Shown here piece by piece: positions 1 through 64,000 of a stretch of DNA of 64,000 bases. The notes under the pieces were generated by a model. It did no database searches, was not told where the DNA came from, and saw only the letters and a program-made list of their open reading frames with translations. Source of the stretch: Candidatus Heimdallarchaeota archaeon (GTDB taxonomy: Archaea; Asgardarchaeota; Heimdallarchaeia; Heimdallarchaeales; Heimdallarchaeaceae). A program made the translations under genes and the position numbers. Position 1 is the first letter of the stretch, and every line of letters begins with the position of its first letter. The stretch is taken from positions 224,001-288,000 of the forward strand of contig JAUVXV010000001.1 in the NCBI GenBank assembly GCA_030603365.1. The letters run 5' to 3'.

Positions 1-129
1 ATCATGTCTGATAAATTCCAATATGCACAAGATTTAGTAAAGAATGCAGGATTTGAGGTAATATCCCTCAATATGAGTGAGTTTGAAAAATGCCAAGCCT
101 CGTTAACTTGTCTTTCGATTCTCTTCTAA
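1..129 (+). CDS. C-terminal fragment of dimethylarginine dimethylaminohydrolase / amidinotransferase-family protein (5' partial)
   Basis: Own translation of frame 1: IMSDKFQYAQDLVKNAGFEVISLNMSEFEKCQASLTCLSILF*; matches the DDAH C-terminal pattern (mSEfxKxxgxltClS with catalytic Cys). Confidence 0.7.
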   Translation: MMSDKFQYAQDLVKNAGFEVISLNMSEFEKCQASLTCLSILF

Positions 130-206
130 TGTCTAACTTGTATATTTGATTTAGAAATAAAAAGCAAAGCTCTATATAACTTCATATCAGTATTATTCTG
201 ATTGAT

Positions 207-821
207 ATGTTCTTCTTCAAACGTATTTATAAAACATTAATTGGTTTTGTGACTTGCTCCGTAGTTATTGTTGTATTGATGCTTTTACTATGGTCTACTA
301 TCGGAATCGAAGAGCTAATTACACTGAATAGTGATATGATTACAAATTATGGTGCAGGAGGACACTTCTGGGTAATTTTAATGATGTTACTAAATGTAAG
401 TATATTTATTAACATGAATATACCTATTGTTGGAGTTACTCAACCAGTAGAAGACATGAGTAACCCTGGAGTTTTTGTTCTAATACTTGTCATTTGGTTA
501 ATCGGATCTTTTGCAGGAGGATTAGCTTCAAGAGGTGGATTAAGATCTGGCTTGTGGTCTGCAGTTTTATCTTATCTTTTCTTAGTTTTTCTATTTGCAA
601 CAATGTCTGGTTCAATGGTTGGTACTGGGACTGCTGGTATGTTAGTTTTTATTATTAATTTCTTTGCCCCCATTGTCCTTGGATCATTCTTCATTATTCC
701 TATCTTGGGTATTGCGGGTGGAATCGCTGGAGGAATACTTGGTAAAATGCTTTTCACAAAATCAAAGAAAAAAGATGATGTAAAAGGTGAAGAATCAAAG
801 GAAGATTCAAAGGAAGAATAA
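207..821 (+). CDS. Integral membrane protein (about 5 TM helices, Gly-rich, charged C-tail), function unknown
   Basis: Hydrophobic segments with GxxxG motifs; TATA-like ctatataa upstream. Confidence 0.75.
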   Translation: MFFFKRIYKTLIGFVTCSVVIVVLMLLLWSTIGIEELITLNSDMITNYGAGGHFWVILMMLLNVSIFINMNIPIVGVTQPVEDMSNPGVFVLILVIWLIGSFAGGLASRGGLRSGLWSAVLSYLFLVFLFATMSGSMVGTGTAGMLVFIINFFAPIVLGSFFIIPILGIAGGIAGGILGKMLFTKSKKKDDVKGEESKEDSKEE

Positions 822-910
822 TCCAACTTCTTCTTTCTTTTTCTAAATTTGATCGAGGTTTTTATACGTATATTTTTTATATTGAAAAAATAACAATTCA
901 ACTGAATCTT

Positions 911-2449
911 ATGGCTAGTCAAACTAATACTTTAGCTATTCCCTGGGTAGAAAAATATCGTCCAGAACATCTTGTTGATTTTGTGGGCAATAGAAGTGCA
1001 GTTCAGGAACTAGAAAATTGGTTAAAAACCTGGAACCAGCAAAAGAAGAAAGTAGCACTTCTAGCGGGTCCTGCAGGAGTAGGAAAGACTAGTGTTGTTT
1101 ATTATTTGATTAAGAAGTATAAATACGAATTTGTAGAAGTCAATGCAAGTGATAAGAGAAACAAGAAAGCTGTTGAGTTATTAGTAGGTAAATCTTCAAC
1201 TGAAGGTACTGTTTTACAGGGAGCTAGGGTTCGAAAGTTAATTCTAGTTGATGAAGCGGATGGTTTGTTTGGGAATGAAGATAGGGGAGGAGGAAGTGCA
1301 TTAGGAAAAGCTGTAACATCGACAAAAGTTCCAATCATCTGTACTGCAAATGATCCTTCAGCAAAATCGCTGAAATCAGCAAAAAGAAGCATGAAAGTCA
1401 TTGAATTTCATAGATTAGAAGAAGATGAAATATTGCTTCTTCTTCAGAAGATAGCTGATAAAGAAAAAGTGAAAGTAAGTGATGCAACACTTATTGCTAT
1501 TACAAAAAATTGTGGGGGGGATGCTAGATCTGCAATTAACGATTTAGAAGGAGCGGCTTTTGGAAACATTGATAAAGAGATAACATTTGCTCCTAGAAAT
1601 CAACAACATAGTCTGGATAATGCACTAAATAACATCTTCAAAGCAAATAACTTCTATGATGTGAAATCCGCACTAGACGGAGTTGATGTTGATTATCGAG
1701 AGCTTCTAACCTATATTCATGAACATGCATACAAACAAGCAGAATCATCAGCTGAACAACTCAAAATGTATGAATTAATAGCTGTAGCAGATTTTTACCT
1801 TTCACAATGCTATATAAAACAGGACTGGAAGTTCCTAAAATATTTCTTTACATTTATCTCGTCTGTTGGACTTGTTAAAACTTCTTCATTCAAATATACT
1901 AAGTATGGCTTTCCTAGCTACTGGTCTCTTATGGCGAGACTTCGTGGAAAAAATGCAAAAATAAAGAGCATCGCAGATAAGAGTATTAAACACCTTCATT
2001 GCTCAAGAAAGTTATTTCAAAATGAATATTATCCCTTCCTACGAATAATCTTCAATACTGACCCTAAAATGGCAGGGGGATTAACAACTTGGTTACAATA
2101 TAGTGATGATGATCTCAATTTTCTAACAGATGGTTCTAGTAAATTAATAAAGAGAATAAAAGATCATGCTGAGGAAGCTTATCTACAAATGGCTGGGGAT
2201 TGGATTAAAAGGGCAAAGAATATGGAAAAGAGTTTGCTCTTTTATAACGAACCAGCAAAAAAGAAGAAAGTAAAGTTTACTTCTTCTAAAAAAGTCAAAG
2301 AAAACATAAAAAAGGTAGTAGAAATCAAGGATGAAACTCACGAGAAAGAATCTGAAGAAGAAAAAACTTCAGAAAGTGATAATTCATCAGAGAAGAAAAC
2401 CAATAATAATAAAAAATCTCAAACATCTCTAGAGAAATTTGTCAATTAG
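911..2449 (+). CDS. rfcL: Replication factor C large subunit
   Basis: PWVEKYRP, Walker A GPAGVGKT, EVNASD, Walker B ILVDEAD, GDARSAINDL; C-terminal PIP box QTSLEKF. Confidence 0.95.
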   Translation: MASQTNTLAIPWVEKYRPEHLVDFVGNRSAVQELENWLKTWNQQKKKVALLAGPAGVGKTSVVYYLIKKYKYEFVEVNASDKRNKKAVELLVGKSSTEGTVLQGARVRKLILVDEADGLFGNEDRGGGSALGKAVTSTKVPIICTANDPSAKSLKSAKRSMKVIEFHRLEEDEILLLLQKIADKEKVKVSDATLIAITKNCGGDARSAINDLEGAAFGNIDKEITFAPRNQQHSLDNALNNIFKANNFYDVKSALDGVDVDYRELLTYIHEHAYKQAESSAEQLKMYELIAVADFYLSQCYIKQDWKFLKYFFTFISSVGLVKTSSFKYTKYGFPSYWSLMARLRGKNAKIKSIADKSIKHLHCSRKLFQNEYYPFLRIIFNTDPKMAGGLTTWLQYSDDDLNFLTDGSSKLIKRIKDHAEEAYLQMAGDWIKRAKNMEKSLLFYNEPAKKKKVKFTSSKKVKENIKKVVEIKDETHEKESEEEKTSESDNSSEKKTNNNKKSQTSLEKFVN

Positions 2450-2465
2450 GAAGAAAATACAAAGT

Positions 2466-2786
2466 TTATTTTTCCTCTTTAGTTTTTGAAATTTGATCAC
2501 CTAGAGGAAACATGAGACCAGATGAAAGAAGGAACTGTAACATTTTCTTGAAGTTAGAGACCATATAGATATCAGTACCTGTTTTCTTTCTAACCATCCG
2601 ATTTTGTACTAAGTAATCTATGCATTTCAGCACATCCTTTTTTCTAATACCAGTAACATCTATTAATTCATCTAAGCTCATTCCTTCTTCGTATAAACTT
2701 AAAGAAACTGCTACTACACCAATATTAACCCTATCAATTACATCACTAGGGAGTTCTATGTCTTCTTCTGGTTTTGTATCATCCAT
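2466..2786 (-). CDS. Small winged-HTH protein (TrmB/MarR-like)
   Basis: GMSLDELIDVTGIRKKDVLKCIDYLVQNRMVRK wHTH pattern; start overlaps stop of upstream PRT gene. Confidence 0.7.
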   Translation of the reverse strand: MDDTKPEEDIELPSDVIDRVNIGVVAVSLSLYEEGMSLDELIDVTGIRKKDVLKCIDYLVQNRMVRKKTGTDIYMVSNFKKMLQFLLSSGLMFPLGDQISKTKEEK

Positions 2787-3411
2787 TCTTATTCATCTCA
2801 TTCAAATTGCCATTTTTTAATATTAAGGAGAAATAAGTATCGACTAAGGGGGGAGGAATCCCAATGTCTTTTAATTTCTTTCTTATTTCTTTATTTGACA
2901 TCTTATCACAGTTTGTTTTATATTGAAATGCAGTAAACTCACCATATTCCCATGGGTATACTACCCAAGACTGTGTTTCTTTTATATAGTAATTAGGTTT
3001 GACAATGCTATGATTTTTGTAATATAGTGTTGCTGTCCTTATTTCTTTTGCTCCCTTTTCCTTAATGTGATCTATAGCAGCAACTAAACTCTTTCCACTA
3101 TCTGCAACATCATCTACAATCAGAACAATTTTCCCCTCTACTCCTTCTGAGATTTCTTGGGTAATAATAGGATTTTCAGTGGCTCTAGAAGTATTATCAT
3201 AGAATTCAATCTTAATATTCGCTGTTCTTTTGTTCCCATAAAAATCAGCTAATAATCTAGCTGGTATCCAACCGCCTCTAGCTATACCAACAATTACCTC
3301 TGGATAAAAATTATCTTCAGTGATTTTCTCAAATAAATAAAAGGTCATTTGATAGCTTTGATCCCAAGATACAATCTCATAATCTTCCATTTTTTGTTCA
3401 CACAAAAACAA
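2779..3411 (-). CDS. Type I phosphoribosyltransferase (purine PRT-like)
   Basis: VGIARGG loop, PRPP-binding VLIVDDVADSGKSL, WVVYPWE. Confidence 0.9.
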   Translation of the reverse strand: MFLCEQKMEDYEIVSWDQSYQMTFYLFEKITEDNFYPEVIVGIARGGWIPARLLADFYGNKRTANIKIEFYDNTSRATENPIITQEISEGVEGKIVLIVDDVADSGKSLVAAIDHIKEKGAKEIRTATLYYKNHSIVKPNYYIKETQSWVVYPWEYGEFTAFQYKTNCDKMSNKEIRKKLKDIGIPPPLVDTYFSLILKNGNLNEMNKNG

Positions 3412-3521
3412 CCTCTATCTTGTTAAAAAGATTATTAATGGTGCTACTGAAGATTGCATTTTAAGAAAGCTTAATATCTATGATTGAGACATTGAACTTT
3501 GAAGAATTAAAAGGTGCCATT

Positions 3522-5765
3522 ATGTCATTTATAGAAAGATTACAACTAAATCCAGAAGAAAAACAGGTTTATTCGTTACTTCTAGGTACAGGACAACTAA
3601 CAACTTTTGAAATTGCGGAATATGGGAAGCTCCACTTTTCTAAGGTTGAAACTGCTCTGGACTCTCTTGTTACAAAGAGAGCTGTAGGTGTTTCTGAAGG
3701 CTATATCGAGAAATACTTTGTTAGAATACCTTTGGAATATCTAGCTGAATCTAGTGATACTATTAATTCGAGTATCAAAGGATATTTAGAAAGCACAAAT
3801 AGCTTTATTCAGAGTAAGCAAACTGAATTTAATCAACTACGAACTAATCTGGTTAATCAGCTCAATACTTCTTTAACTCAAAAAGAAGAGGAGATAGATC
3901 AACAATACTCTAATGTTTCAGCAAATCTCCAATCTTTAACAAATCAAAGGAGAGAAAATCTAGAAAGCAAGTTAAATATGATAAAGAGTAAACTCACAAG
4001 TATTCAAGATGAAGAAAAACAATTCATAGAAAACTCAATTAAAGAAGTTTTGCAAAATAATATTGATACAATATCTGCTGCAAAATCTGTTGCTGAGAAT
4101 AGTTTAGAAAATATCAAACATTCTAATACAGAGACAATTGCGAATACTAATAGTACGATGGAGCAAAATATTAAACAACATACTGCAAGCATAGAAGAAA
4201 TTTCTCAATCTTTGCAGCCTAAAATTGAACTTCTAGAAGAAAATTATCTTAATCATCTTAATGAAATCACAGAGCTTATTCAACAGAATATTGATACAAC
4301 AAAAATTGATGTTAGAACGTTCAATCGAAGTCAAGCTGACAAATATGTAGGTTTTTCTACAGAAACCGTTAGAAAAACAGGGGAAACAATTGATAAAATC
4401 TCTGATACAGTTTCGGGTTCTTTAGGGGAGCTAAATACTTCACTTGAAATGATTCTAAATAGAAAAGTGGAAGAGTTATCACTCCAAGTTCAAGAAGCGG
4501 TTTCATCTCTGAATGAGAAAGTTGCTGAAATTAAACAGAGTTTATTTGATGAATTTGAACAGCAGAGGAATAATGCGATATCTGGTACTATCTCACAAAT
4601 TAAAGGAGATATGAACCTTAAATTTACAGATTTACAGAATAATGAACAAATTCAAAGAAACAACCTTGTTAGTGAGAGAGACATATTCTCACAAAAGCTT
4701 GAAACTCATTACAATGAGGCAATTCAAAGCTATAATGAGAAAATCACTGAAATTCAAGATACTGCTAGAACTAGGTTAAGCTCTTTTAAAGAAAATCTTA
4801 CAAACCAATTCAGTAGTATTGCATCAACAATTTTTGAAGATTTGAATAGCCATGTTCAGCAGTTCAAAGATCTATCTGATCAACTTAACGAGAATATACA
4901 ACAAACTCTAGGTTCTGAAATAGATGGTGTAAAAGAGAAATGGACGAATTTGTCAGCTCAAATAGAAACATTGACACAAGAAAACGAAACCAAAATCAAT
5001 GAAAAATACCAAGAAGTAATAAATCTAATTGGAGCATCAACAACAAGTATTACTACTGATTTGAGTAATTATTTGAACCAAACTCTAGAATCATCGCTTA
5101 AGGTTACCAATGATTTTGTCACAGCTTCAAAAACTCAGATAAGAGAGAGTAAAGATCAAATTGCTGGTAGTCTTAATGAGGAAGTAAATGCATCGACTAC
5201 TTTCTTAGAAGAAACTGGGGCTAAATATACAGATACAGCGAATTATCTTACTAGCTTAACAATGAAAATAAAGAATGATTTCAGGACTTTAGAAGCAACA
5301 ACTAGTGAAACTCCTGTTCCTCGTGTAGAAACAACATCAATAATTGGGCTTGAAGCTACCATTAGTCACATCGATAGAATAGTAAGAGCTGCAAAAAGAA
5401 GTGTGACAATCATGTCCCCAAAACCAGAATACATACCACTAGAGGCAGTAAAGTCCTTACCAACAACAGTGAGAGTTACAATAGTAACTTATCTTGATGA
5501 GCAAATGAATAGGGATTGGATAGATTCTGCTTATGCAGCGGAAGCAAATGTTGAAGTAAGAAAATTCAGAGATATGGGGACAGGTGTAGAGCTTCCACAA
5601 TTCATTGGTGCTGAGAGAGAAAATGAGGAAGTATTAATAGCAGCAACTGATGAGGCTACGCAACAAGTTGTTGGGATTTTAAGTAGTTCTACAGAATTTG
5701 CTAAACTTGTTTCATATATCATAATAGCTGATTTTGCAAGAGGAAGGTCAACACAAATAAAATAA
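3522..5765 (+). CDS. TrmB-like wHTH + very long coiled coil + PLD-like/TrmB effector domain
   Basis: N-term LNPEEKQVYSLLL..GQLTTFEIA..KVETALDSLVTK; ~500 aa of nearly Pro-free helical Q/E/N/S-rich sequence; C-term IIGLEATISHIDRIVRAAKRSVTIMSP. ATG 3522 follows AAGGTG. Confidence 0.75.
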   Translation: MSFIERLQLNPEEKQVYSLLLGTGQLTTFEIAEYGKLHFSKVETALDSLVTKRAVGVSEGYIEKYFVRIPLEYLAESSDTINSSIKGYLESTNSFIQSKQTEFNQLRTNLVNQLNTSLTQKEEEIDQQYSNVSANLQSLTNQRRENLESKLNMIKSKLTSIQDEEKQFIENSIKEVLQNNIDTISAAKSVAENSLENIKHSNTETIANTNSTMEQNIKQHTASIEEISQSLQPKIELLEENYLNHLNEITELIQQNIDTTKIDVRTFNRSQADKYVGFSTETVRKTGETIDKISDTVSGSLGELNTSLEMILNRKVEELSLQVQEAVSSLNEKVAEIKQSLFDEFEQQRNNAISGTISQIKGDMNLKFTDLQNNEQIQRNNLVSERDIFSQKLETHYNEAIQSYNEKITEIQDTARTRLSSFKENLTNQFSSIASTIFEDLNSHVQQFKDLSDQLNENIQQTLGSEIDGVKEKWTNLSAQIETLTQENETKINEKYQEVINLIGASTTSITTDLSNYLNQTLESSLKVTNDFVTASKTQIRESKDQIAGSLNEEVNASTTFLEETGAKYTDTANYLTSLTMKIKNDFRTLEATTSETPVPRVETTSIIGLEATISHIDRIVRAAKRSVTIMSPKPEYIPLEAVKSLPTTVRVTIVTYLDEQMNRDWIDSAYAAEANVEVRKFRDMGTGVELPQFIGAERENEEVLIAATDEATQQVVGILSSSTEFAKLVSYIIIADFARGRSTQIK

Positions 5766-5915
5766 ATTATAAAACGACATCCCTCTTTTTTTCTTCTTTC
5801 TAGACCTTCAAGTTATTAATTGAAGAAATACAAGATACAAGAAATATGGGTAAAGAGAGAAGAGTTTAAAAAGAGGATAAAAAAAAGGATTTCAAACACC
5901 TAGGTGAAATAAAAA

Positions 5916-6089
5916 ATGCCAACAGTAGTAGATGCAGAATGTTGTATAGCTTGTGGAGCTTGTGTAGATATTTGTCCAGAAAATGTATATGACATGAAAG
6001 ATGTAGCAGTAACAACAAGAAAGGAAGAGTGTACAGATTGTGGACTCTGCATTGATGAATGTCCTAACGAATGTATTGATTTCGAGTAA
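5916..6089 (+). CDS. 2x[4Fe-4S] ferredoxin (57 aa), not in the ORF track
   Basis: Own translation MPTVVDAECCIACGACVDICPENVYDMKDVAVTTRKEECTDCGLCIDECPNECIDFE; two CxxCxxCxxxCP motifs; SD AGGTGA at 5902-5907. Confidence 0.95.
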   Translation: MPTVVDAECCIACGACVDICPENVYDMKDVAVTTRKEECTDCGLCIDECPNECIDFE

Positions 6090-6152
6090 ATAATTGGACA
6101 TTTATTTTCTTTTTCTAATTAATTTCTTGTTTTTCTTGTCTTTCTTGTTTTT

Positions 6153-6635
6153 CTAATGTCTGTATCTTCTAAATAATTTCTTCCAACCACTTACTTTTTC
6201 TCCTAGATTTATCATACCCATAGGTGCCGATTTAACTACCTCTAGGTCATAGAGAACTTTGTCAAAACCATCAAAAACTGCTGGTTCCGCATAACCTCGT
6301 CCAATTTCATCTTCATACATTTCTAGAAATGCTCCATAAGTCATATCTAGTTGTGCTTTCACTTCTTCATCTTTTTCTCTTAATGGTGTAGTGAAGACAA
6401 TTATTAAGTTTCGATCATTATCCACTTTGAAATTTAATTTCAAATCTGAGAAGATAACTGACTGAATTTCCTGTTGTCCATATGATTCTTTCGAAAATGC
6501 ATAAAGTGCAGCTAAAAATCCTGTTTGTAGAGTGTGATCTGGTCTCATTTTACAAGTTTCTCCTCCAAAACACCTACTATAGTATGGGATACCACTACTA
6601 TCAAATATAAATACATCATCTGCCAATTTAATCAC
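6153..6635 (-). CDS. Stand-alone longin-like domain protein (Asgard eukaryotic-signature type)
   Basis: VFIFDSSGIPYYSR..TLQTGFLAALYAFSKE..IQSVIF..LIIVF beta-beta-alpha-beta-beta-beta-alpha pattern typical of Asgard longins. Confidence 0.7.
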   Translation of the reverse strand: MIKLADDVFIFDSSGIPYYSRCFGGETCKMRPDHTLQTGFLAALYAFSKESYGQQEIQSVIFSDLKLNFKVDNDRNLIIVFTTPLREKDEEVKAQLDMTYGAFLEMYEDEIGRGYAEPAVFDGFDKVLYDLEVVKSAPMGMINLGEKVSGWKKLFRRYRH

Positions 6636-6765
6636 TTAATTGAGTTTAATTATTTATAACATTCTCATTTTCTATTTTTAAAATATGGATTGAACAAAAA
6701 TTCGCTATTTGCCATGTCTGTTCACCCACACGTTTATTTATCATTTTCTAGATAAAGAGTTGACA

Positions 6766-9735
6766 ATGGACAATCTAGACTGCGTGTATCTGAAAACCCT
6801 TTCTTCAAAAGGTGGAGATAACCCTCTTTCAACAGTTCTTGTTGATGTAAATAAAGAACATTATATTGTAAACTTATGGTCTCCATGGCATGAGATTGGT
6901 GAGTTTCTCGCTCCTTATACCCCCTTAAAAATCTATAATGTCAATCAAATAACAGAGGATGATTCTACTTATTATTCTGCAGGTTCTAAATCAATAGTTG
7001 TAATTGATCCTGACATTCTACTTTATGCTACTTCCATAAACAGTGTTTCTTTCTGCCCTCGTAGTTATTATATCAATGAAATAATTGGTGAAACTTCTTC
7101 TCCATACATAGCAATAAGAGGTTCTATTGTTCATGATTGTCTTGGATTGGCAATAGCAAGTAAATCAAAACCTTCAGATATACTTCCTGAAGTGTTGGAT
7201 TCTTTTTCATTGCAGTATGAATATCATGGCTTCAAAAAAGAATCAGTTTATCAAGACGTTAGAAAAATGACCGAAAGTTTGGATTCTTTTGTTTCAACTC
7301 TAGGACCTAATTCTTTACCAGAGATGCTGTTCTTATCTCCTTTTTTTGGAATAAGAGGACGAATAGATCTCTTCAATGATGACCATATCTATGAACTGAA
7401 AACTGGAAAAGTATCTGAAGAACGAGATATTCGTTTTTCTGATCTCTTGCAGGTTGCATTGTATCGCTATGGTATTCAAGATAAAATAAGTGATGCAAAA
7501 CCACCAGATGGTACAGTAATATATGTGGGAACAAATGAAGCCGTATTCAAAACTGCGAGCCCAAATTGGGGATTACTACGTTATGGAATGGAACAAAGAA
7601 ATAAAGCCTATCGAATTTCTCATCTAGAATTTATTCCCCCAATTCTTCCTGAATCACAATTGAATAAATGTAGAAATTGTTTTGTTAAGCACTATTGTGC
7701 TCTCTTATGCTCTGGATTGAATCAAGAAAGACGATGTTCTACTTGCCCACATGATCAACTCTGTACTAAGAAATCTCTTCCTGATAATTTTCAAAATTTC
7801 TTTAATAAATTTTCCAAGTGGATAAGATACCAAAAAATTGAATCTTCTCGAAATATGACTGATTTATGGAAATTATCAGTTGAACAAAGAGTTGCGAAGG
7901 GAAAAGCTATACAGAATCTTAAACTTGAAAATAAAATACAAGATGGTATAACTACCAAACTACTCTTTTCATGTCAGAATGATAGCGAATTAAGAGAAGG
8001 AGATATAGTCGTTTTAAGTGATGGAAAACTAGTTCAGGGATTTGTCAGCACTGGAGTAATATCAAATGTTACAAATTCTTCCATTGAAATTGATACAAGA
8101 ACCATGCAAGGTTCAATTTCTGTGATAGACCAGTACTCTATTGATGTTGGCTATAGACGACAACAAAGAGGGTTATTCAATATTATATTCAAGAGAAATA
8201 ACTTCAGAGATTTAATAGTGAAGGAAGAAAAATCCATTGTTAAACCTGTACAAGGAAAATTTATTCCGACCAATCCTATACAAAATGAAGCGGTTAGCAA
8301 GATTCTCGGAACACAAAATTATAGTTTAATTCAAGGTCCAGCAGGAACTGGAAAAACATATGTTATTGCCAAAGCTGCAATTGAATTAGCTAAGCAAGGC
8401 GATAAGGTGCTTCTTACAGCCTTTACCAATAGAGCTGTTGACAATATCTGTAAATATCTATTAGAGAATCAATTTAAGAAATTCATAAGAGTGGGTTCTC
8501 TCCATTCAATACAACCTGAAATAAGAGATTATACGGTTAAAGCTTATAAAAAACAAAACCCTGAGAAATCAGCTAAGGAAATAATAGAAGAATTTTCAAT
8601 TATAGTCGCTACCACATCAACCATATCAAATCCAGTTTACGAAAGATTAGGAATACAAACCATAATAGTAGATGAAGCAAGTCAAATGACAGAACCTACA
8701 GTATTATCAGCTTTACTCGAAGGAAATAGATTCATTTTAGTGGGTGATCATAAACAACTTCCTCCAGTTGTTCAAAGTTCCAAAGCTCAAAAAGAAGGAA
8801 TGAGTATATCCTTATTTGAAAGATTAGCTGAAAAATCTCCTGCATCTGTTCATCTTCTCACACATCAATTTAGGATGAATGAAAAACTTGTAGAATTCTC
8901 TAACCAGCTTTTCTATGATAATAAACTAAAATCATTCGATGATTTGGTTAAGTTTCAAAATCTAATGGAATTAGCAAACTACACTGGAGACTATAGTAAC
9001 TTTAAGAATTCCTCAATTTACGACCCAAAGAGACCTTTGATTTATGTGCCTGTTACTGGCATTTTCAATCCAGAAAATAAAATTAATACTGAAGAGGTTA
9101 AAGCTTCCAGCGAAATAATCAATAAATTTATTGAATTAGGGATGAAAAGAGAACAAATTGGTGTTATCTGCCCATATAGAGGACAAGTAGGCGAACTTAG
9201 ACGCTCACTGCCTCCTAAAACTGTAGTTGATACTGTTGATCGGTTTCAAGGAAGCGATAGAGAATTGATAATATTATCTTTAACAGAAACCACATCAAGT
9301 AGTAATAGAGGATTTTCTGATGCAAGAAGATTGAATGTAGCAATAACTAGAGCTAAGAAAAAACTAGTTGTTGTTGGAGATTCACTAATTGATGAGAATG
9401 TGCTTGGGAAGTATATTGAGTATCTGAAAAACAATGCTGAAGTAATCTCAGAAAAAGAACCAAGGAAACCCTCCACTCCCAAAGAGACAACCATAATTGC
9501 AGAGAGTGTCTCAAAAATAGCAACATTCATGAAGAAAGTTATGATTAGGGGTCAGAAAACTGTGGATTCAAAGGATGATGCCTTGAAGTGTATGGTATGT
9601 TTTCAACCCGTGTATGAAAATGCAGTTGAATGCCCAGTTTGTGAGCATCTGTTTCACTTTGATCACCTCATTGCTTGGATTAAGGATAATGAAAGATGTC
9701 CTTATTGTAAAACTGTTCTCAGATTATTTGAATAA
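6766..9735 (+). CDS. Dna2-like Fe-S PD-(D/E)xK nuclease / SF1B helicase with C-terminal RING finger
   Basis: FCPRS, GSIVH, GRID, ELKTG, QVALY, CxxCx5C; helicase QGPAGTGKT, DEASQ, GDHKQL, TVDRFQG, RRLNVAITRAK; C-term CMVC..CPVCEHLFHFDH..W..CPYC. ATG 6766 preferred over TTG 6709. Confidence 0.9.
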   Translation: MDNLDCVYLKTLSSKGGDNPLSTVLVDVNKEHYIVNLWSPWHEIGEFLAPYTPLKIYNVNQITEDDSTYYSAGSKSIVVIDPDILLYATSINSVSFCPRSYYINEIIGETSSPYIAIRGSIVHDCLGLAIASKSKPSDILPEVLDSFSLQYEYHGFKKESVYQDVRKMTESLDSFVSTLGPNSLPEMLFLSPFFGIRGRIDLFNDDHIYELKTGKVSEERDIRFSDLLQVALYRYGIQDKISDAKPPDGTVIYVGTNEAVFKTASPNWGLLRYGMEQRNKAYRISHLEFIPPILPESQLNKCRNCFVKHYCALLCSGLNQERRCSTCPHDQLCTKKSLPDNFQNFFNKFSKWIRYQKIESSRNMTDLWKLSVEQRVAKGKAIQNLKLENKIQDGITTKLLFSCQNDSELREGDIVVLSDGKLVQGFVSTGVISNVTNSSIEIDTRTMQGSISVIDQYSIDVGYRRQQRGLFNIIFKRNNFRDLIVKEEKSIVKPVQGKFIPTNPIQNEAVSKILGTQNYSLIQGPAGTGKTYVIAKAAIELAKQGDKVLLTAFTNRAVDNICKYLLENQFKKFIRVGSLHSIQPEIRDYTVKAYKKQNPEKSAKEIIEEFSIIVATTSTISNPVYERLGIQTIIVDEASQMTEPTVLSALLEGNRFILVGDHKQLPPVVQSSKAQKEGMSISLFERLAEKSPASVHLLTHQFRMNEKLVEFSNQLFYDNKLKSFDDLVKFQNLMELANYTGDYSNFKNSSIYDPKRPLIYVPVTGIFNPENKINTEEVKASSEIINKFIELGMKREQIGVICPYRGQVGELRRSLPPKTVVDTVDRFQGSDRELIILSLTETTSSSNRGFSDARRLNVAITRAKKKLVVVGDSLIDENVLGKYIEYLKNNAEVISEKEPRKPSTPKETTIIAESVSKIATFMKKVMIRGQKTVDSKDDALKCMVCFQPVYENAVECPVCEHLFHFDHLIAWIKDNERCPYCKTVLRLFE

Positions 9736-9803
9736 GATCTACTAGAATCTCATCTCTGTCTGTTTATTAAACAAAAAGAAAAAAAGGAAAAGAGTTAAAC
9801 TCT

Positions 9804-11582
9804 TTATTTTCTAAATCTTCTGAATGCTAGCAGTGAAGCAAGACCTAATAACGATAAGAAGATCAATCCTTCAATTCCAGCGCCTTTGCCGTATACATCG
9901 AAACCAGCTAATTCCATATATTCTAGAGCTAAGTCGATGTCGAAAGCATATGGATCAAGAGATTCATCAAAGGCAACTGCTACGTTTGGACAAGCAGTAA
10001 CACCAGGAGCGCCAAGTCCTTCAAGGATTTGAGCAACGATGATATCACGAGGAACTGCATGACTGATTGCTTTTCTGACATTTTTAGCAGCTTCAACAGT
10101 ACCCTCTGGTGTTAATTCACCAGTACCAAAGACGGGATGTCTCAAGTTCATGGCCATTTCTTGATGAGATGGGTCACTGACTAGAATACCTTCTACACCA
10201 GCTGGAGTGAAATCAGCTATTTGTGGGAAGTATTGTCCATCAACTATGTCGATATTCCCAGAAATCAATTCAGATACAGCAGTATCCTTACCAGAGATGT
10301 AGGTTAGATACCATTCATCAAGTAGAGGAGCTACGTAACCATCCAGATTTGCATATTCTACGTTTGGTACTAATTTAACTGTACTACTAACAGAATCAAA
10401 TGATTCCATTATCATAGGACCACAGGACATAACTAACCCATCACCAACGTTTCCAGTTAATGGTACTTCATTGAAAATGTCGTATCCAAATGAGCTAATC
10501 AATGGTTCAACAGTGCTTTTGTCGATAATTGAGAATGAGATTGTTCCTAATGCAAAAGCATTGACGTCAGTCATGTTGAAAGCAACTGTGTCTGTATCAA
10601 CAGCCCAAACTGAAGCGTTTGTTGCGAACCAGGTGTTATAGTAACTGTAATCGCCTGAACCTACAGCTGGAGTCATAAATAGTTGCATTGAGTATACTAT
10701 ATCTTCTGCTAGAACTGCTTCTCCATTACTAAATGTAGCACCAGCGTTAATATCAACAGTCATACTCTTTAGATCTGGACTGAAAACAGGTAGAGCTGCT
10801 GCAATCTGTGGTTCCCACACATTAGTGTCTTGTGCTCTTTGGTATAATGCACCATAAACTCCTCCCATCCATAAACCATCATAGAAGGATGCATAGATAA
10901 ATACATTCCATTCTGCAAGATTTGCTGGAATAGCGTATTTGATGATATGATCTGCTGGGTCATCCCAGAATTCATATCGAGCACTACCTGCACCTAACAA
11001 GAGTCCGTCAATACCAATTAATCCTTCTTTCATACCAAAGAGTGATTTTGGATAGACAAGGACAATGTCTGGTAAATCCTCGTAAAGTATTGCTTGCATC
11101 TGTTGTCCGTAAACAATCTGAGCTGCTTGATCTAATTCAGTTAGATAGCTTGTTAGCAAATCGTCATACACTGGGTTGATGTATTGGTAGAAGTTATCAC
11201 CATAAGGTACTAAACTTGCTGAGTCAAATAGACCAGTTGGATCCCAATCAAGACCCCAAGACCAACCGACAAAGAGAATATCGTATCCTCCTTCTGCGTA
11301 AGTTGGGATGTAATCGAAGTCATGCAACGGATAATACCAGGTACGAGGACCAATGTTTCCCCATCCGGTAGATTCATGGAAGTCTACACCAATACCAATT
11401 TTTGGTAATTGATTTTCCATAAGTAATGACCATTGATTTCTGGCTGCGCTTGTATTTGGTGATAGTAAGTTTACTGAGAAAACTTCTACAACCTCTTCAT
11501 CTTGAGCATTTACTTGCCCAATGAATACTGACAATGCAAACAGAAAAAGTAGGCCATAGCCTAAAATTACTTTTTTCTTCAT
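9804..11582 (-). CDS. ABC transporter substrate-binding protein, family 5 (peptide/nickel), C-terminally membrane anchored
   Basis: Signal peptide ..VNA/QD; FSNGEAVLAEDIVYS, GP..VKLVPN, VRKAISHAVPR, AFDIDLA; C-terminal TM + RRFRK; SD AGGTGA before ATG 11582. Confidence 0.88.
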   Translation of the reverse strand: MKKKVILGYGLLFLFALSVFIGQVNAQDEEVVEVFSVNLLSPNTSAARNQWSLLMENQLPKIGIGVDFHESTGWGNIGPRTWYYPLHDFDYIPTYAEGGYDILFVGWSWGLDWDPTGLFDSASLVPYGDNFYQYINPVYDDLLTSYLTELDQAAQIVYGQQMQAILYEDLPDIVLVYPKSLFGMKEGLIGIDGLLLGAGSARYEFWDDPADHIIKYAIPANLAEWNVFIYASFYDGLWMGGVYGALYQRAQDTNVWEPQIAAALPVFSPDLKSMTVDINAGATFSNGEAVLAEDIVYSMQLFMTPAVGSGDYSYYNTWFATNASVWAVDTDTVAFNMTDVNAFALGTISFSIIDKSTVEPLISSFGYDIFNEVPLTGNVGDGLVMSCGPMIMESFDSVSSTVKLVPNVEYANLDGYVAPLLDEWYLTYISGKDTAVSELISGNIDIVDGQYFPQIADFTPAGVEGILVSDPSHQEMAMNLRHPVFGTGELTPEGTVEAAKNVRKAISHAVPRDIIVAQILEGLGAPGVTACPNVAVAFDESLDPYAFDIDLALEYMELAGFDVYGKGAGIEGLIFLSLLGLASLLAFRRFRK

Positions 11583-11682
11583 TATTTTATTCACCTTTTC
11601 AAAATTCCACCTTTATGTTTATCATGTTAGTGGAAGCAAGAAAAAAGTGTTATCACATGTTAATAAGTGTTTTGTGTTATGA

Positions 11683-11771
11683 TTTCAATAATTAGGAGCG
11701 TTTTTTCATTCTAATAATTGGATTAGATTCTTTTCGTTTTTTGTGAATTTTTCTCATTCTAATAATTAATA
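11683..11771. promoter_or_regulatory. Three copies of palindromic motif TTCYAATWATTRGAA upstream of the SBP promoter
   Basis: TTTCAATAATTAGGA 11683-11697, TTCTAATAATTGGAT 11709-11723, TTCTAATAATTAATA 11757-11771; a near-perfect copy also occurs at 19998-20012. Confidence 0.55.
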
Positions 11772-11815
11772 CGTTATTTCGAACAACTGGACTTGTATAA
11801 AATAGAAGATTCAGT

Positions 11816-12277
11816 CTATCCAAAGTAAACAGCAAGCCTCAAAATTCCAAACAAAAACAATCCATAAAACAGCAAAAACATTCCTCCAAAATAGTAAGTA
11901 AAGGCATTAAAAGTAGCTTCTCTAAAGCTATCTCTTGACAACGGATCTGAGCCAATAAATCTTTCTTTAAGATTTGATATAAAGACGGATTGACCAAAAT
12001 TACCGAAACAAGCTCCTATGAAAATAACTAAACCTGCTTCCCCAAATATCACATACTGCAGGAAATCTAAGATAAAAAGTGTTTCAGTTCCATAGCCGAA
12101 ATAGAAAATCAAAAACAAGATGATATCAATAACAATGAAGATAATCGAAGATAGAAACCCCAGTAACATTATTTTTACCCAGTTTACTTTAATTTTTTGG
12201 GTTGTGTTATCTTTGTTCTCCCCCTGCTCTATCTCATCAACCTCTTTTTCAAGCCAAGGTTTCTTCTTCTGACTCAT
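11816..12277 (-). CDS. Membrane protein (3 TM), translationally coupled to the ABC ATPase
   Basis: Hydrophobic helices; ATGA start/stop overlap. Confidence 0.75.
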   Translation of the reverse strand: MSQKKKPWLEKEVDEIEQGENKDNTTQKIKVNWVKIMLLGFLSSIIFIVIDIILFLIFYFGYGTETLFILDFLQYVIFGEAGLVIFIGACFGNFGQSVFISNLKERFIGSDPLSRDSFREATFNAFTYYFGGMFLLFYGLFLFGILRLAVYFG

Positions 12278-13323
12278 TTTGTGCCCTTTTTGTTTGTTAT
12301 CGTTTCAGAGCAATATGGGCAGAATTTTGCAGTATGACTAACCAATTTACCACACATTGCACATGTAATAATCTCTTGCCCATTATTATTGTAAAGGTTT
12401 GGGTCAAAGACAGGAGTAAGAATAACATCACTACCTTTTACTGATATGGTGAAATGCTTTGGGTCATTAACTTCGCTTAAGATTGATTTTGGTAAAGCTA
12501 ACCTATTTTGTCTGTCTACTTCTAACAATCTGCTCTCTTCAAGATTCCTTAGAACAATCTCTTTTCCATGTCTTCCAATTATAATTCCATCTCGTAATTC
12601 AAGAATTCTATCAGCTCTTGACGCTACTTGTTGAGAATGTGTAACGATGCAAATTGCTATCCCAAGTTCTTTGTTTATTCTATCAAACAAATCAAGTATG
12701 CTTTCAGCTGTAACAACATCCAAGTCTCCTGTTGGTTCATCCCCAATTAGAATTCTAGGATTGGTTATTAAAGTGGTTGCTATTGCAGCACGTTTTTTTT
12801 CTCCCCCTGACAAAGTGTCTTCCCTCTTATCTTTTTTGTCCCAAATATTCAAAAACCTCAACAGAAATTCAGAACGTTTTTTTATGACTTTAGGATTAAT
12901 TCCTGCATAATGTCCTGCGAGTTCAATGTTTTCTTTAACTGTTAAGTGCGATAATAATCTACTATCTTGAAATATAACTCCAGCAAAAGATCTTCTTGCT
13001 TTGATTATTTCTTCAAGTGAAGATTTTGTAATATCTTTGGAAAGATCTTTCCAGAATACTTTACCTGAAGTGGGTTTTATTATACCTGCAATTGTATTAA
13101 CCAAAGTGGTTTTTCCAGAACCACTATGTCCTATTAGAAAAACTTTCTCCCTAGGATTTACTTTGAATGACACACCTCTTAGTGCTTGTGTTTCAATCTT
13201 ACCTGTTTGATAGATTTTGATAATATCCTCTGCTACTAATAATGGTATTTTTTTATCATTTTCATGATCAACTAAATTTTCTTGAGGAATCATGGAGCTA
13301 GTTGCCATTCTTAACAACATCAA
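12274..13323 (-). CDS. ABC ATP-binding protein (LolD/MacB-type) with C-terminal AbrB-like and zinc-ribbon domains
   Basis: GHSGSGKTT, LSGGEKKR, DEPTGDLD, VTH; C-term EVDRQNRLALPK and CAMC..CPYC. Confidence 0.88.
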   Translation of the reverse strand: MMLLRMATSSMIPQENLVDHENDKKIPLLVAEDIIKIYQTGKIETQALRGVSFKVNPREKVFLIGHSGSGKTTLVNTIAGIIKPTSGKVFWKDLSKDITKSSLEEIIKARRSFAGVIFQDSRLLSHLTVKENIELAGHYAGINPKVIKKRSEFLLRFLNIWDKKDKREDTLSGGEKKRAAIATTLITNPRILIGDEPTGDLDVVTAESILDLFDRINKELGIAICIVTHSQQVASRADRILELRDGIIIGRHGKEIVLRNLEESRLLEVDRQNRLALPKSILSEVNDPKHFTISVKGSDVILTPVFDPNLYNNNGQEIITCAMCGKLVSHTAKFCPYCSETITNKKGTK

Positions 13324-13463
13324 CTGGCTTTGAACACTAATAAGATTGTTTATCCACTCAAAAATTTAATACAGAATCTAAAGAGCTCTAATATTATTTG
13401 ATATTCTATAGAAAAATGAAAAATATAGAAGGAATTTTTCATCCTTCAATCTGAACTCTAATC

Positions 13464-14444
13464 TCATCTTAAATCTGGTTCTTTTCGTGATTCAATGAAT
13501 CCACTAACCCATTTATATGCAAAATTCTTGTTTTTCCATACATTATCAAGATTACCAATTAAAAGGATTATCAAATAAACTACAAAGAATGGAATTAGAT
13601 ACAATAACCATAGTGTCACTGCTATACCAATTGGATGATACTGACCTGGATGTGCCTTGCCTCCTTCGGTTTTGTATTGCGTTCCATAGAGTATAAATTC
13701 ATTCATAGTTCTATCCACAAACAATGAATAAAACAGACTCGTAAAATCCAAAGTGATATTGCCAGTCATTAAAGCCATTTCTACGCCTATTATTAAGCAG
13801 CTGATAGAAATGACAGTTAAGAATTTCTTTACACTGGGAAGATATTTAGTCTTCTTGATTTTCTTAAACATGATGAAATTATATGTGCCTGTAAAAACCG
13901 CTCCCAAAATGATTGGCATCATTACTAACCAAATATAGGTCTTTGTTAATTTAGGTCGAGCTGGATTTATCAATTCTTGTCCCCAAACATTGTCGTCACT
14001 AAAGAATCGTTGTAACTCGTTGAAGTCATTCTCTTCTACAGGTAAACCTCCATTTCTGAAATAACCACTATCTGTTAGTAAGAACAACCCCCATCCTAGT
14101 ATCAATACTATCATCGGAGCAAAAAACCATACAAGAAACGGTTTGGCTATGAATCTTATAGAAGAATCTTGACCACTATTCAAACCATATGTTAGAAAAA
14201 CATCAATCCAGTAGCCTGGTCCTTCAAAGAATTTTCCTCCTCTCATAGTATTTGTTATACCCATGATAAGAAAACTGATGAACCATGTGCTAAGCAGGTA
14301 AATACCAAAAGGAGAATGTACTTTTTTACCTACATATTTTCCTGTAGCAATTGACCAATCCTTCCAAACTTCTTTTTGTGTTCGAGGACCCAATTCTGTT
14401 GAACTTAATGCACCTTCATTGGATTCAGATTTATTAGATGCCAT
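13464..14444 (-). CDS. Multi-pass membrane protein, function unknown
   Basis: 326-aa ORF with about 5-6 TM segments. Confidence 0.7.
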   Translation of the reverse strand: MASNKSESNEGALSSTELGPRTQKEVWKDWSIATGKYVGKKVHSPFGIYLLSTWFISFLIMGITNTMRGGKFFEGPGYWIDVFLTYGLNSGQDSSIRFIAKPFLVWFFAPMIVLILGWGLFLLTDSGYFRNGGLPVEENDFNELQRFFSDDNVWGQELINPARPKLTKTYIWLVMMPIILGAVFTGTYNFIMFKKIKKTKYLPSVKKFLTVISISCLIIGVEMALMTGNITLDFTSLFYSLFVDRTMNEFILYGTQYKTEGGKAHPGQYHPIGIAVTLWLLYLIPFFVVYLIILLIGNLDNVWKNKNFAYKWVSGFIESRKEPDLR

Positions 14445-14585
14445 AACAATTTCATTTTGCTGATTACAATAAACATTTTAAACCTTTTCTCTCCATGATG
14501 AAGAAATTACGTTAAAAGAAATGCTTCAACCAAAATGCTTTAAGTGTGTTAATTTTTGATGAATTTAGCGCTTTGAGGACTAATT

Positions 14586-16019
14586 ATGACAGAAGAACAC
14601 ACTTTGACGCTCACTAGCTGTGGTATAGATGTTGGTACAACCACTTCCCATCTTATATTTTCAAAGTTAAAACTCGAGAAGGTATTCACACAAAGAGGAG
14701 TTAAGTTTGAAGTAACTGAACGAGAGATTCTATACAGAAGCCGAATAATGCTAACTCCACTAATAGATGGCTTAAACATTGATTATCTTAAACTCGTTGA
14801 ATTTATTAAGAACGAATATCAAAATGCAAATGTCTCAATTGACGATATAGATACTGGTGCAGTCATTATTACTGGGGAAAGCGCAAAAAAAGAAAATGCT
14901 GAAGAATTAGTAAAATCACTTGCTCACAAAGCAGGAAAATTTGTCTGTGCAGCTGCTGGTCCTAATTTTGAATCTGTTATTGCAGCAATGGGTTCTGGAG
15001 CAGCTCTTTACTCAAAAGAATCAAAAAAGACTGTAATTAACATTGACATAGGTGGTGGTACTTCTAATATCGCCATTGCTAAAGATGGTGAGATAGTAGA
15101 TGCTGCTTGTGTTAATGTAGGTGGCAGGTTATTGGCTTTTGATGATGAAAATAAAATCATAAGAATTGAAGCTCCTATAAAGAACTTAGAGAAGAAAATT
15201 GGTGTTACACTAGATTATGATATGTCCGTCACAGAAGATCAAAAGAAAGCAATGGCTAAAATTCTTGCAGATAGTTTATTTGAAGTCCTAAATCAGAAAA
15301 TCGAAACTGAGATCGCACAAAATTTGTTGATGACCAATCCAATTGAATTTGATGGTGTAATTGACGAAATGATTTTTTCTGGAGGAGTCGCGGAATATAT
15401 TTACAATAAAACTGATGCTGAATTTGGAGATTTAGGCAAATATCTAGGAGAAGAAATCAGAAAAATAGTGACTGAACAAGGTATAAAGCTACATGAACCT
15501 CAAGAATTAATACGAGCTACTGTAATTGGTGCGGGTCAATATACACTTCAAGTATCAGGTGTAACTACACATATTTCTGATTCAGAGATTCTTCCAATTC
15601 ATAATATACCCGTTTTAGAACCAAAACTAGATACTAGGGATATCACCGTTGAAAATGTTCGTAAAGCAATTCTGAAGAATTTTAATCTGTTTGATGTTAT
15701 TGAAGGAGAACAAACCGTAGCTCTTTCTTTCAAAGGTGCTATAGGTGGTTCGTATGCTGGATTAACAACATTTGTTAAAGGTGTTGTAAGTGCAATTCCA
15801 AAAACAATAGAAAAGAAAATGCCAATAATTATGGTTTTTGACAGAGATATAGGAAATTCTGTAGGAAATGTTATGAAAAGAGAAACCGATGCAAAAGAAA
15901 ACATCATCTCAATTGATGAAATTAGTGTTCAAGAAGGAGATTTCATTGATGTAGATAAACCGAAAGCAGGGGGACAAGTAGTCCCTGTTGTTGTGAAATC
16001 TCTTGTCTTTTCTAACTAG
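14586..16019 (+). CDS. eutA: Ethanolamine ammonia-lyase reactivating factor EutA-like (actin-fold ATPase)
   Basis: GIDVGTTTSHLIFS, IDTGAVIITGESAKKENA, AGPNFESVIAAMGSGA, NIDIGGGTSN, IRATVIGAG, VPVVVKSLVF. Confidence 0.88.
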   Translation: MTEEHTLTLTSCGIDVGTTTSHLIFSKLKLEKVFTQRGVKFEVTEREILYRSRIMLTPLIDGLNIDYLKLVEFIKNEYQNANVSIDDIDTGAVIITGESAKKENAEELVKSLAHKAGKFVCAAAGPNFESVIAAMGSGAALYSKESKKTVINIDIGGGTSNIAIAKDGEIVDAACVNVGGRLLAFDDENKIIRIEAPIKNLEKKIGVTLDYDMSVTEDQKKAMAKILADSLFEVLNQKIETEIAQNLLMTNPIEFDGVIDEMIFSGGVAEYIYNKTDAEFGDLGKYLGEEIRKIVTEQGIKLHEPQELIRATVIGAGQYTLQVSGVTTHISDSEILPIHNIPVLEPKLDTRDITVENVRKAILKNFNLFDVIEGEQTVALSFKGAIGGSYAGLTTFVKGVVSAIPKTIEKKMPIIMVFDRDIGNSVGNVMKRETDAKENIISIDEISVQEGDFIDVDKPKAGGQVVPVVVKSLVFSN

Positions 16020-16023
16020 ATAT

Positions 16024-17637
16024 TTACCATCCGATTGCTAATCCATCAGCTCGAGGACTAGAACCTCCACAAAGAACACCACTTTTTGGATTTCGCTTAA
16101 TAATTTGCCCTCTTCCAAAAATCATTCTTGAAGCACCTGATGTGGGAACTATTTCATGACCCATAGTGCTCAAAATGCTCATAGTAGCAACATCTATGCC
16201 TTCTTCAAGTGCTACTTTTCCACCACCAGTACCATCCCTAATGGTAAATCTTGGTGCATTAAGGGCTTCTTGGGGGTTCATATTAAAATCTACCATATTT
16301 ACAATGACCTGTGCATGTCCTTGAGGTTGATTAAATCCTCCCATGACTCCAAAACTTGCATACAATTCATTATCTTTAGTAGCCATTCCAGGGATAATTG
16401 TGTGATAGGGTCGTTTATTTGGTCCAAGAACATTAGGGTGTCCAGGCTCTAAAGTAAAGTTTGCTCCTCTATTTTGAAGAGTAAATCCGCATCCTTTAGG
16501 AATTAAACCTGTTCCAAAACCCATGTAATTAGAATTTATAAAGCTACATGCATTTCCTTCTCCATCAACAACGGAGAAGTAAACTGTATCCGAACTTGTA
16601 ACTGGAGAACCCTTTTGAACATCAATTGAAGCTTTTGTGAGATCGATAAGTTTTCTTCTCTCAGATGCATATTGCTTAGATATTAGCTCTTGTATAGGTA
16701 CATTCACGACAGCAGGATCAGCAACATACCAACGAGTATCTGCAAAGGCAATCCTCATAGCTTCAATCATAACATGAAGGTGTTCAGCTGATGAATGCTT
16801 CATACTTGCAATATCAAATTCTTCGATAATGTTTAGTGCAATCAAAGCGGCTATTCCTTGTCCATTAGGTGGAATTTCATGAACTTCAACACCTCTATAA
16901 TTGGTAGATATTGGTTCATCAAATGTACTCTTGTGGTTCTGCAAATCATCAAGAGACAAAACACCATCAAATGACTGTATCAACTCTACAATTGCTTCGG
17001 CAATCCTTCCTTTGTAAAAACCATCTTTACCATGTTCAGCAAGCTCTTTGAAAGTTTGTGCTAATGTAGGATTTTTCATTATCTCTCCTTCCTTAGGAGC
17101 ATTTCCATTAAGCAACATTTCTTCCCCGTAAGGACCACTTTTTAATATCGGTTCACTTCTTTTCCATGCTCTTGCCGTGAAGGGAGCAACTGGAAATCCC
17201 TCTTCAGCTAACTCTATAGCTGGAACAAGAACTTCTTTTAAAGACAATGTTCCTAGTTTATTTATAGTGTCTACCCATCCTGCAGCTGCACCAGGAACTG
17301 TAATGGTGTGGATGCTTCTAGGAGGAAGGAAACCAGTTATTCCTTGATTCGCAAGAAGCTCTAGATTTAGCTCTGAAGGAGCTCTTCCACTAGCATTTAG
17401 CCCACTAACTTTTTTTGACGAATTATCAAAATAAAGACAAAAACAATCTCCACCAATACCTGTAGAACAAGGTTCAGTAACATTCAAAGCAGCAGCTGTT
17501 GCAACAGCTGCATCAGCAGCATTTCCTCCCTTTTGAAGTATTCTCATACCTGCCTCGGAAGCTAAAGGTTGGCTAGATGCTACCATTCCTCTTCTGCCAT
17601 AAACTGGAGAACGAAAAGAATCAAAACGCAAACTCAT
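16024..17637 (-). CDS. ggt: Gamma-glutamyltransferase
   Basis: GGNAADAAVA, STGIGGD, PPNGQG, nucleophile DTVYFSVVD, QNRG, PYHTIIP, GVMGG..QPQG. Confidence 0.93.
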   Translation of the reverse strand: MSLRFDSFRSPVYGRRGMVASSQPLASEAGMRILQKGGNAADAAVATAAALNVTEPCSTGIGGDCFCLYFDNSSKKVSGLNASGRAPSELNLELLANQGITGFLPPRSIHTITVPGAAAGWVDTINKLGTLSLKEVLVPAIELAEEGFPVAPFTARAWKRSEPILKSGPYGEEMLLNGNAPKEGEIMKNPTLAQTFKELAEHGKDGFYKGRIAEAIVELIQSFDGVLSLDDLQNHKSTFDEPISTNYRGVEVHEIPPNGQGIAALIALNIIEEFDIASMKHSSAEHLHVMIEAMRIAFADTRWYVADPAVVNVPIQELISKQYASERRKLIDLTKASIDVQKGSPVTSSDTVYFSVVDGEGNACSFINSNYMGFGTGLIPKGCGFTLQNRGANFTLEPGHPNVLGPNKRPYHTIIPGMATKDNELYASFGVMGGFNQPQGHAQVIVNMVDFNMNPQEALNAPRFTIRDGTGGGKVALEEGIDVATMSILSTMGHEIVPTSGASRMIFGRGQIIKRNPKSGVLCGGSSPRADGLAIGW

Positions 17638-17687
17638 GGTGAAAAAATAACTTAGCTTAAAATAAATCTAATGGTCAATCTATTTTA

Positions 17688-18485
17688 TCACTGTTGGAAG
17701 AACTCATTTAATATCTGGAAAAATTTGAGCCTATTCCAATCAAAGTTTTCTATTCCGTAATCTTCAAAGAAGTATTTGACCCATTCTTCACCATAATTGT
17801 AACCAATGCTCCATATTACAGCTGCTAAATCAAAATATCTATCATTTATCCCTCCCCAAGACCAATCAACGAAACCACTTAAGTTACCTTCTTTAATCAG
17901 AATATTGGGTAAACAATAATCTCCATGAGAGAAAACAAGATCATATTCATCTGGTTTTATTCTTGTAACTTCTTTTAGTAATTCCTCAGGACTTATATCA
18001 GACCATCTTGTGTCAAACTGACTAGTATCAATGTTACCTTTTTCCAATCTGTCCTTTGCCATTTGCATTAATTTGTCCGGTGAGTTGTCAATCGGACATG
18101 AAACAATAGGAACTGAATGTATTTTTCTCAAACCTTCAGCTAAAATTCTGATGTTTTTACGTTTTTCAGCATCAGATCCCACAAAATGAGAAACTTTTCC
18201 TTGTATTTCAGAAATCAAGAGAAATGCCATTTCATTCTTTTTCCCAAAATAAATGACTTCAGGAACCTCTAGTTTTTTTGATAACCATTCAAGAATAGTT
18301 TTCTCCTTTTCTAAATCGAAGATTGAATCAACTTTGTTGATCTTGAGATAAAAGGTCTGTTCAATATTAGACAATCTGAGAACTTTAGCTTTTGAACAAC
18401 CTATATTAATAACCTCAAAAGAAAACTCCATCAAAATTTTCTCGAGTTCTTCAGGAAGGTCTAATGACTTGATTTCTTTATCCAT
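17688..18485 (-). CDS. APH(3')-family aminoglycoside phosphotransferase-like protein
   Basis: IGCSKAKV, FYLK, SHGDYCLPNIL, GFVDW, DRYFDLA, FFEDYG..LNEFF; ATG 18485 downstream of a TATA-like element gives 265 aa. Confidence 0.85.
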   Translation of the reverse strand: MDKEIKSLDLPEELEKILMEFSFEVINIGCSKAKVLRLSNIEQTFYLKINKVDSIFDLEKEKTILEWLSKKLEVPEVIYFGKKNEMAFLLISEIQGKVSHFVGSDAEKRKNIRILAEGLRKIHSVPIVSCPIDNSPDKLMQMAKDRLEKGNIDTSQFDTRWSDISPEELLKEVTRIKPDEYDLVFSHGDYCLPNILIKEGNLSGFVDWSWGGINDRYFDLAAVIWSIGYNYGEEWVKYFFEDYGIENFDWNRLKFFQILNEFFQQ

Positions 18486-18859
18486 CAAAATCAAAGTATC
18501 TTTCATTTCTGCTTTTAAATTATTTTGGACTTGAACAAAATAGTCTAAATTTATACCATCGAGATGTTTGTGATTCTCATGATCTGCTTCAGTTACCACA
18601 TTTTTGGTATAAAAGAGAGAGAACTGATTGATTGATTTGGAGATGGCTTTAGAGAATATAAGAAAACTACTCCTGTAATAATTAATCAACCTAAGAATTT
18701 GGGAAATTTCTGAAGTTTTTGGTAGGAAGAGACTTTTAGTGCAAAAAAGTAAAAAATACTTTTTTTCTGATTTTTCTCTTTTTTGTAAATCTCTACTCTT
18801 CTAGTAAGGAGATACATCTAAGAAAATGGGTTACAATAAGGTAGGTCTGATAATTAATT

Positions 18860-19207
18860 CTAATTACAGAACTTGAGGATTTTTTCATAGATACGTAAAA
18901 CTATGTCTACTATCTGATTCCAATTATCTCTTGAAATACCATCATCTATAATCTCTAAAAGCTGATTTACTTCTCCTAGGATGTCTATATTACAGTATAT
19001 CTCCATTTCACCAATGAAAATTTGGAGCCTATTCCTTAATTTACAAGTATGGTGTATTAATCCTTCCTTCAGTTTTAGAATCTCACAGAATATTTCACTC
19101 ATTTGTTTTAATTTTACTTTAGTCATTAGAATTTGCAATGAATGTTCGAAATCAGAATCTTGTTTGCTTTTTCTAAGACTATTTGAGTCGATAATCAAAT
19201 ACACCAC
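18860..19207 (-). CDS. Hypothetical protein, divergent from TetR
   Basis: 115-aa ORF with GTG start; no recognisable motif. Confidence 0.45.
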   Translation of the reverse strand: MVYLIIDSNSLRKSKQDSDFEHSLQILMTKVKLKQMSEIFCEILKLKEGLIHHTCKLRNRLQIFIGEMEIYCNIDILGEVNQLLEIIDDGISRDNWNQIVDIVLRIYEKILKFCN

Positions 19208-19276
19208 TTAACTGAACGCCGTTTATTTATCATTCGTAAGGCACTTATAAATTTTATTAACTGAACATCGTTCATT
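19208..19276. promoter_or_regulatory. Two candidate TetR operators
   Basis: TTAACTGAACGCCGTTTATT (19208-19227) and TTAACTGAACATCGTTCATT (19257-19276); core palindrome TGAAC-N3-GTTCA, flanking TATA-like cttataaa. Confidence 0.65.
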
Positions 19277-19312
19277 AAAAAAACTTATTTAGGTGAAACA
19301 CAATTTACATCG

Positions 19313-19960
19313 ATGACTCAGACTAGAGCTAGATCAAAAGAAGCCAAAGAGCAACAAGTTCGAAATATAATAGATGAAGCTCGGAATTTATTCATAGAGG
19401 TGGGAACAAGAGGGTTTAGTATGAGGGCTTTGGCAAAAAGACTTAACATGTCACAAGGCAACCTATACAATTATTGGTCTAGTAAAAGAGAACTATGGTA
19501 CGCGATTCTTAAGAGAGATTTTGAAGACTTTGAAAATGAGATTAAAGGGATCATCACTTCCCACAAAGGAACTATTATTGAGATATTAGAAAGTTTAGCA
19601 GATTTTTATTTTGATTTTGCTGAATCAAATTATCGTCGATATCAAATGATGTTTGTTATCCCTCCTCCACCTGCAGAATCTTCTGGGTCAGTTGAGGATG
19701 AATTCGAACCTCAGTCAATAAATATGCTTTTACTAATTATTGAAAATGCGATTTTAGAAATGAACATTGAAAGCATTGATGCTAAGAAACTTTCGGTGTA
19801 CTTATGGACAGTAATTCATGGGACTGTATTGATAACAAATACAATCCTCTTTGATAAAAGATATGAAACAGCTGTTTTCGGGAGCAAGGAAGAATTTAGG
19901 GAATATGCTAAGAATCAATTAAAAAATCAATTAGTTACAGCTTTCATGAACACGACATGA
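19313..19960 (+). CDS. TetR/AcrR family transcriptional regulator
   Basis: IIDEARNLF..GFSMRALAKRLNMSQGNLYNYWSSKREL; C-term WTVIHG. Confidence 0.93.
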   Translation: MTQTRARSKEAKEQQVRNIIDEARNLFIEVGTRGFSMRALAKRLNMSQGNLYNYWSSKRELWYAILKRDFEDFENEIKGIITSHKGTIIEILESLADFYFDFAESNYRRYQMMFVIPPPPAESSGSVEDEFEPQSINMLLLIIENAILEMNIESIDAKKLSVYLWTVIHGTVLITNTILFDKRYETAVFGSKEEFREYAKNQLKNQLVTAFMNTT

Positions 19961-20054
19961 TATTCTTCTGAAATTCAGAAGTCATTCTTTTTTTTCATTC
20001 TAATTATTGGAATGAATAGAATGATATATAAGTGTCTGACGTAGCGTAGAAAAT

Positions 20055-20142
20055 CAGGTGTAGGAAGGAATATTGAAATTAGTCCGTCCAACGTCTTGCA
20101 AAAAGAATCTCAAGAAACCTTCCGCACCAATATTCCTTCTCA
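20055..20142. ncRNA. Candidate structured sRNA (12-bp closing stem)
   Basis: GAAGGAATATTG 20064-20075 / CAATATTCCTTC 20128-20139, inner TCTTG/CAAGA stem; no ORF; TATA-like elements face it from both sides. Confidence 0.5.
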
Positions 20143-20279
20143 AATAGAAATTTATTTGAATTTTTTAAGTGTTTGTGCGTTTTCTCAGTATTCTAACAAT
20201 ATTACATACTATTAATAAACAAATTTAATTCTGGTTATATGGTTACGTGAGCGTAGCTTTGAATTGAAAAGGTGATTCT

Positions 20280-20459
20280 ATGGAAGAAATAAAGAGAGAA
20301 GATTTACTTCGACAATTAAAAGAAAAAGCCGACCCTCAAGTCCTCATTAATGATGATGCAGTTGATTTTGTTCTATGGAAGTTAAATGAAATAAAACAAG
20401 AAATAGGGTTGCGATTAAAGAGCAGAGAGGAAAGAACTCCTCTGAAGGATAGTGCCTGA
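20280..20459 (+). CDS. Small protein (59 aa), possible divergent histone fold; not in the ORF track
   Basis: MEEIKREDLLRQLKEKADPQVLINDDAVDFVLWKLNEIKQEIGLRLKSREERTPLKDSA; SD AGGTGA 20270-20275. Confidence 0.65.
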   Translation: MEEIKREDLLRQLKEKADPQVLINDDAVDFVLWKLNEIKQEIGLRLKSREERTPLKDSA

Positions 20460-20499
20460 ACGATTCAAATCTTATAAATAAGTACTGTTTTTTGGGTTT

Positions 20500-21702
20500 A
20501 TGGATTCGTTACTAGAACCAATAGAATATATTTGTAAAACATTCGGTCCTCGAATTACTGGAACAGAAGCTGATCTGAAAGCTTGTGATTACATAGAGGA
20601 GAAATTTAAAACTTACACATCAAACGTAACAACAGAATCTTTCCCTGTTGTAGGTAGGGCTTTACAAAATCTTACTCTTTTTCTAGTCTGGGGATATTGT
20701 ATTTCAGTAATCTGTTATTTCTTTATTGCACCTTTAGCTACAATTCTTGCACTATTAATGCTTATTATCTATTATTTTGCAAGATTTAAAGATAAGAATC
20801 TGATTAATCTGATGGTAAAGAAGGATGAATCACGGAATATCATTGCTCAGTTTGATTCTACTGAGAAAAAGAAGACTACTTTAATTTTTTCTGGTCATCA
20901 TGATTCGGCTTTTCATATGCCATTATTTGAGAAGAAAGTGAAACAAATAGTCTTTATTCAGAACAGTGCAATTTTAGGAATTGTATTTTTAGTTATATCA
21001 AGCATCTGGAAAACAATCTACTTTATACCACAAATTAACCCACCACTGTTTTTATTCTCATATAATCTAGGTACGCTTACTGTCAGCTGGTTTGTTTTTC
21101 CTGATGTTTTGTTTATCCTAGCATTGATCGGTCTAGTTTTTGGTTTTTATTTCATGAAAAATATGGTGACAAATACACCTGTTATGGGAGCAAATGATAA
21201 TCTAACTTCGGTTAGTATGCTTTTCGCATTAGGTGAACATCTAAAGAAGAATCCCCCTAAAAACGTTGAAATTAGGCTAATTTCATTTGGGGCTGAAGAG
21301 CCAGGATTAGTTGGAAGTAAACTTTATGTTGATAAACGAGTTCAAGAGTTAGATGATACAATCAATATAAATTTTGAAACACTAGGACGAGGTAAATTAG
21401 GAATTATTCTGAAAGAGAAAGATAATAATGTAAACCATGATGAGAAACTAGTATTTCATCTTCAAGCAATTGGAAAAAAACATGGTTTTGATGTACCAGT
21501 AAAAACAATTCATTTTGGTAATACTGATGCTGGAAGTTTTTCAAAAAAGAAGATACCTGCAACTACTTTATATTGCTTTGGAGAGGGAGGTTTATTTGCT
21601 TTATGGCATTCAACAGAAGATGTTCCAGAGAATATAGATGAAAAATTAATGCAAAAAGCATTTGATCTAATAATAAAAATTATAGAAGAATATGATCAAT
21701 AA
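20500..21702 (+). CDS. M28 family metallopeptidase with inserted TM helices
   Basis: FGPRITGT, SGHHDS, GANDN, GAEEPGLVGS, TDAGSF, WHSTED. Confidence 0.88.
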   Translation: MDSLLEPIEYICKTFGPRITGTEADLKACDYIEEKFKTYTSNVTTESFPVVGRALQNLTLFLVWGYCISVICYFFIAPLATILALLMLIIYYFARFKDKNLINLMVKKDESRNIIAQFDSTEKKKTTLIFSGHHDSAFHMPLFEKKVKQIVFIQNSAILGIVFLVISSIWKTIYFIPQINPPLFLFSYNLGTLTVSWFVFPDVLFILALIGLVFGFYFMKNMVTNTPVMGANDNLTSVSMLFALGEHLKKNPPKNVEIRLISFGAEEPGLVGSKLYVDKRVQELDDTININFETLGRGKLGIILKEKDNNVNHDEKLVFHLQAIGKKHGFDVPVKTIHFGNTDAGSFSKKKIPATTLYCFGEGGLFALWHSTEDVPENIDEKLMQKAFDLIIKIIEEYDQ

Positions 21703-21717
21703 AGAATAAAGATCATA

Positions 21718-22785
21718 TTAGTTCTTCTTTTTTAACTTTAGTAACTCTTTTTCCTTTATTAGTTGAACAAGTTTCTTAATTGAGTATAGGAGTAATTCAA
21801 CAACTATGAATATGCCATAAATATATCCAAAAAGTGTGCCTAAAAGTTGACCAAGCACTCCACTAGAATACATACTTTCAAACATTTCACCGATTTTTAT
21901 TAGAGGAAAGAAAGCAATGTACGAAGGATTTAGTGGATGTTCAATAGGATAAGATGAAGAAATTCCTGTAAAAATAAATCCTGTCCTTCTGGCCTTTATT
22001 TCTGCAAAAATAGCTTCTTCTGTAAACTCTGTTGCATTTAGTGTTGTCCAACAGTATACCTCTTCAGGTGCGTGCATATCTGTTCCAGTAATCATTCCTA
22101 CTCCATTATCTAAGCAGAAATAGTAAGATTCATTGTCGTAAACATTTCCGTTAACAATCTCAATATAGTCAATACCCCAGTTGAATAGCTCCTGACGGGT
22201 TGGATGATTTGTTGTATAGTCTTGTGACCATGGAATATGATTAACTGTAACAACACCTCCCAAATCATGAGTTGCTTGAATAAAGTCCTGCATCTCCTCA
22301 TCAGTAGGAGTATAAGTATAGGTTTCAAAAGTGATTAACGTTTCATATTGAACTTGAGTAACATTCGGAGGAAGTATAATATTCATGTGAATTCTATCGG
22401 TGGTCCATTCAAGACCTACAAATACTTTGATAGTATCATTAAATTCTTCTCTAGCGATCTGTTTTATTTCTTCAACATTGTCAAAGGTATTATGGTCTGT
22501 CAAAACCATAGCATTGAAACCCATGGAAATATGCCATAGTAAATTCTGTCTAGGAGTCAGAAATCCATCAGATGCAAGAGTGTGAGAATGGGGGTCTAGA
22601 AGAATATTCCAATTCGAAACATTATATTCGGGAACATAACTAAAATCATCCCAATCTGTATCTGTATACTTATACTTTGGATGACCTTCAAAAGCAAAGG
22701 GTATAGAACTACCAATTAAAACCCAAGTTATAATATTTAAGACTACAAAATGTCTCAAATATACCATAGATGCTCCTTTTTTCAT
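21718..22785 (-). CDS. Membrane-anchored PHP-domain metallohydrolase
   Basis: DPHSHT..SDG, TDHN, GLEWT..H, NH, GTDMH; N- and C-terminal TM helices. Confidence 0.85.
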   Translation of the reverse strand: MKKGASMVYLRHFVVLNIITWVLIGSSIPFAFEGHPKYKYTDTDWDDFSYVPEYNVSNWNILLDPHSHTLASDGFLTPRQNLLWHISMGFNAMVLTDHNTFDNVEEIKQIAREEFNDTIKVFVGLEWTTDRIHMNIILPPNVTQVQYETLITFETYTYTPTDEEMQDFIQATHDLGGVVTVNHIPWSQDYTTNHPTRQELFNWGIDYIEIVNGNVYDNESYYFCLDNGVGMITGTDMHAPEEVYCWTTLNATEFTEEAIFAEIKARRTGFIFTGISSSYPIEHPLNPSYIAFFPLIKIGEMFESMYSSGVLGQLLGTLFGYIYGIFIVVELLLYSIKKLVQLIKEKELLKLKKKN

Positions 22786-22898
22786 TAAAATCAGATTGGT
22801 TGTTGAAGGGGTTTGTAAAAAAGTTTTGGCTAAGTTAGGCGAAACAAAAACACTAGCAAATCTCTACTAGTATTTTGATTTAAGATTATAACTATGAT

Positions 22899-23303
22899 TT
22901 AAATTACTAAATCTGTGGATAGGTTGTTACAATAGATTGTCCAGTTACCAAAGAATAAGATAATCGAAATAGTAATGTTGAGATAAGTTACTATAGCTAA
23001 ACATACTTCATTTCTTGGACGATGAAAAGCATTGATGTTGATTTTTACTATATTTTCATTTTCCAACAACTTAATACTGTAATCTTTAAATGAAGAGCAA
23101 GAATTTGGGAAGAGTAAAGAGACATTTAGATTGCATTGAATATATATGTCAGGTTCACCAACAACTTCTACAGAGTCAATCACAATTGATGTAACAAGAG
23201 CAGGTTTAGTATATGGTGTGAGATAGAAAACAGGAAAGAAAATAGATGGAAAAACAACAATAAAAGCCATAAAACATATTAAAATTACTCTACTTTTACG
23301 CAT
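22899..23303 (-). CDS. Small membrane-anchored/secreted beta-rich protein
   Basis: N-terminal hydrophobic helix, Cys-containing beta-strand pattern. Confidence 0.55.
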   Translation of the reverse strand: MRKSRVILICFMAFIVVFPSIFFPVFYLTPYTKPALVTSIVIDSVEVVGEPDIYIQCNLNVSLLFPNSCSSFKDYSIKLLENENIVKININAFHRPRNEVCLAIVTYLNITISIILFFGNWTIYCNNLSTDLVI

Positions 23304-23395
23304 CAGACTATTTTATAGCATTTTGAGTTATAAATCTTCTTCTAAATAAACTACAAATTCATGCAAAACCATTTTGATGTAAGGTTAAAAGAAAG

Positions 23396-23537
23396 TGGTA
23401 GCGCCGACTAGACTTGAACTAGTGATCTTCGGGTTTCAGAGTCCAAAATCCACGAATTCTGAACTTATGAGCCCGACGGGTTTTCCATGCTTAGGGATTA
23501 TGAGGAAGATCATCCGCATAATTTACCCCACGGCGCT
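23396..23537 (-). tRNA. Initiator tRNA-Met(CAU) with two introns (33 nt at 14/15, 23491-23523; 31 nt at 37/38, 23435-23465), CCA encoded
   Basis: Spliced: AGCGCCG TG GGGT AGCATGGAAA ACCC G TCGGG CT CAT AA CCCGA AGATC ACTAG TTCAAGT CTAGT CGGCGCT A CCA; A1:U72 and three G:C pairs in the anticodon stem mark an initiator. Confidence 0.92.
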
Positions 23538-23686
23538 AGTTCTATGCAAATTCTTTTTCTGCTAATCTTTTAAATCTTTGTTTAGCGTAGAACTATCCTT
23601 AAGATAAACATAAAATATATTATTTATTTCCAAGTCTGAATTATGTGAAATTTATAGATGTGCTTCAAATCTCATTAGTAGTAGAG

Positions 23687-25294
23687 TTATAGTTTTCTCA
23701 GACGTTTTCGTAGATTTGTACTTATACTACTTAAGCCTAGAAATGCGAACAACGTTATTAGTATCGTAATAGATGATCCTTCAGTGTTTTCACCAGTAGT
23801 TTCAGTTATTGTCACACATTCATAATCATAGACAAATGGGTAAGGATCAGTATTGTTGTCTTTTCCGTCTATTTGATACTCTCCTATTCCTTCATGATCG
23901 TTCCAATAATTCCCTTCATCTGTTGCGCTTTCATACCATCTATTGTTGTACCCCTCATCATATGCCTGAGAATAACCATGCTCTGTACCATCTCTGTTGT
24001 TGCAGATGAAGTAATTATGATGAATTTTATTCCAAGTTGACACTTCATAAATATAAATGCCATAGTCAATATTTCTAGTTAGTACATTGTATGAGATTGT
24101 CGAAAAATCTGTTTCTCTTATAATAATTCCATTAATGTTGTTGTTACAGGTATTATTTGAAAGAATAATAGAATTCGCAATCCAAAGACGTATGCCTATA
24201 TCATTGTTATAACATAGATTAATACTTACAGAAGAGATACTTCTAAAAATATCAATTCCATAACTGTTATTAAACACCGAGTTACTCATTACATAGTTTG
24301 ACGTACTCAGAAGTACATCAATACCTGTTTGTATGTTATAACTACAAATGTTTTCAGTTATCATAGAATAGGAATCATCAGTAATATAAAGACCAGTAAA
24401 ACCGAAACTGCAGTTATTTTCTTTAACGGTCATTGTTCTAGAATGCTCAAGTTTAATACCATAATGACTCCTTAGACAAACATTGTTATGGATTACTATA
24501 GTATTAGAGTAAAATGCATAAATTCCATAATATGATTTATTACAGAGATTATTGGAAATGGAACTTGCACTCGAGCTTAGAAAACTTAATCCCCAAACGT
24601 TATTAACTAAAGTATTGTTATTTGCGTCTATTATACTAGAATACAATATATGAATGCCAGAATTGGAATTATTATAACAATAATTTTTGTATATTTGAAA
24701 ATTCATAGTTTCATACAATGCAATCCCAAAATCATTTTCATAACATTCATTATCCCCGATATATCCGTTATCAGAGAAATACACTACTATACCTGAAGCA
24801 CTTCCACCACATTTGTTATTTGATATATTAACATTATCTGTTGAGTAAACATAGATTCCATACCATTCTCTCCCATGACAAACATTATTGTTAATTTCAA
24901 TTGTATCTGAAGTTATATTACTTAGACTTATTGCGGATATTTGTGAAGTAATCACACAATTTTGAATTATGAAGTTTTTTGAGACATTGGTGATAAAAAT
25001 TCCGAATTCCAGATTTGTTTCAATAGTTATATATTGAATAAGATATGGATTTTGTATTGTTCCATTTCCAGAAAATCCATAGAAATCAAAATCTACATCA
25101 TCCATAATTATTATAGGTTCAGTGATGGAATTTTTAATTCTGTTTACGTTACCAAAAGTTTGGTATGGTTCTATTTTATAATTTAATGTCTCATTCGGTA
25201 AAATAATTGATTGATTCATACCAGTTGAAAATAGAATTGTAAAAGTAGAAATGATTAACCAGAAATTAATGAGATAATAGTACTTCTTTCTCAT
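23687..25294 (-). CDS. Cell-surface parallel beta-helix (NosD/CASH) protein
   Basis: Signal peptide, GNGTIQNPYLI, repeated NNxCxxNxxGIxL, GNYWND..DPYP, C-terminal TM anchor. Confidence 0.88.
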   Translation of the reverse strand: MRKKYYYLINFWLIISTFTILFSTGMNQSIILPNETLNYKIEPYQTFGNVNRIKNSITEPIIIMDDVDFDFYGFSGNGTIQNPYLIQYITIETNLEFGIFITNVSKNFIIQNCVITSQISAISLSNITSDTIEINNNVCHGREWYGIYVYSTDNVNISNNKCGGSASGIVVYFSDNGYIGDNECYENDFGIALYETMNFQIYKNYCYNNSNSGIHILYSSIIDANNNTLVNNVWGLSFLSSSASSISNNLCNKSYYGIYAFYSNTIVIHNNVCLRSHYGIKLEHSRTMTVKENNCSFGFTGLYITDDSYSMITENICSYNIQTGIDVLLSTSNYVMSNSVFNNSYGIDIFRSISSVSINLCYNNDIGIRLWIANSIILSNNTCNNNINGIIIRETDFSTISYNVLTRNIDYGIYIYEVSTWNKIHHNYFICNNRDGTEHGYSQAYDEGYNNRWYESATDEGNYWNDHEGIGEYQIDGKDNNTDPYPFVYDYECVTITETTGENTEGSSITILITLFAFLGLSSISTNLRKRLRKL

Positions 25295-25372
25295 AGGGTA
25301 TCACATAGAATTTTAGGTTTTATAATCTTTTTCAAGATTTTAAAGAAAAAAGAAAATGGTTTGACTTTCATT

Positions 25373-26417
25373 TTACAGCCAATCCGTTGAAAGTGTTTCT
25401 CGCATATTAGCAAATTGATACAAATCGTCAGGACCAATTACAGCAAGTGCATAGTCATAAGTTTCTTCTTTTGCATAATAGAAAGCATCGGTTTCATTAT
25501 AACCTAAGTGCAAACCCTCAAAGAAGAAGTGCGTAAATGCACCGCCCCAAGCTCCTTGGTCACCATCACTTTCATTATATCTCGTCCCATTTACTCCATA
25601 CCATCTTGCTGCTTGTGTAAAATTAGCAGCTGTCGCAGCAAAAAATGGGTCATTTTGATGTTCTGGTTTCTCAAATTCAAGTATGAAATCGCCACTATGA
25701 CATGCTTCAATTAAGAAGATAATGTCTGAAGCTTCTAATTCAGCTAATTTATCTATGAAATCCGCAGCTGTAAAATTAATGTTTTGATTCTCCATAGTTT
25801 GATAATAAAGATAGGAATGCCATTCCCTATTAGGAATAATACCCGTTAATCTATTATCACCATGTGTTATAACATATATGAAAACTAGAGAGAATGAACT
25901 TTCATATGTGTCAAGATCATCTATCGCATCTTCCCAATATGATGCGTTTTCATAGTATAAGACATCTGTAAAACTTTCATTGTAAATTAAATCATCTCTT
26001 AATTCGTCTATAACTGTTCTATTAGCAACATCGGATGCCCATAAAAAAAGAGCAGCTTTACCATAAAGTGTTAAATCTTCTTCATGTTCTGCATTTGTGA
26101 TGAGAACATATTTGCTAGTAAACTTATACCCATCTTTTTCTATGCTTATCGAGTAGAATTTGAGTTTAACTGTAGTCCAAGTGAACTCATAATATCCATT
26201 AGAATCCGTATAATCTGTCCTTTTTGCTGAACCATCTTCTAATAATTGTACTTTCACTCCACTTACTGCTTCAAGTGACCAATTTAAGTAAACTGTTCCA
26301 TTGAAGTCTACTGACCCATAATATAGAGCTGCTTCTGCGTGATTCAAGTTTCCATAAAATGTTGGTACTGCAACTTAATACCAACACTAGTATTACTATT
26401 TTAATGCTTTTTTTCAT
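25373..26417 (-). pseudogene. Secreted clan CD (caspase/legumain-like) cysteine peptidase with N-terminal carboxypeptidase-regulatory-like domain; +1 frameshift in the signal peptide
   Basis: His-Cys dyad VITHG ... IEACHSG, GAFTHFF; ATG 26417 gives MKKSIKIVILVLVL, then one extra base near 26375-26377 separates it from VAVPTFYGNLNHAEA/ALYYG. Confidence 0.7.
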
Positions 26418-26603
26418 TATTTTTCTACCATCCATAGTAGGTAACTAGCAGACGATTTTTCACTATTTAAAACAAAAGAAAATTAACCGACAAAATAACT
26501 TCTATTTGTAACTTAAGGTAGATTGTAATACAGCACTTTTTCTATAATTCACCTTCTCTGAATTATGGAATACATTTTTTAATAACAGTTAGTTTTATAT
26601 CTT

Positions 26604-26662
26604 GATGAGTGGGATTGGAATTCTCTACCATCCATAGTAAGGGTTCTTATTCCCACCTCATC
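26604..26662 (+). ncRNA. Candidate antisense hairpin sRNA carrying a 16-nt complement of the neighbouring gene's leader
   Basis: GATGAG/CTCATC, TGGGA/TCCCA and GGAATTC/GGGTTCT stems (G-U pairs favour the + strand); apex TCTACCATCCATAGTA (26624-26639) is identical to 26424-26439. Confidence 0.6.
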
Positions 26663-26743
26663 CTTATAGAATTATCCATTATAACCTTTGAATCTCTCTT
26701 TCCTGTCTGATGGGTCAAAACTAATTGCTCTTTCAATTAGAAG

Positions 26744-28087
26744 CTAGTTAGTTTGTATTTTGACTTTTATCCCTTTCTTAACTAAATTTTTAAAAAAGAT
26801 TCTCTCAAAAACCGGTTCTTCAATTACTCTTCCAAAATTAATGATTAACTTATCTTTGTAGCTTACCATAGCTGTTCCAACTTTATTCACTGGTACTTGT
26901 GCAGGAACGAATTCAAACTCTTCAATATATTTTTCCAGTTCCTCAGGAACCGTTACTTTTCCCAAGTTGGTTAGAACAGTCGAGTATTGAGTTGTACCTA
27001 TCCGAAAATATCCTTTTTGACCAAAAAACTTCTTTACCGCCAAAGGTGTCAAACGCAAGAACATCATGTTTTCATTTGATACGTTCTTGTGAATATAAGT
27101 CATGAAATACTTTGGATTAACTTCCTTCTTCATATAGTGGTGAACTTGCTTAACTATCTCCTCAAAAGAATAATAACCCAATCTGGGGTCGATTCCTGGA
27201 GTTACATAAAGAGAAAAATTTCTCATTGTTTGGGACGAATAAATATTTCGTAGGTTCACTGGAACCATTACTCGAATAGGCCGAATATATTTCCTCCTCA
27301 GTTTTTCTGGAAAATTAAAAACTAATTCATGCAATGATTCAATAAGTATTGCAGCTATATACTCTGTTAGACTTATTTTGAGTTCTTTTGCTTTTTCTAG
27401 TACTTGTTTAACTGATATTATTCCTTTAGTAATATGATATCTGCCAACTTTTATCCTTTTGAAAGGTAGACGGAATGCCTTAACATCTAATTTACGACTT
27501 GTGTTGATTTTCTTATCGAATCTCCTGTATGCATCCTCATATTCCTCTAGAGTTGGGGATTGATCTGGTCTGAATATATCCTTCCAGTCTTTAACTGTGA
27601 CTCCTTTGAGATTAAGATATTCTCCCAATAATGCTTTCAGGAAAGTTATGCCTCCTGTACCATCAGTTAAACAATGATGAAATTCAACAGCAATTCTTCT
27701 TTTGTAAACCTTCACGCGAAAAGGGAATACGCCTTTTTGTGTTATGGGCATGAATTCATTCGGATATTTCGTGTCCCTCATAATCTTCGGATATGACATA
27801 TTAGTTTCCCAAAAATGCCAAAAGAATCCTGTTTTCAGATTAACTCTAAAAAATGGGAAGCGAACTATTATCCGATTAAGAGCTTTCTGTAAAATAGTAA
27901 TATTAACTGGTTCTTTTAGGGTTACTGCTAATCGAAAAACTTGAGGTATTCTTGGAGAAGCAATTAAGCTGAATCCAGTGGCTGCATTTTCTAGTCGATG
28001 CCATTCCTTATCCCTCTCACTCATACCTATTTGTAAATTCTTCTTTGTAGCTAAGGATTGACTAGAGGATGTAGGATTTCCTGTCAC
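26744..28087 (-). CDS. CoA-dependent acyltransferase (alcohol acetyltransferase/condensation-like)
   Basis: HHCLTDG (HxxxD), PVNLR..TMRNFS, TNLG. Confidence 0.85.
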   Translation of the reverse strand: MTGNPTSSSQSLATKKNLQIGMSERDKEWHRLENAATGFSLIASPRIPQVFRLAVTLKEPVNITILQKALNRIIVRFPFFRVNLKTGFFWHFWETNMSYPKIMRDTKYPNEFMPITQKGVFPFRVKVYKRRIAVEFHHCLTDGTGGITFLKALLGEYLNLKGVTVKDWKDIFRPDQSPTLEEYEDAYRRFDKKINTSRKLDVKAFRLPFKRIKVGRYHITKGIISVKQVLEKAKELKISLTEYIAAILIESLHELVFNFPEKLRRKYIRPIRVMVPVNLRNIYSSQTMRNFSLYVTPGIDPRLGYYSFEEIVKQVHHYMKKEVNPKYFMTYIHKNVSNENMMFLRLTPLAVKKFFGQKGYFRIGTTQYSTVLTNLGKVTVPEELEKYIEEFEFVPAQVPVNKVGTAMVSYKDKLIINFGRVIEEPVFERIFFKNLVKKGIKVKIQTN

Positions 28088-28108
28088 CTATTTTCAACTC
28101 TTTTTCTT

Positions 28109-28861
28109 CTAAATTCTGAATCTCTTCTTTATCCCAGCAACTTTTTGTAAATCTACAACTCGTGCAATCCTATAATGGACATATAGTAAAAATCCTCCAA
28201 CTAGAGTTAATGGGATAGCTACATAAAGGGACCAGGCCAATACTAATTGACCTGCTAAGAAGCTCGCAATTGTAAGATCAAGACCTAAATTTAGTAAAGC
28301 AATACCAAACATAACATAAGCAGCAGTGTTGAATCCTTTCTTTTTCGATTTCATTGAAATTAATACTACTAGACTGACAATTATTGACGTAAACCCTATA
28401 ATCGGTAAAGCTAATTTATATAACCAATCAAATTTCCAGTTATCAAAGAAATCTATCAATGTTAGGAATACCATTAGAGAAAGAACCTCTCCAGCTACAA
28501 TCAAAATAGGTCTATCTGTTAATAATAATGGAAAGGTTACTAACGCCCAGGCTAGAAACAAAGCAGCCATAGGAAACTTTGCCCAAACTAGTCTTGCGTT
28601 GTGATCAATTGCTATGTTGATGATCATAACTATTAGAAAGGGGACCGCAAGAGAAACACTTACTATCTCCCACGCAACCAATCGCTTTTGTTTTTTATCC
28701 ATTTTAGTTTCTAGTAATGTTTCTTCTTCTTGAGGATAATCTTGAACACCTTCGTCTATTGGTTCTCCCTTTTTGTGTATTGAAGATAAACACAATGGAC
28801 AATTTACCACTGCTGAATCAACTTCAACACCACAATTAATACAGTATGCCATTTCATTCAC
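28109..28861 (-). CDS. Zinc-ribbon + multi-TM membrane protein (DUF6320-like), partner of the acyltransferase
   Basis: YCINCGVE..CPLC followed by about 6 TM helices. Confidence 0.75.
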   Translation of the reverse strand: MNEMAYCINCGVEVDSAVVNCPLCLSSIHKKGEPIDEGVQDYPQEEETLLETKMDKKQKRLVAWEIVSVSLAVPFLIVMIINIAIDHNARLVWAKFPMAALFLAWALVTFPLLLTDRPILIVAGEVLSLMVFLTLIDFFDNWKFDWLYKLALPIIGFTSIIVSLVVLISMKSKKKGFNTAAYVMFGIALLNLGLDLTIASFLAGQLVLAWSLYVAIPLTLVGGFLLYVHYRIARVVDLQKVAGIKKRFRI

Positions 28862-29030
28862 TAATGCTCATTTTATTCTGATACAATCCAGACAGCTACA
28901 ACTCTTTAAATAATGTTTCCTCGAAACGAAAAGTTGTTAGTATGTTCTCTTTCAATGAACTATTTTTAAACATCCTTCTACATGCAACAGACTGAAAATC
29001 ATACAAAAACAACATAAAGATTTCTGTCTT

Positions 29031-29903
29031 ATGGAAAACTTCATATCTTTTTTTGAGATATTTAGATTAATGTTGATTTCGTCTAATGAATCTCGCTTTG
29101 TACACAAAGTAAGAGCAAAAGTCTCTACTATCGTATTATTATTGATTATAGACGCTCTTGTGTACTATGTTCCTTTTAGGAACGATGTTTATATCGGAGA
29201 TTTGTTTGGGCTATCATTATGGTTGTATTTTGGAGTATTAAATGGATTACTAATTACCCTTGTTTACGTTTTTGTAAGAGGGGAAATAGTATTTGATTTT
29301 TCTTCAAAACAGATTTCTTTTAATGAATTTAAGAAAAGTAATTCTTGGGAGTTTTCTGATCTCTGGGGAATATATCTTTTAGCTTATGATGGAGATTATT
29401 TAATAAGAATAAGAACCCATAGATTACGAACAATAGATGTCAGAATGGAGTTTGAAGAAGCATACAAACTGGTTGATGAATTTGAGAATGTAGGATATCC
29501 TCTTGCAACTATCAGACCAGATCCTCCTAAACGCCTCTCAAATGCATTTCCACTTCTCTTGTCAAAATATGAGAAGAAAAAAATCAAAGAGTTCAATCCG
29601 GAAATACCCGACTGGTACAGAGGAATAACTCTGAAAACAAAACTAATTTCAATTACAATAGCTCCCTTTCTATACGTACTTGGAGCTACTCTAATAATCC
29701 GCATCCCTTATCTTCTTACAGGCCTTACCTCTACAAAGGGAATTGTATCATTTATTTATGGTTTAACAGTTTTCATCTTATTTGATGGGGGATTATACCT
29801 TTTATTTGGAATATCTGTTTTTGTACTAATAGCAAAACAAATTTCCAAGTTTTCTTCCCAACCTCATTCCAAAGAAAATCTTGATGTTTCCAAGGAAGAG
29901 TAA
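29031..29903 (+). CDS. Membrane protein, function unknown
   Basis: Two TM pairs flanking a soluble domain. Confidence 0.65.
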   Translation: MENFISFFEIFRLMLISSNESRFVHKVRAKVSTIVLLLIIDALVYYVPFRNDVYIGDLFGLSLWLYFGVLNGLLITLVYVFVRGEIVFDFSSKQISFNEFKKSNSWEFSDLWGIYLLAYDGDYLIRIRTHRLRTIDVRMEFEEAYKLVDEFENVGYPLATIRPDPPKRLSNAFPLLLSKYEKKKIKEFNPEIPDWYRGITLKTKLISITIAPFLYVLGATLIIRIPYLLTGLTSTKGIVSFIYGLTVFILFDGGLYLLFGISVFVLIAKQISKFSSQPHSKENLDVSKEE

Positions 29904-29933
29904 CATTAATTTATAGTATGGATATGTTTTACT

Positions 29934-30488
29934 ATGCATGAATTTTCCGGATTTCTTGGTTCCTGTGCAAGAACATTAGAAAGAAACTCTTCTAGTGAAT
30001 TATATTACCTTCTAACAGAGATTTTGGAGTGCAAAGATGTAGATATATCTCCCATATCATCAATATCTGGTTTAACACTAACCTCTTTCAATGAAAATCC
30101 CTTAGAGATTATTGAACGTATAGAAAAAGAAGTTAAGCAAGACAATTCTGTTTTACAATATACACTGAAGCTTGTTCCTTTACAATACAAAATTCTTTCT
30201 GCTTTGGAAGATTTGAAAGAATGCTCTTCATTCTTTGCAGAAAAACTAAAAGAAGAAGATACTTGGAGAATCAATTTACGTCGTCGTCATTCCAATCTGG
30301 AAAGAGAAGATATCATCACTGCTGTAGCTTCTGAAATTAGCACGGGTAAAGTTAACCTTGAGAATCCAAAATACTATCTTATTGTTGAAGTAGTGGGAAA
30401 GTGGACATATTTAGCACTATCTCCAATTCCAGAGCTAGCACTTTCAGAATACATTACATCAGACGATTTCGATGACTTTAGGTTCTGA
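29934..30488 (+). CDS. THUMP-domain RNA-binding protein
   Basis: TWRINLRRRHS..GKVNLENPKYYLIVEVVG. Confidence 0.88.
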   Translation: MHEFSGFLGSCARTLERNSSSELYYLLTEILECKDVDISPISSISGLTLTSFNENPLEIIERIEKEVKQDNSVLQYTLKLVPLQYKILSALEDLKECSSFFAEKLKEEDTWRINLRRRHSNLEREDIITAVASEISTGKVNLENPKYYLIVEVVGKWTYLALSPIPELALSEYITSDDFDDFRF

Positions 30489-30567
30489 GGATTTTATTAT
30501 AAAGTAAAAATAAAAAAATAAGAAAGATTATAACTTTCCTTTAGCTTTTTTAGGTCTCTGGCTAAAT

Positions 30568-30780
30568 TTAAAGGTCTCTTGCGGAAACTGTTTTTCTTCC
30601 ATTTGCTTTAGCTCTGTTAGCTGCTTTCTTAACTAGTACAGCTATTTTTTCGTCTAGAGCTTTAAGAAGATCTCCACCAACCTTATAATCGCCGAGTTCC
30701 TTGACATATTCTCTGATTTTTGATTGAACAATCATCATTTTACTCGCACTTCTGTCGGTTTTTGCCTGCCTTAAGGGCAT
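30568..30780 (-). CDS. Histone-fold protein, short alpha3 ('face-to-face')-type, with basic N-terminal extension
   Basis: IVQSKIREYVK..KVGGDLLKALDEKI..AANRAKANGRKTVSARDL. Confidence 0.9.
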   Translation of the reverse strand: MPLRQAKTDRSASKMMIVQSKIREYVKELGDYKVGGDLLKALDEKIAVLVKKAANRAKANGRKTVSARDL

Positions 30781-31051
30781 GCACGTAAATAACTTGCTTT
30801 CCCCTATTAAAAACCTTTTCGGTAATGTCGAGAAATTTACGTATTACACACCCTCTAATTAAAGAATCCGTTAAAAAAGATTTTTTTACGTCCTAAAACC
30901 GTAAAATTTTCAAGCTAGAAGGTCTTTCGGTCTGAAAGTGCCAAAATTACTTGTTTCTGGCTGTATTATAAAGCTTTAAAAAGTACCTTATAGACCATCG
31001 TAAATTCGCAAAAAAACGAAGAAAATAACGAAAATAGAGCTATTTTTCACC

Positions 31052-32329
31052 CTATAAATTCTCTTTAAGTAAGTCACCTAGCTTTCTTACACCTACATCA
31101 ACCATGTCTTTAGATATGAATGAATACCCTATTCTCATACCACCTGTGATAACCTTCAAGGGTTCAATCCCCCTTACTTCTGGATCATATGAGTGTCCGC
31201 TTGGTGGGTAAAATGCTGATCCTGGAACAACGAGTACTTCATTTGGATGTAGGACTTCTTGATTGAACTTTCTTACATCAAATGTGTAAGCTTTCTCTCC
31301 TTTAGGTTGCCACCAGATGAAAAATCCACCTGTTGGATTTGTAAAATCGCCCTCTGGAAAAGTTTCAACGAGAGCTTTGTAAGCAGCGTCTTTCTGTTCT
31401 TTGTATTTTTGAACTATTATTGGTAACTGTTCGTCTATATATTTTTCATAGTAAATTTCTGCTATTCTTTGCGTTATTGTGGGTGTACATAAATCAATAT
31501 ACCCTTTAGCTTTTTCTGCTTCAGTATGGAGAAAATCAGGCAAGACTGAATAACCTAATCTTAGAGGTGCTGCTTCTTTGGAAGTTGAAGAAGTATAAAT
31601 TACACGCTCATTATCTTTATCTAAGGTTTTCATAGATGGTCTTTTTTCTTCAAATTGCATCTCCTTATAAGCTGAATCTGCAATTACTATAACATCATGT
31701 TGTTCAGCAATGTTGTATAATTGCTCTCTTCTTTTGACTGGAAGTGTGGTTCCTTTTGGATTGTCACTATCCTCAACAACATAGAGAATTTTGACCTTTT
31801 TACCAAATTCTTTCTCTGCTTTAAGTATAGTATCTTCAACATAATCTGGTATTAACCCATCTGCATCAGTTGGTGCAGTAACAACATGGCCTCCTACTTT
31901 AACCACTGTTGTGACAAACCCTAGATATGCTGGAGAAGGAGTAACAACTAAATCACCAGGATTTATCAAGATGTCTAGAGCTATATAGACTGCTTGTTGA
32001 GAACCTGTTGTTATCAGTATCTTTTCCCAATCATCCGCTCCACTTATGATATCTAATCCATCTCTTCTATGAATCCTTTCTGCTAAAACTTTACGAAGAG
32101 CTGGAGTACCAGCTGTTTGTCCATATTGAAATTCATTGATTACATTCTGAGAATCTGAATCGTAATAATCTGCCAGTTCTCTTAGGATTTTAGGAAATAT
32201 TTTCGTTGGAAGATTACCTGGTAACCCTCCTGCTAGATAGTATTTTGTCTTATTTTTTAAAAGCCTTCTAATTTCGCTTTCTGGTATCTTTTGTGTCCAA
32301 TTTGCTAAAATTTCTCTGATTGGATCCAT
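31052..32329 (-). CDS. PLP-dependent class I aminotransferase (LysN/Aro8-like)
   Basis: AGGLP, QYGQTAG, TTGSQQA, NPKG, DSAY, STSK..RLG. Confidence 0.88.
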   Translation of the reverse strand: MDPIREILANWTQKIPESEIRRLLKNKTKYYLAGGLPGNLPTKIFPKILRELADYYDSDSQNVINEFQYGQTAGTPALRKVLAERIHRRDGLDIISGADDWEKILITTGSQQAVYIALDILINPGDLVVTPSPAYLGFVTTVVKVGGHVVTAPTDADGLIPDYVEDTILKAEKEFGKKVKILYVVEDSDNPKGTTLPVKRREQLYNIAEQHDVIVIADSAYKEMQFEEKRPSMKTLDKDNERVIYTSSTSKEAAPLRLGYSVLPDFLHTEAEKAKGYIDLCTPTITQRIAEIYYEKYIDEQLPIIVQKYKEQKDAAYKALVETFPEGDFTNPTGGFFIWWQPKGEKAYTFDVRKFNQEVLHPNEVLVVPGSAFYPPSGHSYDPEVRGIEPLKVITGGMRIGYSFISKDMVDVGVRKLGDLLKENL

Positions 32330-32468
32330 TATTTCACATCACTTTTATACATACTCAAGAACTGTGTTTTTCTAAATTAGTTTATCTAAAAAACTTTCTC
32401 TACCACTATGTTAACTTGCAGTTTTAGCTTGCAGTTAGATTTTTCAAGTACCGAAACTTTAGGAAGCT

Positions 32469-33641
32469 ATGGAAAAAATTAGCATGGCAATTGTGGGTGG
32501 AGGACCCGCTGGACTTCAAGCTGCTATATCAGTAGCAGAACAGGGATTTCAACCAACTGTTTTTGAAGAACATCCTAGAATTGGTACTCCAGTGCAATGT
32601 GGGGAAGGGATGAGTATAAATGCTTTTCAAGATTTTTCCATTCCAACAAAGAATAATGAATTTTGTGTTAGAGAGCACAAGGGGTGCCAGTTGTTTTTCC
32701 CCTCCAACAAAGTGATTTATGGTGACATTCATGCTTTCATGATTAAGAGAGATATTTTTGATCAATATTTAGCTAACAAAGCAATTGAAGCTGGGGCGGA
32801 AATCAAAACCGCTACTAAAGTTCTAGATATTAAAAATATATCTGAAGGTTTAGTAGTTAAGACAAATGGAAAAGATAACACTACCTATTCTTCTGAATTT
32901 CTGATTTTAGCTGAAGGAGCGAGAGCTAAGTTGGCTCAAACTCTTAATTTCCATCCTTCACAACCGTTAATCAAGGCTTTTGAATATAAGATTAAAGGTG
33001 AATGGGGAGAAGATCTTGAATTCTATTTTGATGCTCAAAAGTATCCTTTTGGATATTGCTGGGTTTTTCCAAGAAATAATGAAACAAATGTGGGGATAGT
33101 TACTACTGCTAATCAGATGAAAGCAAGATTAGACTCATTCCTCAAAGAAAAGAAGATTACAGGAAAAATAGTGAAGAAAATAGGTGGAGTAATTCCAATG
33201 AATGGACCTGTTGAAAAATTAGCTCTAAACAATATTGTTCTTGCTGGAGATACTGCTGGAATGGTCAATCCTATTTTCTATGGGGGGATAAGAATAGGGA
33301 TGACAAGCGGCAAATTTGCAGGAAAAGTGGGGGTTGAATATTTGAAAAACAAAGAAGAAAAAATTGAATATTCCACTCAACAATACACCCAATACCTCCA
33401 GAAATTTCAGTTTATGAAAAGTATTAATTTAAAATGTCATACCTTCTTCTATGGTAGATCCAACGAATTTCTCACCAAACTTGGCAAAGTCTTTGACAAA
33501 CAATTTGTAAATCAAATAGAAAAATGGGAGAAAGTAAAAACTTTTGGAAATCTTTTGAAAAAACCCTCTTTATTGAGGAATCCCCGAGGGTTGTTGTGGA
33601 TATATCTTGGTTTTAAGATTGCACGTGATTGGGGGTTCTAA
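32469..33641 (+). CDS. Geranylgeranyl reductase family flavoprotein
   Basis: GGGPAG, QCGEG, RDIFDQYL, GYCWVFP, GDTAGMVNPIFYGGI. Confidence 0.9.
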   Translation: MEKISMAIVGGGPAGLQAAISVAEQGFQPTVFEEHPRIGTPVQCGEGMSINAFQDFSIPTKNNEFCVREHKGCQLFFPSNKVIYGDIHAFMIKRDIFDQYLANKAIEAGAEIKTATKVLDIKNISEGLVVKTNGKDNTTYSSEFLILAEGARAKLAQTLNFHPSQPLIKAFEYKIKGEWGEDLEFYFDAQKYPFGYCWVFPRNNETNVGIVTTANQMKARLDSFLKEKKITGKIVKKIGGVIPMNGPVEKLALNNIVLAGDTAGMVNPIFYGGIRIGMTSGKFAGKVGVEYLKNKEEKIEYSTQQYTQYLQKFQFMKSINLKCHTFFYGRSNEFLTKLGKVFDKQFVNQIEKWEKVKTFGNLLKKPSLLRNPRGLLWIYLGFKIARDWGF

Positions 33642-33687
33642 ACTAACGACAAACATAATAGTTAAATGTATGAGTTGAAAGGATTGT

Positions 33688-33888
33688 TTGTCTGAAATGA
33701 TTATTCCAGTAAGATGTTTTACCTGCGGAACTTTAATTGCTGATAAATGGGATGAATTCGTGAAGAGAATAGATGAAGGGGAAAACCCTCAGAAAACTCT
33801 TGATGATTTAAATGTAAAAAGATGGTGTTGTAGACGAATGCTAGTCTCTCATACAGATTTAATAGAAGATTTTCTACCCTTCACTTAA
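33688..33888 (+). CDS. rpoN: RNA polymerase subunit N (Rpo10)
   Basis: [19 protein letters not shown]. Confidence 0.97.
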
Positions 33889-34004
33889 TTTCTACTAAAT
33901 AGTAGCTCAACTAACTGAACAGAAAGTTTTTAATTAAACCGTTTGAGGTCTTAATGCTTATAAAGCGGGAATAACGCAAATCATAAACAAACTGAGGATA
34001 CAAG

Positions 34005-34640
34005 ATGTCAGAGGAAGCAGAACAAACCACTGAAGAAGAAATACTGTTAATACCTCGAGATACCTACTTAGTATCAGGTATCCACATAGGAACAAGTGTT
34101 TGTACAAAGTTTATGGAACCTTTCAAATATCGAGTCAGAAATGATGGAATTTATGTTTTAGATGTAAATGCAACTGATGCAAGAATTAGAATTGCAGCTA
34201 AATTCTTGAGTCGTTTTGAAGCATCTAAAGTTGCTGTTTTTGCAACAAGACAATATGCTTCTGTCCCTAGTACAAAAATGGCTAGATTGGCAGGTTTCAA
34301 AGTAATTCCTGGAAGATTCATTCCTGGAACACTGACAAATCCTTCATTTGAGGGCTACATTGAACCTGATGTTGTTATTCTAACAGATCCAAGAGCAGAT
34401 AAGCAATCTTTGACTGAAGCTGCCTCAAGAGGAATTCCTATAGTCGCGTTATGTGATACAGATAATGCAACAAATAATGTAGATTTAGTTATACCAGTAA
34501 ATAACAAAGGTAGAAAGTCACTAGCTCAAGTTTATTATCTTCTTACAAGAGAAATTCTTAGGGCAAGAGGAGAGTTAGGAGAAACAGAAGATTTACCTGT
34601 TACTGTAGATGAATTTGCTTTCAAATTACTGAGGGAATAG
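34005..34640 (+). CDS. rps2: Ribosomal protein uS2
   Basis: GIHIGT, GRFIPGTLTNP, TDPRADKQ, DLVIPVNNKGRKS. Confidence 0.97.
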   Translation: MSEEAEQTTEEEILLIPRDTYLVSGIHIGTSVCTKFMEPFKYRVRNDGIYVLDVNATDARIRIAAKFLSRFEASKVAVFATRQYASVPSTKMARLAGFKVIPGRFIPGTLTNPSFEGYIEPDVVILTDPRADKQSLTEAASRGIPIVALCDTDNATNNVDLVIPVNNKGRKSLAQVYYLLTREILRARGELGETEDLPVTVDEFAFKLLRE

Positions 34641-34697
34641 TCCCTTTTTTCCTTACCTTTGAAAAAGATTTTTTATTCTTGTATTCTATTTGTGTTT

Positions 34698-35669
34698 ATG
34701 GGCGCCGATTCCATAGTATTTTCAGCTCCAGGAAAAGTTATTCTCTTTGGAGAACATTCTGTAGTTTATGGACATCCAGCGATTGCTACAGCCATTAATC
34801 TTAGAGCAAAATGTGAAGTGACAAAATCATCAGATAAGTTTCCATCGCTTTCAACTCCTGACTTGTTTCCTGATCATATATTTACAATTACTGAGAAATC
34901 TGAGGTTCCAATTGAATTAGAACCATTTAAGCATCTTTTCTTGATTTTAAGTGAAAGTCAGAAAAAGATTATCTGTCCTAAGGTGAAACTAACATCTGCA
35001 ATTCCTCCTTCTTCAGGTTTGGGTTCAAGTGCAGCTACAGCTGTTTCATTGACAGCTAGTCTAATGAAATTTTACAATAACGATTATAACCTTGAGAAAA
35101 TTCGAGATATTGCTTTTGAATCTGAAAAGTTAATTCATGGTTTTCCATCAGGAATAGATAATACTATCTCAACCTTTGGTGGAGGAATAATTTATGAAAG
35201 AGGACAGATGGCACCTCTGACTTCCAAGATCTCCTCTTCCTTTCTTGTAATTATTAACAGTCTTGTACCTAGAAGTACAAAGGAACTTGTTGAAAAGGTT
35301 CAAAAGAAAAGAGAAAATGAACCAAAAAATGTACAAGCTATTTTTAATCAAATTGAAGCCATAACTTGGGAGGCAAAGAAACAAATAGAATCAGGGGATT
35401 CTGTGGAAATTGGTCGTTTGATGAACGAGAACCATAAATTGCTTGAAAAACTAGAAGTAGGGCATCCAATCTTAAGTAAGATAGTTGGTATTATTGATCA
35501 GACTAAGACTTTGGGAAGAAAGTTAACTGGCGCAGGTGGTGGTGGTTGCATAATTGCTTTATTTGATGAATTTTCAACTGCCAAGGAAGTAACTAAACTC
35601 ATTGAGAAAAAAGGATTTCGTGCTTATATCTCAAATATATTTGAAACTGGTGTTAAAAATGAACAATGA
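34698..35669 (+). CDS. mvk: Mevalonate kinase
   Basis: APGKVILFGEHSVVYG, PPSSGLGSSAA, HGFPSGID, KLTGAGGGG. Confidence 0.93.
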   Translation: MGADSIVFSAPGKVILFGEHSVVYGHPAIATAINLRAKCEVTKSSDKFPSLSTPDLFPDHIFTITEKSEVPIELEPFKHLFLILSESQKKIICPKVKLTSAIPPSSGLGSSAATAVSLTASLMKFYNNDYNLEKIRDIAFESEKLIHGFPSGIDNTISTFGGGIIYERGQMAPLTSKISSSFLVIINSLVPRSTKELVEKVQKKRENEPKNVQAIFNQIEAITWEAKKQIESGDSVEIGRLMNENHKLLEKLEVGHPILSKIVGIIDQTKTLGRKLTGAGGGGCIIALFDEFSTAKEVTKLIEKKGFRAYISNIFETGVKNEQ

Positions 35670-36465
35670 ACAAATTGATATTATAAAAATTGGTGGATCA
35701 ATTATTACAGATAAAGGCAATTATCGTACTCTGAGAAAAGATCAATTGTCACTATTAAGCAAAGAACTAGCCAAATGGGATAGAAATTGTATAATTGTTC
35801 ATGGAGCCGGTTCCTTTGGTCATACTATCGCAAATCAATATTCAATTCATAAGGGATTCACTGACTTGGATCAACTTGAGGGTTTATTACAAATTCGTAA
35901 GGATATGCTTGATTTAGCAGAAATTGTAACATCAAACTTAATTCAGAATGGTATGAAAGCTATAAGTTTTCAAACTAGTGCTATAGTTTACGAGAAAAAA
36001 GATGGATCTTATTCCTTCTTCTTTGACCCAGTGAAAAAAGCATTATCTCTAGATTTATGTCCAGTTTTATCGGGAGACATTCTATTTTCTGAAGATAAAG
36101 GTTTTAGAATTTATAGTGGTGATGCTCTCATAAATTTGATAGTTCAGAATTTTAATGTTGCTAGAGTTATTTTCATTTCAGATGTAGATGGGTTATATCT
36201 AAAGGATGCAGAAACACAAGAGAATAAGTTAGTCGATTTCATAACCTCAAAAGACTTCGAAATCACAGATATTAGCAAATTAGAACAAAAGGATTCGAAT
36301 GATGTAACTGGTGGAATGAAAGGAAAAATTTCTGCAATCATCTCAATATTAGATTATGTAACTAAAGTGGTTCTTGTAAATGGTTTTCATCCAGAGAGAT
36401 TAGCTTTAATTCGTGAAGGAGAAAAATTCATTGGTACATCAATATTAAATGAAAATTCTACTTAA
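35659..36465 (+). CDS. ipk: Isopentenyl phosphate kinase
   Basis: KIGGSIITDK, HGAGSFGH, SGD, DVTGGMKGK. Confidence 0.92.
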   Translation: MNNEQIDIIKIGGSIITDKGNYRTLRKDQLSLLSKELAKWDRNCIIVHGAGSFGHTIANQYSIHKGFTDLDQLEGLLQIRKDMLDLAEIVTSNLIQNGMKAISFQTSAIVYEKKDGSYSFFFDPVKKALSLDLCPVLSGDILFSEDKGFRIYSGDALINLIVQNFNVARVIFISDVDGLYLKDAETQENKLVDFITSKDFEITDISKLEQKDSNDVTGGMKGKISAIISILDYVTKVVLVNGFHPERLALIREGEKFIGTSILNENST

Positions 36466-36502
36466 AGATAAGTCTTTTAAACTAAACAAGATTTTGTTCT
36501 AT

Positions 36503-36538
36503 ACCTAATGAAGGCATTATTTTAGGTGCCCGAGGTGA
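36503..36538 (+). promoter_or_regulatory. K-turn in rpl7ae 5' UTR overlapping the SD (autoregulatory element)
   Basis: ACC-UAAU-GA-A-GGCAU ... GUGCC-C-GA-GGU; SD GAGGTGA at 36532-36538. Confidence 0.65.
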
Positions 36539-36541
36539 AGA

Positions 36542-36904
36542 ATGATGTATAAAAAATTCGACATTCCTGAAGAAGTTGTTAAAGAATCTTTAAGTGTTTT
36601 GGAAACTTCTGCCAAATCTGGTAGAATAAGAAAAGGAACAAACGAGGTTACTAAAGTTATTGAAAGAAAAATAGCTCAGCTTGTTTATATTGCTGAAGAT
36701 GTTAATCCTCCAGAAATAGTAATGCATTTACCCCTTCTCTGTGAAGAGCAAGATATAGCTTACACTTTTGTCTCAACAAAAGAAGAATTAGGAAAAGCTG
36801 CAGGTTTGAAAGTTGGTTCAGCATCAATTGCTATTGTAGATGGTGGAGAAGCTAAACAAGCACTAAAAGGTCTAAGTAAAAAACTAATAGAACTTAAGAA
36901 ATAA
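36542..36904 (+). CDS. rpl7ae: Ribosomal protein eL8 / L7Ae
   Basis: [42 protein letters not shown]. Confidence 0.97.
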
Positions 36905-36918
36905 GCTTGGTGATAAAC

Positions 36919-37140
36919 ATGAGCGGAAGAGATGAAGATGGCGCTACTCCTGCAGAAGTCATTCAAGTATTAGATAGAACTGGCAGTGTAGGTGAAGTAA
37001 TCCAAGCTAGAGTGAAAGTGCTAGACGGTAGAGATAAGAATCGTATCTTAACTCGAAACCTGAAAGGACCCGTAAGAAAAGGAGATGTAATTATGCTCCG
37101 AGAAACAGAAAGAGAAGCCAAGAAAATACGAAGAAGGTAA
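36919..37140 (+). CDS. rps28e: Ribosomal protein eS28
   Basis: [29 protein letters not shown]. Confidence 0.96.
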
Positions 37141-37150
37141 GTGATTAACA

Positions 37151-37339
37151 ATGCCAAGAACACAAAAATGCTCATACTGTGGAAAAGATATAGAACCTGG
37201 TTGTGGGATGCTATTCGTTCAAAAAACAGGTTCAATACTATATTTCTGTTCGAATAAGTGTAAAAAATCTCAATTAGTCCTAAAAAGAGATCCTAAAAAA
37301 CTCAAATGGACAGAGAGATACGAAAGAAAAATTATGTAA
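37151..37339 (+). CDS. rpl24e: Ribosomal protein eL24
   Basis: CSYCGKDIEPG..FCSNKC..PKKLKWT. Confidence 0.96.
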   Translation: MPRTQKCSYCGKDIEPGCGMLFVQKTGSILYFCSNKCKKSQLVLKRDPKKLKWTERYERKIM

Positions 37340-37467
37340 TTTTTCTAATCTCTTTTACTTTCCTTTATTTTATTTTAAGAATTCTAAAGTTTTAATTGTC
37401 TCTGAAAGAAGTTTTGTGGCTATAACAATTAATTTTTATTTCAATAAACAAGAATCATTCAGAAACA

Positions 37468-37929
37468 ATGGTGATAAGTTTGGAACGAGAGTTTATTATG
37501 ATTAAACCCGATGGGGTACAAAGAGGGCTTGTTGGACAAGTTATTGAAAGGGTTGAAAATGTAGGATTTAAGATTATAGGTCTGAAAATGATTAAGGTTA
37601 CAGTAGAACAAGCTGAAGAACATTATGCAATACATAAAGGTAAGCCGTTCTATGAAGGTCTTTTAGAATACATCACATGCGGACCTGTAGTTGTAATGGT
37701 TGTAGAAGGAAAAGACACTGTAAAAATAACTAGAAAAATAGTAGGTGCAACAAATCCAGCTGAAGCAGAACCCGGGTCAATACGTGGAGATTACGCATTA
37801 GAGATAGGTAGAAATATCATCCATGCTGGAGACTCACCAGAAAATGCAATCGTGGAATATAAAATTTATTTTGATGAAGAAGAATTTACTTACTATAAGA
37901 AAATAGACGAAGAATGGTTGTATGAATAA
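37468..37929 (+). CDS. ndk: Nucleoside diphosphate kinase
   Basis: IKPDGVQRGL, HKGKPFY, PGSIRGD, RNIIHAGDS. Confidence 0.96.
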   Translation: MVISLEREFIMIKPDGVQRGLVGQVIERVENVGFKIIGLKMIKVTVEQAEEHYAIHKGKPFYEGLLEYITCGPVVVMVVEGKDTVKITRKIVGATNPAEAEPGSIRGDYALEIGRNIIHAGDSPENAIVEYKIYFDEEEFTYYKKIDEEWLYE

Positions 37930-38077
37930 AATCTTCTTCTCCATTTTATTACTTTCCTTTTAGTTTTCAGAAAATTTCTGTTAGACCAATTTCTTTTTAT
38001 TTATTTTATTTAGCTAGATTTGTAGGAGATTACAGCTTCAAGCGTAATATTTAATCAACTTCAACTAGGTGATTAGA

Positions 38078-39886
38078 ATGTCAAAAGTATTAGATGAAAA
38101 ATCAGGTAAAAGACTGAGAAGTCCAATAGTGGTTATCCTTGGACATGTTGATTCAGGAAAGACTAGTTTATTGGATAAAGTGAGAGGCACAGCCGTTCAA
38201 GCAAGAGAGGCTGCAGGGATTACTCAACATGTTGGTGCTTCTTTCTTTCCAACAGAAACCATTTTAGATGTTTGTGATAAGTTAGTTGAAGTTACTAAAA
38301 TTAAATTGAGTATACCTGGTTTGTTAATAGTAGATACACCAGGTCACGCTGTTTTTACAAATCTGCGAAAAAGAGGAGCTTCTGTTGCGGATATAGCTAT
38401 ACTTGTAGTCGACTTGACTCGGGGATTTCAGGCCCAGACGTATGAAAGTATGGATATTTTACGAGCACGTAAAGTTCCCTTTATTGTAGCAGCAAATAAA
38501 ATTGATCGTATATCTGCATGGAAAGGAATACCTAACTCAATATTTATCGAAAGTTATCAGAAACAAAATCCTAAAGCAAGTGCGGATCTCGACAATCGTA
38601 TTTATGAGATTATGGGTGAATTAATCGAATTAGGTTTTGAAGCTGATAGATATGACCGAGTAAAAGACTTTAGCAAAAAAATAGCCATCATACCCACTAG
38701 TGCAAAAACAGGAGAAGGTATACCTGACCTGTTCATGGTTCTAGCAGGTCTTACTCAACAATTTATGATGGAGAAACTCGAATATAGTGAGGGACCTGCG
38801 AGCGGTACTGTTCTTGAAGTTAAAGAAGCTGAGGGTTTAGGGACAACAGCTGATGTTATCATTTACGATGGTATCATTACAAAAAATGATAGAATTGTCA
38901 TTGGAGGTAGAGATGGAGCTGCTCTCCTAAAGGTTAAGGCTTTACTTGTGCCAAAAGATTTAGATGAAATGAGAGATCCACGTGATAAATTCAAAAATGT
39001 GGATGCTGTTTATGCATCAGCTGGTGTAAAACTTAGTTCTCCAGGTCTTGAAATAGCTTTAGCAGGTGCACCTTTAAAAGTTGTACTCCCTGGTCAAGAG
39101 GACCAAATTATGGCCGAGGTTAACTCTGAACTGGAAGGTTTTAGAATTGAGACTAAAGATAATGGAGTTACAGTTAAAGTTGATACTTTGGGCAGTCTTG
39201 AAGCTATAGTTGATATGTTAAGAGAGAGAAATATCCCCATTCATAAAGCAGATGTTGGAGATGTTAACAAACTAGATGCAATCGGTACTGCTATTGTTGC
39301 AGACAAAGCACCCGAATTTGGTGCGATATTGTGCTTTAATGTAGCAATCTCACCAGATGCTCAAGAAGAGATCGAGGTTAGTGACTTAAAAGTCTTTGAA
39401 GATAAAGTTATTTACAATCTCATTGATGATTTTGAAAGATGGATGATAGATCAAAAAGAAGCTATTAAAGTAGATTCTCTTAAAGATCTGAGAATGCCTG
39501 CTAAAATCACTTTACTGCCAAACCATACTTTTCGTTCTAGTAAACCTGCGATTGTAGGTGTAGAGGTTCTTGGAGGAAAAATAATTCCTGGTCAGATGTT
39601 AATAAATGAAAATAATAAACGAGTAGGTAGAATTCGTCAAATTCAAGATAATCAAGAAACAGTTCAAATTGCCGGAAAGGGCAAGCAGGTTGCTATCTCG
39701 ATTAGAGGCCCAACTGTAGGGAGACAAATAAGAGAAGAGGATGTCTTATATGTAGACATTCCAGAAAAACATGCTGTATTATTAATGAAAAAATATCGTG
39801 ATATGATTACCAATGATGATGCCACAATCCTTGAAGAACTAGCCAAAATAAAGCAGGAACATGTTAGTAAATTCTGGGGCTGGTAA
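38078..39886 (+). CDS. infB: Translation initiation factor aIF5B (IF-2)
   Basis: GHVDSGKT, GITQHVGA, DTPGH, NKID, SAKTGEG. Confidence 0.96.
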   Translation: MSKVLDEKSGKRLRSPIVVILGHVDSGKTSLLDKVRGTAVQAREAAGITQHVGASFFPTETILDVCDKLVEVTKIKLSIPGLLIVDTPGHAVFTNLRKRGASVADIAILVVDLTRGFQAQTYESMDILRARKVPFIVAANKIDRISAWKGIPNSIFIESYQKQNPKASADLDNRIYEIMGELIELGFEADRYDRVKDFSKKIAIIPTSAKTGEGIPDLFMVLAGLTQQFMMEKLEYSEGPASGTVLEVKEAEGLGTTADVIIYDGIITKNDRIVIGGRDGAALLKVKALLVPKDLDEMRDPRDKFKNVDAVYASAGVKLSSPGLEIALAGAPLKVVLPGQEDQIMAEVNSELEGFRIETKDNGVTVKVDTLGSLEAIVDMLRERNIPIHKADVGDVNKLDAIGTAIVADKAPEFGAILCFNVAISPDAQEEIEVSDLKVFEDKVIYNLIDDFERWMIDQKEAIKVDSLKDLRMPAKITLLPNHTFRSSKPAIVGVEVLGGKIIPGQMLINENNKRVGRIRQIQDNQETVQIAGKGKQVAISIRGPTVGRQIREEDVLYVDIPEKHAVLLMKKYRDMITNDDATILEELAKIKQEHVSKFWGW

Positions 39887-39992
39887 ATTTTCGAGATAAC
39901 TTTATATATTTATAAAACGAATTTATCTTTAGCTGAGCTTATGTTTTTCAACCTGCTCAGCCAGTTCCTGAGTAACCTGGGAGGGTTACATT

Positions 39993-41357
39993 TCAAACCT
40001 TAGAGTACTCTTTCCACCATTCTTCAATCATTTCAAAACCAGTTTTCATTTGCATATCATATCTTCTGAATGGTTTGACAAGATGTCTTTGAGCTTGTTC
40101 TGGGGGAATGATGAGTTTCTTCTCAAGATTCCTTTCAATAACCTTTTGTGTTTTTATCATGGCTTTATCTTTATAACCACATTTCTTACATTTGTACCCT
40201 TTCTGATATCCATCACTTGTCATCCTTTTCGAACATTGAGGACAGAATGGTGCTTCTTCTATATAGTGTTGTGAAAGAAAAATTAATTCACATTTTTCTA
40301 GATGAATGGAATGTTTCTTGAATTCTTTTTTAAATTTGACTCCGCCATAAGCCATTAGTATATCTTCAGAAAGTAACTGGTTTATTATTTTCTTAAAACT
40401 CTTACTTGGTTCAAAAGCGGCTACATCTACTTCTTTACCACTATCACAGATCTGACCCTTGAAGAAAACATGACCTCCATGAATTGTAATTGGTTTTTCA
40501 ATGACTTCAATCTTACCCTTAAACACACCATAATTTTCAGCAAGTGAATCAGCAAATTTGAAATGTTGATCTGTTCCTTGATTTGTTCGGAATATGCAAT
40601 AACCATCAATTGGTTCTTCTGTTTCAACAAGTGAAAAAGCTTCTAAAACAACACTTGGTGTTTCTCCTCTTAATCCAAATAAAACTGGATCTTTGCCTGC
40701 TGGGTAAATAAGGACTTTATTTGTTTCCGAATCAATGTTGTTGAATACATTTGGAGCTAAGAGTTGGTCCATTTTATATACTGATTTTTCACTTATTTTT
40801 CTTTTAGTTCCAATGAATTCTTCTGTTCTATAAGCGATTAACTCAAATGTAAAGTCTTCCTTTTTTGGCTCTAGTTGGTTTCCTACTGCAGCTAAGCCTC
40901 CAATTAGCCCCCTACCATTTCCTATTGAGTGATAAAACAGACAAAATTTTTCTGCTAATTTTTCTGCTTCTTTTATTGATATATTTTTTACTAAAGCTTG
41001 TATTGCAAATTCTTGAACTTTCTTTGGAATATCTCCTTCGATTAGAACTATACCTGGATTAGTGTTCTCATCCTTTTGATGGTGTTTTTCGATTTGCTTC
41101 AAGATTTCTTGTTTAATAAATTCAATATTCTCTCTTTCTGTTTCAATAGTTATACCTATGGAGCCATTTCCTCTGGTTTTCCAAGGAATATTAGGGTTAT
41201 TTCGAATTAATCTTGGATAATCTAGAAATTTACATCTATTTGAAATGTTTTTTATTATAGCTAGGGCTAAATATGTTGTACAACCTCCATTTAGAGAGTC
41301 TGTATCATCAAAGCCAATATGAATAATTGATTCTTTCTTATGCTCCAATTTGGACAA
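39993..41357 (-). CDS. tiaS: tRNA(Ile2) agmatinylcytidine synthase
   Basis: GFDDTDS..GCTTY, NPNIPWKTRGNG, DPVLFGLRG, TNQGTD, AAFEP, Zn ribbon, RHLVKP. Confidence 0.93.
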   Translation of the reverse strand: MSKLEHKKESIIHIGFDDTDSLNGGCTTYLALAIIKNISNRCKFLDYPRLIRNNPNIPWKTRGNGSIGITIETERENIEFIKQEILKQIEKHHQKDENTNPGIVLIEGDIPKKVQEFAIQALVKNISIKEAEKLAEKFCLFYHSIGNGRGLIGGLAAVGNQLEPKKEDFTFELIAYRTEEFIGTKRKISEKSVYKMDQLLAPNVFNNIDSETNKVLIYPAGKDPVLFGLRGETPSVVLEAFSLVETEEPIDGYCIFRTNQGTDQHFKFADSLAENYGVFKGKIEVIEKPITIHGGHVFFKGQICDSGKEVDVAAFEPSKSFKKIINQLLSEDILMAYGGVKFKKEFKKHSIHLEKCELIFLSQHYIEEAPFCPQCSKRMTSDGYQKGYKCKKCGYKDKAMIKTQKVIERNLEKKLIIPPEQAQRHLVKPFRRYDMQMKTGFEMIEEWWKEYSKV

Positions 41358-41386
41358 ATAAAAATAAAAAGTGTAAATTTAAGGGA

Positions 41387-42118
41387 TTAGATTGAGTACC
41401 AAACTTCTCCTCTGCTGTCTATCTCTGCTTTGATTAATTCTGTCTGTTCAGAAAGGTGCTCTAACCTATCTCCTAAATCTCCTCTCCACAACCTCATTCT
41501 TCTAGCAAATTCTGTCAAAGAAACCTTGTTCTCAGGTGTGTTTATCATTACTTTAAAGATACTTCGAATAATTATTCTGTCATTATAATCAAAAACTGTT
41601 TTTTCTACAATGTCGTTGAATCGGGAAAAAGCTTCATTTATCTCTTGAACAAATTTCTTCCTTTGTTGATTTAGCTTTGTTATCTCTTCAGCCTTTTCTT
41701 TGACAAGTTCACGGATTTCTATTAGTTCTTTTGTTACTTGACTACGCAATTGTTTTTGTTTCTTTACTTGTACTTTCTTTAGCTTGGTTGTAACTTCACC
41801 TGTAGGAACATACTTAACATCAAAAGTATTCTGACCAACATCAATGATTAGTGAAAAAGCTTGATTTAATTTTGCATACTTTCTTGTTGGTCCCTTATCA
41901 CTATCCCGTTCAACCATAGAAACGATTCCTATATTTTCGAGCTCAGACAAATATTTAGCAATAATTCTGGGGGAAATATCTAGGAGACGAGATAGTTGGA
42001 AGGAGTAAAGATCTTCTTCAGCCAATAATTCAAGAATTCGTCTTCTTGTTGAATTTGATAAGAATTCCAACAATTCAAAAACATCCAAATCTTCGTTTTG
42101 GTCACTTCTTCCTAACAT
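41387..42118 (-). CDS. ArsR-type wHTH heat-shock regulator (HSR1/Phr-like) with coiled coil
   Basis: LSNSTRRRILELL..LSRLLDIS..GPTRKY; in operon with hsp20 and cdc48. Confidence 0.8.
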   Translation of the reverse strand: MLGRSDQNEDLDVFELLEFLSNSTRRRILELLAEEDLYSFQLSRLLDISPRIIAKYLSELENIGIVSMVERDSDKGPTRKYAKLNQAFSLIIDVGQNTFDVKYVPTGEVTTKLKKVQVKKQKQLRSQVTKELIEIRELVKEKAEEITKLNQQRKKFVQEINEAFSRFNDIVEKTVFDYNDRIIIRSIFKVMINTPENKVSLTEFARRMRLWRGDLGDRLEHLSEQTELIKAEIDSRGEVWYSI

Positions 42119-42150
42119 TTCTTACACCTTCTAGATTAAGGAATGGAGGA

Positions 42151-44382
42151 TTATATGAACCCCATATCCTTCTTAATGGATTCTTTGCGTATATCTTTCC
42201 CAACAGCTCTAACCCTTTCCTCGGAAGGCTTGGTTTGTTCTAAAGCTTCAGTTAGAATTGCTTGCGTGATTTTGCATTCACATTTTTCAGCATCAAATTC
42301 CTTACCTTTCTCTAGTTCTTCACCATTTTCCATTACATAATTTCGAATTGCTATCAACTTGCTTTCACTACAGACTGATCCTATATCTGCACCAGAGAAT
42401 CCTTCTGTTTCGCGTGCAAAATGTTCTATGTCTACGTCATCAGCTAATGGTGCTCCCTTCAGATGAATTTCAAAGATTTGTTTTCTACCTTCAAAGGTAG
42501 GAGACATAACTCTGACTAACCTATCAAATCTACCAGGTCTTAGGAGTGCTGGATCGATCATGTCGGGTCTGTTTGAAGCAGCAATTACTACAACATTACG
42601 CAATTCTTCTAAACCATCAAGTTCTGTAAGAAGTTGGCTAATAACTCTCTCTGTTACTCCTGAATCTGTACTTCTACCTCTTACTGGAGTAATTGAGTCA
42701 AGCTCATCTAAGAATATTATACAAGGAGCTGCTTGCCTAGCTTTTCGAAATATCTCTCTTATAGCTTTTTCGCTTTCTCCAACCCATTTAGATAGAACTT
42801 CTGGACCCTTAACAGAAATGAAATTTGATTCTGATTCATGTGCTACCGCTTTAGCTATTAGAGTCTTTCCAGTCCCTGGTGGTCCATATAGTAGGATTCC
42901 TTTAGGTGCTTGAGCACTCATGGCTTTATACAGCTCTTTGTATTTTAGTGGCCATTCTATCACTCTACGCATTTCTCTCTTTACTTCTTCAAGACCACCA
43001 ATGTCCTCCCAGGAAACATCTGGGATTTCTACATATAATTCCCTTAAAGCTGAAGGTTCTACTGTGCGTAATGCATTTAAGAAATCTTCATTTAGCACAT
43101 TAATTTTCTGTAACACTTCTAATGGAATTTCTTCTTCCTCTAGATCTATCTCTGGTAAAACTCTTCTCAATGATTGCATTGCAGCTTCCTTCACAAGAGC
43201 AGAACCGTCAGCACCAACAAAACCATGTGTTATATCTGCTAATCGATTAAGATCTACATCTTTGTCTAGGGGCATACCTCGAGTGTGTATTAGTAATATT
43301 TCATATCGACCTTCTCTATCTGGGATACCAATCTCTATTTCTCTGTCAAACCTTCCTGGTCTTCTTAGAGCAGGGTCAATTGCATTTACTCTATTGGTTG
43401 CTCCTATAACAATTACTTGTCCTCTAGATTCAAGACCATCCATTAAGGCTAGTAGTTGAGCTACAATTCTGCGTTCAACTTCACCAGATACTTCTTCTCT
43501 TTTTGGAGCTATAGCATCTAGCTCGTCTATGAATAATATGCTTGGTGCGTTGTCGGCAGCTTCTTTGAAAAGATCACGTAATTTTTGCTCAGACTCACCA
43601 TAAAATTTTGACATGATTTCGGGACCAGACAGCACATAGAAACTAGCTTCAGTTTCATTAGCAACTGCTCTTGCAAGTAGAGTTTTACCTGTTCCTGGCG
43701 GACCATGTAGAAGTACACCATTTGGTGGGTCAATTCCTAGTCTTTCGAATAATTCTGGATGTCTTAATGGGAGCTCTATCATCTCTCGGACTCTAGAAAT
43801 TTCTTCAGTTAATCCACCTATATCTTCATAAGACACACGTTTTACATTTGCAGCTTTAACATCATCCCATGGTTTATCACTGATTTGAATATTTGTTTCA
43901 GCTGTCATAATTACTGCATCAGCAGCTGGTGTGACTGATGCTACACCTAGAAATATTTTCTTTGACATACCTAGTCCTATAGGAATAATGTCTCCTGTTG
44001 TTAGTACTCTATCCTCAAGTGTTTGTTTTAACCATGCATCAAAACCTTGTATCTGAACTCTTTCTGTTGGTGCAAAGACTATTTTTCTAGCCTTTGAAGC
44101 TGATGATTTTTCAATATCTACACTATCATCAATCCCAACTTCAGCATTCATCCTTATCATACGATCTAATCTAATGATGTTCTTACCAAAATCCTCGGGG
44201 ATACCTCTCCAAGCTCTTGCATAAGTTTTCTTATTGCCTTCTATACTCACGATGTCTCCTGTTCCGATTCCAAGGTCATCTGCTATGTCTTGTGAAATCC
44301 TAACAATACCTCGTCCGACATCTCTCTGTAATGTTTCTTTTACTCTCAAATGCTTTCTTTTATCTTCTGCAGTTGCTGACAT
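42151..44382 (-). CDS. cdc48: CDC48/VAT AAA+ ATPase
   Basis: N-domain plus two AAA modules ([12 protein letters not shown], IDPALxRPGRFD). Confidence 0.96.
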
Positions 44383-44408
44383 TTATATCACCTAGTAAAT
44401 AAAAAAAA

Positions 44409-45077
44409 TTAGTTGATGGGTATATCGGACCCATCTCCATTTTCAGTTTCAAGAAGTTTCAACTTTACTTCCAAAATACCGTGTTTCATTGAAGCAGATA
44501 TGTTTTCCTCTGTATCAACTGTGTGTGGTATTGGTATTTTAGTATCAATTTGTTTTTTGTTATTATCTGCTAACAAATGCAACTTCTGTTTTCTTAATTT
44601 AAGATTTACATCTTCTTTGCTAAAACCAGGTAGTTCTACTATTAGGTATAACTCGTTATTTTCTTTGTCAACTTGAAGATCATATTCTATTTGATAATCT
44701 TGCAGCTCTTCTGGTTTATCTTTAACTACATTTTCTCCATCCATAAGACTAGGACGAGAACTTTCTCCTAACAACTGATTGAGACCTGGAAATATGTCAG
44801 CGAATCTTTTAAGAGAACGACTGAAACTATCTTCATTCCAATCAAATGTTCTTCTTAGGTTGTTGATTCTATCAAGAAATGCCTTTCCATACTCTTCAGG
44901 AATTTCACCAATCTCTTTGTATTCTTCCTTCCCTTCCATATCTCGGTTGTAATCATATCCGTATTCTTTTTCTACTCCATTAATATTGGAATAGAACCTT
45001 ACAATTCTGTATTCCTCATTGAATCCTTCAGGAAATTCTTTCCTATCTTTGTTGTCCTTTTTACTCATTTTACTCAC
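44409..45077 (-). CDS. Small heat shock protein Hsp20
   Basis: ELPGFSKEDV..ASMKHGILEVKL..IPIN. Confidence 0.88.
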   Translation of the reverse strand: MSKMSKKDNKDRKEFPEGFNEEYRIVRFYSNINGVEKEYGYDYNRDMEGKEEYKEIGEIPEEYGKAFLDRINNLRRTFDWNEDSFSRSLKRFADIFPGLNQLLGESSRPSLMDGENVVKDKPEELQDYQIEYDLQVDKENNELYLIVELPGFSKEDVNLKLRKQKLHLLADNNKKQIDTKIPIPHTVDTEENISASMKHGILEVKLKLLETENGDGSDIPIN

Positions 45078-45108
45078 TTCTCTCGCAGTATTATACTTTC
45101 GGTATTGG

Positions 45109-45211
45109 ACTATTAGTTCAATACTAATTGTCTCAAACTGATATATAAATGTTTCCTTTTACCATTTTTCATCATATATTCAGAAAAGATAAATAATTAG
45201 CAACTGATAGT
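45109..45211. promoter_or_regulatory. Candidate heat-shock operator sites in the divergent promoter
   Basis: AACTRATA half-sites at 45111-45118 (reverse), 45136-45143 and 45202-45209; ATTAG-N7-CTAAT palindrome; TATA-like gatatataaa. Confidence 0.4.
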
Positions 45212-45230
45212 TCATAATGGGTTAAGTGAC

Positions 45231-45401
45231 ATGACTGAACAAAAATCAAGAAGAAAAGCTGACCGATTTTATGATGAAAGGAGTGAAGAAAGCGATATTC
45301 AGGCAATCACGCAAAAACCTTCTAAAACAATATATGGAAGAGCAGCTAAAAAATCTTGGAAATGGGTAGACTATCTGAGATTACGCTTAAAGAGTTTCTA
45401 A
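45231..45401 (+). CDS. Small hypothetical protein (56 aa), not in the ORF track
   Basis: MTEQKSRRKADRFYDERSEESDIQAITQKPSKTIYGRAAKKSWKWVDYLRLRLKSF; fills the gap before tag. Confidence 0.55.
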   Translation: MTEQKSRRKADRFYDERSEESDIQAITQKPSKTIYGRAAKKSWKWVDYLRLRLKSF

Positions 45402-45433
45402 TTCAGAAAATACTGTATTTTGGAGATGATTAA

Positions 45434-46006
45434 ATGAATAAAGCACGATGCTGGGGAGATAAGAATGAACTTTCTAGAAACTATCATGATAATGAGTGGG
45501 GAGTACCCGTTCATGATGATAGGGTTTTATTTGAATTCTTGATACTTGAGGGAGCTCAAGCAGGTCTAAATTGGGTGACTATTCTAAAAAGAAGAGAAGG
45601 TTATAGACGCTGTTTTGATAATTTTGATTATAAGAAAATAGCCGAATATGACCAAAAGAAAATTGACCTATTATTACAAGACGCGGGTATTATCAGAAAT
45701 AAACTAAAAGTTGAATCCACTATACTTAATGCTAAAATCTTTCTTGATATCCAAAAGGAATTTGGTTCGTTTGATAAATATATCTGGAATTTCATTAACA
45801 ATAAACCCATTATGAACAAATCTGAGACTTGGAAAGACGTACCAGCAAAAACAGAAACTTCTGATAAAATCTCAAAAGATCTTAAGAAAAGAGGAATGAA
45901 ATTTGTAGGGAGCACAATTATTTATGCATTTATGCAAGCTATTGGGATGGTAAATGATCACCATGTTTCCTGTTTCAGATATCAGGAAATCATAGATGAA
46001 CACTAA
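45434..46006 (+). CDS. tag: DNA-3-methyladenine glycosylase I
   Basis: RCW..YHDNEWGVP, LEGAQAGLNW, IIRNKLK, MQAIGMVNDH..C. Confidence 0.95.
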   Translation: MNKARCWGDKNELSRNYHDNEWGVPVHDDRVLFEFLILEGAQAGLNWVTILKRREGYRRCFDNFDYKKIAEYDQKKIDLLLQDAGIIRNKLKVESTILNAKIFLDIQKEFGSFDKYIWNFINNKPIMNKSETWKDVPAKTETSDKISKDLKKRGMKFVGSTIIYAFMQAIGMVNDHHVSCFRYQEIIDEH

Positions 46007-47736
46007 TTAATTGGCAGTAGAATTGAAAGAGTCCAAGCAAACAGAAGTGCGTTGAATAAAGCTCCTGATTCTATTGATCTAGTTTTTTCGTAGAACCATA
46101 TTGTTGCTATCGAGTAAATAAGGAATAGGGGTAATAACATTATTACAAATTGCATACTGAATCCTAGAAAACCTGTAAATATCTGATATCCTGATATCAA
46201 CATCGGAACATATTGTATCAATAGAATGAGGACAAGTGGTAATAGCTTCAAACCTGTAACTTTGGATGCTACCCAAATCTTTGTTTTTCTCTTATTATCT
46301 TTCAGTTTCTTCTCGTAGATTCCTGTAGAGATGAAACCATCCATAATGAAATAGATAAACATGAACGGAACTAGTACCAGAAACATTAAAGCCCTTAAAC
46401 CTGTAAACTCGCTGAAAAGAGGAACCATAAGTTTCATGCTTAATCCTGGTACCTGTTCGATAATAAGGTCTAAGATGAAGATAATTAGAAAGCAATCAGC
46501 TGCTAGAATTAGCCCTCTCCAATTAGATAACTTAGTCACAAGATTTGCTAGAATTTTCTTAGATCCAAGCTCTTTATGTCTTCTTTTTAAAATAACGAAG
46601 ATCATTAAAGAACCAACAATAGTTAGCGAAAGTACCCAGAATATTGTTGTAAATCCTAAAGAAAGAGGTATTATGATTGCTCCCATTCCAAACAACAAAA
46701 TTGGTGGAACAAAGAGAATTAGATGTAAGAAACTCCAAGTTGTTCCTATGCTCCAAAAACCAAACTTTGTATCAAAAATGAAACTATCATCGTTTTCATT
46801 TTCTTCTTTGTTCTTTCTCTTGAAAAATTCAAAGTCCATACCTACATTTGAGATTGGGATAAACAATCCTGCAAAGATAAAGAATCCGATGAAGAGAAAT
46901 ATATCTCGATAAGGAAATATTATTTTCTTGTTTTCATCAAAGATACCAAAAGAACTAGCCATCCAAGACACAGATTCATCTATATAATCACCACTTATTG
47001 GTTCAAAGAGATGTGTAGTTTTTGGTGTTATCAGTTTTCTCGCTGTTCCATTAGCAAAACTCCCATAAAGAATATCAGTTTCTATTGGTTCTGTTGTTCC
47101 AAAAACAGGTTGTAGAATTTCATTGACATCCTGCAGATCAAATAACTCATCGTATGAACCAATAACCACTAGAAGATTACTTGGGGATGTTTTGTTTAAT
47201 TCACCATAAATTAGTGGACTACTATTTAATGAAATCCCTCCTAAGAATATGTGAGCTCTTATCCCATCTTCGATAAAAGATGTAGCTCTTATTGCACCTA
47301 CTCCCATACTGTGGCCCACAACACCTAGATTACTGGAATTTACGTAGTCCAACGATTTCAAGTATCTAACTGCGGATGCACTTCCAAGCGAGGGATCTTC
47401 AGTATCAAGAGTGCTTACTGTACTGCCGTGTCTTAGTGCATCTATTGATAGAGCAACAATACCATTTCTAGCTAGTTCTAATGCTAACCCAGTCATAGGT
47501 TCCTTAGCATTCATAGCTCCGTGAACTAAAACAACGGCTGGTAGATTTGTAAGAGATTCTGCATTTTTAGGTTCATATAGATATCCTGCTATAGAGAGAT
47601 CCTCTTCTTGAATCTTGATTGAACTGACTTTCACTTTTCCGAAATCAGTATTGAATAATTGTGCAAAAACAAGTACTGAGCTCAATAAGGCTAGACAGAT
47701 AAGGAGTATCAGCAAAGATCTATATATCTTCTTCAT
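46003..47736 (-). CDS. Alpha/beta hydrolase fused to a multi-TM C-terminal domain
   Basis: VHG, GHSMG nucleophile elbow, D and H; about 8 TM helices. Confidence 0.85.
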   Translation of the reverse strand: MKKIYRSLLILLICLALLSSVLVFAQLFNTDFGKVKVSSIKIQEEDLSIAGYLYEPKNAESLTNLPAVVLVHGAMNAKEPMTGLALELARNGIVALSIDALRHGSTVSTLDTEDPSLGSASAVRYLKSLDYVNSSNLGVVGHSMGVGAIRATSFIEDGIRAHIFLGGISLNSSPLIYGELNKTSPSNLLVVIGSYDELFDLQDVNEILQPVFGTTEPIETDILYGSFANGTARKLITPKTTHLFEPISGDYIDESVSWMASSFGIFDENKKIIFPYRDIFLFIGFFIFAGLFIPISNVGMDFEFFKRKNKEENENDDSFIFDTKFGFWSIGTTWSFLHLILFVPPILLFGMGAIIIPLSLGFTTIFWVLSLTIVGSLMIFVILKRRHKELGSKKILANLVTKLSNWRGLILAADCFLIIFILDLIIEQVPGLSMKLMVPLFSEFTGLRALMFLVLVPFMFIYFIMDGFISTGIYEKKLKDNKRKTKIWVASKVTGLKLLPLVLILLIQYVPMLISGYQIFTGFLGFSMQFVIMLLPLFLIYSIATIWFYEKTRSIESGALFNALLFAWTLSILLPIN

Positions 47737-47869
47737 AGAAACAGAATTAGAACTAGGTAGATAAAAAACTTACCCAAGAAAGATTAAGAAAAATATGCCC
47801 ATCAATAAATTTTCATCCAATAAAAGTATTTGAACTACCTTTAAAATCAGCTAATCTCTACTTTATAAT

Positions 47870-48535
47870 CTAATCTAAGGGCTTCTTAAGTTCTGTATAA
47901 ATTGCATTCATTCGGTCATAGAAACCTTTTGTGTGATATGTATTATTGATTTTTAGTTTATACTTATCGTAATGATGACCCCATTCATGAATCAATGTTC
48001 TAAGAAAAGTTTTTGGTGCTACATACTTCTGAGTTTTAGCTGTTCTGCTATATACAGAAATTGAATGACGTTTCTCTTTGTCAATTCGTGATTTATACAC
48101 ACCATAATACTGTCCTCCTCTCCTAGTCATTCTTCTTTTACCTCCTGTGTAAATACGCAGGTGCGGTAATTTGTAAACGCGATTAAGTTTAGCAATAGTT
48201 TCGTTAGAGTACTCTTTGATTGCTTCCTCATCGCCATTGGTGAGTGCTTCTGCGAGAAGTTCTACAGCTACATGCAAGACTTTAGCATTTTTTTCAGAAA
48301 TGAGATCAATAGCACTATATTGAGATGTCTTATAATCCTCAGTTTGTGTTGAAGACCACTCTCTAGTTTTCTGTTTTGGTTTAGGAGGTTTCATTTTTGG
48401 GGTTAATAACGCATAAGGTACTCTGAATGTGAGTGTATCTGTTTCCACAGTTACAGTTTTCTTGTTCATTCTTTTAATCGTACCTTGCAGTATTTCCCCC
48501 TTATACGGAAAACTGACTCTTTTTACATCATTCAT
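47870..48535 (-). CDS. SprT/Wss1/YgjP-like zinc metalloprotease with N-terminal SH3/KOW-like domain
   Basis: TLIHEWGHH..HTKGFY; N-term GTIKRMNKKTVTV..FRVPYALL. Confidence 0.7.
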   Translation of the reverse strand: MNDVKRVSFPYKGEILQGTIKRMNKKTVTVETDTLTFRVPYALLTPKMKPPKPKQKTREWSSTQTEDYKTSQYSAIDLISEKNAKVLHVAVELLAEALTNGDEEAIKEYSNETIAKLNRVYKLPHLRIYTGGKRRMTRRGGQYYGVYKSRIDKEKRHSISVYSRTAKTQKYVAPKTFLRTLIHEWGHHYDKYKLKINNTYHTKGFYDRMNAIYTELKKPLD

Positions 48536-48605
48536 ACACTAATCTCACAATATTTACTGTTTGTTCAACTATTAATGTCTGTAATTCTCAAATATTATAA
48601 GGGCT

Positions 48606-49667
48606 TCAACTTCTTATAATTGACTGAATAAAATCCTCTACTTCAGGAATTTCTGTTTTTGTAATTTCCTTTACAAGTGAAATGACATAATTTACATGAG
48701 ATAGGGTCTCTAGAATTTGCTCTTTAGCTTCTTTTCTCATACCTGATGTTTCAGCCCCATATTTGAAAACTCGCATTATGTCCCGTAACCTTCTAAAAGC
48801 AGCTAATACTTCAAAAAACTCTATTCTTGATACTTTTGCACCCTTAACAGATTCATAAGATTCGAGCAACATATTTCTAACCTCTTTAGTTGTATAAGCT
48901 CCCGTTAATAGAAGTGTCCAACCAAGATCTTCTCGATAATCTCCTAAAGAACAAGCTGGCCAATCAATAACAAAGGCTTTCCCTTCATTTGAAATCATAA
49001 TGTTATGAGGGTGAAAATCCCTGTGAATAATTGCTATTTCAACTTCAATCTCATCTTTGTTCTTTTTCAGCCAGTTTAGTATCGGTTTTAGTTCAGGAAG
49101 TTGATCCTCTTCTAGATATGATTCAAATTTATTTAGTTTATTATTAATGAAATTCTCCAAATTTTCAAAGGAAGTTGAATCTCTTTCCTCTAGTAAAATC
49201 TTCCAATCTAATCTATGTAATTGCACAAACAAGTTATTAAGGATTGGTAAAATCTCCTCTTGCAGTCTCTCAATATTTCCTTCCTGCAGTGTTTTAAAAA
49301 AATCATCTCCCATGTCTGAACCTGAAATCCTATCCATAATAATGAAGGGTTTTTCAAGAAATCTTTCATTCAATTCAAGAATATGGGTTTCTGGCACAGG
49401 ATACCCCGCCTTATGCAGAACTTTCAACACATCATACTCTTTTTTTGTCTTATTCTGAATGTTGGTACCCGGATAAATTCTAAGAATAAGATCTTCTTTG
49501 TATTCATTATTCGCTTCCTCATATGTATAAATGAAGGAATACAATTCTGTTTCCCATCCTTTTGACAAAGATTCCAATTGGAAAACTTTTGTTTTTTTTC
49601 TTTCAGGAAATCTGTCTTGAAGATATTCTAACAGTTTTTCGTTAATCCGTAAAATAGATAAGGTCAT
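48606..49667 (-). CDS. APH/choline-kinase-like phosphotransferase
   Basis: ILRIYP, PVPE, FIIMDRISG, HRDFHPHNI, IDW. Confidence 0.85.
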   Translation of the reverse strand: MTLSILRINEKLLEYLQDRFPERKKTKVFQLESLSKGWETELYSFIYTYEEANNEYKEDLILRIYPGTNIQNKTKKEYDVLKVLHKAGYPVPETHILELNERFLEKPFIIMDRISGSDMGDDFFKTLQEGNIERLQEEILPILNNLFVQLHRLDWKILLEERDSTSFENLENFINNKLNKFESYLEEDQLPELKPILNWLKKNKDEIEVEIAIIHRDFHPHNIMISNEGKAFVIDWPACSLGDYREDLGWTLLLTGAYTTKEVRNMLLESYESVKGAKVSRIEFFEVLAAFRRLRDIMRVFKYGAETSGMRKEAKEQILETLSHVNYVISLVKEITKTEIPEVEDFIQSIIRS

Positions 49668-49728
49668 AGGAGAACTCCTTATTGATACTTGTTTATATAC
49701 TGAAATATTAGAAAAAAGTTGTGGTTAA

Positions 49729-50253
49729 ATGGATTTAGTTGTATCAAAAACAGGGAAAACCTGGACTGCTGTTCTGTTAAGTGAAGGTAAATTATTCTAT
49801 TCTTCTTCTTCTTCGTTTAAGAGTAAAGATGAAGCAGTTTCTTATCTAACAACAATAGCAAAAACTCCAGTCAAGGTAAAAGAAGAAAACCATCCTTACA
49901 TTGATGTAATCAATGGTATAGAAACTGGTACATCCTTTGATATATCAGAAGTTGAATATGACTTTGCAGGATTTACTGACAAAGAAGTCAAAGTTCTCAA
50001 AGCTCTAACAAAAGTTCCAGTTGGTAAAACTATTTCGTATGGAAAATTAGCTGAAAAAGCGGGATTTCCAGGGGCTGCACAGTTTGTAGGGAATGTAATG
50101 ATGAAGAACAGATTTGGGCCTGTTATTCCTTGTCATAGGGTTATTTTATCAAGTGGACAACTAGGAAAATTTGCAGGTAAAGCAAACAATCCTCGTAAGA
50201 AGCAATTACTTGATCAAGAAAAGAAAGCAAAAGGTCTAGATAATTACTTCTGA
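49729..50253 (+). CDS. ogt: Methylated-DNA--protein-cysteine methyltransferase
   Basis: VPVGKTISYGKLA, IPCHRV. Confidence 0.92.
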   Translation: MDLVVSKTGKTWTAVLLSEGKLFYSSSSSFKSKDEAVSYLTTIAKTPVKVKEENHPYIDVINGIETGTSFDISEVEYDFAGFTDKEVKVLKALTKVPVGKTISYGKLAEKAGFPGAAQFVGNVMMKNRFGPVIPCHRVILSSGQLGKFAGKANNPRKKQLLDQEKKAKGLDNYF

Positions 50254-50315
50254 CCTACTGTGAATTCTTTCTTCTGTTTGAATCTTCATTATTTTGACTG
50301 TAGAAGCATAAACAA

Positions 50316-50720
50316 CTAACCTATAGTATGTGTGAAATCTGGTTTTATCTTAATCAACATTCGAATTTCACCTTCAGGTAAAGGATATTTCTCTTTTCCC
50401 ATATATTTCATAGCTAATGAATCAATATGTTCTAAAGCTCCTTCTTGGGTGACTTCTGTTATTTCCCCTTGAATTCCAATGTATCTATATGGATTAGAGG
50501 AATCTGGAATGCTTAAAGCTACTTTTGATCCAATTTTCATGTTTCTTGCTTTCTTTCTACCTGTTGCAGTATTAACAAGAATCTCGTTTTTCTGTTTGTT
50601 GTAATCAACCCACATTGGTGTAACTTGAGGTGAACCATCAGGGTTAATTGTTGCAACATGAGCAATATTCTTCCCCAAAAGTAAATCTTGATATTCTTCT
50701 GGAATAACCATTTTAATCAA
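50316..50720 (-). CDS. PPOX-class (putative F420-dependent) split-barrel oxidoreductase
   Basis: ATINPDGSPQVTPMW..GRKKARN..LAMKYMG..YP. Confidence 0.85.
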   Translation of the reverse strand: MIKMVIPEEYQDLLLGKNIAHVATINPDGSPQVTPMWVDYNKQKNEILVNTATGRKKARNMKIGSKVALSIPDSSNPYRYIGIQGEITEVTQEGALEHIDSLAMKYMGKEKYPLPEGEIRMLIKIKPDFTHTIG

Positions 50721-50777
50721 ATTAACATTCTCAGAGTCTTCTTATAAAACTAGTTTTGGAACAAAAAATTAGGGAAT

Positions 50778-52265
50778 TTATTCATAAGCCACAAGATTAG
50801 GATTAGGCTTTTCTGCTGCAAATTTATAAGATTTGGTCCAAGCTACCATTACTATTGTAGTAAGGAGAAGGAATATTCCTGCTCCAGTTATAGTAACAAC
50901 TAAACCTATCGAATCAGCTGTTAATCCTGAAATTGCTAAACATGCCACACTTAATACCTGTATGTATGCATTTGTTGCACTATATGCTCTGCCTCTCACT
51001 TCATTAGGCACATTCTCTGCAAACAGAGCATTCACTCCTAAACTCATCATACCATTGAAGAATCCCATAGCAAGACCGAGGAATAATAATACAATAATTC
51101 CTGGTTTGAAGAAAAATACAAAGTAATAACACGAGATTGCTATTGATCCTAGTAAAAGTGCTCTGGACCTACCAATTTTTTTCTCAAATCTGCCAAAAAT
51201 TAAATTTCCAGCTACCGAACCCAAGGCGGTGGATGCTCCAATATATGCAAACTGATTGTCTGAAAGATTTCTTAACATATCCATAAAAGATGGTTGATAA
51301 GTAGGAATAATTGCAGAGAAATAGTGAACTGCAATATGTCCAGGGTTCATTATTCTATACACTGTAGCTGGGGTATTGAAATATTGAATTGCTACAGCAT
51401 TGTGTTTTATTTCAAAAAGATAAGGTAATAATAATGGTCCTGCAAATGCAGTACCTATAATTATGAAAGTAAAAAGGAAAAGTAACAATCTAACAGTAGG
51501 GTGTTTTAATAGAAATCCAAAACCATTTTTAAGATCCTTGAAAACTAGTTTTACACTTATTTTTTCCTTCCCATCGCGAGATGCTGATGGTATAATTGTA
51601 AAGTAAATAACGATTGCGGAGAAGAAATAACATGCACTAGTAATCCAAAAAGCTTGTTCTCCCAAAACTAAATAGATGGGAGCTGCGATAAGAGGACCAA
51701 TCACTGCTAATGTCTGAAAGACTAGTTGGCTTAATGATATTGCTTTTACATAAAGACGCATTCCTGTAATCTCAGGAATTGCTGCTGACCTTGGAGCAAC
51801 AAAAGTTGCAGCTGCTGCACCTAATATAAAAGCAATTGTAGCTATTCCATAAATAATTGTTTCTGTTGAAAAAACAAGAGGTAAAAGTGGTAGAAATAAG
51901 ATAGTACAACCTCGTATGATGTCTGCACCAACCATAATAGCTCTACGACTTATTCTATCTGCAAAAACTCCTGCTATAGGACCTACGATTATCCATGGAA
52001 TAGTTTGAGCTGCCAATACTAAAGTCATAGCTGTTGCAGAACCAGTTAAGTAGTAAACGTAATAGATAATGGACATACGAAAAATCGCATCTCCAAAATT
52101 ACTAAAAAACTGACCTGTTAATAATTTCATGAATTCTTTATTTTTGAAAACATCCATATATGTTGGATCTTTTTCATCTGGCTTACTTTCAGTGGAATCT
52201 TCGTCTGTTCGGATTGAATCTGGAGTTAGAACAGAGCTGTTTTTGTCATCAGTCAAGAATTCCAC
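50778..52265 (-). CDS. MFS transporter (DHA3/macrolide efflux-like)
   Basis: GQFFSNFGD, GVFADRISRR..DIIRG; about 12 TM. Confidence 0.9.
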   Translation of the reverse strand: MEFLTDDKNSSVLTPDSIRTDEDSTESKPDEKDPTYMDVFKNKEFMKLLTGQFFSNFGDAIFRMSIIYYVYYLTGSATAMTLVLAAQTIPWIIVGPIAGVFADRISRRAIMVGADIIRGCTILFLPLLPLVFSTETIIYGIATIAFILGAAAATFVAPRSAAIPEITGMRLYVKAISLSQLVFQTLAVIGPLIAAPIYLVLGEQAFWITSACYFFSAIVIYFTIIPSASRDGKEKISVKLVFKDLKNGFGFLLKHPTVRLLLFLFTFIIIGTAFAGPLLLPYLFEIKHNAVAIQYFNTPATVYRIMNPGHIAVHYFSAIIPTYQPSFMDMLRNLSDNQFAYIGASTALGSVAGNLIFGRFEKKIGRSRALLLGSIAISCYYFVFFFKPGIIVLLFLGLAMGFFNGMMSLGVNALFAENVPNEVRGRAYSATNAYIQVLSVACLAISGLTADSIGLVVTITGAGIFLLLTTIVMVAWTKSYKFAAEKPNPNLVAYE

Positions 52266-52345
52266 CGTTTGAAAAATATATTTAACGGGGGTGAAGAAAC
52301 ATATATAAGTATAATGAAATGAATAAATGAATCCTATACTACTTA

Positions 52346-53161
52346 CTAATCTAAGGAGTAACTAAAGAGAGAAGAATCTTCGTTTTCCTTCTTTAATTTG
52401 GTTCTAAAGCGGTAAACCTTTCTTTTAATCTTAGTTTCTTCTTCATCTGTAATTCTCTCAAGATATTTCCAGAATAGGTTTTGTTCTTCTTTCTTCTTAA
52501 AGTAAGTTGATATAAGTGCCCCTATAACAACAGCAGCTGATTTCGTTACTTCTAGTTTTGGAATAGCTTTTGAATGAACTAAATCGTAACCCACTATCTC
52601 CATATCTGACAATTTATCTAAGTGCTGTGGATAAACAGACATCATATGATTTATTATCTGACAATATTGATCTTTTAGTTTCAAAGTGTAACCAAGTTTC
52701 CTAATTTTCGCGATGTATCTTTTTTGAATTAACTCAATTTGCACTTTTTTCATTTCATTATAGCTAAACGATCTCCCACTGCTGAGCCCTTCCATATTTT
52801 CCCTTAGTGTTTCAAAATGACTAGGTGTAAGCTTCTCATAAACTGAAGCCAGTAAATTATCTAGTATTGCAAGGAAATTTATTATTATTTGATTTTTTGT
52901 AAAATGCCTACTTTCATTCAATTTTTTAACGATAAATAATAGTTGCAGATTCTCAAATTGAGCTACAGCCTGGATAAGAAATTCACGGGGTACATGTTCT
53001 TGAAGTAAATCAATTAATTCATCAATACAATCTTGAACTCTTTCTTCTTGTCTATCAAGTGATTGTAGGAATTTATCCTTCGTGCTAATTTCAACGTCAA
53101 TTAGGGAAGATATCAACTCTTTCTTTAGATTATTATTATCTCCTCTAATGACCTCTGTCAT
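52346..53161 (-). CDS. Hypothetical all-helical protein
   Basis: 271-aa ORF with upstream TATA-like element; no firm motif. Confidence 0.65.
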   Translation of the reverse strand: MTEVIRGDNNNLKKELISSLIDVEISTKDKFLQSLDRQEERVQDCIDELIDLLQEHVPREFLIQAVAQFENLQLLFIVKKLNESRHFTKNQIIINFLAILDNLLASVYEKLTPSHFETLRENMEGLSSGRSFSYNEMKKVQIELIQKRYIAKIRKLGYTLKLKDQYCQIINHMMSVYPQHLDKLSDMEIVGYDLVHSKAIPKLEVTKSAAVVIGALISTYFKKKEEQNLFWKYLERITDEEETKIKRKVYRFRTKLKKENEDSSLFSYSLD

Positions 53162-53282
53162 AATACTTTCAAAATATAATACTTACTTTCGCTTATATAC
53201 ACGGAAAAATTTCGAAATGAATTTTAGAAAACAAATGCATCAGTATAAATAATCGCACAGATAATACTATACAGATACGGAA

Positions 53283-53429
53283 ATGCCCAGATGGAGAAAG
53301 GATAAGCTAGAAAGAGAACAAGTAAGAAAGAAGAAAAAACATGAGAAACTAGATCAAGCATATAGAAAAAGAATGAAAAAAGGGTATGATGAAGGTCTAT
53401 CACAAAACCTACGCTTTCGCGCTAAATAA
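53283..53429 (+). CDS. Small highly basic protein (48 aa), not in the ORF track
   Basis: MPRWRKDKLEREQVRKKKKHEKLDQAYRKRMKKGYDEGLSQNLRFRAK; TATA-like gtataaata about 35 bp upstream. Confidence 0.6.
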   Translation: MPRWRKDKLEREQVRKKKKHEKLDQAYRKRMKKGYDEGLSQNLRFRAK

Positions 53430-53444
53430 GCTCGTTAACCAAAC

Positions 53445-54902
53445 TCAAATTTGCTCTACTTTTTGGTTGAAATCAATAATCAACTCGTCTATTGGACCTA
53501 CTGAATCCTGTATTGATTTCCAGTAATTAGGGTCATACCATTGGGCATTTAGTTCATCTAAATCTCTGGCTTGTTGCTCAATCCACGTATAATACTTCAA
53601 ATGATGAATTCTTTTTCTTTGTATATAATTAAGCTCAAGCATATTATCTGTTTTCTGCCCAGCTAGATTTGAGTGAAAAGAACGTATTGCATCATCACTA
53701 GTAAAAGTTCCTTGATGTTCATTCATTTCAACTAATCTTGATTGATAAAGTTCCATTGAATCAGTATAGACTGTGAGAACTACATCTTCGCTTGTTAATT
53801 CGAAATATTTAGCATATTTTATGGCCATTAACATATTAGCAATACTTGATATTCCCAAAAGATGTAATTGATTGATTATTTCATCTGAAACACCCCTATC
53901 TCTCAGATATTTATGTCCCGCAGGTTCGTTAAATAATCTCATGATTTGTTGTGTATCTTTATCATCAATTGCTATAACCATGTCAGTATTCTTTACATTA
54001 TGAATCCATGGAATGTGTTTATCACCAATGCCTTCAATTGTATGTGCACCATAACCATTCAGTAGCATTGTTGGACATTGTAAAGCCTCACCTGCTACTA
54101 TATTCATTCGAGGATAGATTTCTTTAAGAAAATCACCACATGCTATGGTTCCTGCTGATCCTGTTGTTAGAACCAATCCATGAGGTTTTTTACCTTCTAG
54201 TTCTGTCTCGAGGACTTCTTTCATTGCATTTCCTGTCACATCATAGTGCCACAGGTAATTTCCAAATTCATCAAATTGATTGAAAACAAAAATATTGTCT
54301 CTAGTTTTTCTTAATTCCCAAACCTTATCAAAGATTTCCTTAACATTACTCTCACTTCCAGGGGTCTTAATTATCTCACCGGCAACAGTCTGTAACCATT
54401 CAAACCGTTCTGCAGACATTTCTTCTGGAAGAATAGCTATAGATTCACAAGCTAGAAGTGTTGCATCATAAGCCCCACCTCTACAATAATTTCCTGTACT
54501 AGGCCAAACGGCTTTATGTTTTACTGGATTAAATTGACCTGTAATTAGCTGGGGAACCAAACAACCGAAAGTAGCTCCTACTTTATGCGCACCTGTAGGA
54601 AAGAACTTACCAATCAGAGCGATAATCCTTGCTTCAACACCAGTTAACTCGGGAGGAAGTTCAATATAATTTGGCTTACTATATCCTCCTCCTTTGGCTA
54701 CTGGTTCATTTTTCCAAGTTATCCGAAAAAGATTTCTTGGATGTACATCCCACAGGCCTATCTCTTTTAATTCATCTTTAATCTCATTTGGAATTAAAGC
54801 AGGATTTTTCTGCTGAGCAAATGTAGGTATGATAATATTCCTTTCCTTTGCTCTTTGGATAGATTCCTTCAGGCTGATTTCATTCTTGGTTAAATTTATC
54901 AT
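53445..54902 (-). CDS. Fold-type II PLP-dependent enzyme (cysteine/threonine synthase-like)
   Basis: FPTGAHKVGA (PLP Lys), PSTGNY, GSAGT, IEGIG. Confidence 0.85.
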   Translation of the reverse strand: MINLTKNEISLKESIQRAKERNIIIPTFAQQKNPALIPNEIKDELKEIGLWDVHPRNLFRITWKNEPVAKGGGYSKPNYIELPPELTGVEARIIALIGKFFPTGAHKVGATFGCLVPQLITGQFNPVKHKAVWPSTGNYCRGGAYDATLLACESIAILPEEMSAERFEWLQTVAGEIIKTPGSESNVKEIFDKVWELRKTRDNIFVFNQFDEFGNYLWHYDVTGNAMKEVLETELEGKKPHGLVLTTGSAGTIACGDFLKEIYPRMNIVAGEALQCPTMLLNGYGAHTIEGIGDKHIPWIHNVKNTDMVIAIDDKDTQQIMRLFNEPAGHKYLRDRGVSDEIINQLHLLGISSIANMLMAIKYAKYFELTSEDVVLTVYTDSMELYQSRLVEMNEHQGTFTSDDAIRSFHSNLAGQKTDNMLELNYIQRKRIHHLKYYTWIEQQARDLDELNAQWYDPNYWKSIQDSVGPIDELIIDFNQKVEQI

Positions 54903-55036
54903 TATAGAAAATCAAAACTTGATATTTCTTTAAGTTTTCTAGATAAACAAATTATCTAAAACGAATTTCTTAAGGAAAATTCCATTTCCTTAAGGCTTCA
55001 AATTGTTTAAATAGAAGTGTTCTGCTCAAACAATAA

Positions 55037-56785
55037 GTGAAGGTAGATAAAATGTCTGTGAATGAGTTAGAAAAGATTAAAGCTGATATTGTATCACAAT
55101 ATAAAGCTATGACTCCTACTTCTGCTAAACATTTTGAAGAAGCTCAAAAATGGCTTCCAGGAGGAGGAACTCGAAATGTCGCTCATTATTATCCATACCC
55201 TTTCTTTGCAGTCAAAGGTAAAGGATGTTATCTTTATGATGTAGATGGGAATGAATACATAGACGTTCTCAATAGTATGACAGTAAATATTCATGGTCAT
55301 GCGCATCCAGAAATTGCTAAAGTAATTGAAAAACAAGCCAAGGAAGGCACTTCTCATGCTGCACCTATGCAATTACAATATGACTTAGCAAAAATAATTT
55401 GTGAGAGAACTCCGTCAATTGAATTGCTTCGATTCTGTAATTCGGGTACTGAAGCTACAATGTTTGCAATTAGAGCAGCTCGTAGATATACTGGTAAGGA
55501 TAAAATCATTAAAACAGAGGGAGGTTATCATGGTTCTCATGATTATGTTGAAGTTAACATTACCCCCAATCTCACGGCAGACTATATGCCCATTGCTACT
55601 ACTGAGAAAGGTGTCCCTGATACTATTCTAAAAGATGTTTTTATCGTTCCCTACAATGATTTAGAAGCAGCAGAGAAAATTATGAAAAAACATCACAAGG
55701 ATATTGCTGCTATGATTCTAGAACCAGTTATGGGGTCTGGAGGTGGAGCGATAGCTACTAAAGAATATCTCCAAGGATTGCGAAAGTTAACTACAAAGTA
55801 TGACATCCTATTGATTTTTGATGAAGTAATTACTTTTCGTATATCAACAGGTGGAGCTCAAAAATACCACAATGTAATTCCTGATTTAACTGCTTTAGGA
55901 AAAACTATTGGGGGAGGATTACCTGTAGGAGCTTTTGGCGGAAAACGTGAGATTATAGATCAATTTAATCCAACTAAAAAAGATTTTATTACTCATTCTG
56001 GTACATTTAGTGGAAATGCCCTAACCATGGTTGCAGGAAAGGCCGCAATGGAACTTTATGATGAATCTGAAGTTAATAGACTTTCACAGTTAGGTGATCG
56101 CTTACGTGAAGGATTAAGAGGTGTTTTGAAAGATTTGAAAATAAAGGGTCAAGTTGGTGGTATTCAATCTATTGCATACGTTTACATGTTTGAAGAACCA
56201 GCGATTAATGGAAGACAAACTGTTTTCAAATTAATTCCTACACTTGAATTATCAAAATATCTGACTTTAGCACTTAATATAAATGGTATTTATGCGGTTT
56301 CAAGAGGTGTAACTGCTTTCATTCTTTCTACTCCTATGAAGGAAGATACAATTGATGAAATCGTGTTGCGATATAGAAAAGCTATGGAACTTATACTCCC
56401 CCTTTACAACCAAATTAAACCCTATGAAGGATTTGCTTCAATTATTTTTGCAATGTTAAAAGGTCTTAACACAAATCCAAAGTTCGCAGAGAATTACACG
56501 GAACACAATTATTCTCTTCTAATTGTTGCGAAAGAAGATCCGAAAGCTATAATAGTTAGAATTAAGGGTGGAGAAATCGCATTTGAACAAATTAACAATA
56601 CTACTGAAGAGATTAAAGCAGCAAAGAAAGGATGCAATGGTTCTTTAATTACTACTCAACCAACTTTCATGGGTCTTGGATTAGGAAAAGTTAATGCAGT
56701 GAGTGCAATTTTGACAGGTAAGTTAAAGATTAAAGGATTGAAATATATTCTCAAATTTACAAAATATTTTGAATTGTTGAGATAA
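55037..56785 (+). CDS. Class III aminotransferase (GSA aminomutase-like) fused to a C-terminal SCP2 lipid-binding domain
   Basis: NSGTEA, GYHG, FDEVITFR, GKTIGGGLP, HSGTFSGN; C-term ..VNAVSAILTGKLKIKG. Confidence 0.85.
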   Translation: MKVDKMSVNELEKIKADIVSQYKAMTPTSAKHFEEAQKWLPGGGTRNVAHYYPYPFFAVKGKGCYLYDVDGNEYIDVLNSMTVNIHGHAHPEIAKVIEKQAKEGTSHAAPMQLQYDLAKIICERTPSIELLRFCNSGTEATMFAIRAARRYTGKDKIIKTEGGYHGSHDYVEVNITPNLTADYMPIATTEKGVPDTILKDVFIVPYNDLEAAEKIMKKHHKDIAAMILEPVMGSGGGAIATKEYLQGLRKLTTKYDILLIFDEVITFRISTGGAQKYHNVIPDLTALGKTIGGGLPVGAFGGKREIIDQFNPTKKDFITHSGTFSGNALTMVAGKAAMELYDESEVNRLSQLGDRLREGLRGVLKDLKIKGQVGGIQSIAYVYMFEEPAINGRQTVFKLIPTLELSKYLTLALNINGIYAVSRGVTAFILSTPMKEDTIDEIVLRYRKAMELILPLYNQIKPYEGFASIIFAMLKGLNTNPKFAENYTEHNYSLLIVAKEDPKAIIVRIKGGEIAFEQINNTTEEIKAAKKGCNGSLITTQPTFMGLGLGKVNAVSAILTGKLKIKGLKYILKFTKYFELLR

Positions 56786-56819
56786 TGTTCTCTCTTTTCT
56801 CCTAATTATTTATTAATAG

Positions 56820-57737
56820 GTGGAATCACAAAATCCTATGGTTAGTATACGGGCTAAATTCTTCATACAAATAATGAAACGAATGTCTCTCATGAACGAT
56901 GGAATCATAGATGTTGAAAAAAAGCGTAAAAATCTTGAGAGCAATGTGTTTTTATTTAAAAAACCTAGAAAAACCAAGATTCAAAGTTTAATGATTGGTG
57001 ATATTCCTGCTGAATGGTTAAGTCAAAGGAACCAAATTGCAGACAAAGCTATTCTGTACCTGCATGGTGGCTATTATATTTCAGGATCTTTGAGTACGCA
57101 TAGAAGTATTGCTGCTAGAATCGGTAAAGTAACAAATTCTCCAGTACTAAATATAGCGTATCGTCTTGCTCCTGAAGATCCTTTTCCAGCTGGGTTGGAA
57201 GATGCTGTTGCTGCTTACAAATGGTTAATTGAAGAGAAAAAAATAGACCCTAAAAAAATAGCTATTGCTGGAGATTCTGCGGGGGGAGGACTTACCTTAG
57301 CAACACTATTAAAACTGCGAGATGAAAACATAGCTTTACCTGCCGCGGGTATAGCTCTTTCCCCATGGACAGATTTGACACTATCAGGCGATTCTATTAG
57401 AAGTAAAGTCGGGGAAGAGATAATGGTTACAGAAAATGAAGCGCATCAAGCTGCAAAAATGTATTTGGAAGAGCATGATATTAAAAATCCACTAGCATCA
57501 CCACTTTATGCCGATTTGAAAGGGTTACCACCGTTGTTAATTCAAACTGGTACATCCGAGATAATCCTTGATGATTCAACTAGGTTTGCAGAAAAAGCTG
57601 AAAAATGTGGAGTAAAAGTTGAATTAGATTTATGGCCAGGAATGTTTCATGTCTTTCAAATCTATGGTAATCTTATGCCTGAAAGTAAGAAAGCATTGGA
57701 TAAAATTGGTATCTTCTTTAAAGAATTAATACAATAA
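56820..57737 (+). CDS. HSL-family alpha/beta hydrolase (esterase/lipase)
   Basis: HGGY, YRLAPE, GDSAGG, SPW, HVF. Confidence 0.92.
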   Translation: MESQNPMVSIRAKFFIQIMKRMSLMNDGIIDVEKKRKNLESNVFLFKKPRKTKIQSLMIGDIPAEWLSQRNQIADKAILYLHGGYYISGSLSTHRSIAARIGKVTNSPVLNIAYRLAPEDPFPAGLEDAVAAYKWLIEEKKIDPKKIAIAGDSAGGGLTLATLLKLRDENIALPAAGIALSPWTDLTLSGDSIRSKVGEEIMVTENEAHQAAKMYLEEHDIKNPLASPLYADLKGLPPLLIQTGTSEIILDDSTRFAEKAEKCGVKVELDLWPGMFHVFQIYGNLMPESKKALDKIGIFFKELIQ

Positions 57738-57791
57738 AATTCAAAAAATGATATTCCGAATTTCTTATATTTTGATTAATGAATCACACTT

Positions 57792-58874
57792 ATGGAAAAA
57801 TATTCTATGTCTGGTATAGATTTATCTGAACGTTTCTTTTATGAAGTAGTTAAAAGTATGATAGAAACAGAATTTCCGGATTTAAAATATGCAGCTGCCC
57901 TTATTGGGCAAGGCTCAGAAGTATTAGGTTTGGATGATGAAATATCCAAAGATCATGATTGGGGAATACGTTTATTTCTATTTATAGAGGAATCAAAATA
58001 TGATTCTCTTAAGCAAACCATGGATGAACTGTTTAAAACGAGATTGCCTTATGATTTCCTAGGTTACTCCACAAATTGGGTATTTAATAAAGATAAAACT
58101 ATGAGACCCGAGCTAATAGAAGAAGGAGAAGTAAACCATCGAATTGGGATTTATTCAGTGAAATCTTATCTCAAAGAATATTTGGAGATTGAAACTTTGG
58201 ATCTCTCAGAGAAAGAATGGTTAGTTTTACCCGAACAAAAGCTATTGGAATTTACTTCTGGGAAGATTTTCTTTAATAACAATTTAGGCGAATTAACTGT
58301 GGCTAGATCCAAACTTCATTATTTTCCTGATAATGTGTGGAAATACAAGATTCTTTCACAATGGAATCATATCTCACAAGAAATCGCTTTTGTTGGAAGA
58401 ACAAGATTACTCGGTGATGAATTAGGAACAAGAATTGAAGCATCAAGATTGGTAAGATTACTTATAATAATGGCTTTCATTCTAAAGAGAAGATATGTGC
58501 CATATTCAAAGTGGTTAACAATAGTTTTTCAACAGTTGCCAATTGCGAAGAAATTGTATCCATTATTATTGGATATTATGAAGGAAACTGAAGGAGAAAA
58601 CAGAGAACAAAAACTGTGTGAAGCTTATTTACTAATCTTAGAAGAACAAAACAAACTAAAAATTTCACCAGAGATTGAAGGTAAAATGAAACCGTTCTTT
58701 ACCAGATCCATAATGGTAATTAATGTTGATGATATAATAACAGAATTAGAGAAAATCATAGAACCTCCTTTGAAAGATCTGAAACAATTAGGTTCGATTG
58801 ATCAATTTATAGACTGTACAGATATACAATGTAGCTCTAAACTAGCAAAAAATACTAAAGGATTTTTTGATTGA
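57792..58874 (+). CDS. DUF4037 nucleotidyltransferase-fold protein
   Basis: GQGSEVLGLDDEISKDHDWG, PYSKW. Confidence 0.8.
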   Translation: MEKYSMSGIDLSERFFYEVVKSMIETEFPDLKYAAALIGQGSEVLGLDDEISKDHDWGIRLFLFIEESKYDSLKQTMDELFKTRLPYDFLGYSTNWVFNKDKTMRPELIEEGEVNHRIGIYSVKSYLKEYLEIETLDLSEKEWLVLPEQKLLEFTSGKIFFNNNLGELTVARSKLHYFPDNVWKYKILSQWNHISQEIAFVGRTRLLGDELGTRIEASRLVRLLIIMAFILKRRYVPYSKWLTIVFQQLPIAKKLYPLLLDIMKETEGENREQKLCEAYLLILEEQNKLKISPEIEGKMKPFFTRSIMVINVDDIITELEKIIEPPLKDLKQLGSIDQFIDCTDIQCSSKLAKNTKGFFD

Positions 58875-60347
58875 TTATTTCAAAATCCCTATACGTACAT
58901 TTTCAAATCTAGTAGGAGCAATTCCGTGCCCTACATACGCTGCTTGTCCTGGTTCTCCTTTTCCACAATTTGGAGTTCCAAAGGTTTTCCAGTGTTTTCT
59001 ATTACATATACCACTAACATTTCCCCAGAATTCCGGAGTAATCCCTTCATAGGTTGGATTCTTAATCATATCTGTCATCTCTCCATTTTCTATTCTCCAT
59101 CCTATTTCAGTACCAAACTGGAAATTCATTCTGATATCATCAATACTCCAACTTCTATTTGTTTCTAAGAAGTATCCATCTTTTGTATCTGCAATAAGTT
59201 CATCAAAATCCCAATCCCCAGGTTCCAGATTAACGTTTGTCATTCTTATAATTGGTATCCTATCATATCCCATGGCTCTAGCAGCACCTGAGCTTCTTTC
59301 AAGACCAATTGCCTTGGCAGTTTCTCTGGAAGATAGATATCCAGTAAATACACCTTTATCGACCAAGATATTTCTCTGAGCTTTGACACCTTCATGATCA
59401 TAGTAGAAAGTACCCAACCCTCCAGAAACTGTTGCATCAGCTACCATAGTTACTTGTTCATTGCCATACTTAAAATCAGTTCCAAGAAGATTAGTGGTTA
59501 GAAAACTTGTTCCTGCATATGCTGCCTCATAACCCATTGCTCTATCTAATTCAGTAGGATGACCACAGCTTTCGTGAACTTGAAGAGCTAATTGAGAATG
59601 ACCTAGAATAATTGTTGAATTTCCACTAGGCATTTTTTTAGCTGTGAGTAACTCTATAGCTTCTTTAGCTGCTTTTTCAGATGCTTCTATGAGTTGAAGA
59701 CCTTCAAAATACTCATAACCTTCAGTATGAAAGTCACCCCTGAAACTCGCAGGAAGACTTCTAGTTTGAGCTTCTCCACCATCTACAGCTGTAGAAGATA
59801 CACCACCTCCACACCAAGTAATTGTTTGATTAATTTTGGTTCCTTCTGTAGTGTGCAAGATCATGTGGTCTTTTCGACTAACATAGTGACTTGTAGCTAC
59901 CTTAATTTTATCAGAAAAAGCTTTGGCTCTTCTAGAACTTTCTTCCAAGATTTCTATCTTCTCTTTTAATTCAACATCAAAAGGATCCTTTTTCATGGGG
60001 GTAGAAACCTTATCCTCATAAATTGGTTCTTCTGCAAACTCTATGTCAAACTTTTTCACCATTGATGATGCTTTAGCAATCTTAACAGCTTGTTTTGCTA
60101 ATTCAGTAACTGAGTTTCTAGTTAGTTCATTTGTACTAGCAAACCCCCAACTTTTGTTAACCAAACATCTTATCCCTATCCCTCTTTTATCAACTCTGTT
60201 AAGTCTTTCAAGTGAGTTATTTTTAAAAGAAATATCTTCCATAAAGGTATGCATGAACTTTACATCAGCATATTGTGCTCCCTCTTTCTCTGAACATTTT
60301 ATTCCATAAGAAACTAGGTCTTCTAAATTCTCTACTTTATCTTGCAT
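58875..60347 (-). CDS. tldD: TldD metalloprotease
   Basis: HESCGHPTE, RMTN, CGKGEPGQ. Confidence 0.92.
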   Translation of the reverse strand: MQDKVENLEDLVSYGIKCSEKEGAQYADVKFMHTFMEDISFKNNSLERLNRVDKRGIGIRCLVNKSWGFASTNELTRNSVTELAKQAVKIAKASSMVKKFDIEFAEEPIYEDKVSTPMKKDPFDVELKEKIEILEESSRRAKAFSDKIKVATSHYVSRKDHMILHTTEGTKINQTITWCGGGVSSTAVDGGEAQTRSLPASFRGDFHTEGYEYFEGLQLIEASEKAAKEAIELLTAKKMPSGNSTIILGHSQLALQVHESCGHPTELDRAMGYEAAYAGTSFLTTNLLGTDFKYGNEQVTMVADATVSGGLGTFYYDHEGVKAQRNILVDKGVFTGYLSSRETAKAIGLERSSGAARAMGYDRIPIIRMTNVNLEPGDWDFDELIADTKDGYFLETNRSWSIDDIRMNFQFGTEIGWRIENGEMTDMIKNPTYEGITPEFWGNVSGICNRKHWKTFGTPNCGKGEPGQAAYVGHGIAPTRFENVRIGILK

Positions 60348-60404
60348 AAGTGCTCTTTTTTCTTCTTGTTATAAATACTTTCTACAAAATTAGTAGGTGG
60401 TTAC

Positions 60405-61292
60405 TTAAAAATCGAGAATTTCACTTATTTCTTCTAAACCCGGTATTCGTTTTTTCTTTGAAGAAAACAACCCTCGAATTTTGATTGTTTCACCTATATT
60501 TAGACTCTTATCATCAGAAATCAATTCAAGGCCTATTTTTGCAGTCTTCAACTCTTCTCTGAAATACTTGTTTTTTATCAGAGTATGAATGGGATCAATC
60601 AGAATTCGAAGAACCTCAATAGAGTTTAATATTTCATCCATTACTATCGGTGGTTTAAGGTATAAGACATTCAGAATAATCCCGTTTTCGATATTACTTA
60701 TAACTTCTAGAGAGTTTAGTAACTCTCGTTCTAGTTTTGATATGTTTCGTTCTGTAGGAGGAATTTCTTCTTCAAAGAAATAAGTGACCATTTCTTCAAG
60801 AACTTCACAGCACCTACTCTCTTCAATCTGATAACCTATTTCTTTAGAATAGTATTTATTATCAGTTGATCCAGAGTCATTATCTTCAGAAAGATAGCTT
60901 ACTTCTTGTACTAACTTGTAAAGTGTATGATAGATAGAAGATATTTTATTTATTAATTTTGCATTTTCACGATGATTCTGCGCTAATTTATGCGTAAGAT
61001 CATTTATTTTCTCCAAATGTGTTGATATTTGTTCAAATTCATAGGGAGATATTTTATCATCTTCAAGCATTGAGTCAATTTGCCACCCATAATTTGTACA
61101 TTCTAGAACAATATCTTCTAAGTCCTTCAATGCCTTAGATTCATCCAAAGGGAGTGAAAAATTCTCTTCTCTAAAACTCTTAGCAATTGCCTTCATTTGT
61201 TTGAGTTTTTCTAGCCTTTCTCTCAAAGGAATGCTAAGAGGATACTCGCTGTTCATATAATTTCCTACTCTACTACCATATAGAAAAGGCAT
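60405..61292 (-). CDS. Hypothetical helical protein
   Basis: 295-aa ORF, no firm motif. Confidence 0.6.
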   Translation of the reverse strand: MPFLYGSRVGNYMNSEYPLSIPLRERLEKLKQMKAIAKSFREENFSLPLDESKALKDLEDIVLECTNYGWQIDSMLEDDKISPYEFEQISTHLEKINDLTHKLAQNHRENAKLINKISSIYHTLYKLVQEVSYLSEDNDSGSTDNKYYSKEIGYQIEESRCCEVLEEMVTYFFEEEIPPTERNISKLERELLNSLEVISNIENGIILNVLYLKPPIVMDEILNSIEVLRILIDPIHTLIKNKYFREELKTAKIGLELISDDKSLNIGETIKIRGLFSSKKKRIPGLEEISEILDF

Positions 61293-61338
61293 TCCAAATC
61301 ATTAAAACATTTGCATTTTCAAAAATAGAGAAAAAGGT

Positions 61339-62496
61339 TTACTCCTTTTTCAACGAGTAAGTTTCTATTAAGGTATCATAAACCAGATTTGCATAATCTA
61401 TTACTTCTTGTTTTTCAGTGAATTCATCTGTAACATGTAGCTGATCAAGTTTTCCTGGCCCCATTATAACAAACGGAGTATTATATTCAGGAATTAACAT
61501 TGCTCCATCTGTTCCATAATTTAAACCAATGATTTTTTCCTTGCCAATTTCAAATGCCTTCTGTTTTAGAGTTTTCACAACTTCATCTTCTCTACTTAAT
61601 TCTAATGCAGGAATTTCATGTATAATCTCAATCTCAGCTCTTGCAGGGCCTTCAAAATTATATTCATCTATAATTTCCAAAATCTTACGTTTGACTCCTT
61701 CACGTAGATTGTCTGCTACAAGCCTGTAATCACATCTGAATTCACAATATTCAGGTACTACATTAATCAGAGTTCCACCTGAAATTTTTCCAATATTAAG
61801 TGTTGATTTTCCTAGAACTTCATGACTGAACTCTGGAACTGCTTCTTTCATTTTTGGGATAAGACTAGCAGCTCCTTCAATGGCACTAATTCCTAAATGT
61901 GGTGTTGAACCATGTGCTGATTTTCCAAAGACTTTAACTTTAATCCATAGGGTTCCTTTTTCAGCTATCCCCACTTGTAATTCAGTTGGTTCTCCAACAA
62001 GAACAAATTCACATCCTTCCATTATGCCATCCTGTTTTGCTGCTAGAGAGCCATCCATTCCAATTTCCTCATCTGATGTTCCTAAGAAAAGTATCTTCTT
62101 ATTCAGTTTGATTTTATTTTCTTTTAATGCAATAAGAACTGCGATAAAAGCAGCAACCGCTCCTTTCATATCTGTTGAACCTCTCCCATAAATCATCCCA
62201 TTATGTTCTTCAGCTGCAAAAGGCGGATATTTCCATCTTGTTTCATCCCCCGCGGGGACTGTATCTAAATGACCTGTTAATATGATTGTAATTCTTCCTT
62301 CTCCATAGGATGCTATAACATTTGCTTTCCCCTCTGCATACTCTTGAATCTTAGTTTCAATTCCAAATTTCTCAAAAATATTTTTGATATACTCTACTGC
62401 ATCAAGTGTCTTACCAGGAGGATTTTCTGTTTTAATTTTAATTAGATTCTTCAATATAGGTATAACATCTTCTTCGGTAATTTTCATATCTCTCAT
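61339..62496 (-). CDS. M20 family metallohydrolase (ArgE/DapE-like)
   Basis: GHLDTVP, GRGSTDMKG, DEE, GEPT, HGS, GTD, H. Confidence 0.92.
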   Translation of the reverse strand: MRDMKITEEDVIPILKNLIKIKTENPPGKTLDAVEYIKNIFEKFGIETKIQEYAEGKANVIASYGEGRITIILTGHLDTVPAGDETRWKYPPFAAEEHNGMIYGRGSTDMKGAVAAFIAVLIALKENKIKLNKKILFLGTSDEEIGMDGSLAAKQDGIMEGCEFVLVGEPTELQVGIAEKGTLWIKVKVFGKSAHGSTPHLGISAIEGAASLIPKMKEAVPEFSHEVLGKSTLNIGKISGGTLINVVPEYCEFRCDYRLVADNLREGVKRKILEIIDEYNFEGPARAEIEIIHEIPALELSREDEVVKTLKQKAFEIGKEKIIGLNYGTDGAMLIPEYNTPFVIMGPGKLDQLHVTDEFTEKQEVIDYANLVYDTLIETYSLKKE

Positions 62497-62608
62497 ATCT
62501 GTTTTGACTTAATATGTTTTTAACTTTTCAGTTAAAATAAGATTCTTCCCCTCCAACAAAGATTTTTTGTAGTTAATAAAGAATAGAATACTAGGAATTG
62601 ATGGTTAT

Positions 62609-63598
62609 ATGGAAGATCAAAAGGAGATAAGAAACTACCTTTCTGATTCGACAAGAAGGATGGTTTTATCACAAATCATATCTTTTTCAAAAACTGTTTC
62701 TGCATCTGAATTACTAGAGAAATTACCAATTACAAACAGAAGCACACTCTACAATATTCTAGACCGCTTAACTGAATTAAAGCTCATAAAGAGACAAGAA
62801 GTAAAATTTGGTGGTTCTGATAGAGTTTTTTACTCACCAAACCATGATTTAATCTCTAGTGACTTCTTCAGAAGCTTGTTACAAGAATTTAGAGATCTTG
62901 AGAAACCGTCAATTATGAATTTAGAGTTTAAGTACTCTTGGAGTGATTTTCCTGAGTGTTTAATAATGGGAGATACATTACGACTATCTATTGTTTATGG
63001 TTCTTGGATGACAGAAGCAGCAAGTACAATTGATGCTCTTTATGTTCCGGAAATTTCTCAGATGCTATCATATTGGGCTAATAAAATCAAAAAAATACCA
63101 ATTGAAAATGTTTTGATAGATTCTCTATTGGATTATCAAGCGAGTCATGCGAAGAATGAAAATTTGTTGGTAATTGGTTCTGGAGCAGTCAATAGGATTA
63201 CCTCTGAGATCATGAGTTTATATGATGAAAATCTACCTATCAAGTTCCTAACTCCTTCAAGCAAGAATATTTACAGCAAACTAACTGATGTAACTTATAG
63301 CGAAGAATCACAAATAGGATTGTTAACTGGTATTATTGCACTATTACCCAACCCATGGGATAAATCGAAGGTTGTAATCTTATGTGCAGGTTCAAAAAAT
63401 GTTGGAACTCAGGCATCTTTGAAGGTTCTTCTTGATGATATTATATCCTGTATTCAAATGAAAGACAAAATTCTTGTAAACCATAGCAAATTCTCTGAAA
63501 TTCCTATAAGAATACTAAAAGCTGAAGGAAAAGAACTTCTAACAAAAATGATTCAGCAAAAAAGTCCAAAGATTCAAGATTATGAGTTCATAGAATAA
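62609..63598 (+). CDS. wHTH protein fused to an S-layer-C-terminal-like alpha/beta domain
   Basis: N-term RRMVL..RSTLYNILDRLTELKLI..FY; C-term NLLVIGSGAVN..NPWD..ILCAG..GTQAS. Confidence 0.7.
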   Translation: MEDQKEIRNYLSDSTRRMVLSQIISFSKTVSASELLEKLPITNRSTLYNILDRLTELKLIKRQEVKFGGSDRVFYSPNHDLISSDFFRSLLQEFRDLEKPSIMNLEFKYSWSDFPECLIMGDTLRLSIVYGSWMTEAASTIDALYVPEISQMLSYWANKIKKIPIENVLIDSLLDYQASHAKNENLLVIGSGAVNRITSEIMSLYDENLPIKFLTPSSKNIYSKLTDVTYSEESQIGLLTGIIALLPNPWDKSKVVILCAGSKNVGTQASLKVLLDDIISCIQMKDKILVNHSKFSEIPIRILKAEGKELLTKMIQQKSPKIQDYEFIE

Positions 63599-63605
63599 AA
63601 AGAAT

Positions 63606-64000
63606 TTATTCTTTTTCAACTGTTACCTCAAGAGGTTCCAAATTGTTCTCTACCATTCTCCTTCATACTCAATCTGTTCAGAAAGGTTAGGGAGTTTGAC
63701 TATGCCTTATGTTGAATTAATCTACTACTTGTTTAAGAAAAACTGATGGAAATTCAGGAAATTCGTTTCCCAATTCTCTTGTATGCCCAGCATAATTTCT
63801 ACCAATCCCCACTATTTTTGAAGGTATGATGGGCGTAAGTATCTTTATTTCATCAACTTTTATACCTTTGGATGAGATGTCAATTTTCTCTGAAGTGTTT
63901 TTCATAACTTCAGATATTTCAGAAAAGATTTCAAATACTTTTTTTTCAGATTTTTCATAAATTGCATTGCAAATCCTATCTTCAAACAAAATCCTACCTA
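63606..64000 (-). pseudogene. Degraded fumarylacetoacetate-hydrolase-family gene (5' partial)
   Basis: PSKIVGIGRNYAGH..PSVFLK then a premature stop; the continuation (SSRLIQHK, IVKLPNLSEQIEYE) lies in other frames, and the rest of the domain appears deleted. Confidence 0.75.

Follow-up and report, generated by a model that had tools for sequence, protein, structure and literature searches.

The window analysed here is a stretch of 64,000 nucleotides from the genome of a Candidatus Heimdallarchaeota archaeon (family Heimdallarchaeaceae; genome G000), and coordinates given without a contig or locus name refer to it. Proteins closely related to those of this genome bear the names Heimdallarchaeota or Heimdallarchaeaceae. 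On its minus strand lies a gene (25373-26417) for a putative secreted clan CD (caspase/legumain-like) peptidase with a signal-like N-terminus and an Ig/transthyretin-like domain, frameshifted near 26375, accompanied by the gene for a NosD-like beta-helix protein with a C-terminal hydrophobic anchor (23687-25294, minus strand), the usual downstream partner in the subfamily of the window locus. A 16-nt sequence occurs twice upstream of the peptidase reading frame, at 26424-26439 and 26624-26639, as reported in the first-pass annotation of this DNA. The first copy, read on the minus strand, is the putative target site; it falls within ~20 nt of the 5' end of the predicted transcript, folds as a 6-bp hairpin and provides a weak Shine-Dalgarno (SD)-like stretch, 6 nt before the ATG at 26417. 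The second copy, read on the plus strand, is antisense to this leader and forms the guide segment (upper 5' arm, loop and upper 3' arm) of a predicted small RNA (sRNA) hairpin at 26604-26662 (plus strand, 3' end predicted), which is closed by the terminal GAUGAG/CUCAUC stem of the subfamily B scaffold described below.

No third exact copy of the 16-mer is present anywhere in the 3.65-Mb genome, and the only one-mismatch copies in the whole genome are those of a paralogous pair, 195 bp apart (C15:84267/84462). A 16-nt repeat was absent from 3000 dinucleotide shuffles of the window region, the longest being 15 nt and encountered once. The first-pass annotation had also claimed a better fold on the plus strand, and folding of both strands agreed, the 59-nt hairpin having an energy of -23.2 kcal/mol on the plus strand versus -18.3 kcal/mol on the minus strand (z-scores -3.7 and -2.0, respectively). 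Its 8-nt apical loop falls within the second copy of the 16-mer. A purine-rich BRE-like stretch and a TATA-like box (26567-26585, plus strand) constitute the predicted sRNA promoter, identified by its fixed spacing across the modules; the box, a T-run at 26575-26580 followed by AATAA, lies ~29 nt before G26604. The peptidase gene has a TATA-like box of its own at 26464-26472 (minus strand), in a position shared with six other loci of the subfamily; it had been recognised earlier but placed one base off, at 26465-26472. From the start predicted by this box, at ~26443, the minimum-energy fold is the leader hairpin CUACUA-UGGA-UGGUAG, exactly as had been proposed. A second, upstream ATG (26435), overlooked earlier, lies inside the 16-mer and in frame with the ATG at 26417. 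A search of the genome for trans targets of the window RNA found none except the paralogue.

Two other structured sequences were observed in the window. The first (20064-20139) has a 12-bp terminal stem, a C-rich interior and a TATA-like box upstream, with a different scaffold, and a genome search gave no target for it. The second (23396-23537, minus strand), just downstream of the protease cassette, is tRNA-like, with a CUG anticodon loop, a CCA end and a D-arm region interrupted by a long insertion, and was not called by ARAGORN or Rfam.

The target peptidase

In the window peptidase the His-Gly motif lies near 25865 and the Cys motif near 25700, both of them intact, and H195, G196 and C247 are invariant across 10 homologues. 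A structure model of the C15 paralogue matches MALT1, metacaspase and legumain in Foldseek searches. The assignment of the target gene to the clan CD peptidases, with a His-Gly/Cys dyad on a caspase-like fold, is thus supported, and reading of the sequence by eye suggests that the product is secreted. The claim that the 16-mer precedes the ATG of this gene at 26417 holds for the 6-nt spacing, but this ATG is out of frame with the open reading frame at 25373-26347. Comparison with the intact C15 paralogue places a 2-nt gap near 26375, a frameshift near codon 14-15 that had been overlooked. Since the coding density of the genome is normal (0.905), a pseudogene and a local assembly error are both possible for the window copy.

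The hairpin family and its locus-specific guides

Pattern searches yielded 26 hairpins, which include 21 with an adjacent cognate target, two that run off contig ends and three whose adjacent target is lost or absent (L053, L062 and L068). A covariance model that was not trained on them added two more (L289 and L302), both of which have a cognate target (-36 and -40 kcal/mol). The resulting 28 related hairpins, 57-72 nt in length, all belong to one Heimdallarchaeaceae genus, and their loci are kin rather than independent. Twenty-three of them hold their own distinct 8-16-nt exact copy of the ribosome-binding/start region of the neighbouring gene; the copy extends up to 26 nt when mismatches are allowed, and the distance from guide to target is 164-216 nt. 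In other genomes, homologous peptidase genes are preceded by the hairpin at a distance of 185-220 nt from the start codon, and the tops of those hairpins are differing copies of each gene's own pre-start region.

The members fall into two scaffolds, B (GAUGAG...CUCAUC), which is that of the window, and A (GGAGCUAG...CUAGCUCC). The terminal stem is almost invariant over some 30 loci, an invariance that was partly selected by the search pattern used, while the top is variable; A-U, G-U and U-G variants of the terminal stem occur at L284, L302, L260 and L289. RNAalifold detected no two-sided covariation, since the terminal stem does not vary and the inner stem resists alignment.

Co-variation is observed between the two copies of the repeat. 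The paralogous C15 locus has kept the module with an identical one-base change in both copies, and across seven close pairs of loci eleven core positions are changed in both copies, a count that is partly circular because the cores were defined as exact matches. Among the homologous loci the hairpin is retained and loop and leader co-vary at 23, and a recognisable module is absent at several homologous peptidase genes (L019, L021-L024 and L051). A miniature inverted-repeat element (MITE) with a target-site duplication was considered as the source of the repeats and rejected, as the repeat lies inside the hairpin and the geometry is fixed relative to the promoter and the start codon.

Searches with models and patterns in 83 genomes of the class and 400 of the phylum, which divergent scaffolds would escape, found no members outside the genus. 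Rfam reported nothing at the gathering score for eight module loci. The exact hairpin pattern gave one chance bacterial match in metagenomes and none in viral contigs, and the terminal-stem pattern gave only chance matches over all genomes and viral contigs; the latter served as controls in the analysis of the promoters.

Promoter and direction of the predicted transcript

In 24 of the 26 modules, a TATA-like box oriented antisense to the gene precedes the hairpin by 20-23 nt and has a purine-rich stretch before it, and no such box was seen at this spacing on the far side of the 19 subfamily A hairpins. The box and the repeat occur together in 18 of 26 modules as against none of the 221 chance matches sharing the terminal stem, a comparison that is lenient for the TATA-like box because most of the chance matches come from GC-rich genomes. 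The fixed spacing therefore predicts an RNA whose 5' end is the first stem G (26604 in the window). Judged from these sequence features, each hairpin is predicted to be an sRNA gene with a promoter of its own, adjacent to and divergent from its target. The G-U polarity of the internal mismatches gave no significant indication of the strand (13 versus 9, p=0.26). A sigma-70/terminator scan was also run, a method ill-suited to archaea. The hairpins are not terminators of the gene beyond, because the orientation of that flanking gene differs between the loci.

A conceivable alternative is that the hairpin is active in the sense orientation of the gene, where a decoy or an upstream leader would titrate a factor that binds the real leader, or that it is a neutral relic of a leader duplication. 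The sense fold of -18.3 kcal/mol in the window and the better sense fold in 8 of 26 loci (the antisense strand being better in the other 18) are in keeping with this. However, the conserved promoter faces the opposite way, no conserved sense promoter lies upstream, and the concerted changes in the two copies argue against neutrality, which makes a sense-strand role or a relic extremely unlikely.

Position of the target site and predicted pairing

The target site tracks the start codon rather than the promoter. In the scaffold B genes and at L042 it begins 28-33 nt from the first base of the gene's TATA box, at the 5' end of the mRNA, which in most of these loci folds into a hairpin of 4-6 bp. 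For the remaining scaffold A genes this distance is 48-59 nt, and the site lies behind a separate 5' leader hairpin that is variable in sequence and starts at the predicted transcript start. The reading of the 16-mer as a semi-palindromic operator present in two copies, which had been offered as an alternative, draws on its weak palindromy and the location of one copy near a transcription start, but it is barely credible, as the sequence is different at every locus, no other genomic sites exist and the position is tied to the start codon and not to the TATA box.

The apex of the sRNA lies inside the guide in 18 of 21 cases. The loop-loop contact suggested by the first-pass annotation fits the window's subfamily, in which the leader loops AAACCA, AUACCA, AUAGCA and UGGA stand opposite matching sRNA loops, but is weaker in the second subfamily. 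After subtraction of the cost of unfolding, the mean net binding is -6.0 kcal/mol for cognate pairs versus +3.1 kcal/mol for non-cognate pairs, and the cognate leader is the best partner in 18 of 19 cases. The single mismatch between the window and C15 loci reduces the cross-binding from -4 to 0 kcal/mol. The net binding is modest at the window locus itself (-4 kcal/mol) and unfavourable at one locus. Pairing over the SD sequence and start codon of the target is thus obtained in silico.

Members without an adjacent target

A subgroup of the hairpins is located downstream of unrelated genes, without an adjacent target. In their guide, as many as 25 of 26 nt agree with the SD sequence and first codons of a conserved 40-aa open reading frame on another contig, which encodes a charged coiled coil and heads a chromosomal operon. 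The RNA and this target co-occur in five genomes, with net energies of -18 to -27 kcal/mol, and a reversed-pattern control for the guide gave no match. As the target is on another contig, neither duplication nor recombination of local DNA can account for these trans members, which a diffusible RNA can explain.

The conserved operon with the 40-aa coiled-coil frame was observed at L361, L362 and L358 (around 1500-3000) and in the genome of the window (C14:311474), and also holds a short acidic open reading frame and a gene for a large coiled-coil protein. Further copies of the micro-ORF are present at C7:87021, C7:88689 and C11:66422. In a second orphan subgroup (L285, L290 and L298), the guide pairs more weakly with the start of the 40-aa frame.

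Target genes, cassettes and degenerate copies

The predicted targets are mostly putative secreted proteases of 350-520 aa, caspase-like or subtilase. Besides the family of the window peptidase, they include metacaspase-like (C14) and subtilase (S8) proteins, as well as a cluster with a cysteine-rich peptide and radical-SAM gene. Of the subtilase cassette, this genome contains five copies or more. Duplicated 3' ends of genes flank the cassettes in an island-like manner at G000 C2 (C2:43240/47543), L262 and L270, the duplicated host genes at these three loci being formate-tetrahydrofolate ligase-like, cysteinyl-tRNA synthetase-like and one of unknown function; no flanking duplication was found at the window and C15 cassettes. 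Many cassettes are broken. Two have no DNA between the repeats (G000 C9:125917-125963, and L040 on G020:C30), the left arm and guide being fused directly to a broken gene start.

In the radical-SAM cluster (L260:4027-5917; G000 C1:340026 onward), the module precedes an open reading frame for a 40-aa cysteine-rich peptide and a radical-SAM gene that is split. At C1:342770, before a truncated third copy of the peptidase, lies what remains of a hairpin carrying the L260 guide. Degenerate related hairpins were also observed upstream of the 230-aa partners in the subtilase cassettes (G000 C1:698152, C9:127403, C7:2752 and C2:47200), with guides that are mismatched to the adjacent gene. A sequence search against solved structures gave no match.

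At L271 and L272 (G000 C14:86629-86573 and C3:31470-31414), a TATA-like box is followed after 22 nt by a 57-nt hairpin starting with GAUGAG, which opens a conserved, structured leader of ~270 nt in front of TnpB/Cas12f-like genes of 510-530 aa. These hairpins resemble scaffold B, and no cognate target was found for them.

Probable mode of action and alternative explanations

RNase III is usually said to be missing from archaea (PMC11404451, PMC3510493). [quoted passage not shown] PIWI/Argonaute was detected in one of 31 genomes of the family and not in G000, which is 89% complete; a genome of the genus with a module (G016) carries two PIWI-domain genes (L389 and L390).

The interpretation that we consider probable is that the hairpin is an antisense sRNA, whose loop nucleates pairing over the translation-initiation region, with a block of ribosome loading and perhaps cleavage by RNase III. 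The claim of a locally encoded, non-overlapping antisense repressor made in the first-pass annotation is supported by the retention of the hairpin, the co-variation, the direction of the predicted promoter and the failure of the 16-mer to recur as a genome-wide operator, repression itself being predicted. A small antisense RNA gene with its own TATA promoter would stand back to back with the gene that it controls, its invariant terminal stem serving as a scaffold and its variable top as a copy of the translation-initiation region of the target. Pairing would nucleate between the loop and the mRNA 5' end of the cognate gene, through a loop-loop contact in the window's subfamily; the duplex would then grow to 16-26 bp across the SD sequence and start codon, so blocking ribosome loading, and the RNase III of the lineage may subsequently cut it. 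One scaffold could in this manner serve many targets, namely the caspase-like and subtilase cassettes, the radical-SAM peptide cluster and, in trans, the 40-aa open reading frame.

Alternatively, the hairpins may be guide RNAs for a protein, the stem being recognised in RNase III processing or by some other RNA-binding effector. With the variable top, this effector would locate either the mRNA or, immediately after the promoter, the DNA that matches it. In favour of this, the stem is nearly constant over some 30 loci while the top varies, and a single scaffold is applied to unrelated targets in cis and in trans; the length of 57-72 nt is pre-miRNA-like, RNase III is widespread in the class, and two TnpB/Cas12f-like genes of this genome have a TATA-driven leader that starts with a similar GAUGAG hairpin. 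However, the modules are not accompanied by an effector gene, PIWI was detected in only one of the 31 family genomes and not in G000, and the guide spans the loop instead of one arm. Besides, plain masking of the ribosome-binding region can explain why the target follows the start codon, and the invariance of the stem may reflect recent common descent. On balance a protein-guided mode appears unlikely, and the same holds for its wider form, a reprogrammable guide-RNA system of Heimdallarchaeia with an effector-read scaffold that silences in cis and in trans without Argonaute.

The repeats could also be DNA recombination sites, at which a deletion would eliminate the two promoters and thereby silence the cassette, or scars of cassette movement. 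Two loci (G000 C9:125917-125963 and L040) do look like exact deletion products, and several cassettes lie between duplicated gene ends. Both putative deletion products, however, have broken genes, as would result from accidental loss, and recombination leaves unexplained the hairpin, the promoter, the mismatch-interrupted pairing beyond the core and the targets on other contigs; it is very unlikely as the explanation of the family.

Comparison with known systems

Enterobacteria have type I toxin-antitoxin loci that are divergently encoded, such as tisB-istR1 and shoB-ohsC. At the zorO-orzO and zorP-orzP loci, the antitoxin OrzO acts with 18 nt of complementarity, paralogue specificity and RNase III dependence (PMC3919570). 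The modules described here resemble such loci in having a separate sRNA gene beside the target, a limited complementarity of 15-20 nt to the leader, paralogue specificity conferred by one to three bases, a suggested kissing start and an available RNase III. They differ in their targets, which are secreted proteases of 350-520 aa, a RiPP-like cluster and a coiled-coil micro-ORF rather than small hydrophobic toxins, any toxicity of these products being hypothetical; in the location of the guide at the hairpin apex of a reusable scaffold; in covering the SD sequence and start codon directly; and in their archaeal promoters. Thus, the type I antitoxin-like logic proposed earlier applies to the predicted divergent sRNA gene and its 15-21 nt of paralogue-specific complementarity but not to the nature of the target, and the Heimdall hairpins do not belong to the type I class as defined, because their targets are not small hydrophobic toxins.

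The sRNA162 of Methanosarcina mazei is an archaeal sRNA that masks the ribosome-binding site and start of targets in cis and in trans (PMC3510493). It is a single longer RNA, which overlaps the target that it has in cis and uses an unstructured linker for pairing, whereas the Heimdall hairpins are a multi-member, non-overlapping family with one dedicated guide per target. The plasmid antisense systems CopA/CopT and RNAI/RNAII form mirror-image stem-loops with specificity set by the loop (PMC3919570). Co-variation is automatic in them because a single stretch of DNA encodes both the antisense RNA and its target, unlike the Heimdall guide and target, which are two separate co-evolving copies. 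Asgard loci with rnc, Argonaute and helicase genes have been linked, through HrAgo1, to a proposed early RNA-silencing pathway (10.1101/2023.12.14.571608); the likeness lies in an Asgard lineage with RNase III/dsRBD, but the present genome has no Argonaute and that paper describes no native hairpin genes.

Other classes of RNA were considered and rejected. A box C/D guide RNA does not fit, as the UGAUGA-like start is present in subfamily B only and is base-paired, and no CUGA is conserved; an H/ACA guide RNA does not fit the variable 3' flanks and the apical guide. The flanks are inverted and not direct, as opposed to those of a CRISPR mini-array or CreA-like RNA, and no cas effector genes were seen beside the modules. 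A pre-miRNA or Argonaute guide precursor is at odds with a guide that spans the loop and with the lack of PIWI in G000.

Significance

Regulatory sRNAs that act by base pairing were not described for Asgard archaea in any paper found by a literature search, in which subscription journals were mostly missing. The hairpins constitute an uncatalogued, multi-target antisense family of one Heimdall genus, with cis- and trans-acting members, which probably switches its targets off. With their predicted targets, natural loop/leader swaps and members acting in cis and in trans, they make translational control in Asgard archaea testable, in vitro or within a model archaeon, without culturing the host. 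They are also candidate substrates for the Heimdall RNase III and suggest that large secreted proteases carried by mobile cassettes are under an RNA control akin to that by antitoxins. Should the guide-RNA system, unlikely as it appears, prove true, it would be a prokaryotic equivalent of gene silencing by hairpin precursors, situated in the class of archaea that is closest to eukaryotes.
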